A stretch of DNA of 64,000 nt, taken from assembly GCA_964016885.1 (NCBI GenBank), contig OZ024740.1, forward strand, positions 178,560,001-178,624,000, given 5' to 3'. This DNA comes from Eledone cirrhosa. Its lineage: Eukaryota. A program made the translations under genes and the position numbers. Of the stretch, positions 1-64,000 are shown piece after piece (the stretch's first letter is position 1; each line of letters starts with the position of its first letter). The notes below the pieces were generated by a model. It searched no databases and was not told the origin of the DNA. It was given only the letters and a program-made list of their open reading frames with translations.

Positions 1-95
1 GGGAACGGATGAAGAACCCAAAAGCACACGCTTCGTCAGTTCCCATGGCGATTCAATTTGGATTGCCTCGGAAACATAACCTTATTATGTAACAA

Positions 96-169
96 GCTGT
101 CGGATGATGTCACGACACTCACACACAGAACAGTGTGGCCAGTGTCGTCATTGAAATATATATCACAGC
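96..169 (+). ncRNA. Type I hammerhead ribozyme motif, U4G core variant
   Basis: Stem I GCTGT(96-100)/ACAGC(165-169); core CGGATGA(101-107); stem II ACGACACT/AGTGTCGT with an imperfect base; GAAA(153-156); minimal stem III T-ATAT-A; AUC cleavage triplet(162-164). Confidence 0.7.
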
Positions 170-194
170 ATTATTATTAAAGGACTTTCTAGCA

Positions 195-350
195 TATGCT
201 TTCTAGCATAGAGTTACGTCCCTTTACGGACTGAGTTCAAATCCCTCCAAGGTTAACTTTGCCTTTCATCCTTACGGGGTCGATAAAATAAAGTACCAGT
301 AATGTACTGGGTAATTGCTGGCCTTGTGCCAAACGTAGAATCAATTATTA
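195..350 (+). mobile_element. tRNA-derived SINE, 5'-truncated
   Basis: B-box-like GAGTTCAAATCC, body GCCTTTCATCCTTACGGGGTCGATAAAATAAAGTACCAGT and ATT tail; near-identical to copies at 1462, 44415 and 56662. Confidence 0.8.
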
Positions 351-389
351 TTAAAGGACTTGAACATCTGAAACTACTTCGTTTTCCTT

Positions 390-431
<42 letters not shown>

Positions 432-432
<1 letters not shown>

Positions 433-498
433 TTTTACTCTTTTACTCTTTTACATCTTCCAGCCATCCGGCTGAGGCCATGCTGGGGCATCGCCCTT
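432..498 (-). mobile_element. SINE 3' end fragment
   Basis: Minus strand AAGGGCGATGCCCCAGCATGGCC...GTAAAAGAGTAAAAGAG resembles, from memory, the 3' end of the common octopus SINE. Confidence 0.55.
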
Positions 499-619
499 GT
501 TGCTACACATTTTATCTCAAGCCTGTATTGGTTGGACACTGATGCAAGAGGGAGTTCGTTGCTGCTGCCCCTAGGTTTCCCTCGTGCCTTGCTGTGGGCA
601 TATATATATATATATATAT

Positions 620-760
620 TTATTAAAATAACAGATTAAAGTTTAAGCAAAGAATCGCTGCTTTCACCACTAAATATTTGCTCTACGGTTCTTATATATT
701 TGATATATATTTATCCTTATCGAGCCCTCTTTGGATTTTAGTCTTCAAATTTATTATTAT
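620..760. repeat. Rearranged fragment of the CAGAAGA-hammerhead repeat family
   Basis: 622-668 is the reverse complement of about 34842-34888; 673-760 matches 34889-34978 directly. Confidence 0.7.
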
Positions 761-763
761 TAC

Positions 764-832
<69 letters not shown>

Positions 833-944
833 TAAATATATATATATATACACATATATATATATATATATATATATACCTGTATGTATGTGTATGCGTA
901 TGTATGCGTATGTATGCGTTTGTATGTGTATGTATATGTATGCA

Positions 945-987
<43 letters not shown>

Positions 988-1084
988 GTGTATATGTGTA
1001 TGTGTGTATGTACGTATATTTATGTGTATGTATGTGTGTGAGTATATGTATATATGTGTGTGGGTAGGTAAATATGTATGTATG

Positions 1085-1174
<90 letters not shown>
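750..1174. repeat. (ATT)n, (TA)n and TATG/TG microsatellite block
   Basis: Seen directly; explains ORFs 678-1067 and 884-1231. Confidence 0.95.
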
Positions 1175-1175
<1 letters not shown>

Positions 1176-1461
1176 TAGCTAAACTATCCGTCCTTTGGAC
1201 GGTTCAAGTAGCTTTCGATGTAGCTCATTAAACTAAACAAAGTAAATTTGAATACATAGAAGAAAAACATACTTCATGTAAACATGAAAACCTTAGGCAC
1301 TATTCCAGCGAAATAATTAATATGTGAGCTCGGTGTCATCCGTTATACCATGTAACATCAGAAATCCAGTCTAGGTATAAATTTTTTTGACAACAGTAAA
1401 AGCGGTTCATGAAATAGAGAAGTGAAGTGAATAATAGACACTATTATGTACATAGGTTGGA

Positions 1462-1611
1462 TGCCATGCTTACCAGCATAGTTACGTCCCTTTACGATCT
1501 GAGTTCAAATCCCGCCGATGTTGACTTTGCCTTTCATCCTTACGGGGTCGATAAAATAAAGTACTAGTAATGCACTAGGTAATTGCTGGCCTTGTGCCTA
1601 AAGTACAAACA
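1462..1611 (+). mobile_element. SINE inserted in Helitron 1 with a 19-bp TSD
   Basis: TSD ATTATGTACATAGGTTGGA at 1443-1461 and 1612-1630; B box GAGTTCAAATCC. Confidence 0.9.
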
Positions 1612-1723
1612 ATTATGTACATAGGTTGGAATAACAATACAGATTGGACATAACAGGGGGGAACTGATGGATGAGTAAATCGTTATAAAAAGAGGTGGAT
1701 GTTGGGTGGGAGCAACATTTGGA

Positions 1724-4700
1724 TTATTGAAGAGCAGATTTATACACAACGTTTTTGGTTTTCCCGTCAGGAGCATACATAAATAGGCTGTCAGGATTAC
1801 CAACTCGAGAACAGCCAACGTAAAACTGACCATGTGAAAAGCAATGGGTTTGAAGATCCAGACAAACAACTTTGAGATTGGCCTTGAGATTTGTTTATGG
1901 TCATTGCAAAACTAGGCTTTTCATGGGAAATGGACAATCAGAGGGGGTAAAGGAAATTCATTTCGCCCGGGTCCTGTGATTATTTCTGCCTCAATTACAA
2001 GGTTCATCAGTTGCTTTACCACCAGCCTTGTTGCATTACAAAGAAAGAGGGGGGGGGGGGGGGGTGTAAATTACGTAGCAGGATAACAGGAGCTCCAACT
2101 TTTAGATACAACTCGTGAGGAGGTAGTCCTGGAGGATCCTGAGAGTTAAGAAACTCTGTTGGGAAGTTGGTCACTTGATCAAAGTCTGTAACAATGTCAA
2201 CTGACTTGTAACAGCGTTGAATAGAGGGCAACTGACCAACTATTTTGTGATTGATCAGCTTAACAGCAGCATTTGTAGGTGCAAGAATAGCCCTCTCACA
2301 AAGCCAATCAGTTGAAAGATTTGGATAAACTGAAGAACATAAGTCATCGGGCGTTGAAACTGAGCGGCCAATGCTAGAAGTATCAATGTATCCATTGTTG
2401 TCGGACTCAAGTTGACCATCTCCGATTTGGAGGAGTTGAGTGGAAAATGGCGTAGACGGACAACCAGTTTGTAATAGCGATCGCATATTAATTGTTAGTT
2501 TTTGTACCTCAACAAACTGCCAAAAAGAGGACTTTTTTAAGCAGGCATCCACTTCATCAGCAGGTGATCCATTTGGTACCACCGGAATTGTCTGTCTGAA
2601 GTCACCTGCGAGAAGAAGAGTGGCTCCTCCAAATATATTGTCATTAGATCTAAGATCTTTCATTGTGGCATCTAGTGCCTGAAGAGTGCCTTTATGGGAC
2701 ATGGTTGCCTCATCCCACACAATTAGTTTACAGCTTTTCAACAGAGCAGCTTCGTCAGAACTATGTGAGATATTGCAGATGACATTCTCTTGATGGACGA
2801 CGTTCAGTGGCAGCTTGAAGGTCGAGTGTGCTGTGCGCCACCTTCTAAAAGAGTCGCAGCTTTACCTGAAGAGGCAACAGCAAGTGTAATGTCGCCATTC
2901 TGCCTTACCTTGGCAAGAATAAGATTAAGCAGAAATGTTTTACCGGTCCCTCCAGGTGCATCTATGAAGATAATCCCGCCAGTATTGCTGTATACCTTGT
3001 TTATAACGGATTTGTATGCAGATTCTTGATCTGGATTAAGGAGAGACTCGTTGACAGCTACGTATTGTCGAAGGATGGTTTTGTCGTAGCTGGTTTCTCT
3101 AAGGAGGAGTCGATTAAAAGTTTGCTCTTGGTTTGTATCCGGAGAAGGGAAGCAGCATGCCTCCAAACATTGACCTCCAATTGCCACAACTAAGTCCTCC
3201 AAGATAATTAGACCAGCGTTATACATAGAGGGGGTAAAAGCAGTGGTGGAATTTTCGGTAGTATGACAGGTTTGAAGCCATATATCGTGGCACATGTGGT
3301 CCCTGTATTTATTCCACAACAAAGGTGAGTTAACAAAGTTGCAGAAAACCAGAATAATGGCGAATAGATGCCGAAGCTTTGAGGGAGATCGACGGAGAGA
3401 CGCTTCCTCAAGTATACTCTCATAATGGTTGTCCGTATCGATGAGTCCCCGTTTAAAGCAGGCGTCCTTGAATGTCTTGCATAATTGACCATCCACTCTG
3501 TGAAGGGCTGCAAAGGATGTTGGTCCACGTACAACGTGAAGCAGCAGCCGAAGATGGAAGCATTCGAAGTTCAAAGGATGAAGAGTATAGACGCGTCCTA
3601 TTGTGTCACTTTCAAAAATGGCAGGATCTGAATCGATATGTCGGCCCTGTTTTCTTCTTTGCCATAAGAAAGTTGAGTGGTTCCAAGAATAATAATGAGA
3701 AACATCAACATACAGTAGACTTTTTGCGTATGAGTCAACCGTACAGAGTTCGAAAAATGCAGTCAAAGTTGACCTACGCGGGGCAAGAACTTGTTGACGT
3801 AAGATTTCTTCAGTGAAGTAAACTCTCTGCTTGTCCTCTAAGTGAACACTGAGATGTTGAACAAAGGGGAATCGCTCGTGTATAGAGAAACGAAACATTC
3901 TCCAAACGGCCTCATTGGTTGAGATATAACGCCCTATTTGAAACAGTTCTACCTCATCTGTTGATGCAGCTGTTGTTCCTGTTTGTGCCACTTGAAAGAC
4001 GGATCTATCGGATCCCTTATTGACGTATTTGCAAACGTAACGTATAGATTTAACTGAGTTACAATATTCAACGTTAATGCGTATTAAATGTCTTGCATAG
4101 CATCTTGTTATGTGGAACAACCCATTTGTTATCAATTGTAAATTCTCGGTTAGATCCATGTTTGATTGTTGCTGTGAAACCTCCATGTCCAGGAGCTCTT
4201 CTGCGATATAATGGGTAACCGTGGTTACCTGTGATCGTCTCAGCCAAAATCTTTCCTGGATATTTCTTAGTGCATTTTCTGTTTGCCATGCATGAATACG
4301 TAGAATTAAAGTGCCGACATGGCCCATGAACCATATTTTTTCGAATGATTTCGTACAACTGGGGGTCTTCATTGGGATTTGGAAATTCTGCACTTATGAC
4401 TGTGTCCACGTCAGAGGGTCGAAGTTTGCTTTGTAGCCAGAGTAAGATGTGGGCGTGAGGTAGACCACGATTTTGCCATTCAACAGAATACATAAAACAT
4501 TTGATCGGCCCGAAAATGTCACCACATTTAAACAAATCAATCATTTTACGAACTTTAAGATGAAAAACGCGAGCAGTGATGTTTCAGAAGCTATCGCAGC
4601 AGTCCGATAAGCACAATCGGAAGCCTGGCGACGTATGCGTTATTCAGGTGTCTCCGCAGCTCTCGAGGCACCAGTCGCGGCAGCATTGCGTTTTCTTCGA

Positions 4701-5023
4701 GTTGCACGCTGTTCAGGTGTCTCCGCAGCTCTTGAAGAAGCAGTCGCGGCAACATTCAGCACTAACCGAATAGTACGTTCCGCTGTAGACTCATTTGATC
4801 GTGAAGCAGCAGTGGTTTGTGCATTTTTTGCTATACGGGCCGCAAGCTTTTCTACTGAGTATCGATGTGATGAATGCGAAGTATTGAGACTTGCGTTGTA
4901 GGCAGCTAATGTCGATAACCTAGTTGTCCTCTGCTCCTCAGTTTCATTAGCTCGACGCTGCTTTTCCTTAACCACACCCATCGACAATCTGCTGAGGCAA
5001 CTTCTTTTTTTTCCACGAGGCAT
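1724..5023 (-). pseudogene. RepHel pseudogene (STPR-like repeats, HUH Rep, PIF1-family helicase)
   Basis: MPRGKKR start; RAAETPEQRATR repeats; Rep motif 2 VEWQNRGLPHAHILLW; motif 3 RYVCKYVNKG; Walker A DAPGGTGKT; Walker B IVWDEATM; GDFRQTIPV; FAMTINKSQGQ; KTKNVVY then stop at 1724. Several frameshifts. Confidence 0.93.
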
Positions 5024-6797
5024 CGAAACGGAATGTGTAAAGTAGACACGATATAACACAATCGAATGTATAAATAAAGATTAATTGTAAAATGTATTTG
5101 AAGTACATGTAGCGGTAGAACGTTCGAAATGTACAGTGTATGTAAGTTAATAACTAACTTATATGTCAGAAATGTCGTCTAATCAATGCGAAAAAATAGA
5201 ATAATTCTAAGTCTCTGATGTATAAACCAAACTTTAGATAAATTTAAGCATAATATTGTAAAAGTTATGACACCACTTAATGTATGAACATCAAGCTTGA
5301 AGCGATAACAAATCTATAACTTAACTTAGTAATCTGTTAGAAATTGCTGGTTGTGAAATATACAAAATGATAGTGGTAGTCTCTTTGTTTCAAGTACAAA
5401 GAGTAAATTAAAATCCGTTTGAGCCGAATTACGAAAGATAACTCTTGATTACGAAAGATAACTCTTGTCTTACTTAATCACGAAAATTCACACAAATAAC
5501 CGAAACATTTTTAATGTCTCCAAAGGCCCCAATATCGATTTTTTAACATGTACAGGTTTTGTGCAAGGAGAAGCTCTGTAAAAAATCTCAAAGAAATCGC
5601 ATGAATGGTTTAGAATATATGAGCCCTCATTAAAAAAAATTGTCCACTCACACATACACATACATACAGAAACAAACTACAGATATATATATATATATAC
5701 ATATACACACAGAAACAAACTACAGATTTATATATATACAGATATATATATATATATACTCCACTACCTTAAGTTCTGCTTCAGTGTGTATATTTTTCCC
5801 GTTATTTTATTTTATTTTATTTCTTATCTTTATTTTATTATATACTAGCAGTAAAGCCCGGCGTTTCTCGGGGCTGCTCAGTAGTTGTGTTAAAGTTACA
5901 ATGTTAAGTTCCTTTCTAGGCTTAAAAACTGTAGAGTCTACTGTGTAGACTTTCATGTGGTACTTTTGATTAATATTCCCTCAACCAACAGTATGCCTTA
6001 TGAAGTTAAGAAAACATAACCATAACCCGAATGTTAAAACAAAAGAGGATGCTGGGGATAAAAACTGCACTGGTAATCTATTAACAAAAATCGAAAATGT
6101 AAACACTGCAACACATGTCTCAGAGACAAACATCAGCGTAACCAAACTATCAGTTATTTTGAAACAAAAAAATTGGATGGACATGAAAAACAAAAGAAAA
6201 ATGCGTTAAGCCAAGTCGAGGGGCAGGCAGCATCAAGGAGGTTCGCACCTGTGATAAAAAATATTGACGATGTAATAGCATAGATGTTTAAGTATAAACT
6301 ATGAAGAGCTCATAACATACCCATGGTGAGATTATAGACAGCCATAGCATGCGAAATGGACAGCTGCAGCAAAAGCCATATTCACCAAAAAATCGCTGAA
6401 ATCAACAAAATAGAAATGCTGCTTCCATTGCATCTTCACATGCAATTGAGAATGATGACGAAAGTTTACTTCGACGCACCAGAAATGGTGTTGTTGCGTG
6501 TTGTCTAGGTCGGAATGCATATTGAAACAATGAAAGAAATGACGGGAACAATATTTGTATGTATGCACCAAGTTGTGTGTGTCTATGTATTAAACGCTGG
6601 ACTTGTCAGTAACTGGAGGGGCGTCCTTAACAATCGACAGCATCGATTTCAGAGTCTGTTTTGATTTGCGAGCAATTCTGGTCCTTAGAGGCCTAGGTGT
6701 CAATAGAATGCATTGCATCGATGTTGAATACAGGTTTCTTTGAAGCTATATATTTAAGGCAGTCGGTGTAACATTGTCGCTTTGAACCCAAAAAACC

Positions 6798-9700
6798 CTA
6801 TAATACCTCACGGTATACAATATTCTTTGTTTTTCCGTTTGGAGCAAAAGCAAAGAGGTTGTTCCGGCTGCCAACTTGAGAACATCCAACGTAGAATTGT
6901 CTATGTGAAAAACATGGCTCCTCCAGGTGAAGTCCTGCCACAGATAAAGTCTGACCCTGGGACTTGTTGATGGACATAGCAAAGGCAGCACGAAGGGGAA
7001 ATTTGGTTCTTTTAAAAGAATAGGGTGCATCCACTCCTGATGTAGTAAGAGTTACCGTAGGTATTAAAACATCTTCTTTTCCACACCCCGACATAATCGT
7101 AGCATAAATAATGTGCTGTGACATCCTATTGACAACAAGGCGTGTACCATTGCAAAGCTTCGGAGGGGTTATATTCCTGAGAAGTATAACTGCACATCCT
7201 TCCTTGAGAGACAAAATATGTTGAGGTAGACCGGGAATATCCAATGAATTGAGGAATTCAATGGGATAATTGACCGCATCATGTGGATCAACATTGGTAT
7301 CAATAGACTTAAAAGTCTTATCATTTTCAGGAAGACTTTCAAGCATTTGGCGATTAATGGCGGAGACAGTGACATTTGTAGGAGCTAATATAGCCCTCTC
7401 ACACAGCCACGTATGATTGCGGTAATTATCTGCCAAGTTGGGAAAAACTGCTGCCTTGAGATCTTCGACAGTGTTAACCAGACAGCATATATTGTCGAGT
7501 GCAATGTCTCCATGCACATCTGAAGGTACTTTGCCGTCGCCAAGAATGAGAAGGTCTTCAGCAAATTTTTCAGACACAGTATCGCCAGGCAGTTGAACAC
7601 GCATGTTAGTGGTCAGACGAAGTGTTGTTCCCTGTTGCCACAATGGAGAAAACTTCAGGCAGGCCCGAACTTGATCCGCTCTGGTGCCCTTTGGAATAAC
7701 CGGCAAAGTTTGTCTAAAGTCCCCTGAAAGCAAAAGAGTTTCACCCCCCCCCCATGGTCTTCTGACGATCTCTAATGTCTTTCAATGTTCTATCTAAGGC
7801 CTCAATAGCTCCTTTGTGAGCCATGGTGCATTCATTCCACACAATCAGTTGGGACCTTCGTAGCAGTTCTGCTCTTGGACTATCCTTGGTGATGTCACAG
7901 AGCGGTGTTTCAGCTGATACCAAGTTAAGTGGAAACTTAAAGGTATTCTGCCTCCAGGAAGTAGTGTTGCTGCAATACCGGATGATGCAACGGCTATTGC
8001 AATAACTTCATTCTGTCTAACTTTGGCAAGAAGAAGTTCAGTAACAAAGGTTTTTCCAGTGCCTCCAGGGGCATCGAGACAGAAGATACCACCCCATCGA
8101 TGAAATACATAGTCGGTGATAGTTTTGTATGCAAATTGCTGATCCGGAAGTAGTTTTGGTTCCATTTCAAACACATATCTATCTAGAGTGTCGGCATCAT
8201 AAGATGTTTCTTGGATGATGAGAGTTGGAATTTTATTATTATTAGAATCAGTGCGGTGGGTTTGTGGCAGTCCGTATGCTGGCAAGGCATTCCCATCCAT
8301 AAGGAAAATCCTGTCCTCTATGTCTATAAGCCCTTTATTGTATAAATCATCACTGAAATCTAAATCTACTTCTATGTCAAGAAGTAGTAGTTGAGCCTGG
8401 CGCAGGAAGTCCTCAGACAGTCGGTTCAGAAACTTCAACCATAATGTGTAGGGATCACCAATGTTACATAAGATAAGAAACTTTGCAAAGAGCTCTCGTA
8501 GGCTTCCAGCTGAGTGTGATGAAGCGATCTCCGCCAAAGTTGCATTCTATCGAGAGTCAGCTTCAAGCATTCCACGAGCCAAACAGGCATCTCTGTATGT
8601 AGACCAAACACGATTACCGTTCTGAGGTCCTGAAACCTGGTCGGTCCTTTGACCTCATGCAGTAGCATTCGAAGATAGAAGCACTCGTGTTGATTTGGAG
8701 GAATCGTATACACTCGTCCCAAGCAATTAGTGAATTTGATCCCGGGAACTCCAATAACTGGTTGGTCAGTCTTTCTGTTCTCCATGTTTTTTTTATTCCA
8801 TGTGTAGTATGATGGCACCTGAGAATACAGCAATGATTTTGCGAAGTCATCGTATTCGCACAGTTTAAAAAATCCAGTTAAAGTTGTCTCCTTGGGGTCT
8901 GTGTCAATTCAGCGGCATTTTTCTTGGTATAGTACATCCATTGACCGTGTTCTAGGTGTACATCTAATTTTACAATTGAAGGGTGCCTATCATGTATTGG
9001 AAATCCGAAGATTCGCCAAAAGGCTTCGCTACTACTTATGTAGCGCCCTACTTGGAATTGCGTTAATTCGTCTCTATTGTTTTCGTTGAGTATACCGAAC
9101 GAAGCAGCGTCAGCACCCTTATTAACATACTTACATATGTATTTGATGCACTTGACGGAGCTGCAGAATTCAACATTAATGTGTGCGTTGAAAGTACTGA
9201 GCAGGAGTGGGCAATAGGGAATGATCCATCGGTTGTCAACCTCGCAATTTTTAACCCTTGCCGTAAAACCCCCCTCTTCACATCGCCTACGTCTATATAA
9301 TGGGTAGCCATCATTGGCAGTCTGAGTATCGCGAATAAATTGACGAGTGCATCTTTTATTGCCTGTAACGCATTGTAAATCAGTTCTAAAGCCAGGCCCA
9401 CATGGACGATGCACCATATGTGCCCTAACTTTCATGTACTAGTCCTTGTCAGTGGAAGGATCCGGTAATTGTGCAGAGATAATCCTGTCAATGTCGTCAG
9501 GACTAACTTTTGTTGTCAGCCAAATAAGAATATGAGCATGGGGGAGGACCCTTTTTGCCATTCGTTTGTGTATATGTCACATTGAACTGGTCCGAAAAAT
9601 CTCACCTAATTTGATAAGATCCATAAGCTTAAGTAACTTAATACGGAATACTCTAGCCGCGAGATCATGTAGACCTGTGGCGTTCTGACAAAGAAGGAGT

Positions 9701-12005
9701 TCGCCCTCAATCTCCTTCCAATTGGGGTTGCAAGTAAATGTTATAAATAAGTCTGGCCTACCGTAATGTCTTACAATGGTCATGGCGTCCTTTCATGCAT
9801 ATATCGAGGGCTTCCCGTGAAGGTAGATGGCAGAATGCATACTTTTCCAAGACTCTCAGGATACGCATCATTGTTCATTCCATCACGAAGGTGTATGTAA
9901 CTGTCACAACGCAACTTTTTTTGATTGAGTTTGATAAAACACAATCTCTCAGATACCATTTTGCACTCATGTCAGTTGCATACTGGTTGAAAAGGTCTTT
10001 TGAGCGATGGAGGTGACTAAAACAGTCATCTCGGATCATGAATCGGAAGGCATAGAAGTCCTTGCATGAAACTGTTTTGGTAGAATGAACCTCTGAATTG
10101 GTAGATTTACATTGTGGAATGCCAAAATGGTATCCGTCCTCTCCATATACCAAAAGCAGCGGGTGTGTTTCACTGATCCGTTGAAGTCCGTGGTCGCGAT
10201 GCTTGATAATAATGTCACGTTTGTTGTGCTGATCAACAGTGAGAAGTATTGCAACCTCATTGAAAGAAGGTGAATTATAGCGGCCTGCATGTTATCCAGA
10301 TGGCCACTTGTCAGCATGAATGACGACATAGTAATTGTCCACGGAGCTGTTTCTAACGCGTATTTGAAGCTCTGAACGTAGCTGTTATGAGTATGAAGCA
10401 TGTCCTGAAGTTCAACACGGAGCTCCAGTCTAGTGTCAGAAGCAATTGAGTATTTGAGTACTTGTTGCTTGTGGACAGTAAATTGAGTTTTGAGTTTTTT
10501 CTTTTGGGAAGGCAAATGTATTTCGCCTTGTAGCTTGTTCAAGACAGTTGGGCATAAAGTAGACCTGAAGAAATTGGGGCTCTTTATAAGCTACAGGATC
10601 CAGCGATCCGATAAGATGATAAACCTGACCTTGAACTTTGAAAGTGGGCATAAATCCACCTTCATACTCATAACTCGATCCAAAAGATGTCATTTGGAAG
10701 GCACAATTGTAATGTCGAATATCTTGAAGGAAACCTCTTGAGAGTGAATGGGTGTTGTAAGAAGAAGCCTCAATGGCTGTGGTGGATCCCTAGGAGGGTG
10801 CAAGTTGACCTTACCATTAGAGCAGTACATTCCGGCTGGTTGACCCAGCCACTTTTTGGCTTTGCAAAACTGGCAAATTTCAGACATGCCGCCGATTTGA
10901 ATATGAGGGTGTGTAGCATAATTAATAGCGGAGACATAATTGAAAGCCTTCAATGACAATTGTGATTTCGCAGCCCTCGAAATACCCTGCGTATTGGTTT
11001 TATACTGCCCCCCCCCAGTCGAATAGTTAGGATAGCTGCTGTCTCTGCTTCTCGCGCAGCTGCAGTAGCTGCCGCGTCTCTGGTCTGACGAAGATCACGT
11101 TCAACATCATTTTCTTCATCTCGCGCAGCTGCCGTAGCAGCCGCGTCTCTGCTCTGACGAAGATCACGTTCAACATCATTCTCTGCAGTTCGCGCAACTG
11201 CCGTAGCAACCGCGTCTCTGCTCTGACGAAGATCACGTTCAACATCATTCTCTGCAGTTCGCGCAACTGCCGCAGGAGCCGCGTCTCTGCTCTGACGAAG
11301 ATCACGTTCAACATCATTCTCTGCAGTTCGCGCAACTGCCGCAGCAGCCGCGTCTCTGCTCTGACGAAGATCACGTTCAACATCATTCTCTGCAGTTCGC
11401 GCAACTGCCGCAGGAGCCGCGTCTCTGCTCTGACGAAGATCACGTTCAACATCATTCTCTGCAGTTCGCGCAACTGCCGTAGCAACCGCGTCTCTGCTCT
11501 GACGAAGATCACGTTCAACATCATTCTCTGCAGTTCGCGCAACTGCCGTAGCAGCCGTGTCTCTGCTCTGACGAAGATCACGTTCAACATCATTCTCTGC
11601 AGCTCGCGCAGCTGCCATTGCAGCCGCGTCTCTGCTCTGACGAAGTTTACGCTGAACATCATTCTCTGCAGCTCGCGCAGCTGCTTTTGCCTTTGCATTT
11701 CTTGCAAGCCGAGTTTGAGATTCCTCGTTATTCACTGCAGCATGTGAGGATGCAGTTGAAGAAGCATTTCTGGTGCGTCAAAGTAAACACTCGTCATCAT
11801 TCTCTGTTGTATGTGAAGATACAATGGAAGCAGAATTTCTGGCCCGTCGACTCAAGCAATGCTCATCGATAGACAGGGCTCTCGCATTCACTGAACACCC
11901 CACAATTTGAGGCTGTCTAATGCTCGACGACGCCTCAGTCAGCCTCATTCTTTTCGTTATCTGCGACCGCGTCAGTCGTAATAAGGGCATCTTCTTTTTA
12001 GGCAT
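6798..12005 (-). pseudogene. RepHel pseudogene (STPR-like array, Zn finger, HUH Rep, PIF1 helicase)
   Basis: MPKKKMP start; CQFCKAKKW..YCSNGKV; FKVQGQVYH; Rep motif 1 PDLFITFTCNPNW; motif 2 LPHAHIL; motif 3 KYICKYVNKG; DAPGGTGKT; GDFRQTLPV; FAMSINKSQGQTL; KTKNIVYREVL. Many frameshifts and stops. Confidence 0.95.
11040..11690 (-). repeat. 69-bp tandem array (about 9 units) encoding 23-aa STPR-like repeats
   Basis: GATCACGTTCAACATCATT recurs at 11093, 11162, 11231 and so on with period 69; translation (ENDVERDLRQSRDAAATAVARTA)n. Confidence 0.92.
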
Positions 12006-13474
12006 CAAGGTGGCGAGCACGATATGACAAAGGAATCTGACAAATGTATCTTAAATATAAAACAATGCGAAAAAATAAGTTTTGCGAATCATTCAATTTT
12101 GCAAATCAATTCATCTAATGAGAAATGCACCCACAATCCTAGAAAATGTCATAGATGCATTATTTACAAAGTCATCTTTACATGAACATGCAGGGTAACC
12201 TATAATGTTGGCACTGCCCTTCTTTAACTTTGTTATAATTCAGTGATAACAGTGATTTAAGGCAAATTTAAACTTTTTAGAAAAATCAAATTTGCACATA
12301 AGGCATAACATTTATATATCAATAAAATCGGTTATGGTAATCAGGAGTTACTTGAAGCCGAACATTAAAAACATGGCAGCTTAAAAAATTGCTTGATTTC
12401 TTTTTATCTAACTTTTTATCAGATTTTGAGTGCATTTCTTAACCGATTATAATTTTACTGAAGAAATGGATGCGAAATAGTTACGGCTACGGTAAAAAAT
12501 GTCTAAGTGTGAAAATCACTTGCATGGATACTGAGATAAAGCTGATTAAAGAGTCAGTAAGTGTTTTTAGGTCGGTCTGTATGTCGAGCCGAAATGCACA
12601 AAAATGGGGCATGGTGGAAATAATCTGAATCTGGATTGAAATTACTCAGATTGACATGAATTTGCTATTTTAGTTTAAGCAATACGTTTGTGCTGGTCAA
12701 GCGCCAATAGTAATTTACTGCATACCTACTTTTGCCCCCTCCCCCCCCCCGGTATATACATGAATCCTAAAACAAACAATCCGTCCATATTTCCTTCAAG
12801 ATAAAAGGAAATTAAAGTAAATTTAGCATTATAAGACCGCAAAATTAATTTAAGTAGAAGGCCTAACCGCCAATGCCATAGCAAAATCAAGCAATTGAAA
12901 TTCAATTAGAATGTAATTTACTTATACTGAAAATAATCCAAACCTTTAATAGGGAAGGTTTAACTTACCAAGTAATGAGGTCGCTGACTTTTTAAAGCTT
13001 TGTAGCAAACAAAGGTAGTACAGTGCAAACGAAGCTACTAAACAAATCGAACCAACAATTGAAATTCAATTTGAATGGCATCTACTTATACTGACAATAA
13101 TCAAAATGTCGAATCGTCTGCAAGTTGTGAAAATGTGTTATCGTCTGCGCGTTCCATAAAAGGGAAATAACTCGTCTCTCATCTCTATTTATACATTTGA
13201 ACTGAAAAATCAATACATTACAAATTCGATGTTTGCACTTGGCGTGGGTCGATTTGAAAATGTTTTTGACCGATGTCTCCGCCGGATCTTCATCTATAAG
13301 TGTAGCAATTTCACCGAAATTTGAACGTACGGTTTAGGAGGAGATGTGTGCCGAGCGTTTTAGTAGACAGACAGACAGGCAGACAGACAACCTCAGTGTT
13401 ATATATATAGATCAGCCTCGGTTTCAATTGTAATAGATTTTGTATTGAAATTCATATCTTACGTCCATGTTAAA

Positions 13475-13547
13475 TTTTCATTCTGATGAGCGATTTCAAA
13501 CGTCTGTGTTGAGCTCGTATATCTTCGTGAAACTTTCGGAAATAAAA
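13475..13547 (+). ncRNA. Degenerate type I hammerhead motif
   Basis: TTTTCATT-CTGATGA(13483-89)-GCGA...TCGT-GAAA(13529-32)-C-TTTC-G-GA-AATAAAA; U16.1 is replaced by G, so probably inactive. Confidence 0.5.
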
Positions 13548-13576
13548 TAATTGTCTTATGATGTTTACTACATAAT

Positions 13577-13726
<150 letters not shown>

Positions 13727-13789
13727 CAAATATAAATTCAGCGAAAATCGTTCTGCGAGATTACTTATCTGAAAACATGTGTTGAAAAA

Positions 13790-13920
13790 GATATTGTTAT
13801 AATGTGGGAGGGTCATGCTGCCAATAAAAACACACGCACCTTTGATTTTCACTTCAATTTATTATAAGTTTCCGGTTTGTTGGTTCGATAACCGGAAGGC
13901 TGTTTATTTATTGTCAAAGC
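13790..13920 (-). repeat. pLTR-like repeat family (also 38045-38245 and 52900-53295)
   Basis: Shared GGGAGGGTCATGCTGCCAATAAAAACACACGCACC...CACTTCAATTTAT; this copy is cut off by (TA)n at the edge of the hammerhead. Confidence 0.8.
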
Positions 13921-13973
13921 TATATATATATATATATATGTGAGAAAAACCACAGACCCTCCATCTCAACTCA

Positions 13974-14011
13974 CCTTTTGAAAAGCAGAAGAACTGCGAA
14001 ACCGGTAAAGG
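13974..14011 (+). ncRNA. Minimal type I hammerhead ribozyme, U3-A8 core
   Basis: CCTT-TTGAAAA-GCAG(AAGAA)CTGC-GAAA-CCGG-TA-AAGG: all stems perfect, palindromic CCGG stem III, GUA triplet. Confidence 0.8.
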
Positions 14012-14142
14012 AACCAAATAAATATATATATTTAAAAAAAAAATAAGACTTCAGTTGCATTTTCGATTTCATCTCTTTTTCTTTATACTTTCACTCGTGT
14101 AGGACACCTCGGTTATTTTTCATTTTGTAAAAAGAACCGCAC

Positions 14143-14231
<89 letters not shown>

Positions 14232-14234
14232 TAG

Positions 14235-14311
<77 letters not shown>

Positions 14312-14348
14312 ATATAAGATAAAAAGATGGTTAAAATAGTTCCAAGTA

Positions 14349-14415
14349 TTTTATTATGCGCATTTCAAAAACAAATATCATCATGGGTTGATATCTGCGT
14401 TCTAATCAGATACAA
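14349..14415 (-). ncRNA. Type I hammerhead in the PLE1 pLTR (G8U mutated)
   Basis: Minus strand TTGTAT-CTGATTA-long stem II-GAAA-TGCGCA-TA-ATAAAA. Confidence 0.65.
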
Positions 14416-15376
14416 TAGGGATACATAATATGAAGCTTAAAAAACACTTGTGAATAGTGAAGTTTTAAAGCAACATATGAAAGATAAATTAAGATTGATG
14501 TATGAGATTGAGAAAAAGTCGGGGGGGGGGAGGTAAGGAAGAGATGAAAGTAAAGAATGTTGGGGGAGGAGTATAAGAGGGAAGGATGAGAGAGGAGGAG
14601 AAATGGGTGATAGAGAGAGAGATAGCCTTTACAACTGAGAAAAAAATATATATTGTCTCACAGAGAGAAATTAAAAAACCGTTGGAAGATAATAGATAAT
14701 TTAAAAGAAATTGAAATTAAAAGTTAATGAGGTTTATGCATGAAGAGAAAAAGGAATTAAGAATAATGTTAAATTATGGTTTGTATATTGAAGGGTTTAA
14801 AAATATGTGCGAGGAAAGAAATTATTAATATGTATTATTAAAATAAAAATAGTAATGTTATTAAGGATATATTGTGAAAAGAAGGAGAAGAATGAATTAG
14901 TTATGAATTTAGAGGAGTTAGTTAGGGTTTAAGTTTGTTTTTATGTATTGTAATATGTAAAAGTTAAACGAGCATGAAAGGATGGAGGAAATAAGGGAAA
15001 TTTAAGGAAGAAAAAATCTAACGTAAAAAAATTATGTTTACGAAAGACTTCTAATGGTAATACTATAATGTATTAAAACAATTATAATTGTTATGGCCAA
15101 TGATATGAGGAAAGATGGAAGAATGGATAAGGTTTTGGTGAGTAATAATAAGAATTGAGAAGTAGTTACGAAGAAAAGGTAGGGATTAGAGTTTAGAAAT
15201 TAAAAAGAAAAGAGGAAGAAAGGAGAATGATAAAGAGGAATGATATGGAATGAGTAAATTGTATTATATAATATATAATAAATAATATTGAAATAAGGTA
15301 GAAAGATAGGTATATTTGTAAACGATATATATAAGCCTTTGAGAAAAAGGATTTTAAACTAGTAAGTTATTAGATA

Positions 15377-16930
15377 TTAGCTGTATACTTTATGGAATGT
15401 TATGTGGAATTTATGCAAGCAGAGAGAAAATAAATCCGTGCGTCTATTTACTATAGAATTGAAATTAGATATAATGGTAAATTTCTCAGCTAGGCAAAGA
15501 TTACATGTTCTGCATAGGGAGGCATTCAAGTAGGGAACAAACTTTTCTCCAAGAAAAATTATAGTTAATATTTTTGTCTTTCAAGGACCATATGAGTTCC
15601 GAGGGTGCCGTGTTAGTTCTTTTAAGTTGCTATCTAAAAGACGAATTGTGATTATAAAATCTAGCTTTGAAGGAGGTGGAGGTGGAACCGAAATAGTTAA
15701 AGGAATTGGTATCAGTTATAACCTTACATTCATAGACTAAGCTTTTATCAAGACAATGGTTATTAAGAGGACATTTAGTTCTAACAGGGCAATTACAATC
15801 ACGATTAGAGAAATTAACGGAGTTATTAACAAGTGACCTAGTGTTATTTATAGGAGGAATTGGATTGGAGAAGTTATTTACGATAGGAATAATAGTTTCC
15901 TGATTTGATTGGTATTAAGAAAATTCAACGAAGTTACGTTTGACGTCGTATTTAAGTTTACAAAATCTAGCCTAGAGTTAACAATGACGTCGGGAGTATT
16001 ACTGCTATTATTATGACACTCAGTGTTGGAAGGATGTGATTTAATATTTAATATTTTATTGTTGTGTTTAGAGATAATGTTAGAGATGTTGGAATAGGTG
16101 GAATAAGAAAATGTTATTGTATGTTTGTTAAAGATTTTACTATATATATAAGTGAGGGACGGAAGCATTTATCTAAGGCCCTAAAGAATAGTTTAGGAAT
16201 ATTATTATTAATAGAAATAGAAAAAGGAGCATTATACCAGATTATATTTTTGTATCTAGATCTTTTATTTAAGTTATTGGAATGATCATAATTAATTATT
16301 TTACTGTAAGACCTTCTAGGATTGGGTTCTTTACTGTATTTAATTTTATCAGGATAACCGGCTTTAGAAAGCCCATTATTATAGTAATTGGCGTTAGCAT
16401 CGAAGATATTTTTTTATTAGAGGATAGGTTTGATATTCTTTTTCCAATATTACTGACTATAGCATTTTTAATGTTAGTGGGGTGGTTAGATTTAAAATTA
16501 ACATAATTTAGATTCTCATTGTTTTTATGGTAAGGGTAATATAGGCCAGTGTCAAGATTAAGGGATATATCCAAGAAGTTAGCTAGTTTGACGTTGTTAT
16601 CAAATTCAATTTTAAGGTTATGTTGTTTAAAGAGATCATGTATATTGTTCTTAATAATATTAAGGTTAACTAAGTTGAAATATAAGATAGTAAAAAGTCC
16701 ATCGTAACGATAAATTCCACCACGAAGTTGAGGAATTTTCTGATTTAAAGAATTCAAAATAAAAATACCAATCAAATCAGTCAATTACGATGTATCGGAA
16801 GCACCCATTGTGATATCAAATTTGTTGGAAGTATCGGTTCTTGTCCAGTATTCATTGTTGAATTCTAAGATGGTATTTCTTTCGGTGAGAATGATGTAAA
16901 GTTCATATGTGGTGATGTCAGAATATTTAA
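15377..16930 (-). pseudogene. PLE reverse transcriptase + GIY-YIG endonuclease remnant
   Basis: FDITMGASD, GIYRYDGL (YRDD motif), NFLDISLNL, SNHP, CPLNNHCLDKSLVYECKV..YFGSTSTSFKARFYNH, CNLCLAEK. Confidence 0.88.
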
Positions 16931-17515
16931 ATTTTTGTTTGTTTGCTCATTTTTAAACAAGCTATTACGTACACATATTACAATACATAAAAACAAACTT
17001 AAACTCCTCTAAATTCATAACTGATTCAATCTTCTCCTTCTTTTCACAATATATCCTTAATAATATTAATATTTTTATTTTAATAATACATATATAATTT
17101 CTTTTCCTCGCACATATTATTAAACCCTTCAATATACAAACCTTAATTTAATATTATTCTTAATTCCTTTTTCTCTTCATGCATAAACCTCATTAACTTT
17201 TAATTTCAAATTCTTTTAAATTATCTATTATCTTCCAACGGCTTTTTAATTTCTCTCTGTGAGACAATATCTATTTTTTTCTCAGTTGTAAAGGCTATCT
17301 CTCTCTCTCTATCACCCATCTCTCCTCCTCTCTCATCATTCCTTCTTATACTTCTCCCCCACCATTCTTTACTCTCATCTCTTCCTCTTCCTTACCTTTT
17401 CCAACCCCCTCACTTTTTCCCAATCTCATACATCAATCTTAATTTATTTTTCATATGTTGATTTAAAACTTCACTATTCACAAGTGTTTTTTAAGCGTCA
17501 TATCATGTATCACTA

Positions 17516-17582
17516 TTTTATCTGATGAGAACGCAGATATCATCCCATGATGATATTTGTTTTTGAAATGCGCATAATAAAA
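17516..17582 (+). ncRNA. Type I hammerhead in the inverted PLE1 pLTR
   Basis: TTTTAT-CTGATGA-GAACGCAGATATCATC(CCAT)GATGATATTTGTTTTT-GAAA-T(GCGC)A-TA-ATAAAA; canonical core and palindromic tetraloop. Confidence 0.85.
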
Positions 17583-17728
17583 CACTTGGAACTCTTTTAA
17601 CCATCATTTGATCTTATATTATTTATACTCCAGTCCTACACACTGTAGAGTGCTACTTATCCGATATTTGCATTGCTTTATTGTGATACAATAAAACTCA
17701 CCTCCTACATCATATATATATATATATA

Positions 17729-17914
<186 letters not shown>

Positions 17915-18037
17915 GGAGGTGAGTTTTATTGTAGTACAATAAAGCAATGCAGATATCGGATGAGAAGCACTCTACAGTTTGTAGGACTGGAGTATACATA
18001 ATATAAGATCAAAAGATGGTTAAAGGAGTTCCATGTA

Positions 18038-18104
18038 TTTTATTATGCGCATTTCAAAAACAAACATCATCATGCAATAATATTTGTGTTTTCATCAGAT
18101 AAAA
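18038..18104 (-). ncRNA. Type I hammerhead (PLE1 family)
   Basis: Minus strand TTTTAT-CTGATGA-stem II-GAAA-TGCGCA-TA-ATAAAA. Confidence 0.8.
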
Positions 18105-18192
18105 CAGGAGAACATGATATGAAGCCTAAAAAATATGTTGATTTAAAACTGCACTATCCACAAGTGTTTTTTAGCCTTCATATCATGTTCTG

Positions 18193-18259
18193 TTTTATCT
18201 GATGAAAACACAAATATTATTGCATGATGATGTTTGTTTTTGAAATGCGCATAATAAAA
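18193..18259 (+). ncRNA. Type I hammerhead (PLE1 family)
   Basis: TTTTAT-CTGATGA(18199-205)-stem II-GAAA(18242-45)-TGCGCA-TA-ATAAAA. Confidence 0.8.
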
Positions 18260-18291
18260 TACATGGAACTCCTTTAACCATCTTTTGATCT

Positions 18292-18468
<177 letters not shown>

Positions 18469-20062
18469 TATATACATATATATTTATATGAAATATGTCA
18501 AAAGTGTTAGTGTTGTGGAAAATGGATTTAGTTACGGTTCTTTACATTATAATTTCAAGTCCCACCGAGGTCACCTTTGCCTTTTGTTATTCTGGAGTGT
18601 ATAACATGATGACCCAGTTAAGTTCATGTAAACGATTGTGTACGTCCCTTAAAAATTGTTACCTCCGCGCCTAAACAAAAATCCCATACTTGATCTAGAT
18701 GCTTCTCAAGATTAAGTGACACCAAGTTTCAACAAAGTACGAATAAATACTTTCATATATTGAGTGCTTTATTCATAAATAAAGTACGTGTCTAGAGTGT
18801 TTGTTTGGTAGAATTGGTAGAACGTTGATCAAAATGCTTTGCCATATTTCGCCTGGCCTATTGCGTTCTTAAAATCGAGACAAACGTGCAATTTTTTATT
18901 ATCTGCAGGCTCTCTTCACTTACTGTATATCTACCTCATCAAATAATCTATCCTTTATATGCATAGCCATATTCTCAGTATGACTAAGTATATTTGAATA
19001 CACATACTCAATGGTTTACATTATGTGCTGTTTGGCGAGTAATGTAAATGCACAAGTTTTATTGATTATAATGAAAGTAACCTAGTCGATGACAGTAATA
19101 TCGTTGCTATATAAGACATTTTAAGTACAATCGTGAAAGCAACTTCTTTGGAGATACACATGTGCATTTCTTGTATCTCCTTCATGTATTTATGAACGAA
19201 ACTACTAAAGCTATTCAAATCATTTTAAGTATCTTTCTTTAGTATGCATACACAATCTGAGAGTGTTATCTCCCTATATCATTTTAATAATCATTTACTT
19301 TAGTGTTAACATGCAAGAGAATGCACCATCAGATTTTGACAGCGATAGATTGCATTGCCAACATATAAATATGAAGATACACAGCTTTAAGACTTTACTG
19401 AAGCAGTCAATATGTCTCTATATAGGCAGTGGTAGATTTGATATTTAGCAATGCTTGAAAGATCTGGAACAATTCCGCTTTTACTATCCTAACGAGAAGC
19501 AAGATAAAATGGCTGCAGATAGGAATATTCACAGAGTTGTATTTGCCAACAAATATATCATTAGCCATATTTTATTTGTCAGAAACAATCACGCGATACC
19601 GTTCTTTAAATCATATGTATAGAATATATGATCAGGTGGGGGTGGGAGACGTCTTATATTAAGAGAGTATATAAGATGAAACGAAATATGCGTATGTATG
19701 CATGTGTGTATATATGCATGCATGTATATACGTACATATTCATGCATGTATGTGTGTAGATGTATGCATATGTGTATGTATTTAAGTATGTATGTATGTA
19801 TGTATATATATGTATATGTGAATGTATGTGTGTATGTAAGACTGTATGTGACGGGGGAGAGCAAATGCTGGAGATAGATAAGAATAGAAAGATATTTAGG
19901 GAGAATGCGGACGAAAGTAGAAATATAAGCTAAGATTATGCCTCATAAAACCAAGATTAGAACCGCTGTGAATTAAAGTGATGTAAACTGGATGCATTAT
20001 GTATGTAATAGAAGAGGGAGAAAAAGAAGAATGAGAGGAAAGAGTAGTATTAGTAGTAGTAT

Positions 20063-20134
<72 letters not shown>

Positions 20135-20592
20135 AAGTTTATGAGTATATAGAGTATATAGAAGAAGAAGAAAGTGATGATATGGAGGAGGAGGAGGAAG
20201 AGGAGACGAAGAAGCCACTTTACATTATAAACATCAAAACAAGACAACATGCTCAAATTATTTTCAATCTTACATTGTCACAAAATGGTTCGGTGTGTCA
20301 GCGAATTATGTCCTGATAGAGGGACAGAAATGGAGCAGACGGTAGCTGAATGTAAAGGGTATGAGACTATCAAATTGTCCAATGTTTCGTTGTATTAAAG
20401 GCAATGGGATACGATTTGAAGTAGATTTGGCTACTGTTTATATATAGTTGGGGAAGCAAGCACGTGGATAGTCTTGCGTTGCCTGGTATTTATTACCAAC
20501 AGCAAAGCAACCGAAATATTAATGCCAACAATAATAATAGCAACAACAGCAGTAGCATTAGCGTAGTAGTAGTAATAATAAAAATAATAAGC

Positions 20593-20628
<36 letters not shown>

Positions 20629-20635
20629 AAAATAA

Positions 20636-20696
<61 letters not shown>

Positions 20697-20830
20697 TGTA
20701 GTAGCATCAGCAGCTTCTGTTTTTATATAGACCATGGCCAGTTCTCAAAAGATATTCTACATCTGATGAGGTATTGTGCAAAGAAACTACGTATATTACA
20801 TTGTGTAGTCAGTTCTCATTAGAAACGGTA

Positions 20831-21188
20831 GAGTGGGATTCGCAGGAAGATTTGGCTTTTTTTCTCGGGGAGATTGAGTGACTGCTAAATTTTCTTGTTG
20901 CCTCAGCGGCGGCCATATTATTTTGTATTGTTAGGTATTAATTGCAAATGTTTTTCTTTCTGTTTGCTTTTTTAAATTTCATATTTACGAAACTATTTAT
21001 GTGATGGTGAGTGGGATTCACAGGAAGACTTGGCTTTTTTTTCGGGGAGATGGAGTGACTGCTAAATTTTCTTGTTGCCTCAACGGCGGCCATATTATTT
21101 TGTATGGTTAGGTATTAATTGCATATGTTTTTCTTTCTGTTTGCCTTTTTAAATTTCATATTTACGAGGCTATTTATGTGATGGTGAT
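20831..21188. repeat. Tandem duplication, two units of about 178 bp
   Basis: GAGTGGGATTC..GTGATGGT at 20831 and again at 21009. Confidence 0.9.
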
Positions 21189-21956
21189 TCGATTATTTCT
21201 GTAGTACGTTTTTATTTATCAATTAATATATTTCTTTATTTATATATTTAATTATAGTTATAACTATTCCATTGTTTCGCCTTTTATTGAATAACCTGAA
21301 ATTTCTTATCACTATTCTTTCACACAGCTTCATCAAACAGCTATTGCAAGTCTTATCAGGTATTAAATTCTTGAAAATGTTTATTTTCAGAGCAGACGTG
21401 AAAAAGAGGAAAAATAATATAATGAAAGTTTTAAACGTTTTCTCTTTCACCGTCTTCAAAGATATACTTATCACCTTACTATTTATTTTCTCTTCTTTCC
21501 TTTACCCTTCCTTCTACATCTATTTCTTCCTTTCCATCTCTTGACTGGTATCTTTCTTTCTTTCGTTATTCTTTCATATTCACTTCAGGTCGAAAAGAAT
21601 TGATTTTTACACTGGAATATAATATAAGTTAGTGGAATATATTCAGAGAAGACTTATTAATAACTAGTGTAATCTACTACGATTAAATAGAAAGCTTATT
21701 ATAGGGAAAAGTGTGATATTTATCACTGGAACAACAATGGGGTACAATTAATATTGGAGACGAAAATCATCAACTTTTTATGAAGTCTAGTGTTATCAAA
21801 AGTTTTATTTATATTTCTCATTTTTTTTCACTGAAATTTAATCGATGTATGTATGTATGTATGTATGTATGTATGTATGTATGTATGTATGTATGTATGT
21901 ATGTATGTATGTATGTATGTATGTATGTATGTATGTCTGTTTGTTTGTATGTATGT

Positions 21957-22362
21957 ACGGCCATCCAAAATGGTGTGTATGTATATATATACAGTATATA
22001 TATGCATGTATGTATGTGTATGCGCAGCGACATAGTGATAATAGGGCCGGATACCCTATCGCGTTTTTAAACCACTGGGAGTGAAGGACCCCTTAGCCTT
22101 TGTCAGGGTATTCTTCTAAGAGAAGGAAACTCAGGAAACTGGGATATACCTGCGGCTCAGTAGTTACCGATGATGTTGATCTTTTCTGCTTTTCGGGTTA
22201 TAGATACTGTCGCTCAGAGAGTGGGATTGGCTCAGTGCACAGTCTTTCCTCATTTAGAAAAAACACTTCATGCAAAGGTTAGCACGATAGCATTAATTAA
22301 TAAGTATTAATAATGGTATATCGTGCAATGGCCATACTCGATAACGAGGAGGCAGCCATCAT
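21957..22362 (+). mobile_element. Non-coding retroposon with RTE-like 5' UTR motif and (TATG)n tail
   Basis: Homologous to 26665-27245 on the minus strand; GAGAAGGAAACTC motif; 3' stem-loop GGCCATACTCG-ATAA-CGAGGAGGCAGCC followed by (TATG)n. Confidence 0.6.
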
Positions 22363-22568
22363 GTATGTATGTACGTTTGTATGTATGTATGTATGTATGT
22401 ATGTATGTATGTATGTATGTATGTATGTATGTATGTTTGTTTGGTTGTATGTTTGTTTGCAAAATATGAATATTTAAAGGGGGATAGTGACAACGACGGA
22501 AAAAATAAGTTCACCCACACAACCTCACCCACACACAGAAAGATAGATATAAGCGTATATAATTTATA

Positions 22569-22633
<65 letters not shown>

Positions 22634-22760
22634 CTGATGGTAGCTAAAGTGCTTCCATAGGCGGTATGCCGGTTGAGCACTCTATGCTCTTACAGAGCAG
22701 AGTATGATATAATATAAAACGAAAAATCAGTGATGCATCTGAACTCAATTTATTGCGTGC

Positions 22761-22818
<58 letters not shown>

Positions 22819-22971
22819 TTGGTGCTCTGAAATAGCCATATATATATGAATGTATATATAGTGTATTTTGCAATACACTTTATGCTTAATTAAAAGCATT
22901 TTGAAGACCGTATGCTATTGTTTTAGAGTAGTAACAGACTCACTTTAATTTCAGCAAACAGGGGGAGATAA

Positions 22972-23017
22972 AGCTGACAAGGCCTTGTTTCTGCATTTAT
23001 TGATGCTTATCAAAGCC
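22972..23017 (-). ncRNA. Type I hammerhead, U3-A8 core
   Basis: Minus strand GGCT-TTGATAA-GCAT(CAATAA)ATGC-A-GAAA-CAAGGCCTTG-TC-AGCT; palindromic stem III, GUC triplet, one extra A before GAAA. Confidence 0.7.
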
Positions 23018-23237
23018 AATAGCATACGGTCTTCAAAATGCTTTTAATTAAGCATAAAGTGTATTGCAAAATACACTATATATACATTCATATATATATG
23101 GCTATTTCAGAGCACCAATTCTAATTTCTTAATTTCTGCTTGACCGGCAACCGCTCTGTATAATCAGTTCCTGATTATTTACTAGAATTCTATAAGAACA
23201 TAACATCCGTAAATACAGCAGACGGGAGGGAGTAGTT

Positions 23238-23283
23238 GGGTTTGATAAGCATCAATAAATGCAGAAACAAGGCCTTGTCAGCT
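23238..23283 (+). ncRNA. Type I hammerhead, U3-A8 core
   Basis: Same as 22972-23017 but with one G.G mismatch in stem I. Confidence 0.62.
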
Positions 23284-23439
23284 TTATCTCCCCCTGTTTG
23301 CTGAGATTAAAGTAAGTGAGCCTGTCACTACTCTAAAACAATAGCATATGGTCTTCAAAATGCTTTTAATTAAGCATAAAGTGTATTGCAAAATACACTA
23401 TATATACATTCATATATATATATATATATATACATATAT

Positions 23440-23870
23440 ATAAAGAAATACACAGATACATGCGAATACATACATATACATGCATATACGCACATATATC
23501 CCTGAATTTGTGTGGTGCCAACCTTCTAGCCCTCCTTAGCCACCTCGTCTGTAGCCTAGATATTAATACCCCCCCCCCCCCACGTCATTCTGGTATTTTT
23601 CTCTTGGTTGTAAGAGGCTTAACTCTGTTTCTTGACCGCTGTATCACGTGATAAGATCCCCCTCCGCCTTTCCGGGTTCTCTCTCGCGCCTTGCAGACGT
23701 ATTTTGAAACATTAAATGAGGTATTCTCTTGATAAGTTGGCAAACCTCACAGAAATACTGCATCTCTATGATGTAATGTTTTTGCACGAAACCGGGCAGT
23801 CGAGAATGTAGAGGAATATTGGGTATTTATATTTTTTCATTTATATCTAATGTTTCTTCTTTCTTTATAA
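23440..23870 (+). mobile_element. pLTR/retrozyme-like unit of the 37032-37893 family
   Basis: Colinear, diverged similarity to 37032-37129 and 37560-37893; (TA)n flank. Confidence 0.75.
23723..23807 (+). ncRNA. Type I hammerhead, U3-A8 core, long stem II
   Basis: ATTCTC-TTGATAA-GTTGGCAAAC...GTTTTTGCAC-GAAA-C(CGGGCA)G-TC-GAGAAT. Confidence 0.7.
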
Positions 23871-23893
23871 TGTATATATACCCCCCCCCCCAT

Positions 23894-23946
<53 letters not shown>

Positions 23947-24224
23947 GACACACACGCACGCACACACATATATACATGGATATATATATATATCATAATT
24001 ATTCATATATACATTTCTGTATAAAATACATGAAATACATAAAATACATAAAATACATAGATATATGAATATATCCCAAAATATGCGTATATAAATTTTA
24101 CTTCATATATACATGGATCTATATATGTCAATTTACCAGTATTCTTAATACAACCACATACAGATGTAATCTTACACACACGCAAGTACGCATGTATTTG
24201 TATATATATATATATATATATAGT

Positions 24225-26230
24225 TAGGGAAGCAGAAAATTGCTTTTTGTGATCCAGTTCGTGTTTAAGAAAACCAGTTTCATGGATGGTTTCAACGTAC
24301 GGTAACGTATGAGTATAGCACTAAAACAGTTAACTTTCTAGACGCGACGCTTAACCTAAATACGGGACTTATAAGATCTTTTCACAAGATTAATGAAAAT
24401 TAGCATACATCAACTGTAACTCAAACCACCCACTATCCATAATTAAATCCATTCCACGCAGTATATCCCTTAGGATCTCCCGCCTCTCGTCTAACCGACA
24501 AATCTTCGAAGAACATGCAGAATACTACAATACCACATTAGACAAGGCAGGCCACTTAGATAGAGTAGAATATATAGATGAAAGCCTCCGTAAAGCGCAC
24601 ACGAACACGCATAACACAAACTCCAGAAACACACGCACACACGCACTTACGCATAGAACTACAAAGTATACGGTAAATAGAAATACAACATCGAAACCAA
24701 ACAAGTCACGCAGTAGAAAATATATTTGATATAACCCCATATTTAACACCTCTATTAGTACTAACCTACCCTCTACCTTCTTTAGAATAATAAATAAGCA
24801 CTTTCCAGATTCACATAGATACAGCAACATCCTTAAGATTAAATCTATTAGACTATCTTACTCCACGGCACCACATATAGAGGCACACATTAAGATGATT
24901 AACGCTAAAAAGATACATAACAACACAAGAACACACATTTTCAACAATAACAATACAATCACCATTGAACACAACAGAATATCTAATACATAACCATCCA
25001 CAAACAAAACGTAATACACCTGTACAGGCATCACAGCCCACCAATAATGCCAAAGTTGCCCATGAAAAGAATTGTAACTGCCACCTACCTGAAACCTGTC
25101 CATTACATAATGAATGAATGCAGTCTAATCTGGTTTACCAATGCACAGTGCAATCAGACAACCAGAAATGGTATTACATCGGAGCGACTGGGAATACATT
25201 TAAAGCCCGTTGGTATACACACCGTTACGCAATGAAACATTCCCAGCATCGTTATGTAACTACCCTTGCAAACAAGACCTGGCAACTGAGGGAAAGTAAC
25301 CATCAGTACACCCTGAAGTGGAAAAAATTATCGAACGCACAACCATATCGGGGTGGAATGAGAAGCTGTCGATTATACGACCTTGAGCTGTTCCACATCT
25401 TGAGTTCGAAGAATAAGTTACTCAACAGTAAAATCGAAAGATCAATTTATTGTAACCATAGACTCAAAGAGAAGTTTTTGCACTACAAGTGCAAATCGAA
25501 CCCTTAACCTCTTACTACCAACTGACAAACTGCATATACTTAGACTTTATACCCTCTTGTTGTATCTAAACCCTTTTAATTACCCACAAAAACCAATACC
25601 TATATACCCCCCTTCTCCTTCATTCCTCTTCTATTTCTTCGTTTTCTTCCTTCCTTCCCTCCCCTTTTTGGCTATCTTTTCTTTTCTTCTTTCTCCCCCT
25701 CTTCTTTGCTTTTATTTTTGTCATTATTATCTTTATCTTTATTTTTTATATATATATTTATCTCTTTATATCTCCCCCCTCCCCCTCTCTCTCTACCCCC
25801 CCCCCCACTATGATCAATTTAATTCTCTTTAACTCACTACATTCCACGACATGAAGACGACATATCAAAACTGATCAAGGAATCCTTCCACCTCTACCCC
25901 TCCCTCCATCTCAGTTTGTCACTCTACTTCCTACCTCTACCCCCTTCCCCTCTCTCTATACTATTCCGTTTGTCCCCTCACCTTCTGATTCCTCTTCCTC
26001 TCTCTCTATACTAGTAAATACAATTCCAAATGAATATTTTTCTCTATATATTAAGAACTATTTCAAGAGTAACTTACTCACTATTTTGAAAATTTGGACT
26101 GTGAATAACAATTATAATTGAGTGGCTGCTATTTGCAGTATAGCAATATAAGGTTGCACTTACAAATGAAATGGTCGTAAATACCTGGATAAATCCTTCT
26201 CTTAATGCTTACCTGTGTTTTCTCTTTTAT
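24225..26230 (+). mobile_element. Penelope-like element 2 (Neptune-like), 5'-truncated
   Basis: TVNFLDATLNLNTG, NSNHP, RISRLSSN, YNPIF; GIY-YIG domain; pyrimidine-rich 3' UTR; (TA)n flanks. Confidence 0.88.
24320..25507 (+). pseudogene. PLE RT thumb + GIY-YIG endonuclease remnant
   Basis: ORF 25118-25507: LVYQCTV..YYIGATGNTFKARWYTH..CRLYDLE..LN..CNH; frameshifts upstream. Confidence 0.87.
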
Positions 26231-26235
26231 ATCTA

Positions 26236-26269
<34 letters not shown>

Positions 26270-26272
<3 letters not shown>

Positions 26273-26460
26273 CGAAGGAAGTGTAGTAAGGAACTAGGTG
26301 GACCATAACGCACCAGAGTACTCAATGCTTAGGGTAGTAGAGTGGGTAATAGGAAAAAAGTTTAAAACCGCGACGGCAGAGCTCGAGCCGATTCAATGGC
26401 TATTTCTGGACGCCGTCGAAACGGCTCGAGCTCTGCCGTCGGGGTCTTGAACATTTTCCC
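26270..26460. repeat. pLTR-like fragment with fold-back and hammerhead 3' halves
   Basis: 26270-26410 is the reverse complement of 39323-39462; inverted repeat 26371-26400/26412-26441; GAAA-CGGC(loop)GCCG-TC-GGGG at 26418-26444. Confidence 0.7.
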
Positions 26461-26664
26461 ATATATATATATGTATAGAAATAATAATAAATGTGAAGAC
26501 TAGAATCCGAAAAGGTCTCGATGTGGGTATGTGGGTGTATGGGTGAACTTATTTTTTCCCCGTCAGTGTCATTATCTCTTTTAAGATATTCATATAAATG
26601 CAAAGATACATACATACATAAATACATACATGCATACATGCATACATACAAACAAACATATATA

Positions 26665-27245
26665 CATACATGCTGGCTGCCAACTCGTTTTCGAGTACGG
26701 CCACTACTTTATATCCATGTAGGAGAACCCCTACCGATGCGGTGAACGAGTGTGTCTTTTTAGTCCAGCCAGCGACGTGAAAACTCTGGTACAAACACTA
26801 CACTTGTGACAATTATTGACACATAGTGCTGGACCCATTGTACCATGTGACGACAAGTGCAGAGAGATCTCCAGATATAAAGCAATGCCTGTGCCGTGAA
26901 GTTTTTATAGTGAGCAAAGGCACTGCACAAAGCCAGCCCCACTCTCTTAACTAAGATGATATTTACCAAAAAGAAGAACAAGTCAACATCATAGGATACC
27001 ATCAGCGTTGCAGGTGTTATATCAGAGTTTTCCTTCCCCTAGAATTCTGCTTTGACAAAGGCTAAAGGATCATCTCTCCCGGTGACTCTGGATGGCCATT
27101 GACTCTTAAGAGCTCCTTTGCCCTTTGACAGGTTTTGTTTTTAGTCCTGCAGGATGTCCTAAGTCACCCTCCTCACCAAGAAACCTTGATGGGGTTGCCA
27201 GTTTAGTCGCCAACGACCCGACCATGGGACAGGTTGTACTGGAAT
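26665..27245 (-). mobile_element. Longer copy of the (TATG)n-tailed non-coding retroposon
   Basis: Minus strand GGGGAAGGAAAACTCTGATATAACACC (RTE 5' UTR-like); 3' GGCCGTACTCG-AAAA-CGAGTTGGCAGCC then (TATG)n; its 5' end also occurs at about 38323-38357. Confidence 0.62.
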
Positions 27246-27304
27246 ACATACATACAAACATACATACATACAAACAAACATGCATAGATACATACATCGA
27301 TTAC

Positions 27305-27353
27305 ATTTCAGAAGATCCCGTTAAGGGTGAAAGCAGCGATGATTTGCTTAAAC
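27305..27353 (+). ncRNA. Hammerhead-like motif, U4A core (CAGAAGA)
   Basis: ATTT-CAGAAGA-TCCC(GTTAA)GGGT-GAAA-GCAG..TTGC-TT-AAAC. Confidence 0.5.
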
Positions 27354-27367
27354 TTTAATCTTTTATT

Positions 27368-27480
<113 letters not shown>

Positions 27481-27604
27481 AGATCAAAAGATGGTGTATA
27501 TCATGTATACTCCAGTCCTACAAACTGTAGAGTGCTTCTTATCCGATATCTGCATTGCTTTATTGTACTACAATAAAACTCACCTCCTACATATATATAT
27601 ATAT

Positions 27605-27950
27605 ATGGGATAACAAGTTATCGTTCTCTGTAATCCAGTTAGAGGTTGTGAGTACTCTGTACAATGGATAGTTTTAACGTACGGCATTGTTTCAGTCAAC
27701 AAGAGGTTTCCTTATTTAGGTAGCGAGTTTGCGAGAATTCTCATGCAGGTTATTCTTGTAATAGTAATGAAAGAGTAATAGTAGAGAAAGAGTGAAGAAT
27801 AACATGGTTGGCTGTACAAAAAGGGTTTTATTTATAGTATTAACAATTGTTTCATTGATCAGGTGAGTCTAAAGACTGCTGATCAGTCGAAATTGCGTCA
27901 CTCGACCTTAAATACAGTGTGCGTCTCTGATCAACTCATCGGAATACTAT
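27605..27950 (+). repeat. pLTR-like repeat (inverted homolog at 33955-34305) with degenerate hammerhead
   Basis: Reverse-complement similarity along the whole length; GAGT-CTAAAGA-CTGCTGATCAGTC-GAAA-TTGCG-TC-ACTC at 27865-27903. Confidence 0.65.
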
Positions 27951-27989
27951 CTCTATATATATAAGGAAAAAAGATGAAATGATACAAAA

Positions 27990-29327
27990 TCTCCTGGCTC
28001 CTCTCCCAGGTCCTCAAGCCTCTACTCTCCACCATTCCCGGAAATGTTAGTAGCTCCGACGAAGTCATACGTAGACTACACCAACTCCAACCAGAACAAC
28101 TTAAACTAAATAGATACGCCTTAAGCCTCGACCTTGTCTTCCTCTACATTACAGTCCCCGCTCATCCAGATGTCGATTTATTGACGGACTGCGTGGTTGC
28201 AGAGGACATACACTGCTACGGCCTCCATCCGACGGACATATACCAGCTTTTGTCCTTCACAGTGGACAACACGTACTTCACCTTCCACCACCACACATAC
28301 AGACAGACAACAGGATTACCCATGGGATCCAGCCTATCGGGCCTGCTGGCCATCACCTATATGAACCAGCTAGAATGCCGAGCCCTCAACATCTGCACTT
28401 CCCATACCTTCTTCACCCGATATGTAGATGACATACTCATCCTTACATCATCCCGTGAGGAGGCTGATAAATATACACAACATTCTCCAGCATGGACGCC
28501 AGTATAAAGTTCAGCATGGAACACCCCAATGACCGCAGATCCTTATTCCTACTGGACTTCCAACTAAGGGTAACAGAGGAAGGCAACATCCACACCTGCT
28601 TCTATAAAAAAGCCGCCAGCAGGGACCTGTTTGTACATTTCAGATCCGCCCTCCCAGCCGGCGCTAAGTTCGGATACATAAGGAACGAACTAACACGTAT
28701 CCGGAACAAATGCACCGACGCTAGAGACTGAGACACACACACCACACATTTCCTGGAAGTACTCAAACTGAACGGATACCCGACATCCACCACGAACCGT
28801 GCCAGAAAGAACAGAGGACACCACACCCGAGGCACTAACACCTGCTTCCTGAAGCTCCCACACTTCAGTGAGGAAACAACAACAGCCATCCGCAGAGCTA
28901 TCAGACGAGAGGGACTAGATATCCAACTAGCTCACTCAGGACCTTCTCTACGCGGACGGCTAACCAAAAGACACTCCACCAGACATGACAGCCGCTGCAG
29001 GCTAGCCAACTGCCCCATCAACGACACAGACCCATGCCACCAGGCTTACGTCGTATACAGATTAGAATGCGACAAATGCAGCAATTTCTACGTAGGTAGC
29101 ACCACCAGACCACTTCACATAAGAATAAAAGAACACCTCAATACCAACGCTTCCTCATTTAAGAAACACCTAGTGAAATGCAAAAACACCGACAAAAACA
29201 TAACAGTTAGGATAGAAACTAAGGAAAGAAACCTCGGCATCTTAGAATTAAGGAAGCACTGATTATAGACAAAACGCAACCTCCAATCAATAATAGACTA
29301 GAACTGAACACCCAATTTATAACTTGA
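27990..29327 (+). pseudogene. PLE RT + GIY-YIG remnant
   Basis: SLDLVFLYITVP, GLPMGSSLSGLLA, TRYVDDIL, LLDF, FYKK, NGYP, LKLPH, VVYRLECDKCSNFYVGSTTRPLHIRIKEH, EAL..PPIN. Confidence 0.92.
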
Positions 29328-29737
29328 TAGAGTACTTAGCCCCATACTTACACCCTCCTTCTCACACACACGCACACGCACTCACACACACACACTCACA
29401 CACACACACGCTTACACCTCCACTTATTCTCTCTCACACACACACTTACACACACAAAGACCAGTTTTAACACGATAGAGCATCTATCCCCCACATTCAC
29501 GTATAGACATATCTTCTCACACTCACACACACACACATACACACACACATACTTACACCTTCACGTATTCTCCCACACACTTAAACATACATGTACAAAA
29601 CCCCTTTTAAAGGGAGACTACTCTTTATCCACCTAACCTTCACTCTTTGACATTAGAGATAGAACAGATTCTCTATACCATTTCCTGTCAGCATGACTTG
29701 GCAAGCTATTTAGAACGCTGGTTTAACAACTTTACTT

Positions 29738-29774
29738 CCCTCCGAAGAAGAGATATTATCTCGAAAATTAAGGA
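29738..29774 (+). ncRNA. Degenerate minimal hammerhead in the PLE3 3' region
   Basis: CCCT-CCGAAGA-A-GAGAT(ATT)ATCTC-GAAA-AT-TA-AGGA; U4C and a weak stem I. Confidence 0.5.
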
Positions 29775-30169
29775 TATTTAAATAAATTTAAGGTAAAAGA
29801 CTAATTGTCAACAATATCTTTTGCATTTGCATTTATATTCTATATCCATACCTGTATTGTTTTGTCTTTACAAATACAAACGTTTATATATATATATATA
29901 TATATATAGTAGTAATATGTAGGTAAAGAATCCAAGATGAAGAGTCACTCAAATCCGTAGCGCGAGTTTGAATATACTGAATATGACCAATTACTACAAC
30001 GACGCCATACTAGGTTTGGTCCTATCTCACCTCTCTTTCATTTTCTACTAATACCAATCCAATTTAAATGGACTCGCTTCTTTTGAATACGAGCAAATTA
30101 ATCTAGTAGCAAAAAAGCAGCTTCCGCAATCTCTTTACCCCTTTCCAAAATACTTTAATTATAGACCTA

Positions 30170-31920
30170 AAGAACTTTAAATCCTCCAATATGCATTTCT
30201 ATCTATCGGGTATAACTGACAAACTGTATGAAGTCGATTCGATCCTATAAGAAAGCCGACGCTACCATATATAACTCTATTAACGATGAGACTAAATACA
30301 TCCTCTCTCACCGTGAGGATAGAAAACAGATTAGTATGCCTAGCGAAGAGGGAGGTTTACGTAACACTTAAACAGCATAAGGATGACTTCATGACGAACC
30401 CGACATGTAGACTCTTTAACCCAGCCAAGGCAGAACTAGGCCTAGTCAGTAAGAACCTACTCAGATGTCTGAATTGGAGCATTAACAAACAATGTAAGCT
30501 TAACCAATGTGAAAATAGCCAAGCGGTACTTGTTTAGTTTAACTCTCTTAAGCATACGGATAGTGCCAGACTTACCCAATTTGATAACGTGGACTTTTAG
30601 CCGTCGGTATCAAGGAACTTACTTGATAAGGCCCTGAACTTCGCCGGTAGAGTTAGCAATATACACGACTTGGACCGACTAGTAATATCCCACTGTCGTA
30701 AAACCCTTCACTGCAACAAGGGGGAGGCCTGAATACTGAAATCTGTGACAAACGATTACTTTGATATTCTTAAGTGCTCGTCTGATAACGCAGATATTTG
30801 TAGTTAGGTAGGTCACTTTATCCTGGAAACCGTACCCACGAAATTCCCAGATTCATTGCAGATGGGCTTATACCTTGAAGAAGGCCTGGCTATTATGATC
30901 AATAAAAACAGCCATGTCCTCGACACCTTTAGGAAAGAGTTAATTACTAGGTTTAGGGAACTATGGCTAAAAATCACCGTATCCACCAACCACCGTTAGC
31001 TTCTTAGATTTCAACATTGACCTACGTACATACATCCATAAAACGTCCCATATGCCTAGCCAAAACCTTATATACATACCCAAGAACTCCGGCCAACCAC
31101 CTATAGTCTTCAAAAATTTAGTTAAGAATATTAATAGGCGGATTTGTAACCTCACTTCTAACAAAACTATTTAGAGCGAACATTCTTTTATAACACAGCC
31201 TTACTCAACAGTGACTTCTCCGAGAATATTTCCTTATCTCCTGGTCAATCCCCAATTAGTAATAGAATAAAACCAAAGAAAACAATAAATACATTAAAAA
31301 AATCTGGTTTCCCCCTTCTCGTTAAATGTCAAATCTAATGTGGGAAAGAGGTATTTAGCCTTCATAGACATATACTTCCACATAGGATACAAATACCAGC
31401 AGATCTTTAACCATCATACGGTCACAATAGGCCATCCTTGTGCCAGAAACGTAAAATCACGCCTCCTGCATAAAAAAAACAGCCCCAAAGTCTGTGGATG
31501 ATCATGTAAAAAACCTGAGCTATTCCCGCTGACCAACAATGCACCAGTGGTAATATACGAAGCTGAGGTCTCTCCATGAATCAACACCACCAAAATGAGT
31601 CTTGGAAATATGTCGGTATGTCAGAGAGCCGTTTTAAAAACTGCTTCGTCAACAACCTTGAAATACCCAAATAAAAGAAACACCACAAATTTCAAATAAG
31701 ATATGGCAACTCAAATATAGGAACATTAAATGGAAGATTCTAGGAACATCTTGTCCATATATAATTGGGCTCAATGCTTGCAGATAATCTAATAATGAGA
31801 AAGTTTGGATATTAAATAATCTCTACAACAATAACAAACCACTCAACATTAGTAGTGAGTTCTTTTCCAGATGTTCTCATGTTTCTAGGAACGTTTAGAG
31901 AAATTACTTCCTTAATATCG
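30170..31920 (+). pseudogene. Penelope-like element 4 (Neptune-like), heavily decayed RT + GIY-YIG
   Basis: VTLKQHKDDFMTNPTCRLFNPAKAELG, QFDNVDF*PSVS, FDILKCSSDNADIC, GLYLEEGL, SFLDF, VIYEAEV..YVGMSESRFK. Confidence 0.85.
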
Positions 31921-32787
31921 ATTTATATCTTTCTTTACCTAACGACCGATATTCAAACATACAGGAATAAAGATATATACAACCACTCTCCCTTATGCAT
32001 ACACATGTATTTATATATAAAAGACGAAAAATAAAAATAAATCATTGTGAAGCCTGTGTGGAAATTAAATAAAACTACTATATATGTGTTGTTTTTAGCC
32101 ACATCTTAACCAAATACATTTCGGCTATGTCGTGGACGTCTTTTTAAATATATATTCATAGTTACATCGTTCAATATGTCTGTCGTTGTTTAAAAACAAT
32201 TGAATCTTGTTTCAAATAGTGAGATGATATTTTTAGAGGAGGCGCACATATACACGCTGGCTTTCATGAAACGTAGTTGTCTTCGTTTGGCTGTCTGAAA
32301 TTACGAAATCGAGCCAATATGGCTTTTGGAATCTTCCTTAAAAATGTCAATCTGTCAGAACCATTTCAGTTTAAAAGTAATATAACCTAACATTAACTTT
32401 ATATCATTAAATCTTGAAATACTGTCCATTTGTTTAAACTTTCATCTGCATTTCCAGTAAATATATAATAATCTTTATTTAACAAAACAATGTGATTTAA
32501 CATTCTGTTAAAATTATCTATATGCCTTTATATAATGCATGTTATTAGCATCTAATGAATAAATGAAAATCTATCCCGCGTCGATCCTGTTATCTAAAAG
32601 AGACAGTGAATTTCAATAGATTTTAATTATGCAAATGTTTATATGATAACATTGTACAATATCAAATTATCTTTGCGCATTCAGACAAGGTAACTTCACA
32701 CACTCACACACACACACACATATATATGTGGATATATATATATATATTTGGATATATATATATATAAATATATATACAGTATATATT

Positions 32788-32840
<53 letters not shown>

Positions 32841-32859
32841 TTCTCTGTGTATGTGTGTG

Positions 32860-32902
<43 letters not shown>

Positions 32903-33421
32903 ACGTATGTATATATACTGGAAAAGTATGTACTCATGCAACGACACATTTCATTATATACGTGAACATGCATATAATCAAGACAACTATACTCATATAG
33001 ACACAACCACATAAACACCTCATGCAATATTGGATGTAAATATATAAAATACACTTCATTGAAATGGACGTTGGTGAGTTATGACAGCGATATATACGAA
33101 AATCTACGGAAGGTTAACAAAAGGAAACGAAAAAATGAGAAGAAAACTCTGCAAAACAAAAGCTATATATATACGTACAAATATATGACAATCATATATA
33201 ATTACTGTGACAGTAAAGAGTTTTGTAGATATATATTTATTTGATATAAATATTTATTCTCTAAGACATAAAGAAATAGTTGCTTACTGGATAATATGAT
33301 TGATATATTGGAAGATTGATTATGTGATTGGTGAGGCAATGGAAAATAGCATTTTACTTTAAATTTTATTTGTTTCGCATATGTATTTAAATTCAAATTG
33401 CACTGTTGAAAGTAGTGGATG

Positions 33422-33454
<33 letters not shown>

Positions 33455-33641
33455 TTTATATATATATAAATATACATATGTGTGTGTGTGTGTGTGTGTG
33501 TGTGTCTGTGTGTGCGCGCGTGTCAGTGTATGCGCGTATGTGTTATATATGATTGTTTCTATCTATATATGTATGTTTGAATTTATGCATGTATATATAT
33601 GTAAATATATAGACTCATACAGACATGTATAAGTATATGTG

Positions 33642-33697
<56 letters not shown>

Positions 33698-33954
33698 TTC
33701 TGTGTGTGTGTGTAGGAGGTATATACACATAAATATGATATATGTGCAAATATATGTTTGCTTATACATATGTGTGCACATTAAGGCGTTTCATTTTTGC
33801 AAACATTTAATATACACAATATCTATTACTGTATTGTTGTGTGGTAAATAAATACATAACTATACACCAAGTCCGAAGACAATGGAACCAAACTCTCACT
33901 GTCACTGCCTTTCCGTCTCTCCGATATAATTGAATTCTCTGTAGTATAACTACA

Positions 33955-34305
33955 AACACCGAGTGTAATTTTGTCAGTTATCCCGATGATTTGATTAGGC
34001 ATACACTGTATTTAAGGTTGAGTGACACAACTTCGAGTGATTAACTACCTTTAGACATCCTAATCAATGAAACAATTGTTAATACTGTAAATAAAACCCT
34101 TTTTGTACTGTTGACCATGTTATTCTTCATTCTTTCACTATTATTACTCCAAGATTAACCTGCATAGGAATTCCCGAGAATTCGCCACCTAACTAAGGAA
34201 ACCTTTTGTTGTGTCAAACAACGCCGTACGTTAAAACTATCCACAATGCAGAGTACTCACATCCTCTAACTGGATTATCTATAACGATAATTTGTTATCC
34301 CCCCA
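33955..34305 (-). repeat. Inverted homolog of 27605-27950
   Basis: Reverse-complement match, for example CCGTACGTTAAAACTATCCA and AACTGGATTA. Confidence 0.75.
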
Positions 34306-34370
34306 CCACACACACAAACACACACATACACACACAGTCACACATATATATATTAAAATAACAGATTAAA

Positions 34371-34419
34371 GTTTAAGCAAAGAATCGCTTCTTTCACCCT
34401 TAACGGGATCTTCTGAAAC
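34371..34419 (-). ncRNA. Hammerhead-like motif, U4A core
   Basis: Minus strand GTTT-CAGAAGA-TCCC(GTTAA)GGGT-GAAA-GAAGCGATTCTTTGC-TT-AAAC; perfect stem I. Confidence 0.5.
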
Positions 34420-34820
34420 TATATGTGCGTGCATGTTTTTATGTGTGTACGTGCTTGTATTTGCATACCCATGGCGAGTGTTTTCGCGTATGCTTGTGTA
34501 CGTACGTATATGGATGCGTGTATGCATATATTTAATTTCAATTACCTCTGTATTTTATTTACTTTATTCTTAACTCTGAAGCCAAGAATCATTCGGTTTC
34601 CTAGATAGAATTTTAGTCTACGACTTCAGTTATACCATTTACGTGGTTTTCTCTTTGCGTGTAATTGTTCTCAACTCTCCTCATAATGACGTATTATCTT
34701 CGTTTTTTTCCTTTCATTGCCAGAGAACGTCTCCACTAACCAAATTATCGTCTTCCTGTCTTCCTTCGGTTGCAACGTGTTTTGAAATATTTACTTCTGC
34801 GTTCACAGATTGACTTTTTA

Positions 34821-34869
34821 GTTTCAGAAGGTCATGTTAAGGGTGAAAGCAGCGATTCTTTGCTTAAAC
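34821..34869 (+). ncRNA. Hammerhead-like motif, U4A family, degenerate
   Basis: GTTT-CAGAAGG-TCATGTTAAGGGT-GAAA-GCAGCGATTCTTTGC-TT-AAAC; forms an inverted pair with 34352-34421. Confidence 0.45.
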
Positions 34870-35004
34870 TTTAATCTGTTATTTTAATAAATATTTGCTC
34901 TACGGTTCTTATATATCTGATATATATTTATCCTTATCGAGCTCTCTTTGGATGTTAGTCTTCAAATTTATTATTATTATATATATATATATATATATGT
35001 ATAC

Positions 35005-35760
35005 TTGAGATTTGCAAACAATGTAGATGGCATGCAGAAAACGGAGATGAATTAGTTGCTGTAGACATCCATCTTTATAATGCCTCTAAGAAGATTAAAA
35101 TGGAATTCTATGTCGAATAAGCCAAAATCTTGACAATCCCCAACAGTGTTATGACTACATTACTTTGTGTAGATCAAAAGCCGGAAATAGCGGGACGGAA
35201 TAAGTTCCAATAGGTGATCAGTATTGATAGATGATCCATAACAGAAATACTTACAATACCCACTCAGACAATGACTACATGAACAACTATAAAGAGAGAT
35301 TGGGACATCACCATAAAGAAAATGATCAGTCTCCGTCGTGCATCTATCTGAATTCTTTATCTCCCCACATGCTAACAAGCCATGCACTATCACTGTAGAT
35401 ACAGAGGGGAAGATGCAGACACTGGAAATGAGATGCTAGTGCAACATGCTTGGCATCTAATATGTAAACCACACTACAAACAATCAGGTCGACAACCATT
35501 TAGCATGTACATAACCGTCTATGAAAATCTCATAACGGTGAGGAAAAGAAACCTGTGCTTGGATGACTATCTAATAAAACCCACTAACCTTCCAAAGACC
35601 ATTTTCTAAGAAAAGCACAGAAAAAAATGAACACACATTACCAAAGAGTAATAAGGCATATCCTAAGTGGAGACATACGATCAATATAGCATTCGTGAGA
35701 GACAAAGTCTGGTGCACAATCGTTTTCAACGGAGTCCTAATTAGGAGCTGAGAACCCAAA
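35005..35760 (+). pseudogene. Ancient RTE-like LINE RT remnant
   Basis: LRFANNVDG resembles LRFADDIDG; KMEFYVE*AKIL resembles GMEISAEKTK; heavily decayed. Confidence 0.45.
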
Positions 35761-35785
35761 AAAGAATATACATGCATATATACAT

Positions 35786-35816
<31 letters not shown>

Positions 35817-36504
35817 CATATATATTGTTCTCTTAATTATTAACTCTACCTATAATTCTCGCATACATTAAAATATTAAATAAGATATGGCAATTCTTTT
35901 TTCCTAAAGTTCCTCAAAAATTATCGCAGCCTTTGCATGTTTCATAACATGCTAAATAGGTTCTCATTGCATTAACTGCCGACCAAAATATTTGTCCCCA
36001 GTTCGTTTAAAACATGACTGCTGTGTCACTTTCCAAAAAAGTCACAACGAATAATTATATAGTTAAGCTATATTAAATGAAGGTACTTAAAAACCTTTTA
36101 GCCAACCCTTGGATTGTCTTTGTAATCGCATACGGTTACAATATATTGAATATCAATATATTCAATTGAACCTTCCATCATGGATTCTACTGAAATCGTC
36201 GAGATAGAACAGAAAAAGAGAGAGTGGGTGTGAGTGAGAGAAAGTGAGGGAGCGTGAGAATGAGTGATGAGAAAGAGAGAAGTTAGTGAGAGGAGAAAGT
36301 AAGAGAGTTTTATGTGGTTATGTGATCCTCTAGAAATCACTGCCAATTTCCCCTCAGGCATATTATGGCTCTCTAATGTCGACACACACACCTTGAACTT
36401 TTTTCAATAATTGGTCTGTTTGCTCAACCAGAAATATTTTGCAGGTATCAACAGCAGGTATCAACAGCAAAACATCAAATCGATCAAAATAATTTTAATT
36501 ATAA

Positions 36505-36600
36505 TAATTATTTCTACTTTAGGCACGAGGCCAGCAATTACCCAGTACATTACTGGTACTTTATTTTATCGACCCCGTAAGGATGAAAGGCAAAGTTAAT
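36505..36600 (-). mobile_element. SINE 3' half
   Basis: Reverse complement of the SINE body and tail at 255-350. Confidence 0.8.
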
Positions 36601-36979
36601 TTTAATTATAAAAATAAATACCTGTTCTAATAAAATAATAGGGAGTGGATTACATTGATCTAACTATACTATACAGCTGGTGGTCTATGCAAGTAACGAG
36701 TAATACTGGTAAGTTTCGGGTAAATGTCAAGAAAATTGAATAATCTAAAGATCTCATCTCTCTGAGAGATGAAGGAAGATGATGGCGTTGTTATTTTTGG
36801 TTGTAGAAATGCATTCTATTAAATTTTTAGATACCAGAACTTTGGGCAAACATTTCAGCTTTAGCATCTGGTGGACCTTTCCTTGAGAGTAATATAGGCT
36901 TCACAGAAATTGAGTGTAGATGTGGCGTATGGATGAACGTATGTATGTATGTATGTATGTATGTATGTATGTATGTATG

Positions 36980-37036
<57 letters not shown>

Positions 37037-37270
37037 TTAGAAACACACAGATACATGCGGACACACACATATATACATGAATGCATCCGCACCCAACTGT
37101 GAGTTAAGGGTGCCAACTTCACCGATGTTGCTCAATGAATGACTGGGACAGACCAATTCAGTTTGAACCAGACTGAACCAGTATCAGAGTTAAAAATACA
37201 TTATGAAGAGAGAAGAAACATTTAGATATAATTAGTAATAAAATGTATCATACCTAAACTGTTCCTAAAT

Positions 37271-37358
37271 TCCTCGACTACGTAGTTTCGTGGCATAAAC
37301 AAAAACAATATATCAAAGATATAGAGTCCTTGCGAGGTCTGCCGACTTATCAAGAGGA
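37271..37358 (-). ncRNA. Type I hammerhead, U3-A8 core
   Basis: Exact reverse complement of 37735-37822. Confidence 0.75.
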
Positions 37359-37734
37359 TACCTCATTTTACTAACATCGGTGAAGTTGGCACCCTTAACT
37401 CACAGTTGGGTGCGGATGCATTCATGTATATATGTGTGTGTCCGCATGTATCTGTGTGTTTCTAAATGTATTAATAACTCCCTCTGGTCGAGCAATCTTT
37501 GAAGTGTGGGGACAACTGGAAAGCTTCCATTACTCATACTTCTCGCCTTCTTCACTACCTCTTCTGCGGCCTCGATATGAATACCCCCTCCGCCTCCGTG
37601 GTATTTTTTTCGTGGTTATAAGAGGCTTAGCTCTGTTTCTCGACCGTTATATCGCGTGACTATCTCCCCCTCCGCCTTTTGGGATTCTTTCTCACGTCGT
37701 GTAGACGCGTTCTTGAGACTAGTAAAATGAGGTA

Positions 37735-37822
37735 TCCTCTTGATAAGTCGGCAGACCTCGCAAGGACTCTATATCTTTGATATATTGTTTTTGTTTATGC
37801 CACGAAACTACGTAGTCGAGGA
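37735..37822 (+). ncRNA. Type I hammerhead, U3-A8 core, long stem II
   Basis: TCCTC-TTGATAA-GTCGGCAGAC...GTTTATGCCAC-GAAA-C(TACGTA)G-TC-GAGGA; palindromic CTACGTAG, GUC triplet. Confidence 0.78.
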
Positions 37823-37888
37823 ATTTAGGAACAGTTTAGGTATGATACATTTTATTACTAATTATATCTAAATGTTTCTTCTCTCTTC

Positions 37889-37936
<48 letters not shown>

Positions 37937-37989
37937 TATATAAATATATATATATATATGAAAGTATGCACACGTACACATACACACAT

Positions 37990-38049
<60 letters not shown>

Positions 38050-38197
38050 TGTTATACTTTGGGAGGGTCATGTTGCCAATAAGAAACACACGCACCAGTT
38101 GCTTTCACTTCAATTTATTATATATTTATAAATTTACAAACTTATAAATTTCTGGTTGGTTGGTTGGTTCCACAACCAGATAGTTGTTTATATATAT

Positions 38198-38242
38198 AGT
38201 CATAGTCCTTTCGTCACACACTCTGTGACCTCTTCAGTGACT
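38198..38242 (-). ncRNA. Minimal type I hammerhead
   Basis: Minus strand AGTCA-CTGAAGA-G-GTCACA(GAGTG)TGTGAC-GAAA-GGAC-TA-TGACT. Confidence 0.8.
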
Positions 38243-38383
38243 GGGGATTCCTTTCTTCGTTTCTGTGCCTTTCCTTTCTTCTATCCTACGCCATTTTGTT
38301 TCTGTGTGTGTGTTGTGTGCTCAGACCCGACCATGAGACAGGTTGTACTGGGATACATGTTACCAGTAGCACCAACTGGTGAC

Positions 38384-38441
<58 letters not shown>

Positions 38442-38595
38442 TACACACACACACATATATATATACATATGTACGTATGGGTATATCGAACATTAATAAT
38501 AATGCTCGATTCGTTTGTCAACAAGCGGCCCGATTTGTAGCTGTGCCGTGCCGGTGATCGATCATCACCTGTTTGGTTAAAACTGGCTTTGAGGA

Positions 38596-38638
38596 ACAAT
38601 CAACATGTTTCTGGCTAATTACCTTTCATCAGGACTGT
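38596..38638 (-). ncRNA. Minimal type I hammerhead
   Basis: Minus strand ACAGTC-CTGATGA-AAGGTAATTAGCCA-GAAA-CATG-TT-GATTGT; palindromic CATG; weak stem II. Confidence 0.65.
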
Positions 38639-38971
38639 ATACTTCTGCCAGTCTGTTGAACGGTTGAAGATATATAGTATTTTCTTAAGTACACATCACC
38701 TGAGTAGCCTCATTTGCGTACCTTGCAGAATATTTAAAATAAAATTAGAATTTTATTTCTCCCCTTAGCACAGCTGATACATAAATATAAGCATGCACCT
38801 CGTACACGCACATGTATATATATATACAAACATATGTATATATATACATACATACATAATAATGATCGATATAACCCATACGTATATATATGTATACATG
38901 TATGTATATATATCAGGCTCTGATACCATCAACACTATAAACACAGAGCTGGCATATCTAAGAACTGACTA

Positions 38972-39027
38972 ACTGCCTGATGAGGTCATAGCCATTCAAT
39001 GGCTATCATCGAAATATATATAGCAGT
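38972..39027 (+). ncRNA. Type I hammerhead, canonical core
   Basis: ACTGC-CTGATGA-GGTCATAGCCAT(TCA)ATGGCTATCATC-GAAA-T(ATAT)A-TA-GCAGT. Confidence 0.85.
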
Positions 39028-39084
39028 AAATAAAGGATTATTAGTTCATGCAATTGACTTATGTTTCGTCACTATATATATATA

Positions 39085-39137
<53 letters not shown>

Positions 39138-39225
39138 ATACTTACATTTATGTATCAGCTGTGCTAGGGCTAGAAATAAAATTCTAATTTTATTTATATA
39201 TATATGCATACACACACACACACAG

Positions 39226-39260
<35 letters not shown>

Positions 39261-39262
39261 AC

Positions 39263-39309
<47 letters not shown>

Positions 39310-39310
<1 letters not shown>

Positions 39311-39459
39311 CAATTCTAATTTAGTCCAGAAATAGCCGTCGAAACGGCTTGAGCTCTGCCGCCGGGGTCATACCTTTTCCTATTACCCACTCTATTACCC
39401 TAAGTATTGTCTACTCTGGTGCGTTATGGTCCATCTAGTTCCTTACCACAATTCCTTCG

Positions 39460-39462
<3 letters not shown>
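39310..39462 (+). repeat. pLTR-like fragment (26270-26460 family)
   Basis: Reverse complement of 26270-26410; carries only the hammerhead 3' half. Confidence 0.7.
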
Positions 39463-39525
<63 letters not shown>

Positions 39526-39528
39526 GAC

Positions 39529-39566
<38 letters not shown>

Positions 39567-39649
39567 GGAGAAAGAGGGAGAGAGAAAGAAAGAAGGAGAG
39601 TGACAGGTTACATGTTCAATTTCTGTTTATTGTCATTACATCGCACGCT

Positions 39650-39852
39650 ATGTAAATTTCAAAGGTATTAGAATGTCCTTATTTAATACTTTTGTATTGT
39701 GTTGTCATGAGGCAGGTTCTGAAAATGTAAGCAATGTTTTGTTTTATTATTACATGAAAAACTAAAAGCAAATACAAAACATTGTTTACATTTCAGCATG
39801 TCTCATTAAATACCTATTACAGAAGGACATTTTAATACATTTGAATGTACAT
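39650..39852. repeat. Diverged fold-back
   Basis: TCAAAGGTATTAGAATGTCCTT / AAGGACATTTTAATACATTTGA and CTGAAAATGTAAGCAATGTTTTG / CAAAACATTGTTTACATTTCAG. Confidence 0.7.
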
Positions 39853-40370
39853 GAAAATAAACTGACGTTTTTATAAATAACTGAAGTAAAACAGTATCTC
39901 TTCTTCTTTCTTAATATGGATACTCCGTCTGATACCATATACGAAATACCATATGATACTCATGAAAATGGGTGCTTATGCCTGATTACACCCTAGATGG
40001 TTGATTGAATACAGATTATTGAAACACAGACACACATATAGATATGCGCAGTTGTATATGTGTATATATATATATATGTCTTAGTATATGTGTATGTGTA
40101 GCTGTGTTTCTATGTTTTTTTAAGGTTGAGACAGATTAAAAATTCGGTCTTGTTTGTTCTTGTTTCGTCACTGAGCAGTTCGGAGAATAGAAATTAATAA
40201 AAGAAGTACAAGACTTTTAAAAATAAGTATTGAATTCGATACAATCAACCAAACCTTTCACTGTCTAACCATCGTCGCAGTTCAATGCATGAAGCTTGGA
40301 GAATTTAAAAAATATGACACTAAAGCCGATCAGTTTATTGATAATATATAATGGTTCTTATTGATGTGAA

Positions 40371-40485
40371 GGCATGTGGCTGAGTGGTTAAAGAATTGGA
40401 TTCGCAATCGTGAGGTTGTGAGTTCGATGTCCGGACCGGGCTATGCGTTATATCCTTGAGCAAGACACTTTATTTCACGTTGCTT
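40371..40485 (+). mobile_element. tRNA-derived SINE head, second family
   Basis: A box TGGCTGAGTGG, B box GTTCGATGTCC, then TCCTTGAGCAAGACACTT as in V/CORE-like SINE bodies; no tRNA acceptor-stem closure. Confidence 0.75.
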
Positions 40486-40888
40486 CTTGTACCTGGAATT
40501 GCGATCGATAGATATTATTAGCAACTGGAAAGACCAATGGAAACATTGTTTCCTTGGTCCGATTTGACGAAAGTCGATCGTTCCTTTATTGATGTTATTG
40601 GGATGGAGGAAAATAAATATACATTATGATATATATGACTTCTATAAAGGATGTTGCTGTTGGGTGAAATTAAACTAGTCTACATCTATTCTTTTAGTTA
40701 TGGAGACTGTACTGTAGTCTCTTTTTTAATGTCAAAGTAGGATGAGAATATGAATTTAATTCTAATATACATTAAACTATTAAGATATTATATTTAATGT
40801 TAATTTAGAAATAGTGGGTGTTCTTAAGTGTAAAACAATAAGACCAGATTTAATGGAGCACTCAATACATATTAATCTCTTGAGTTTG

Positions 40889-40920
<32 letters not shown>

Positions 40921-41437
40921 CCGTTATTTCTAATATGATAACCCAAATTATGTCGAAACGGAAAATCTAGCCATAAAACAAAGAAATATTTACTTTTGAT
41001 ATAAATCTATTCTATTCAAATCATAAAGGCCTATTTACATACATATTATAACATGATTTTATTCTTGACTAAAACTACTCCCATATCAATAAGTTAAGCA
41101 CATAAAATCATGTTCGGCAGCACGTAATAAGTTAAAGATCAAGAATTAATAACGCATTCTGGAAGACGACCATGTTATAATGGACATATGAAATGTTTAG
41201 CTGCAATGTTCTTCTGGCGCTTACAGTAATTCAAAGTAACAAGAAAACTAAACATTTCGTTATTAATCATTTCCCATTAAGACAGTACTTATAACGTAAG
41301 AAATGTGCTATGACATCCATCTATAAATATGAAATATATCTTTATTTGATGAGGTAACAAGTGAATAATACCATCGTTAGTCATATGATTTTAACGTGGT
41401 ACAAACCCTTCATCGATATACCTAGGGGAGAGATGTA

Positions 41438-42256
41438 CATTACCTATTGAGTACGCTGAGATACAACTGGTACTAGCAGTGAAACCCATGCTAGTCCTGT
41501 CAACTTATTATTATCTTCTCCCAGCTAGCAGATTAACAATGAGAGTAAGTTGTACAATTTTCCATATTTTTTATTATGTTTTGTTTAATATGCGCTCTAA
41601 TACATGTTCTATCTTTCTCTCTCACCCACCTATTGAATCGTGCAAATTCGAATTCTAACCAGCGCGCTAACTCTAAATCCTTGTCCAATCGACTGTTGGC
41701 ATTTAATGTCCGGAAAGGTTTTAGGCACTACCATTGTTACTGTCACACTATTTCTCACCATGGTACTGGGAGAGTAGAGCCGAATGCTGCCATTCTATTG
41801 TACAGCGATTGGAGAGCGGAACTATTTGAATGTTGCCCCCCCCCCCCCCCGTCAGGTAAATTTCTGAACAAGTAACCAATCGGTTGATGGCATTGTGATG
41901 ACGCGTAAGGATTTCACTTGCTAATGTTTTACTGTGTTGACCGTCACATGCACTGTCAGAGCCGACACGGACTGGAATCGAATTCTGTCGATCGATTGGT
42001 TATTGAAGCCACATGTGCCGATTGTGCATTGTTGCATATTAAAGGCAGACAGTAGATGCTGTGCACTCTATTGCTGTGTTACGTGTGCCCGAAACTCGAG
42101 TACGGGTATATATTGAAGGTACCCATTTACGTATGTTGTATTGAAGCGAATAACTATGTGTCTACTGACGGACCTTACATAACATTACCTATTGAGTACG
42201 CTGAGATGCAACCGGTTCTAGCAGTGAAACCTATGCTAGTCCCGTCAACGTATTAT
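41438..42256. repeat. About 75-bp direct repeats bracketing a CpG/CCAAT-rich segment
   Basis: ACATTACCTATTGAGTACGCTGAGAT..CTAGCAGTGAAACC..TGCTAGTCC..TCAAC at about 41438-41512 and 42182-42256. Confidence 0.8.
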
Positions 42257-42519
42257 ATATACATATATATATATATATATAAGGGGAGCTCTTTCAGAGT
42301 TTTTGATTACAAAATGTTTCATCCATGGTTAGTTGTCCTCCCAAAATGATGCTAGCGTGTCTCACTAAGCGCTCAATCCTCGAGTCACGTTTTCTTGATG
42401 CAAATCTTTAGCAATCACCAATGCTTGCATCTATACATAATGTGTATAACATACAAGATACATGATAAGATGTATGAAAATTAAATTCAGATGATATAAT
42501 CATTTCCGCGCATAGGTGG

Positions 42520-42668
42520 CGAATTTTCAGAGTTGTAAGAACATCGAATAGAACTCTTTGCTGTATTTGTTCCGGCTCTCTGCCCCTTGAGTTCAAATCC
42601 CGTGAAGGTTAACTCTTCCTTCCAGCCTTTCAAAATCAATGAAAAGATTACCAATCTTGTACTGGTAT
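42520..42668 (+). mobile_element. Diverged SINE
   Basis: TGAGTTCAAATCCCGTGAAGGTTAACT..TACCAATCTTGTACTGG. Confidence 0.55.
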
Positions 42669-43909
42669 CTGCCTCTATATCTCTTTCTGGCTTCCTCTTT
42701 ATCACTCTCTCTTCTCTGGAAAAAAAATCAGACTCGGAGAGGAAATGAGCTCCACCAGGTTTCAAAAAATGCCCAATAAACGCCATTTGTCATTACCCAG
42801 TTCCTACGAATTCAGCAGGATTTACGGGTTTTAAAGAGAGAATCATTCCTACAAACCTCTCAGGAATGGAAATTTACTTCATATTTTTTATTTTATAATA
42901 TTCTATTTTAATCGTCTTGTTTTTTTTAGATTTCTATGGCTGCTCACTAAAATCCATTTATTATATGACTGTTAACTTGGCATTTTTTGAAGCAATATTT
43001 ATGGTTGTTTGCAATTCCGTTCTATACACAATATATCAAACACCTTCCACTATCAGCGTGCTCATTTTGCATTGATAAAGATTTACATTTGAAGTCAGTG
43101 AATTGATACTGAAAGCATTAAAGAAGCGGGTGAAATACCTTTTAGATTGTTTTCCGACTGTTTACATTCTGCGATCAAATCCGACCGAGGTCAATTGCGT
43201 GTTTCATCTGTTTGAAGTCGATTGAGGAATCAACAGGCTGGACTAACAGGTCGTTTTGTGGTATTTGTTCAAAGTACTTTTTTTGTTCTGAGTTCAAATA
43301 CTGGCGGAGTCTGCCAGTTGCCATCGAAACATTGGACCCCATCATGTACAAGTCGTTTTCAACGATGGAGAGCCTAAAGATTATTATTAGACTTACTTAG
43401 AGCAGATTATAATACTTGTGATGGAGATATTTCTCTAGTCATATTCATCCATTGGAAATCACTATCTAAAAGTTAAACACCCCCCCCCTCTCCCCCCACA
43501 CATACACACTGAATCCCGAGGCAACAATAACCTACGAATCACTTTAATTTAACACACTGCGCCCTATAGACCAGTCTCTTTTGCAGTTTCCTACTAGATC
43601 ACTAGTTCCATTTCCACAAACATTTTTTTACCTTCCATTTATTTACATGCAAATAAATAGAAACTGCATCAATTACTCCAGAAACTTTCATACCATCTCT
43701 GAATAACTAAATACTTTCGAAGCTTTGATCACCAGCAGTATATTCACTTATTGTTTATTATGTGCTAGAGAAAATAGGCCAAATCAGCAACACTTATGAA
43801 AAAGAAACTACATTGTAAGTTGTGCTAACAAATGGTGAAAGATACTATGACTAGTCTATCTGAGTCACAAGGCATTGGATTGCAGGATGAGAAAAAGAAA
43901 AGGAAACTC

Positions 43910-43910
<1 letters not shown>

Positions 43911-43971
<61 letters not shown>

Positions 43972-44125
43972 CAGTAGCAGCAGCAACGGCAGCAGCAAAA
44001 GAAGCAGCAACAGCAGCAGCAGCAGCAACAGCAAAAGCAGCAGCAGCAACAACAGCAGTAGTAGTAGTAGTAACAGTACTACCAGCAGTAGCAGCTGCAA
44101 CAGTAGTAGTAGTAGTAGTAGTAGA
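43911..44125. repeat. (TAG)n/(CAG)n microsatellite
   Basis: Seen directly; explains the poly-S, poly-L and poly-V ORFs. Confidence 0.95.
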
Positions 44126-44414
44126 ACCGGTTGTTGTAGTAATATTAGCAGTAGTGAGTTATTTAGCTCCAAGCGAGCATTCCTTCTACAAAACTATGGT
44201 AGAAGACACTCCAGCTGTGACCATCTAGTGCATGTTATGACTACATCCTGCAAATATAACGCCAGGGTGTGGTTTGAATGCTGTGTAACGCTATATTTAT
44301 TAGGACGAGCGATTAGGAAGAGCATCTGTCGCTGCATAGCAGTATTAGTATTTGTACCATCAATATTAGTAGCTGTAGCAGCCGCAACACCAGTAGAAAT
44401 AATAGTTGTAGTAA

Positions 44415-44604
44415 TAATTGTTTCTACTTTTGGCACAAGGCCAGCAATTATCCCAGTGTATTACTGGTACTTTATTTTATCGACCCCGTAAGGTTGAAAG
44501 GCAAAGTTAACATCGGCGGGATTTGAACTCAGAATGGCAAGGGCCGTAACTCTATGTGTCAAAGCATGGCGTCCGACCCTCTACCGATACTGCCAATTCA
44601 CCAA
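44415..44604 (-). mobile_element. Near-full-length tRNA-derived SINE
   Basis: Minus strand A box TGGCAGTATCGG and B box GTTCAAATCC; same body as 1462-1611. Confidence 0.87.
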
Positions 44605-45235
44605 GTTGTTGTAATAATAGTAGCAGTTGTTTTTGTGTTTGTTGTTGTTGTTGTCGTACTCTGGGCCTTAGTTGAAAAGGTCAGATAATAAATAATATCA
44701 CTATGTTGGCAATTAACGAAGGTTAGAAAATGAAAACATATATATAAATAATAAAACTAAAATAAACAGAAAAAGAAATAAAAACAGGAACTGTACAAAA
44801 CAAAGCAAAAATTATGGAATACGAATAATAGATAAAATGGCGGAATGCCAGTCATGGGATTCGCTAACAGTGACCTCTGGTGCTGGAAGGAAAAAACTTG
44901 AATGATCGATACCAAACAATTCTGTAGCTTTCAACTTTAACTTAATATTGACAAAAATTCGATTACATAGGATAATTTAAATCACATTGTCAGCGATCGT
45001 TGCTTATATCTACACCCCACCCCCTCTAAACACACAGCAAGGGCGTGCGTATAAGGATAGATATGCACGTACACTCTCCTACATATTCACACACACACGC
45101 GCGCACGCACACACACATACACACACAAACATATATGTGTGTGCGTGGGGGCGAGTGTATATATGAATATATATATATATATGTATGTATGTATGTGCAT
45201 ATATATGTATAGATATGCATATGTATATATATATG

Positions 45236-45345
<110 letters not shown>

Positions 45346-45768
45346 AATATATATGGTTTCATATACACACACACACATATATATATACATATATATATAT
45401 GCATATATATATATGTATATATATATATACATATATATGCATAAATATCCATATATATATATTCATATATATATATACACGCACACATGTATAAATATAT
45501 AAGCACGCACAAACTGCGTGGGATTAAAGCGCGTGTGATAAAGGGTCAGATTGATATATGAGCTTTTACATAAACACACGCATACACGAATAAGTATACT
45601 CACACACACATACACACACATACATGCACTCAATCTCTCTTTTGATTCTATATATTTATATTCGGTTCTCTCTCATGCTACATAGATAAGTTTATATATA
45701 TAAATATACACACACACACACACACACACACATACACACACACACACACATATATATATATGTATATA

Positions 45769-45850
<82 letters not shown>

Positions 45851-46559
45851 CATGTATTATATATGCAAATATGTATATGTGTGGGTGAATATACTTCTAT
45901 ATGTCGGCGCGTTAGCTATAGGCACTAATAAATATTGATACATCTATTTATTAGGTTAGGTAATATATAGCGTATTATAATGTGCGTGCATGAGCATATA
46001 TATATATATATATACATACATAGATCCACACATACACACACACACACATATATATATATGCATACACATATGCATATATATATTTACATTTACATACACA
46101 TACATAGATATATTCATAAATATATATGCATGTCTATATATATATATATATATATATATACCCAAATATAAGTGTGTCTCTGTGTGTATAGAAATATTCA
46201 TGTGTATACGCATGCATACATGATTTTATGTGCCTTGTGAGGTTACACGAACGCCAGAAATCCGCTATCATCGTCACCCGTCTGAACTGGCAGTGGATAG
46301 AACTAGCAGTAACACTGGCTCCAGTTTGGCTGCAACGTGCAGATAAAATGTCCACTTTCATTCCGCTTAGACCTACATAATCGCGAACACAGTCATGTAT
46401 ATACGCATGCGTCCATAAACAAAAACAAACTCTTTCCCACACACACACACACACACACAAACTTACACACACGTGTGTGTGTGTGTATCCTTACATACAG
46501 TCTGGTCTGATGAATTCAAACATATGGGCACTCTCCCACGCATACAATACACCCCCCAT

Positions 46560-46636
<77 letters not shown>

Positions 46637-46994
46637 CACAGACAGACACAGACAGACACACACACACACACAAATTACACCATCTCACTAGCACAAAAGA
46701 AAAGCTCATGATTTCACATAAATTAGCTGCGATATGGATGAATGTTGAAAAACTCAATTTTGTTCTTACTTCTACTAAATTTTCTTCCTTCCACGAGTTT
46801 TTCTTCCTTCTCATATACTGTTTAATAGTAGGAGGAAAAAAAAATCTTTTCTTCCTAAGATTGACCAATTTTACTGCCAATGCTTGTGATAGAGTGGTTT
46901 CCTTTAAAAGCCAGCGAGTTCTAGTTGGTTGTCTCAAAGTAATCGACAGATTAAATCTACTTTCATATACGAGTCTAAAATCTAAAGTCTGTCT

Positions 46995-47085
46995 CGAGCA
47001 CGATGGCTCATGAGGCCAGTGCTTATCCAGTTTCCCTGGTATTAAGAGACTGAGATTACTTGACTTCCCTCTGGAGAGGACGCCA
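46995..47085 (-). mobile_element. Old SINE 3' fragment, Nin/Deu-SINE-like
   Basis: GCCAGTGCTTATCCAGTTTC..GACTGAGATTACTTGACTTCCCTCTGGA resembles, from memory, the reverse strand of Nin-type SINE tails. Confidence 0.35.
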
Positions 47086-48350
47086 TAAGATTTGGAAGGT
47101 TGAAAAAAGCTTGTCGACTCAGAGTTAGATCAACATCAAGCATAAAGTACCGATAAACATAGTATTTTTTATTTCCTTAGTAAAGAATTTCTATTGCTTT
47201 TAAAACAGGAAGCATTTGGGGTTGTAACATTAAAGATTTTTCCCGAATGTATTATCATATCAAGAGAAGATAACAAGTAAATGAAAGATTTTTACAAAGA
47301 ATAGAAAGCGTTTCGGAAACCTATTCTACGTTTGTCACATGCTATCTAAGCTATAATAAAGAAAGGAGTGCGGGATTGCATCCAGAATATATTATTTTTA
47401 CTCCGTTTGTAAAATAAGTTGGATTGCTTTGAATAGATAATGAATGAATATTACATAATTTATCTACTAATTTTCGTGGCTGTTGATTTAATATATTTTA
47501 TAGCTTATTTAAAGATTCACTTCTTTAAAATTGTCAAATATCAACACTTCTGGTTAGCGGCCGTTATATTATAACACTTATAATCGCATATATTTCCGTC
47601 ACTAATCTTCTGCTAATGCCGTGTATATATAATATCGTCTTTTTCTTATGTATCATGGATTACGTTACTGATTACATAAGTCAGTGTAACATAGAATTCG
47701 TTCAATTTCTGTGTATATTGTCAATTACGATTTTATTTACATGCATATATATGTGTGTATAATATCAATACACAAACTACACATGCTAGCAAAAAACTAC
47801 CCGCCGGTTGGTTTTTCTGCTAGTTAGTATAATGACTGATTTATACGAAACGTATTGCAGAACCAAGCTGTTCTATTGTCATAAATGGTAGTGAGTCATA
47901 TTTGCTGTATTTGCTCCGTCAGTCTAAGTTCTGGTTTCAAATTTCACAAACGTCAATTTCCAATGCATTCTTTTGTAGTAGATAAAATAAAATCCCCGTC
48001 AAGCACTGGGGAACAATTTCTCCCTCTCAAACACAGAATAGAATTCTGATTTGAACTAGAAAAGTAAGATTTCCAATCTGAACTATTTCATCTAACTGAA
48101 AACCTAACTTCAGCAAATAACTTTTCAACCTCTATACCAATTCTATCTATCTACGGCGCTGTTATGAGCAAAATGTTGTCAGTATAACGTCTCAAAGTTA
48201 TAATCATCGACAAAATTTATTACTAACGATCGAAGACTTCTTGGAAATATAAATGTAATATTCCCCTATCGCTCAGTCTTTCTTCTCTCTATTTCAATTT
48301 TTCCAACCTTATGCTTTAGACTTTAACTTGTATAATTTATTATTTACGAC

Positions 48351-48441
<91 letters not shown>

Positions 48442-48635
48442 ATTCCCTTTCTACTTCGTTCAATCACCCTATATTTTTCCTCTCATCTACACTGATTTCT
48501 CTTTTCTTTTTTTTTCTTTTTTCCAGTATATATTACTCAATTTCTCATTCATTATTTATTCTCTTTCAGTTTTTCCTTCTATCTTTCTCTTTCAATGTTG
48601 CCGTCACTTTGTTACTCGTATATCTCCACACAATC

Positions 48636-48681
<46 letters not shown>

Positions 48682-48829
48682 TAAATTCACACACACACAC
48701 ACACAGAGACACACACATATATAGACACACACACATACATTTTCAAATAAGACGTTTTCTTTTCCTTTAGTATTTCATTCTTAGTTTTGCTGCCTCTGTT
48801 TATCTAATTATATATGTAATAGTTTGTGC

Positions 48830-48879
<50 letters not shown>

Positions 48880-50585
48880 GTGTGCGCGTGTGGATATATA
48901 TATATATGTGTGTGTGTGTATTTGTGTGTGTATGAGCGTGTGTGTAAGTGTGTGTCTTTGAATATGTATTAATCATAATTTATTTTCACAGGAGACACGC
49001 ATTCACCAAGGTCCCATCATTCATTGTACACGGTCATGTCCAATAGTTAGGAATAAAGAAGAAAAGACGATCTACATTGATTTGCCATAACGGTTAATTA
49101 TTTCAGTTTTTATCAGCTTCCAAACAGCCTATGTCTAATACAGCTTGAATTCTCTTCTATAGCTCTGCGGTTCCAAAGCCTTTATACATCCTAGCCTTTA
49201 ATGGGAACGAATATGATGTGTAATGTATCGCTGATACTTATCTAAATAGTCTTTCTAAAGCCGTTTCTCGCTCTGCTAAATTCTCTAAGCTTTCGGCTCT
49301 TGGTTCATAAATCCTTCTCGTAAAACCCATAACATCGTTTAATTCTCTTCCTTGTGTGCCTTGAATTAAATCTCCAGTAAGGACAATTAATTTTGCTGCT
49401 TCACTTAATCATAATAGCATGCAAATATAATTCTCCCTCGCCGTTGGTCGTTGAGGTGGATCAGAGACCAGAAACCAGACGGTTGCACATTTAGTGATGA
49501 CGACGTTCGAATCTACGCCAGAATGATCAAGGAAGAGTAAACAGTGTCACAAAACAAAATTTGTTAACTTATTAAAAAAATACAATTCATTCGGTAGAAG
49601 AAAGAAAAAAATACATGCTTTGTCAGTAATACTTGGAACATTTTCTGAGAACAGCTAATTTAACCATTTTAACCAGAAATATCTTCATAGACAGATAATT
49701 CAATCAATCTTGTGAGAGGATCGAAGGACATACGTTCGCTTTGTATACATTTACAAGTTGCTTTTATGTTCAAACGAAAGCTAGCACCAACTTATTTCTC
49801 ATACTTCTATAAGTTTGAAAAGTTTGAACAGACGTAAACTTTAGATAATGTAAATAACAATGTTCTATCAAATCATGATTACCGTACACATATAGCCGAA
49901 GCAAATTGAGAATTTGTGACTATCAGGCTCTTTTAAAAATATATATAAACACCTGAAATCATTATCGAGAGTTTCGAAACATAATTGTGTACCAGGTTCG
50001 ACTTCTGTAGTAAAATAAGCTCAGGATATGATTATTTGACTGTTTAATTTCAGTTATATACATATATGTATGCAAAAAGTAAATGGAAACAACACAAGGA
50101 ACAACACAGTACGTTGAAGAAATACACTAGTTTAATACTTGATATCGTAGGAAAGGTTATTCACGTTTCAGACACTAGTCCTTCATCAGAAGATAATATC
50201 ACAAATAAAAGATGGAATAGAAAGATAGAAATTGAGAAGCGGAAGGAAGAGAATTATTTTTTAAATGAAAACGCACGTGTGTATTCATAATATATAAGAA
50301 ATTATAATACGAAATTGAAGAGAAACCCATAGAGGTGTGTCCTTGCTCATGTAGGTCAGCTTGATTGTACCCCGATGTGATTGATATCGAAACAATTGTA
50401 ATATGAAAATAAAATTTGTACATATGCTGCAACAGTGACTTCGATTCTACTTACTCTATTTACACTCTACTCACTACAGCCGTAACACTGGAATACAACC
50501 CTAAACGAAATAGATCTCGTAACAACATTGACTGTTTTGAACGGCGCGCCGCCTGTAACTGTTGTTACACAACTAACATATATTC

Positions 50586-50670
<85 letters not shown>

Positions 50671-50742
50671 TGTGTGTGTGTGTATGTGAGAGAAAGAGAG
50701 AGAAAGAGAGAGAAAGAGAGAGAAAGATATAGAGAGAGAGAG

Positions 50743-50857
<115 letters not shown>

Positions 50858-51097
50858 GAGAGTGTGTCTGTGTGTGACGAAATATTATAGAAAGCGGGAG
50901 GTGTTCTGGGCACGTATACCGAATTCACAACCCCTTTCAGAGCTTACTCCAATTTCCACTTAAATCTGATTTACTAACGCGTATATTTTTTGCAGTTCTT
51001 TGTAAGGTGTCACAATTGTTAACCACTAATTCATGACGAAAAGCTATACATATATATAGTTGGAAACATATATAAAATCTGAACCACTTACGATGTA

Positions 51098-51184
<87 letters not shown>

Positions 51185-51557
51185 ACACACACCTACACAC
51201 ACAGACACTCTCACACACACATTCACACACATACATATGATAAACATTAACTTTATCACAATTGTGATTCTATCTTCGTACATGGTATAATTTGTAGTAA
51301 CTAGGATATGTTTTGGGGCTCACTGGAGTCTATTTAAGTATGATTGTTTTATAATATGATATTGTAATGTATGCATTGCATGCGTGATTCCGAGGGAGTC
51401 GTAGGGGTGCCGTAGTGGCATAGGGCGTTGTTTGGGCATTTAAAACCTGGCGGAGCCCATTTCCTCTCCCGGTCCGAATACAGCAATGTTCTTCTAGAGG
51501 ATAGATAAGAGTGAGAGAATGGCAATGAGAAAGAGATATAAAGAAAGAACCAACTAG

Positions 51558-51700
51558 ACTGGTACTTGTTTTATCGACCTCGAAATTATGAAAGGCAACG
51601 TTGACCTCGGCAGGATTTGAACTCAGAACAGAGAGCCAGAACGAATAACGCAAAGCCCTCTTTCCGACGTTCGACGACTCAACCAATTTGTCGCCTTCCA
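51558..51700 (-). mobile_element. tRNA-derived SINE
   Basis: TTTATCGACCTCGAAA..GAAAGGCAACGTTGACCTCGGCAGGATTTGAACTCAGAAC. Confidence 0.8.
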
Positions 51701-52815
51701 TGATTATAAAACCAATTCATAAATTTACTTCCTTTGCGAACGTTGATAAAATAGACGCGGATCTGAATCAACGAGGGAGTCTATATGTGGTCATTTAAAC
51801 TGCTAAAATAGTAACAGCTTCACATCACAAAATATTGTTTTAAAGCTAGATGTTTATCCTGGATAATGTATAATTATAATTTTGTTTATTTTAATCTTTA
51901 GCTCCGGATAAAGATACTAGTTATGTCTAGCAGTAGATTTTCTAAATTGTTTCCTGTATAAATGTACACACCTCACTCGATGAATTAATATTCTATAAAA
52001 GGGTCAATACAAAAGGTTCTGACAAATTAGAAATGGCAAGTAAGTGTTGCTCAAAAAACAGTGTACTGTCTTAAATGAATAAATATCAATTGCATAATGT
52101 AGTCCTGGATAGTATAACCTGCAGACCAGGTAAAACGATCGCGACTGGAGTGTTTTGATCATAAATTAGATTTTTGAAAACAAAACTTTGGATTAACCAA
52201 AATAAAGAACAATAATAGTTGATAGATAATATAACACATCCACCAACAAAGATTAGCCACTCATCAGCTACATGGTGTATACAAGGGTTGACTTGTATAC
52301 AACATAAAGTCCATAGTCTGACCGAGATACTCGCATGGAATTACCAAAAGAGTTTTATTTTTCAACATAATAGCTTGAAAGAAACAATGCAATTATTAAT
52401 AAAAAGAGTTAAAATTAATGCAAGCAAGATTTTACAGCCCTAACATCAATGCTTCATAGTCATTCTATGCTGACCCTAGTGTACCAGCCGACCCTAGTGT
52501 ACCGTGGTATTTCTATGTTCAGCATGAACATTCATGATATATCCACCAATATCATTTCCCAGTTCACTGCTAGCCGGTCAGGATAATGAGCAATTTATGG
52601 GAACATAAACCAAGATCAATTTTGAATGTATATCTTAATAACTTTGAAGTCAAGCTGGTTTTATGAAAAAATACATATGCTGAATTAGATATCATTGTGG
52701 TTGCTCATATCTATTTAGGTGTGATTATATGTATAGTACACACACTCACACGCAAACACGAACTGACACATGGAAAACAATATACATAATTATACAATAT
52801 TTTTGATGTACATGA

Positions 52816-52846
<31 letters not shown>

Positions 52847-52899
52847 CTTCGTGTTTGTATTGTTTTTCAAGGGTTTTTATCTGAAAACAGATATAGATA

Positions 52900-53295
52900 T
52901 ACTTTGGGAGGGTCAAGTTGCCAATAAAAACACACGCACCTGTTAGTTTTCACTTCAATTTATAATAAACTTCCAGTTGGTTAGTTTAATAATCGGATGG
53001 TTGATTATTTGCTTATTGTGAAAGCTCGTTTGTCACACATTCTGTAACCTCCTCAGAGACTAATTTCTTATTTTGTGACAAAAACAAGCTTGTGTAGGAC
53101 AGAACAAAGGAGTAACACAAAATAACAAATTAGTCACTGAGGAGGTCACAGAATGTGTGAGGAAAGAGCTTTGATAATAAAAAAATAAACAACCATCTGG
53201 CTATAAAGCTAACCAACTGGAGGTTTATTATATGTTGAGGTGAAAACCGAGAGGTGCGTGTGTTTTTATTGACAGCATGACCCTCCCAAAGTATA
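52900..53295. mobile_element. Inverted pair of pLTR-like units (13790/38045 family)
   Basis: 52900-53077 and 53115-53295 are diverged inverted arms, each with a hammerhead remnant. Confidence 0.8.
53133..53175 (+). ncRNA. Minimal type I hammerhead (38198 family)
   Basis: GTCA-CTGAGGA-G-GTCACA(GAATG)TGTGAG-GAAA-GAGC-TT-TGAT; the basal stem II pair is mutated. Confidence 0.6.
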
Positions 53296-56200
53296 ACACT
53301 ATTATAGATTGTTATACTTAAGATGTGCCTGTGTGGTGCTGATATTATTTATTTGTTCTGCCTTATAGTAGGCATAAGATTTTCGTAGGTGCCTATGTAT
53401 GCTTGAGTGTGTGTTTAATTTGAGTTAGTGTTGTAACTGCTTGTTTTGCGAAACACTTAAAATACGTTAAACTACGAGCGGTGTAAATGTTGATATGATA
53501 ATGTTTTGATTGAGATGAATTCTAGTACTACAGAGTCAAAAGGCGTAGGTGGTGTTTGTGTGTATATGTGTATATATATGGTACATAATGTATTTGTATG
53601 TATGTGGATTTATAAGTGTGTGTTAGCGATGGTTTGTGTGTGGTGGGGATAACATTTTTGTAATTGTTGTTTGTATGTATGTATGTTTATATATATATAT
53701 ATGTGTGTGTGTGTGTGCACGTCTGTGTCTGTTGATATTCGTGAAGTTAGCTACAAGTAAGAAAAAGTATTAAATAAAGCAGGAAATACGTACATATAAC
53801 ATATTTGTTTCATTTTAAAGGAATACTAATCGAAGAGGATTGATTAAAGAGGTGATGGTATTTACTTTGTGGAGGCGATTAGTAAATATGAGTAAGAATT
53901 AATGCAAAACAAGATGATATTTTGTAAACTATGATGGTTGGAGCAGATGTTAAATATCACTTAACAAATAAGAACTAGGGAATAAATTAAGAAGAAAGGG
54001 GGTGGTATGAACTTGAATTAAATAAGAAGGATGGAAAATAGGAAGTGAAATATATGTTAGTGTACGATAACGGTCTACCGGAAGTTACTTGATGACAAGA
54101 GAGATAAATCAAGAAAGCTTAGAAATCATCGTTCAAGATGTTGCGAAAGATAACTGAAAGGAGATTAAAGATTTTTAATAGATGAATGATTAATTTAAAG
54201 CTGAAATCGAATATGGTGTGAAGTTGAATATGAGCAAAGGAGCGTAATTAAGGTGTAGCTGAGGTCAAGAATTAATATTTGTGGTGAGAAGTAATTGAGA
54301 CGTGTGTGATATATTATTTGGAGTTCAATGTTTAAATGAAACAAGCAGAAGACATACATTAATATTGAGAATTACGTTAACATTAAGTACTTATGGCTGC
54401 AAATTGATATCAGGTGGGAGTAAACAACACAAAATGAAAAAGGTCAAATTATATAAATGACTGAAATTAGAATGACAAAAAGATATTGAATGTAGTGGGA
54501 ATATCACATTTATCTAAACTGAAAAGATAATAGAATACGACAAAAATATAAAAATGAATTATAGCAAGACAACTGACTGTCTAGTTGTCTTGATAACTGG
54601 CTAATTGTATAATAGAAAATCGAGAAATAAAAGCCTCGTTAAAGAAAATATGGTTAGGTAATGAATGAAAAAGAGTATACACTCTTATTCATTTACTATA
54701 TTTTCTGTTTACTATATTCTCAATGTTAACTTATTATTCAAATCTAACTTTGCTTACCCGAGGATTCCTTTCATATACATCTTTGATATCCTTTCTTACT
54801 AGATCTTTTAAATTAATTCTTACTTTACAGCTAACCGTAATTTCACAGCCCATATGAAATTAAATATTTCCTTTTCTATAAATACATATTTTTTTACTAA
54901 TTTACTTTGATTTATTTTAAACCACCATCTGAATTCTTATCACATATCCATCCAGCCCCCTCTGATATAGTTTTTAACAGGAAGATGTGTGGTTGATGTA
55001 TATATATATTTTAAGGGGGCATTTCATACTTAATTACTCCTGCGTCGAAGGTCAACAATTTTTAGCAGTATTATATTTCACCAGTTTAGCAGAGTTATAG
55101 ATCTAGTGAGGTAATAGTTATAGCGCCATGAGTAACCAGTTTGGTAGAAAGATCATAGGAATGTCGCAACGACTTTAGCTTGTTTTACATTATTTATTAA
55201 CAAAGGTTGAGCTGAGTAGAGCTGAGTAGAGCTGACATGCCAAGATAAATAAAACAAACAAATTAAGAATTTCAGAAGGCACGGTCTACTGGCTGAAGTG
55301 TTGCAGGCCGTGGTTAAGTTGTTGTGTTACATATTGGCTAGTGATTTCACGGCGAAAGAAAAGCAGGTGTTTACCTTTCAACGGTTCAAGCAGCTTGAGA
55401 GAGATTTCTCGAATCGACGCGAGAATGTTTCCCTCAGGGCGCGTATAGATACATTCTCCTCAGCTGGCTGTCATTGGCTGGGCTGAGCCAAATAACGCAC
55501 GGAGAATGTATATGAGCCCGCAGAATGTAGGTCATTACAAGTTCATCCTTAGTTTTGTCACAATCCTTTGTCACTGTAGTTTTATTTTACATTTATTTGA
55601 AATATTTAAAAAGTCCTATCGCATTTTCGCGCAGATTCTTTTCGTTTTGAAGATCAAATCCTTCAGATCATTTTTACTGCGCGTTTTAAACATAGCTTAG
55701 ATACCATCGCAATTTTAACACGCTTTTTTCACCCTCGTCTCATTTTATGTAATAGATATAAGCAATCAATAATAATATGATTTTCAATATTAATCTGCTA
55801 TTTACACTTGTAGTTTCACATAAACCTTGTACAACTCTATCTCAAAATAACATATCAATACATCTTTTTTAGAATTAGTGACGAGTTTCAATCATTATAG
55901 TTCTGATCTATGCAACTACTCGGCACCAGGTGAACTTTACCTATGCCCCTTTGCCAATCAGTGACTACTCGATGCTTCATCTAATATTATTGATGCATTA
56001 CAATCAATTATTCAAAGTCAATTACCTGGATGTTTTTTTTCCACCTCATTGTTTCCCATTGTTTCCTCTATGTGTATCATCCATTATTTTCTTCCATATA
56101 GTAGGCAATGTTACCAACACTGGTTAGATTGCTATCGTGCACTGCAATCTCTTTTTCATGCACTAATTCACAAATGATCGGCTTCAATAAAAACAACACG

Positions 56201-56661
56201 AACTATTCGGCCTCTCCAATTGTAAAATTACACCATTTTCTACTTAATTATTACCAGCTCTTTGTTCCTTAATTTCCTTTTTTATTCCAGATAACTTATC
56301 TTCGATGGCATCTACTAACGTCCTTTAGAACGCTTCGATACACCCCTTTATACAGGGTTTACTCACCTCAGCAAAAGAGGTTTTAATATTAAATAATTAT
56401 ATATATGTACATATATATACAGAAAGAAATGTAACCAAGAATCTCCTAAACTACTGTATACTGATGTACAGATATGTAGCTTAGTTTGAAAGCTCTACCA
56501 AAATACTTCCCAGAGCATGGTGGGTCTAGAGATCTAATATTAGAAGCACTATTCTTTTTAATTGCTAGTAACGGTCTGCTTCGGATTAGTGTGGAAAGCC
56601 AACCGATTACCAAATGTCTACCAAATTTTACTCCAAAAGCTTTGATTTACTCAAGGCTACA

Positions 56662-56852
56662 CAATAATTGTTTCTACTTTTGGCACAAGGCCAGCAATTA
56701 TCCCAGTGCATTACTGGTGCTTTATTTTATCGACCCCACTAGGATGAAAGTCAAAGTTAATCTCGGCGGGATTTGAACTCAGACCATAAAGGGCCATAAC
56801 TCTTTGCTACAAAGCATGGCGTCAGACCCTCTACCGATACTGCCAATCCACC
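56662..56852 (-). mobile_element. Near-full-length tRNA-derived SINE
   Basis: Highly similar to 44415-44604. Confidence 0.87.
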
Positions 56853-57438
56853 ATGGTCGGTAAGCTGGCAAAAAATGTGAGATCACACTAAATATCAGCG
56901 CCTGAATATCAAGTAGTTTACACTTATATGACCCATTGCTGTTAGGTGGTAGCCGCTGTTGCAGCTATTGTTGTTTTGCATTATTAAGATCTGATTAACT
57001 GCACTTTTATGAAGAGACTTTCGGCTGTGATCCTCATGCCTATTTCTTAAACTATACCACTCGAGGTATAGTGTATTAAATAGTGTTCAAATATTTAGGT
57101 CTTTTCATATATCATTCAATAATACGCACAGGAAACTAACCGAAAACCTGGTTTATACAAGGATATGTATATACAATGATGTATGAAAAGGCCTAAATAT
57201 TTGAACAATATTTAATACACTATACCTCGAGTGGTATAGTTTAAGAAATAGGCATGAGAATCACAGCTGAAAGACTCTTCATAAAAGTGCAGTTAATCAG
57301 CTTTTAATAATACAAAACAACAGTAGCTGCAGCACCGGCTACAACCCAACCGTAATGGGTCATATATGTGTTAACTAATTGATATTCAGGCGCTGATATT
57401 TAGTGTGATCTCACACGTTTTGCCAGCTTACTGACCGT
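56852..57438. repeat. Long fold-back: arms of about 260 bp with a short spacer (MITE or inverted pLTR pair)
   Basis: CATGGTCGGTAAGCTGGCAAAA.. versus ..TTTTGCCAGCTTACTGACCGTG; arms at about 56852-57117 and 57175-57438. Confidence 0.85.
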
Positions 57439-58206
57439 GATATACACTAAGGGAAATAATAAAAGGAAAGATTAATATTCGCAAAAGAAAAAGAAAATTG
57501 TCGTTTTTGAAGGATCAATAGCATAATTAAACACAAACATCGCCCTAGGAAGCAAATATTGCACAGATTATTTTCATCGTAAAAGAAACAGCAGAAAATG
57601 GTGGCTTTACATTTTTCTTTTTCCCATACGCTATCATTTCTGATTAGTGGGTAGAGCAATGAAATAAAATAGGTGGGATGTACAATGGGGTGGTTAAAGC
57701 TTTTACTACTGTCTAACTGTCAAACACAGAAGCATGCTTATACAGGCATAAATATATATAATACTGACTTCATGTACACTGAAAGGAATACGAAAGAAAT
57801 ATGTAATGATAGAATAAACATATATCTCAGGACAGAACATATTCTTTCATCTTGGATTCAAGAAAGTAAAAGACAAATTGAGTCATAACATTTTGTCTCC
57901 TATTTCCCCCATTTTCATTCATATCCGTATATTCTTGGTAATATTCTGGGGTTTTTTTATAATTTTTTTTATAGATATATAATATTCGTATTCTATTTCG
58001 TTTCCTATCAATATCATATAGCGCTGAGCAAAAATATAAACACATTTAAGAATGAATGAAATAAATCTAGATCTTTTATCAAATGACAAGCATGGTTAGC
58101 TTTGTTTTCAGAAATCTATGCGGCGATGATAACCATTATTTACATAGACATATTTCATTACTTATATGTTTACATACATGCACACGCGTGCACACACACA
58201 CATACA

Positions 58207-58317
<111 letters not shown>

Positions 58318-58360
58318 TCATCCATACATATATATATAAATATACATACAAATATATATG

Positions 58361-58428
<68 letters not shown>

Positions 58429-58478
58429 CATTCATCCATACATATATATATAAATATACATACAAATATATATGTATA

Positions 58479-58520
<42 letters not shown>

Positions 58521-58534
58521 TCCCCCCCGTCAAA

Positions 58535-59061
58535 AGAGATCTGGGACTTGTCTATTTCTACTCACTTTCCGTTGCTTAAACCCTTTTGTTGTTACTCTAG
58601 CGTCCCCCTTTATTTACGTGTCCCAACGACTTTTTTTAGCCGTTGTTCGCACCAACCTGAGGCATATGGCCCTTAAAGCGATGAAATGCCGAGGACGGTT
58701 GGAGGGTCACTGATGAAGGACTCACTTTTTCATATGTATCCCATTTGCAACGCCGCAGCTCCATTATTATCATCATATTTACACATATTACTTTTCCATG
58801 CTGCCTGTCTGTTTCGTTCCTTGTATCTTTACCACTTCTAGCAGTCTCCCTCTCTGTTACTCTCTCCTCAACTTTCACTCACTCATTCTCTGTCACTACC
58901 TCTCCTCCTCCTCCTTCCTCCTCCTCCTTCAAGTTTGACCTGTGTGTAATTCTTTTCTCGCGCAGTCTTGACCGAGCTGGTATGGAATTTTTTTCTCTCT
59001 GTCTTTCGTCTGCGACTTCACAAAACTTGCGTTTACCGAATTCGTAGACCAGACCACCTTA

Positions 59062-59092
<31 letters not shown>

Positions 59093-59475
59093 CTTCTTCT
59101 TCTTCTTCTTCTTCTTCTTCTTCTTCTTCTTCTTCTTCTTCCTCTTCTCTCCTTTTTCTTTCTCTCTCTCTCTCTTTCCCCCCCCCCGTAAAACTTGGGC
59201 GAAATTCTTTCCTTGCTCACATTTCTACCAGGTTCGATGGTCTTTCGTCTCTTGTTCACGATTTCACAGAGTTTATATTCATAGAGATCTGGGACTTGTC
59301 TATTTCTACTCACTTTCCGTTGCTTAAACCCTTTTGTTGTTACTCTAGCGTCCCCCTTTATTTACGTGTCCCAACGACTTTTTTTAGCCGTTGTTCGCAC
59401 CAACCTGAGGCATATGGCCCTTAAAGCGATGAAATGCCGAGGACGGTTGGAGGGTCACTGATGAAGGACTCACTT

Positions 59476-59481
<6 letters not shown>
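58535..59481. repeat. About 200-bp identical direct repeats, period 748 bp (partial tandem, pLTR-like)
   Basis: AGAGATCTGGGACTTG...GGACTCACTTTTTCATAT at 58535 and 59283; flanked by (CA)n and (TA)n. Confidence 0.9.
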
Positions 59482-59544
<63 letters not shown>

Positions 59545-60265
59545 TATATGCATAGTATAATTGTGTAGACAATGGTCGAACTTGTCTGTTCCTCAAAACG
59601 TATTTGGGTGCAGGTTAGCAGTATTTAGGCATTTGGTGGAATTGTGTAACCTTTTCAGAATGTTCATCTTTCTCCCGTATACGTAAGATATCGAGCGATT
59701 TGATAGAGAGATTCGTGCCACTCTCTGTAAGTTTACACGCAAGGCTAACATGCTTGATGTTTATTCTCTTTAAAAAAATTCCAGAATCAATAAAATAATC
59801 TACCAGTAGAGTCGGCAAAATCGTTCTTCCCTTTGCCCACAGGTTGCTGGCCTTGTGCAAATTCTAGAAGAAAAAAAAGCCTTCTCTTTTCAGTACGGTT
59901 ACCTATCTAATATTCATTTGGCATGTATTTCTTGCGTTTTGTTTTAGAAAATGTTCTGGTCCTTATAGATATAAACATCTTGTCACATTGACCCGAAAAG
60001 AGCGAAAAGACTGAACAGTGTATCGTTTTTGTTTTGTCTCGTATCCATAGTATTTCTTCCCGAATAGCTTCCTCGGTTTAAGAGCAATTGTTGCACTGGG
60101 GAGAGTTGTGCTAACTAGAAACTGAAACTAATTAGTCACCCAGTAGACAGCAAAGGAGAGAGATATTTGCGTGTGTCCGTTTTCACCAAGAATTCACTAA
60201 CTTTCGTTTGTACTATGTGTTACTTTTGGACTTTACACGCACACACACAGACAGACAGACAGACA

Positions 60266-60371
<106 letters not shown>

Positions 60372-61262
60372 ATTGAACATTTGTGAATATATATGTATAG
60401 GTCTGTGTGTATGTGCATTTGCGTGTGTATGTAGAGTATTTTGATATTTATTTAGTTTTGTTTTTTAATTCATTACATTTGTTTGTTTGTTTTCCATATA
60501 TCTATTCAAAATGTTCGCTACTGTCAGCAATCAATTCTCGTTGATTATGTCAAGCTATTTCCACTCATCGATATTGGCCAATAGTGGAGTTTGTGTCTTT
60601 TTGCTTCTTATACAAAACTATGTTTATTAATTATATATGATGGGCATTGTATGGTAGTTTATGCATAATCTATATATTGGAGAATCTGAGAGTCTTTCAG
60701 TTTGACGCTTTTCTACAATTTCAGTTTCCAAGTTAATCTGTTGATCAGGGTCCGTTCCTGATTGCCTGTGGCTGTTCTTATATGCGGTATTGTAAGGGGG
60801 GGGGGAAGAGAATATATTTGTGTTACATACAAATATAGAAATTCTGTGTGCTCGTTCAGTGTTTATCGATGTTTTTGTTGTTCTTGTTGTTATTGTGTTG
60901 CTGTATTGTATAATATGTGTTCTGTTATTCTGTTTTGAGATTAGAATGGTGATCTTGGAATTTCTGGTAACCTAGCTGATGCGTTCACACCCGTGTGTGA
61001 CAGGGCTAATTTACCTGTTTCACAGGTATTTTTTAAATTGAGCTCCTTTTTTTTAGATAATGTAAGTATTCTTGCTTAATTATCTAAATTCCCTCTGTGT
61101 AATTTACGTTAAAATTTTATATTGGGGAATTTTTCATTGTTATTTTTTTGTTACATCCTCTGTTTTGTTTTTTACACGCAGAAATGCCCATTTGTACCGT
61201 CCTGTATTGTCCTGTACTATCCTTAATGTCTACTTTATGTAAACCCTTGTGGTTAATAAAGA

Positions 61263-61291
<29 letters not shown>

Positions 61292-61293
<2 letters not shown>

Positions 61294-64000
61294 TGCATTT
61301 ATCTTGCTTTATGTTTATACGAGTTATCACCAAGTCACAACCAGTGACCTCAAGAGACAACAAGGTCCGCCATGTTCAAGAAAGAACACACATATTCACA
61401 CATGCATCCTTAGTGTTTAGACTTGTGATGTACTTATATTGACAGGATCTTCCTTAGTATATGGGCAGTTCCCATTAGTACTATCTTTTGTATTTCTCCT
61501 ATACGCGGGTTTCCTGGGATTTGCGATAAGTAGTCGTTAGACCCCTTAGGTATCATTCCCAGAGCGCCTACAACCACTGGTATTGTTTTAGTTCTCAATT
61601 TCCACATTTTTCCAATTTCTATCTCCAGGTCCTTATACTTGCTCAATTTTTCAAATGTTTTTATAGATACATTCTTGTCTATTGGAACAGACATATCAAT
61701 TAGCAGGCATACCCTCCTTTGAAAGTCCTTCAATATTATATCAGGTCTATTTGCATCTATTTTTCGGTCTGTTTGGATGCTAAAGTTCCACAAGATTGAG
61801 ATGTGATCTTTTTCAAGTATGGGAGGTGGTTGATGCTCCCACCAATTCTTTTGATGGGGCAGGTCAAAATGCTTGCACATTATCCAATGTATGTATTGTG
61901 CAGCTCTGTCATGCCTGTTTAGGTATTCGGTTGGAGCTATAGGACTGCACATTGAAATTATATGGTCAATGGTCTCTGGTTGTTTTTTGCATACACGGCA
62001 TAATGGGCTGCACCCATTTTTTATTATGTTGGCTTGGTAATTTTTTGTTGGCAGACACTGATCTTGTGCGGATATAATCAGTCCTTCAGTCTCCGATTTC
62101 AGTCCAGAGGATGCCAACCACTGATGGGTTAAAGTTTTGTCAACATCAGGATTGTTAGCTCGCTCTGGGTATTTTCCATACAGAGGCATTTCTTGCCATT
62201 TCTTAGCCAGTTTCTGTAGCAGTTCTTTCTTTGCAGTTACTTTTACCTGCTTTGCTTTTTCTGTGTTTTCCATTTCAGCAGTAAATGGGACTTCTGAAAT
62301 TTGTAGTCCATTACTGTATCTTTGTGCATCTTTTGTAATGGAATATGATCTTTTGGTGCTTTCGTGTTTTAAAACGAGTTTGATCATCCAATCATGTGAT
62401 TCCCTTAGATATGTGGATAATCCAATTGTTGCAGTTTTCAACGCAATGTCTAACTGGATTAACCCACGTCCTCCTTCTTTCCTAGGGAGATATATTCTAT
62501 CTATGTCTGCCTTAGGGTGATGCATTCTGTGCATGGTTAAGAATTTTCGGATTTTTGTATCGAGCCTACGGATCTCTGTGCTTGACCAGTTGATGACATT
62601 GTAACTGTAGGTTACTACTGGTATGGCAAGCGTGTTTATGGCATCGATCCTATTCCTTGCATTCAATTCCGTTCTTAAGATTGCTCTTACTCTGCGGTAA
62701 CATTCCTTCCTTATCCTTTCCCTCATTGTCGAGTGCTTGATTCCGTCTCCTTCACAAACACCTAGATATTTGTAAGTTTGTTCTTGATCAAGCTCTCTTA
62801 TCACGTTCCCCCGATCAAGATTAATGTCTGAACTCTTCAGCAGCTTTCCTCTGGTGAACGTTGCTTTGGCGCATTTATCCAGTCCAAACTCCATTTTAAT
62901 GTCATCACTGAACTGCTTCACAGTGGATAATAGCCCTTGCAATTGTTCATCATTTTTTGCAAATAGTTTCAGGTCATCCATGTAGAACAGGTGATTAATG
63001 GTTTTGTCATAGACTCTATATCCATGTTTTGTTTCATTGAGCATTTTACTTAATGGTATAAGTGCGATGCAGAATAAAAGCGGTGATAAAGAGTCACCCT
63101 GAAAAATTCCACAATTAATGTTAACTTCTCCAGCTTCCAGTGATTTTGTTTCACTATTCAAAAGGAGTGTCGTTCTCCATGTCCTCATACTGAATGACAA
63201 AAACCTCCTGATAACGGGGGATATTTTGAAAATCTCTAAACATTTTTCAATCCAACTGTGTGGCAAACTATCAAATGCTTTTTTATAATCTATCCAAGCG
63301 ATCGATAGATTTTTGTGTCTATTATGACAATCTTCCAGTATCATTTTGTTAACCAGAAGCTGATCCTTACAGCCATATGAGCCTCGTTTACACCCTTTCT
63401 GCTCAATGGGAAATAGGTCATTTGTTATCAGGTGGTCATATGTGTATTCAGTTAGGACTGATGTTAAAATTTTATACATTGTGGTCAAGCAGGTTATCGG
63501 TCTGTAATTTTTGGGATTGTTTGTCTCATCATTCTTCGGTAGCAGGAATGTAATGCCGTTAACTAGCCATGATGGTATCTTTTCTGGCTCCTTAACTATT
63601 TCATTGTAAAGTTGGGCTAACAGCTCATGAGACTCTGTGAAGGCATTTATCCAAAAGTTTTGTATTTTGTCTTTTCCTGGGGATTTCCATTTGCTGGTTT
63701 TTCTTAGAGCCAAGCGCAGCTGTTCAACTGTTATATTTTCCCATGTTTGTTCTTCAAGGTGAGCTGTTTCTTTCATTTGTCTGTCTATCCATGGGGCATG
63801 TATGTTATGAACTTTTTCTTCGGCCCAGATCTTTTCCCAGAATTCTTGCACTTCCTCCTTGGGTGGTATTGATTTAGCAGTTATTGTTGACTTACCAATT
63901 TTTCTGTAGAAGTTTCTTTGGTTGTTTTTGAACATATTATTGTCCTTATAGAATCTAGATCGTTTTTCAAAGCGCCTTATACGAGCAGCTTTGGCCGACA
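61292..64000 (-). mobile_element. R4/Dong-clade non-LTR retrotransposon ending in (TAA)n, 5' part outside the window
   Basis: RT-RLE ORF, 3' UTR of about 140 bp, then (TAA)n at 61266-61292. Confidence 0.9.
61434..63998 (-). CDS. Reverse transcriptase + CCHC + restriction-like endonuclease; uninterrupted, N-terminus beyond the window
   Basis: KSPGKD, NYRPITCL, WIDYKKAFDS, GIFQGDSLSP, LFYMDDLK, YKYLG, GGRGL, CRVC..HIISMC, RHD, RPDII..LIDMSVP, KLSKYKDL; the frame stays open to the window edge (SAKAARIRRFEKRSRFYKDNN). Confidence 0.95.
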   Translation of the reverse strand, partial: SAKAARIRRFEKRSRFYKDNNMFKNNQRNFYRKIGKSTITAKSIPPKEEVQEFWEKIWAEEKVHNIHAPWIDRQMKETAHLEEQTWENITVEQLRLALRKTSKWKSPGKDKIQNFWINAFTESHELLAQLYNEIVKEPEKIPSWLVNGITFLLPKNDETNNPKNYRPITCLTTMYKILTSVLTEYTYDHLITNDLFPIEQKGCKRGSYGCKDQLLVNKMILEDCHNRHKNLSIAWIDYKKAFDSLPHSWIEKCLEIFKISPVIRRFLSFSMRTWRTTLLLNSETKSLEAGEVNINCGIFQGDSLSPLLFCIALIPLSKMLNETKHGYRVYDKTINHLFYMDDLKLFAKNDEQLQGLLSTVKQFSDDIKMEFGLDKCAKATFTRGKLLKSSDINLDRGNVIRELDQEQTYKYLGVCEGDGIKHSTMRERIRKECYRRVRAILRTELNARNRIDAINTLAIPVVTYSYNVINWSSTEIRRLDTKIRKFLTMHRMHHPKADIDRIYLPRKEGGRGLIQLDIALKTATIGLSTYLRESHDWMIKLVLKHESTKRSYSITKDAQRYSNGLQISEVPFTAEMENTEKAKQVKVTAKKELLQKLAKKWQEMPLYGKYPERANNPDVDKTLTHQWLASSGLKSETEGLIISAQDQCLPTKNYQANIIKNGCSPLCRVCKKQPETIDHIISMCSPIAPTEYLNRHDRAAQYIHWIMCKHFDLPHQKNWWEHQPPPILEKDHISILWNFSIQTDRKIDANRPDIILKDFQRRVCLLIDMSVPIDKNVSIKTFEKLSKYKDLEIEIGKMWKLRTKTIPVVVGALGMIPKGSNDYLSQIPGNPRIGEIQKIVLMGTAHILRKILSI

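What the first reader, a model, noticed from the sequence alone, without database searches (positions are those of the whole stretch)
13974..14011. Perfect 38-nt minimal hammerhead with a U3-A8 core (UUGAAAA)
Seen: CCTT/AAGG, GCAG/CTGC, GAAA, palindromic CCGG and a GUA site are all intact, but the core reads TTGAAAA. Established: C3 and G8 form a tertiary Watson-Crick pair, and the U3-A8 double change restores cleavage and occurs rarely in nature. Searches for CUGANGA would miss it. Inference: an active or recently active variant.
Basis: partly seen in the sequence, partly recalled or inferred. Interest (0 to 1): 0.8.

Follow-up and report, generated by a model that had tools for sequence, protein, structure and literature searches.

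The report
Penelope retroelement's U3-A8 minimal hammerhead
The 38-base motif is the standard hammerhead-ribozyme motif of a young, roughly 12,000-copy Penelope-type jumping gene in a probable octopus genome; its U-A core pair is already in print for such elements, and it likely cuts only weakly, as a pair of RNAs or with protein help, so it is a new example of a known thing.

Summary
Confirmed at 13974-14011: CCTT-TTGAAAA-GCAG/CTGC-GAAA-CCGG-TA-AAGG (0 hits in 300 shuffles). It sits in a ~213-bp solo pseudo-LTR (13938-14150) of a Penelope-like retroelement inserted in (TA)n. U3-A8 is the family standard, not decay: of 12,078 exact genomic matches 25 have G8, 105 lack U3, and at most 5 are C3-G8. 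Full-length copies encode ORF1, then RT and GIY-YIG nuclease with a Neptune/Nematis-type Cys linker; many frames are open. An older sister family keeps U3-A8-A17 with a compensatory stem I change; seven related elements from metagenome contigs carry C3-G8 at the same place. U3-A8 minimal hammerheads in PLEs are published (Cervera and De la Pena 2014, ~1,300 in Schistosoma), and this scan noted the kind before on other DNA. Cleavage is untested. Against efficient cleavage: stem III forms only between two RNAs, U3 can pair with A17 (predicted, like the C3-G17 trap), and 25 of 30 copies picked by a downstream anchor keep the whole motif. A modest excess of 5' ends near the cut site is inconclusive. 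Verdict: new member of a known kind, low interest; the retained U3/A17 pairing is the one unusual point.

The parts
13938..14150 (+). Solo pseudo-LTR of a Penelope-like retroelement (from -70 to about +143 relative to the predicted cut), flanked by (TA)n on both sides
   Evidence: 97.7% and 97.2% identical to the 3' and 5' pLTR of full-length copy L033; flanks; same ends as many other copies
13974..13977 (+). Stem I, 5' strand (CCTT)
   Evidence: A instead of the first C, with a matching T on the 3' strand, in the sister family
13978..13984 (+). Catalytic core U3-A9 (TTGAAAA) with U3 at 13978 and A8 at 13983
13985..13997 (+). Stem-loop II (GCAG-AAGAA-CTGC), closing pair G10.1-C11.1
13998..14007 (+). 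GAAA core, palindromic stem III (ACCGGT, 14001-14006) and A17 (14007); predicted cut between 14007 and 14008
   Evidence: A17 in all but 80 exact matches; same palindrome in 4 of 7 related elements
14008..14011 (+). Stem I, 3' strand (AAGG)
14088..14150 (+). Optional 'tail' between the two fixed 3' ends of the family (+79 = 14087 and about +143), likely the two internal reverse-transcription start sites
   Evidence: 25 and 34 of 67 copies end at these two sites; loose contig ends at +79; tail model from PMC11167929
13921..13937 (.). (TA)n target, 5' side
14151..14316 (.). (TA)n / (GATA)n microsatellite, 3' side

Best explanation
The motif is the family-standard U3-A8 minimal type I hammerhead in the pseudo-LTR of a young, high-copy Penelope-like retroelement, and it likely cleaves only slowly and conditionally, when two pLTR RNAs pair through the ACCGGU palindrome or when the element's protein helps it fold. 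Shown: the sequence, its place between the end of the RT-nuclease frame and the start of ORF1, its near-fixation in about 12,000 copies, and C3-G8 at the same place in related elements. Inferred: transcription starts about 70 nt upstream of the cut site; the RT starts internally at +79 or +143 on a nicked (TA)n target; copying back to the RNA 5' end gives solo pLTRs such as this one, so most templates were uncut. Inferred: U3-A8 replaced C3-G8 under selection to keep the 3-8 pair, and a competing U3-A17 pair further damps cleavage. The window copy itself is a passive insertion with no coding part.
For: Family census: 12,078 exact matches, 25 with G8, 105 without U3, none of the 100 listed non-U3 rows has G8; 25 of 25 whole-motif copies picked by an independent downstream anchor have U3-A8, 1 of 950 motif positions differs. 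Full-length pLTR-ORF1-ORF2-pLTR unit of 4,673 bp with the motif in both pLTRs; RVT_1 and GIY-YIG in the 775-aa frame; 19 of 150 scored copies have that frame open (read by eye). Sister family: U3 27/30, A8 30/30, A17 28/30, no C3 or G8, stem I C-G changed to A-U. Seven of 11 related loci inspected (RT 43-52% identical) carry a C3-G8 hammerhead at the same place, four with the same palindrome. Closing A15.1-U16.1 in the monomer costs 5.4 kcal/mol, the double-hammerhead fold scores -18.9. Published minimal PLE hammerheads cleave weakly and only as multimers (PMC4209133) or with protein, with uncut RNA as main template (PMC11167929). 32 of 65 sampled 5' ends lie at -75..-62, 3 at the cut site to +4.
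Against: No cleavage data for this RNA. In the pLTR context stem I is predicted rarely (pair probability 0.03-0.04) and stem II at 0.41-0.58. U3-A17 is predicted at 0.56 in the monomer and 0.46 in the dimer. The sister family has a U-U mismatch at 10.1/11.1 and only two further Watson-Crick pairs in stem II, and about half of this family's read depth has a variant that shortens stem I to 3 bp: both fit a weakening motif. Uniformity within one family reflects recent amplification, not selection on each copy. The transcription start is inferred from insertion ends only.
Confidence: 0.72

Rival explanations
1. Vestigial hammerhead: after the change to U3-A8 with A17 the RNA is locked by U3-A17 and no longer cuts; it is carried along because the element does not need cleavage, or because the sequence serves as promoter or protein-binding site.
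For: U3-A17 trap predicted by analogy with C3-G17 (PMC3884650); weak stem II in the sister family; 3-bp stem I variant in about half of the depth; 25 of 30 copies keep the whole motif; cleavage-dead mutants still insert in vitro in the Anolis element.
Against: All core and palindrome positions are kept across two families about 74% alike while stems change, one change compensatory; 5' ends near the cut site are somewhat more frequent than in upstream control windows (161 raw against 82 and 98).
Confidence: 0.2
2. Efficient, active ribozyme that cuts tandem transcripts to unit length; cut RNA is then circularised and copied across the rejoined site.
For: Intact core and a Watson-Crick 3-8 pair; U3-A8 described as active in vitro in Perreault et al. 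(citing earlier work I could not read); circle model proposed in PMC4209133; tandem units exist.
Against: Half of the sampled 5' ends lie about 70 nt upstream of the cut, which a circle does not explain but an uncut primary transcript does; ends at the cut are a few percent at most and spread over 0..+6; no stable monomer stem III.
Confidence: 0.07
3. Decayed CUGANGA copy with two chance transitions, or a chance match.
For: C>T and G>A are the common decay changes (general knowledge).
Against: At most 5 of 12,078 matches can be C3-G8; sister family also U3-A8; 0 of 300 shuffles.
Confidence: 0.01

Closest known systems
U3-A8 minimal hammerheads in pLTRs of Cercyon Penelope-like elements of Schistosoma mansoni (Cervera and De la Pena 2014, PMC4209133; main text parts 1-2 of 4 and supplementary file 2 parts 1-2 of 3 read)
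   Same: Type I minimal fold, U3-A8 core (row S. mansoni(4) has the same UUGAAAA), short stem I, palindromic stem III, place in the pLTR, mostly solo or inverted copies, thousands per genome.
   Different: A17 here (U17 in row S. mansoni(4); the letter in row (3) reads G in the machine-read text); no extra nucleotide between A9 and G10.1; 4-bp stem II; 6-nt palindrome; about ten times more copies and very uniform; host element has a Neptune/Nematis-type Cys linker.
Neptune/Nematis clades of C-terminal EN+ PLEs (Craig et al. 2021, PMC8557442; passages and figure legends read)
   Same: RT followed by CX2-5CxxC linker and GIY-YIG with CCHH, (TA)n targets, pLTRs, inverted 5' copies, optional tail, ORF1 that may be set off by a frameshift.
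   Different: Clade not placed by a tree here; the figure that assigns ORF1/frameshift to clades is not held as text.
Poseidon PAc element of Anolis carolinensis (Frangieh et al. 2024, PMC11167929; parts 1-2 of 4 read)
   Same: Two fixed 3' ends defining a tail, AT-rich targets, hammerhead in the pLTR, uncut RNA as main template.
   Different: PAc has C3-G8, one ORF that starts inside the hammerhead, RT starts inside the ORF; here both ends lie upstream of ORF1 and the tail is about 64 nt.
Natural U3-A8 core covariants (Perreault et al. 2011, PMC3088659; section 8 and passages read)
   Same: C3-G8 to U3-A8 covariation; U10.1-U11.1 start of stem II as in the sister family.
   Different: Described there as several examples; no link to this element.

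Membership tests
Minimal type I hammerhead of metazoan PLEs (Cervera and De la Pena 2014) | Conserved core with Watson-Crick 3-8 pair and GAAA | tested here: met
   U3-A8
Minimal type I hammerhead of metazoan PLEs (Cervera and De la Pena 2014) | Stem II closed by G10.1-C11.1; short stem I | tested here: met
   4 bp each
Minimal type I hammerhead of metazoan PLEs (Cervera and De la Pena 2014) | Palindromic 15/16 region in place of stem III; NUH site | tested here: met
   ACCGGU, GUA
Minimal type I hammerhead of metazoan PLEs (Cervera and De la Pena 2014) | [quoted passage not shown] | tested here: not met
   A9 is followed directly by G10.1; the published alignment also holds rows without it, e.g. 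Marsupenaeus, so this is a common trait rather than a defining one
Minimal type I hammerhead of metazoan PLEs (Cervera and De la Pena 2014) | Located in the pLTRs of a PLE | tested here: met
   both pLTRs of L033
Minimal type I hammerhead of metazoan PLEs (Cervera and De la Pena 2014) | Self-cleavage (weak, as dimer or with protein) | not testable with these tools
   only an inconclusive genomic hint
EN+ Penelope-like element | RT with C-terminal GIY-YIG nuclease | tested here: met
   Pfam RVT_1 E 1.3e-6 (28.7 bits, just under the 29.6 cut-off) and GIY-YIG E 2.1e-6 (above cut-off)
EN+ Penelope-like element | Partial-tandem pLTRs, inverted 5' copies, optional tail | tested here: met
Neptune/Nematis clades | CX2-5CxxC linker and CCHH motif | tested here: met
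   C-x4-C-x2-C before the nuclease, two Cys inside GIY-YIG and two later His, read from the translations
Neptune/Nematis clades | (TA)n insertion bias | tested here: met
   3' ends run into (TA)n in all 30 loci and in most of the 67 copies
Neptune/Nematis clades | Placement by RT phylogeny (Neptune versus Nematis) | not tested
   no named reference PLE proteins among the 120 listed hits
Non-LTR retrozyme | Short non-coding head-to-tail tandem units each with a hammerhead | tested here: not met
   single copy in the window; family unit is 4.7 kb and coding

The most novel reading that the evidence does not exclude
The U3/A17 combination is a kept safety catch: a U3-A17 pair, the mirror image of the inhibitory C3-G17 pair, holds the ribozyme off in new transcripts so that uncut RNA can be reverse-transcribed, and RNA pairing or the element's protein flips U3 to A8 to cut a small share of RNAs; the small pile of insertions that begin at the cut site would then be a genomic record of hammerhead cleavage in the germ line, which has not been shown for a metazoan PLE in the papers I read.
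Probability: 0.15. Interest if true: 0.55.

Novelty: new member of a known kind. Interest (0 to 1): 0.25.

Why it matters
As it stands it adds one more, unusually abundant and uniform, U3-A8 family to a published class and shows that CUGANGA and Rfam searches miss about 12,000 motifs in one genome. Its practical value is as a test case: a young element with open frames, a sister family, C3-G8 relatives with the same stem III, and thousands of insertion ends that can be mapped against the cut site. That bears on the open question of what hammerheads do for Penelope elements. If U3-A17 proved to be a switch, it would be a natural regulatory use of a fold known so far as an inhibitory trap.

Tried and rejected
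Rfam gathering search of the window: 0 matches. RNA evidence: no RNA holder listed among 4 runs; this says nothing on expression. Contigs of those 4 runs were laid on the pLTR but the tool skipped the repeat that starts at the cut site, so ends there could not be read. First metagenome scan with a single protein: 115 stretches, none confirmed; the alignment scan worked. Four of 11 related loci inspected (L156, L161, L162, L165) showed no convincing hammerhead in the DNA held. Pile-up of 5' ends at the cut site: 161 raw matches against 82 and 98 in two upstream control windows; 7 of the 30 inspected test loci are local duplications, not ends (six flagged, L120 seen by eye), many control rows are visibly small indels, the windows differ in design and in microhomology to (TA)n, and an RT pause at the hairpin would give the same picture; no corrected count exists, so this stays inconclusive. 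ORF1 has no Pfam match below E 0.3. The decay reading and the retrozyme reading were rejected. Przybilski and Hammann 2007 (PMC1986816), the kinetic paper on 3-8 exchanges, is not held. File 1 of the Cervera supplement could not be searched and figures are not held; a published U3-A8-A17 motif could stand there.

Full report
Observation. Bases 13974-14011 read CCTT TTGAAAA GCAG AAGAA CTGC GAAA CCGG TA AAGG. This is a type I hammerhead layout: 4-bp stem I, core with U3 and A8, 4-bp stem II closed by G10.1-C11.1, GAAA, the palindrome ACCGGU in place of stem III, and a GUA site with the predicted cut after 14007. A descriptor gave 1 hit in the window and 0 in 300 shuffles. Rfam at gathering thresholds gave 0 matches in the window.

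What it belongs to. The window is part of a 3.0-Gb genome. The nearest named relatives of the element's protein are Octopus bimaculoides proteins (74% and 65% identical) and bivalve proteins (46-51%), so the host is probably an octopus; the many AT microsatellites fit. The 210 bases around the motif match dispersed copies at 93-100% (40 long matches listed). In all 30 fetched loci the 3' end runs into (TA)n, and many have an inverted partial copy in front. Copy L033 is full length: pLTR with the motif, ORF1, ORF2, 3' UTR, pLTR with the motif, 4,673 bp from motif to motif. ORF2 (775 aa stop to stop) has RVT_1 and GIY-YIG matches, a C-x4-C-x2-C linker and a CCHH pattern, the marks of the Neptune/Nematis clades in Craig et al. 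2021 (passages). I did not place it by a tree. The window copy, 13938-14150, is 97% identical to both pLTRs of L033 and is the only piece of this family in the window: a solo pLTR.

Is U3-A8 decay? No. A pattern that leaves positions 3, 7 and 8 free has 12,078 exact matches and 0 for the reversed control. Of these 25 have G8 and 105 lack U3; none of the 100 listed non-U3 rows has G8, so at most 5 are C3-G8. Only 80 exact matches differ at A17. Of 30 copies picked by a downstream anchor that does not touch the motif, 25 hold the whole motif, all with U3-A8, and 1 of 950 motif positions differs from the majority. The family is young: 19 of 150 scored copies have the 775-aa frame open (by eye) and two of the three regions fetched have both ORFs open.

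Evidence that the pair is under selection. An older sister family (copies 86-93% identical to one member; about 74% to ours) has U3 in 27 of 30, A8 in 30 of 30, A17 in 28 of 30 and no C3 or G8; its stem I is 7 bp and swaps the outer C-G for A-U, while its stem II opens with a U-U mismatch and has two Watson-Crick pairs. Among related elements in metagenome contigs, 7 of the 11 loci whose 3' regions I printed (RT 43-52% identical) have a hammerhead between ORF2 and ORF1; all 7 have C3-G8, 4 share ACCGGT, 6 have U17 and 1 A17; 4 loci showed none. Two distant elements (29-31%) have U3-A8 with U17 or C17. So U3-A8 is a true double change at a homologous site, most simply from C3-G8 (inference; no rooted tree).

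How it most likely works. Closing A15.1-U16.1 in the monomer raises the energy from -4.7 to +0.7 kcal/mol, whereas a double hammerhead with a 6-bp intermolecular stem III scores -18.9. This is the dimer model of Cervera and De la Pena, who saw no monomer cleavage and low multimer cleavage for a (C3-G8) S. mansoni motif. Folding also predicts that U3 pairs with A17, extending stem I (-6.4 against -4.7; probability 0.56 in the monomer, 0.46 in the dimer). The like C3-G17 pair is the proposed reason why G17 blocks minimal hammerheads (PMC3884650, passages); the transfer to U3-A17 is my inference. In the whole pLTR, stem I is predicted at only 0.03-0.04. About half of the contig depth carries a variant that leaves 3 bp of stem I.

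Insertion ends as a record of the RNA. Among 67 copies in 60 loci (half picked by the motif, half by a downstream anchor), 34 end at about +143 and 25 at +79 from the cut site; of 65 whose 5' end lay inside the locus, 32 begin at -75..-62 and 3 at the cut to +4. Loose contig ends at -71/-70 and +79 agree. Two fixed 3' ends match the two internal RT starts that define the tail in the Anolis element. The 5' hot spot is best read as the transcript start (inference), so solo pLTRs like this one are copies of the first 150-215 nt of an uncut transcript. This agrees with Frangieh et al., where cleavage needed protein, was not required for insertion and left no RNA-seq ends. I looked for a second pile at the cut: 161 raw matches begin at -2..0 against 82 and 98 in upstream control windows. 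But 7 of 30 inspected test loci are local duplications, many control rows are small indels, and in a finer search of 85 copies the apparent starts were spread, by eye 17 at 0, 17 at -1 or -2, 12 at +1, 9 at +2 and 3-10 at each of +3 to +6. A small cut sub-population, an RT pause at the hairpin or microhomology to (TA)n would all fit. No corrected count was made; the point is open.

Comparison with what is known. Cervera and De la Pena 2014 report a U3-A8 variant in Cercyon PLEs of S. mansoni with about 1,300 hits, and their alignment has a row with the same UUGAAAA core and U17. Perreault et al. 2011 report natural U3-A8 covariation and say that it had been shown active in vitro; I could not read that kinetic paper. 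A whole-word search for U3-A8, U3A8, C3U or G8A with hammerhead gave 4 papers, of which only Cervera is relevant; a search for Octopus with Penelope, hammerhead and Neptune listed no paper on this family (listing only). None of the three U3 rows in the 56-row alignment has A17 as read by machine; supplementary file 1 and the figures were not visible. The 2026 retrozyme preprint was read in part 1 of 5 only, the killifish Neptune paper in passages (two ORFs), the Adineta paper in passages. Earlier notes of this scan describe the same kind on other DNA, 29 findings in at least 6 genomes; none lies near this window or resembles this sequence. They are unchecked and not independent support.

Side result. 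ORF1 (400 aa from its first Met) overlaps ORF2 in the -1 frame, ORF2 has no Met until residue 163, and the overlap holds the heptamer T TTT TTA in the right phase in 3 of 4 copies examined; 4 of 5 related elements have TTTTTTA and one TTTTTTG at their overlap. A programmed -1 frameshift is likely (the slippery pattern is recalled knowledge); Craig et al. already note ORF1 set off by a frameshift with a pseudoknot in some PLEs.

Verdict. It works like a minimal PLE hammerhead and meets every membership feature that could be tested except the non-universal extra nucleotide; cleavage is untested and probably weak. Interest 0.25. The retained U3/A17 pairing and the chance to read cleavage from thousands of insertion ends are the parts worth a follow-up.

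Noticed in passing
L296:6353-9816; L298:3708-7171; L156, L157, L158, L164, L167: ORF1 overlaps the RT-nuclease frame in -1 with a conserved TTTTTTA slippery site, here and in related elements: likely programmed -1 frameshift. ORF1 has no Pfam match.
   Followed up: partly
window 17516-17580 (+), 18193-18259 (+), 18038-18104 (-), about 14360-14410 (-): A second PLE family with a C3-G8 hammerhead, long stem II and ATGCGCAT palindrome; 18038-18259 is an inverted pair, and the copy at about 14360-14410 has G8 changed to T. 14317-17711 looks like a decayed copy on the minus strand with an RT-like frame at 16296-16784.
   Followed up: partly
window 13740-13920 (-): Fragment of a third (TA)n-targeting repeat directly left of the finding; relatives in other loci carry a C3-G8 hammerhead just upstream, and this copy begins about 5 bases before that family's predicted cut site, followed by a hairpin.
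   Followed up: partly
window 38972-39032 (+): Another C3-G8 hammerhead-like motif with 5-bp stem I and an AT palindrome.
   Followed up: no
window 2016-11777 (-): Broken frames that read like Helitron Rep/helicase (recalled likeness, not scanned), with a 69-bp coding tandem array at 11052-11684.
   Followed up: no
window 27965-29262 (+): Fragments of a more distant PLE (RT piece 24-26% identical to P0001/P0002, GIY-YIG-like frame).
   Followed up: no
L034:8100-8101: A two-base variant just 5' of stem I is in about half of the contig depth; it removes the fourth stem I pair and marks a subfamily.
   Followed up: partly
G000:C23:12133382-12133888 (L273): A 47-bp tandem array made from the 5' part of the sister-family pLTR.
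   Followed up: no
L219:117, L211:1969: Hammerhead-like motifs with G3-C8 and A3-U8 cores beside distant PLE-like RT frames in metagenome contigs.
   Followed up: no
P0013, P0018, P0044, P0062, P0090: Close relatives of this animal retroelement protein are filed under bacterial gill-symbiont names, probably host DNA in symbiont assemblies.
   Followed up: no

Follow-up and report, generated by a model that had tools for sequence, protein, structure and literature searches.

A U3-A8 hammerhead motif carried by an ORF-poor 591-nt unit, likely a non-autonomous Penelope-like element

The locus at 37271-37822 raises the question whether a hammerhead core with U3-A8 is the norm of its family or the product of decay, and what kind of element carries it. 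It lies in a window of 64 kb (the whole stretch of DNA analysed, 64,000 nt), which consists of animal-like DNA with many microsatellites and broken mobile elements; a repeat near 42.5 kb hints that the host may be an octopod. Our reading, to which we assign a probability of roughly 0.6, is that U3-A8 is the family norm, that the ORF-poor 591-nt unit is likely a non-autonomous Penelope-like (retrozyme-like) element and that its RNA is predicted to be cleaved after C37817 as a dimer. Publications have described natural U3-A8 cores from 2011 onwards, and those of Penelope hammerheads from 2014; the value of the locus lies in the host element.

Hammerhead motifs of the window

A structural scan of both strands returned nine motif rows. 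Four are U3-A8 and cover three sites (Table 1), four are C3-G8 (17516, 18191, 18106-18036 and 38972), and the row at 13974 is a weak, chance-like match. The U3-A8 motifs have the type I core (Y3 U4 G5 A6 N7 R8 A9 / G12 A13 A14 / A15.1-U16.1 / H17 plus a 3-8 pair), of which U3-A8 is an accepted variant, in a three-helix layout with an open stem I (5-8 bp), a long stem II and a stem III of 2 bp. The U3-A8 hammerhead feature itself is confirmed. The short stem III with a palindromic loop, characteristic of the Penelope type, is present in the 37 kb copies and absent from the 23 kb copy, where the segment for helix III lacks self-complementarity. Both motifs at 37 kb sit in a 178-bp inverted repeat (99.4% identity in self-comparison) and are the two arms of one insertion, so the window contains only two independent copies.

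The letters that the original prediction gave for these copies were correct. Stem I is TCCTC/GAGGA in the 37735 copy and TTCTC/GAGAA in the other (where stem I begins at 23724, one position after the predicted 23723), and pair 37736-37821 is C-G in one copy and T-A in the other, the compensatory change that had been proposed. Alignment places TTGATAA, GAAAC and GTC in both copies; loop III reads TACGTA (palindromic) in one and CGGGCA in the other. C37817 and C23801, named as cleavage positions, are each C17 of their copy.

Rfam gave no hammerhead at the gathering score in the 64-kb window, and none even at E ≤ 10 in 37472-37900; matches to mir-268, NEAT1_2 and FasX were far under the gathering score and were rejected. 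The C3-G8 motifs of the window were likewise missed, so long-stem variants of this sort fall outside the models. An ORF starting at an ATG ahead of stem I was dismissed as not conserved (17 versus 31 codons).

The window also holds a second hammerhead family, with C3-G8 (17516-17582 and 18191-18261 on the plus strand, 18106-18036 on the minus strand). It has a stem II region of ∼ 36 nt, the helix III palindrome ATGCGCAT and predicted cleavage after A; its carrier is a Penelope element of the Hydra type, whose tail measures about 85-90 nt. A decayed copy of this family near 14400-14470 (minus strand) has lost G8 through a single unpaired change at position 8. A third type, again C3-G8, has an AT-only palindromic helix III and is flanked by (TA)n (38972-39027, plus strand).

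Table 1. Positions of the U3-A8 hammerhead copies, of the unit and of a neighbouring element in the window
Feature	Position	Strand	Details	Basis
Type I hammerhead motif, U3-A8 core	37735..37822	+	U3 37740, A8 37745, G12 37804, C17 37817; stem I 5 bp, stem II 57 nt, stem III 2 bp	structural scan, fold comparison
10-nt palindrome	37807-37816	+	contains the 2-bp stem III of the 37735 hammerhead
Distal stem II, 8-bp helix	37760-67/37787-94	+		pairing probability 0.99
Distal stem II, 6-bp hairpin	37770-75/37779-84	+		pairing probability 0.99
Candidate pseudoknot, 5 bp	37728..37760	+	GAGGT 37729-33 / ACCTC 37755-59	invariance in two copies
Identical hammerhead	37271..37358	-	in the inverted arm of the same insertion as the 37735 copy	scan, self-comparison
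Diverged hammerhead copy	23721..23809	+	U3 23729, A8 23734, C17 23801; stem I swap, loop III non-palindromic	scan, alignment
Forward arm, A-C-B	37373..37897	+		self-comparison
A	37373-37471	+	last 99 nt of the tail	self-comparison
C	37472-37719	+		self-comparison
B	37720-37897	+	carries the hammerhead	self-comparison
A-C junction	37460..37485	+	tail end to unit start	self-comparison, contigs of other copies
Inverted arm	37031..37373	-	B plus 165-nt tail (37195-37031)	self-comparison
Older insertion, same family	23436..23875	+	74% identity, in (TA)n	self-comparison
Broken Penelope-like element	14304..17712		Hydra-clade CxCX5C linker, C3-G8 hammerheads, long stem II, two arms	context

The 591-nt unit and its insertions

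Self-comparison gives the order at 37 kb as (TA)n, inverted arm (B and the 165-nt tail), forward arm (A, C and B) and (TA)n. The C, B and tail pieces close into a unit of 591 nt. The forward arm stops in (TA)n 76-80 nt past the cleavage site, the inverted arm in (TA)n 245 nt past it, and within the window AATGTAT stands at both unit ends, ahead of (TA)n or of the next piece. The link from B to the tail is known from the 37 kb locus alone. The A-C junction is crossed by contigs from other copies in runs X1 and X15: X15 record 9 covers 37415-37565, and G37468A, a base near the junction that differs from the window, is carried by 19 contigs of X1, as far as 24 nt from a contig end. No array of two complete head-to-tail units was seen; the end-to-start junction is present.

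The older insertion begins with an inverted tail end (about 23436-23525), followed by a 5'-truncated forward arm that finishes at the same short end as the forward arm at 37 kb. Five two-arm insertions were compared (37 kb, 23 kb, 14-17.7 kb, 17.9-18.3 kb and 27.4-27.6 kb; the one at 22.8-23.4 kb was left out), and in all five one arm has the short end and the other the tail end. An inverted 5'-truncated arm, a one-sided tail and a microsatellite target, the marks of a Penelope-like insertion, are thus all found. The insertion left out of the comparison (22820-23421) is likewise two-armed, inverted and in (TA)n, with 186-bp arms at 95% identity and an 83-bp direct repeat; it adjoins the old U3-A8 copy, and the structural scan found no hammerhead in it.

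The unit has no ORF for RT plus GIY-YIG, the longest circular stop-to-stop frames being 86 aa (+) and 71 aa (-). Its circular MFE is -169.8 versus -134.8 ± 7.1 for 40 shuffles (z -4.9), a predicted fold in line with the high self-pairing of retrozymes; the tail alone gives z -7.0, and the reverse complement of the unit, folded linearly, z -1.4. Of the pairs predicted for the circle beyond stem II, 102 can be aligned with the 23 kb copy, and 20 of these are broken there, so that the long-range helices survive only in part. The unit is best filed with elements of the non-autonomous Penelope-like or retrozyme kind.

Alternatively, the repeat might be no more than the pseudo-LTR at the 3' end of an autonomous Penelope-like element, its copies heavily 5'-truncated and its A-C junction a partial tandem. 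Penelope insertions are described as mostly 5'-truncated partial tandems (PMC8557442), the X1 depth is lower across the 5' part of C, and the loose ends listed are 10 of 98, so that a rare ORF-bearing parent may exist. However, A runs into C and C into B without any ORF, the A-C junction is crossed in other copies, and the loose ends listed at 37471 lead, among the 10 of 98 listed, only into (TA)n, on either side. We consider a pseudo-LTR origin improbable and retain the non-autonomous unit.

Broken Penelope-like ORFs occur at 15-17 kb, 24.3-25.5 kb, 28-29.3 kb and 30.2 kb. The CxCX5C linker was read by eye in the 15-17 kb and 25 kb ORFs, and the 30.2 kb frame resembles published Hydra RT sequences. 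Among six window ORF fragments searched with Pfam, only the 28-29 kb element gave RVT_1 and GIY-YIG, and the Hydra-type fragments gave no match. Two-arm insertions of the C3-G8 family are found at 14304-17712, 17910-18304 and about 27470-27592. The first of these is a candidate for the type of helper that the U3-A8 unit may use, a suggestion drawn solely from the (TA)n target and the layout; comparing the unit with six candidate helper UTR regions of the window (18 comparisons) gave no significant similarity (best p = 0.02).

Other elements lie nearby. A broken Hydra-type Penelope ORF is located directly 3' of the 23 kb copy (24330-26230, plus strand); in its 3' UTR the scan accepted no motif, and similarity to the unit is not significant. 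A Penelope-like remnant of a different clade, with Pfam RVT_1 and GIY-YIG, occupies 27983-29262 (plus strand). A 182-bp piece common to 26230-26411 and 39324-39502 (88%) lies beside (TA)n and is possibly the tail of another Penelope family. Inspection of the ORF list by eye places two Helitron-like remnants (Rep/helicase) on the minus strand at 2016-11900; a 69-nt coding tandem repeat (10904-11891) lies in one of them.

Words of the unit occur in 20 runs under 17 organism labels; no RNA run is listed among those containing them, which carries no information on expression. Among the four runs mapped, only X1 has the unit at depth. X15 and X18 gave three and two contigs, respectively, at depth 2-5, and the raw reads of X22, whose organism label is shared with X9, gave five partial microsatellite-like reads in 1938 million letters. 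Horizontal transfer of the unit is not claimed, trace carry-over being equally likely, and summed contig depth (1e5-5e5) is no measure of copy number. The word matches under 17 labels (runs X4-X20) warn against deducing a host range from an index of this kind, the three mapped runs other than X1 having traces of the unit or none. Pattern scans picked out 9 loci in metagenome contigs and 119 in viral contigs; these were chance matches, none of the 128 having a BLAST match at E ≤ 0.01 or passing the fold filter.

Folding and conservation of the hammerhead

Under unconstrained folding the short motif is no better than its shuffles (z -0.6 and -1.35). The hammerhead fold lies above the MFE by 5 kcal/mol in the 37 kb copy and by 11 kcal/mol in the 23 kb copy. 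Stem I has a local competitor, a GAGG/CCTC hairpin with a probability of 0.56. For a dimer of the helix III palindrome, a 10-bp duplex of -12.9 kcal/mol was computed.

An active fold above the MFE is consistent with a structure that is conserved without being cleaved in vivo, either as a binding structure for a helper protein or as a passive passenger. Precedents exist: Penelope hammerheads are weakly active in vitro (PMC4209133); catalytic mutants of the lizard element still insert, cleavage being dispensable for insertion in vitro, and none of its reads end at the cleavage site (PMC11167929); and of nine predicted Xenopus retrozyme dimers one was cleaved and eight were not (bioRxiv 10.64898/2026.07.22.740005). 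However, every catalytic letter of the core is retained here, as are the 3-8 pair and the palindrome of helix III, and a U3-A8 swap is reported to preserve activity (PMC3088659). We give a fold without cleavage an outside chance and continue to favour cleavage of a dimer.

ACCTC, left unpaired within stem II, could pair with GAGGT to form a pseudoknot (Table 1; duplex about -8 kcal/mol). The 37 and 23 kb copies show no two-sided change in it, and the retention of all pairs has p = 0.12. We tentatively regard the candidate pseudoknot as a possible tertiary contact, at rather less than even odds; the same letters could be explained by a local hairpin or by a role as splice donor. A long imperfect hairpin just past the cleavage site (37827-37879, plus strand) is poorly retained in the 23 kb copy; the segment resembles a small intron, with an AG/GTATGA donor, a pyrimidine tract and CAG in the tail.

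Conservation was assessed by aligning the copies without structure and comparing them with neutral simulations at the divergence of the flanks (65 of 247 aligned positions, ∼ 26%). The stem I swap had been put forward as the best internal evidence against decay, a rank it loses: alone it is within chance (p about 0.15), at least one two-sided change among the five stem I pairs arising in 15% of neutral simulations. A two-sided change with all five pairs kept arises in 3.3%. Better evidence comes from the invariance of the core, the swap in distal stem II and the lack of any variant at 4% or more at positions 3 and 8 in run X1. All 16 core and core-closing positions are invariant (p = 0.0076 by neutral simulation). 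Stem II had been said to differ, and in length it does (57 nt in the 37735 copy versus 52 nt in the 23 kb copy, where the 3' side is 7 nt shorter); it is not a simple difference, as all 13 alignable pairs of distal stem II (37760..37794) are kept, with one two-sided change (U-A to C-G) and five one-sided ones. Stems I, IIa and distal II are all kept with at least two two-sided changes at p = 0.001, for helices chosen post hoc.

From the public run X1, 1328 contigs were mapped on 37373-37910, and 497 of these match at 99% or more. Across 37735-37822, only two differences are listed at 4% or above, namely 2 nt inserted in the distal loop and A37782G. The latter, found at 11%, corresponds to the U-G intermediate in the swap of distal stem II and retains a wobble pair. 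Among the 1328 contigs no variant reaches 4% at position 3, at position 8 or in stem I, which makes U3-A8 the family consensus. Variants are not significantly depleted in the ribozyme in this run (1 of 96 versus 15 of 312 sites, Fisher p = 0.13), and because the family is young, invariance within X1 shows consensus, not selection. In one X18 contig (depth 2.7), A37819C disrupts a stem I pair.

These data bear out the original prediction that the U3-A8 cores are not decay. Selection in two subfamilies, also proposed, is plausible, its basis being one old copy; that copy, lacking the helix III palindrome and with a poor hammerhead fold, may have partly decayed after insertion. The idea that U3-A8 is a decayed C3-G8 core or a chance match, which has the chance-level stem I swap and the missing Rfam match on its side, is largely refuted and most improbable, since U3-A8 is common to both copies at 74% identity, C3 and G8 variants stay below 4% in X1, and real decay here looks otherwise, as in the 14 kb C3-G8 copy with its unpaired single change at position 8.

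Possible mechanism and relation to known systems

In the mechanism that we propose for a non-autonomous unit, the ribozyme strand would be transcribed as a multimer or circle. As a stem III of 2 bp would be too weak by itself, cleavage after C17 would need a dimer, held by the 10-nt palindrome, or a bound protein; it would release unit-length RNA, perhaps circularised. A (TA)n-targeting element, probably of the Hydra clade, would supply the RT/GIY-YIG protein, which would nick (TA)n and start reverse transcription from two AT-rich sites inside the unit, 76-80 and 245 nt past the cleavage site, and one priming per DNA strand would produce two outward-facing arms. The cleavage site is read through in both arms, and the A-C junction in the forward one, which points to an uncleaved multimer or a ligated circle as template; the present data fit either. 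Being short, young and free of protein genes, with two fixed priming ends and insertions that continue across the cleavage site and the unit junction, the unit makes the choice between these two templates testable. Priming on two strands at two sites is modelled on the lizard Penelope protein, which extends both strands from two internal RT starts that define the tail, and which assists cleavage by its hammerhead (Frangieh 2024, PMC11167929). A read-through transcript of the 37 kb locus would form a 178-bp hairpin burying the ribozyme, so this copy is likely inactive.

It seems unlikely to us, though worth stating, that the unit is a very abundant 591-nt circular-RNA retroelement with two-ended priming from two fixed internal sites and a Penelope-type U3-A8 hammerhead stabilised by a pseudoknot into an internal loop of the 57-nt stem II. 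If it were, its insertions would preserve in the genome the trace of reverse transcription that had run around a circle ligated by the ribozyme, and the element would be a small natural substrate for probing the role of the hammerhead in Penelope transposition, which two papers describe as unclear (PMC8557442, PMC11167929).

The literature searched, a scope outside which most subscription papers and Repbase fell, contained no publication on the 591-nt unit. Lunse et al. are said to have worked on Penelope hammerhead dimers, and long-stem or U3-A8 variants may already be shown there.

The closest counterparts of the motif are the Penelope hammerheads of Schistosoma mansoni (Cercyon), with U3-A8 and about 1,300 matches (Cervera and de la Pena 2014, PMC4209133). 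They share with ours the type I fold, a helix I of 4-5 bp, an enlarged helix II, G10.1-C11.1, a small palindromic helix III and opposite-strand copies 100-700 bp apart, and their activity is low. A short palindromic stem III is taken to imply cleavage as a dimer (PMC4209133; 2019 review PMC6765202), and the U3-A8 core is natural and, on activity data cited there, active (Perreault 2011, PMC3088659). Pseudoknots between stems I and II are predicted in about 40% of that set (PMC3088659). Base pairing between stems I and II is the candidate contact here as well; its partner would be an internal loop within the long stem II of a motif of the Penelope type, a candidate suggested by invariance in two copies.

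The insertions resemble those of the Hydra clade, which targets (TA)n and is defined by the CxCX5C linker (Craig et al. 2021, PMC8557442). An inverted arm and a one-sided tail are Penelope hallmarks, and the (TA)n target, a hammerhead near the 3' end, the inverted 5'-truncated arm and the tail at one end all recur in our unit; non-autonomous elements (Chlamys) are also described in that paper. However, all 26 Hydra-clade rows of its hammerhead table have C3-G8 and a short stem II, whereas the unit has U3-A8 and a 57-nt stem II (two spike-moss rows of the table have a loop 2 of about 30-35 nt). The tail is 165 nt here compared with 30-40 bp in the Hydra clade, and the unit is without an ORF or a detected sequence link to a helper (PMC8557442). 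The 57-nt stem II, the 165-nt tail and the candidate 5-bp pseudoknot are the less usual features.

Non-LTR retrozymes have been tied to Penelope pseudo-LTRs (Cervera 2020, PMC7229834; Li 2026, bioRxiv 10.64898/2026.07.22.740005). Like them, the unit is non-coding and, by prediction, highly self-paired, with one type I hammerhead and an end-to-start junction, and Penelope machinery is proposed for both (PMC7229834). Its 591 nt fall inside the retrozyme range of 51-972 bp (bioRxiv 10.64898/2026.07.22.740005) and exceed the 170-400 nt circles of the 2020 retrozymes (PMC7229834). Unlike the non-LTR retrozymes described there, it has a U3-A8 core and forms dispersed, two-arm inverted insertions in (TA)n, not tandem arrays (PMC7229834). 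The unit is intermediate between tandem retrozymes and Penelope insertions, which lends support to the proposed use of Penelope machinery by the retrozymes of animals.
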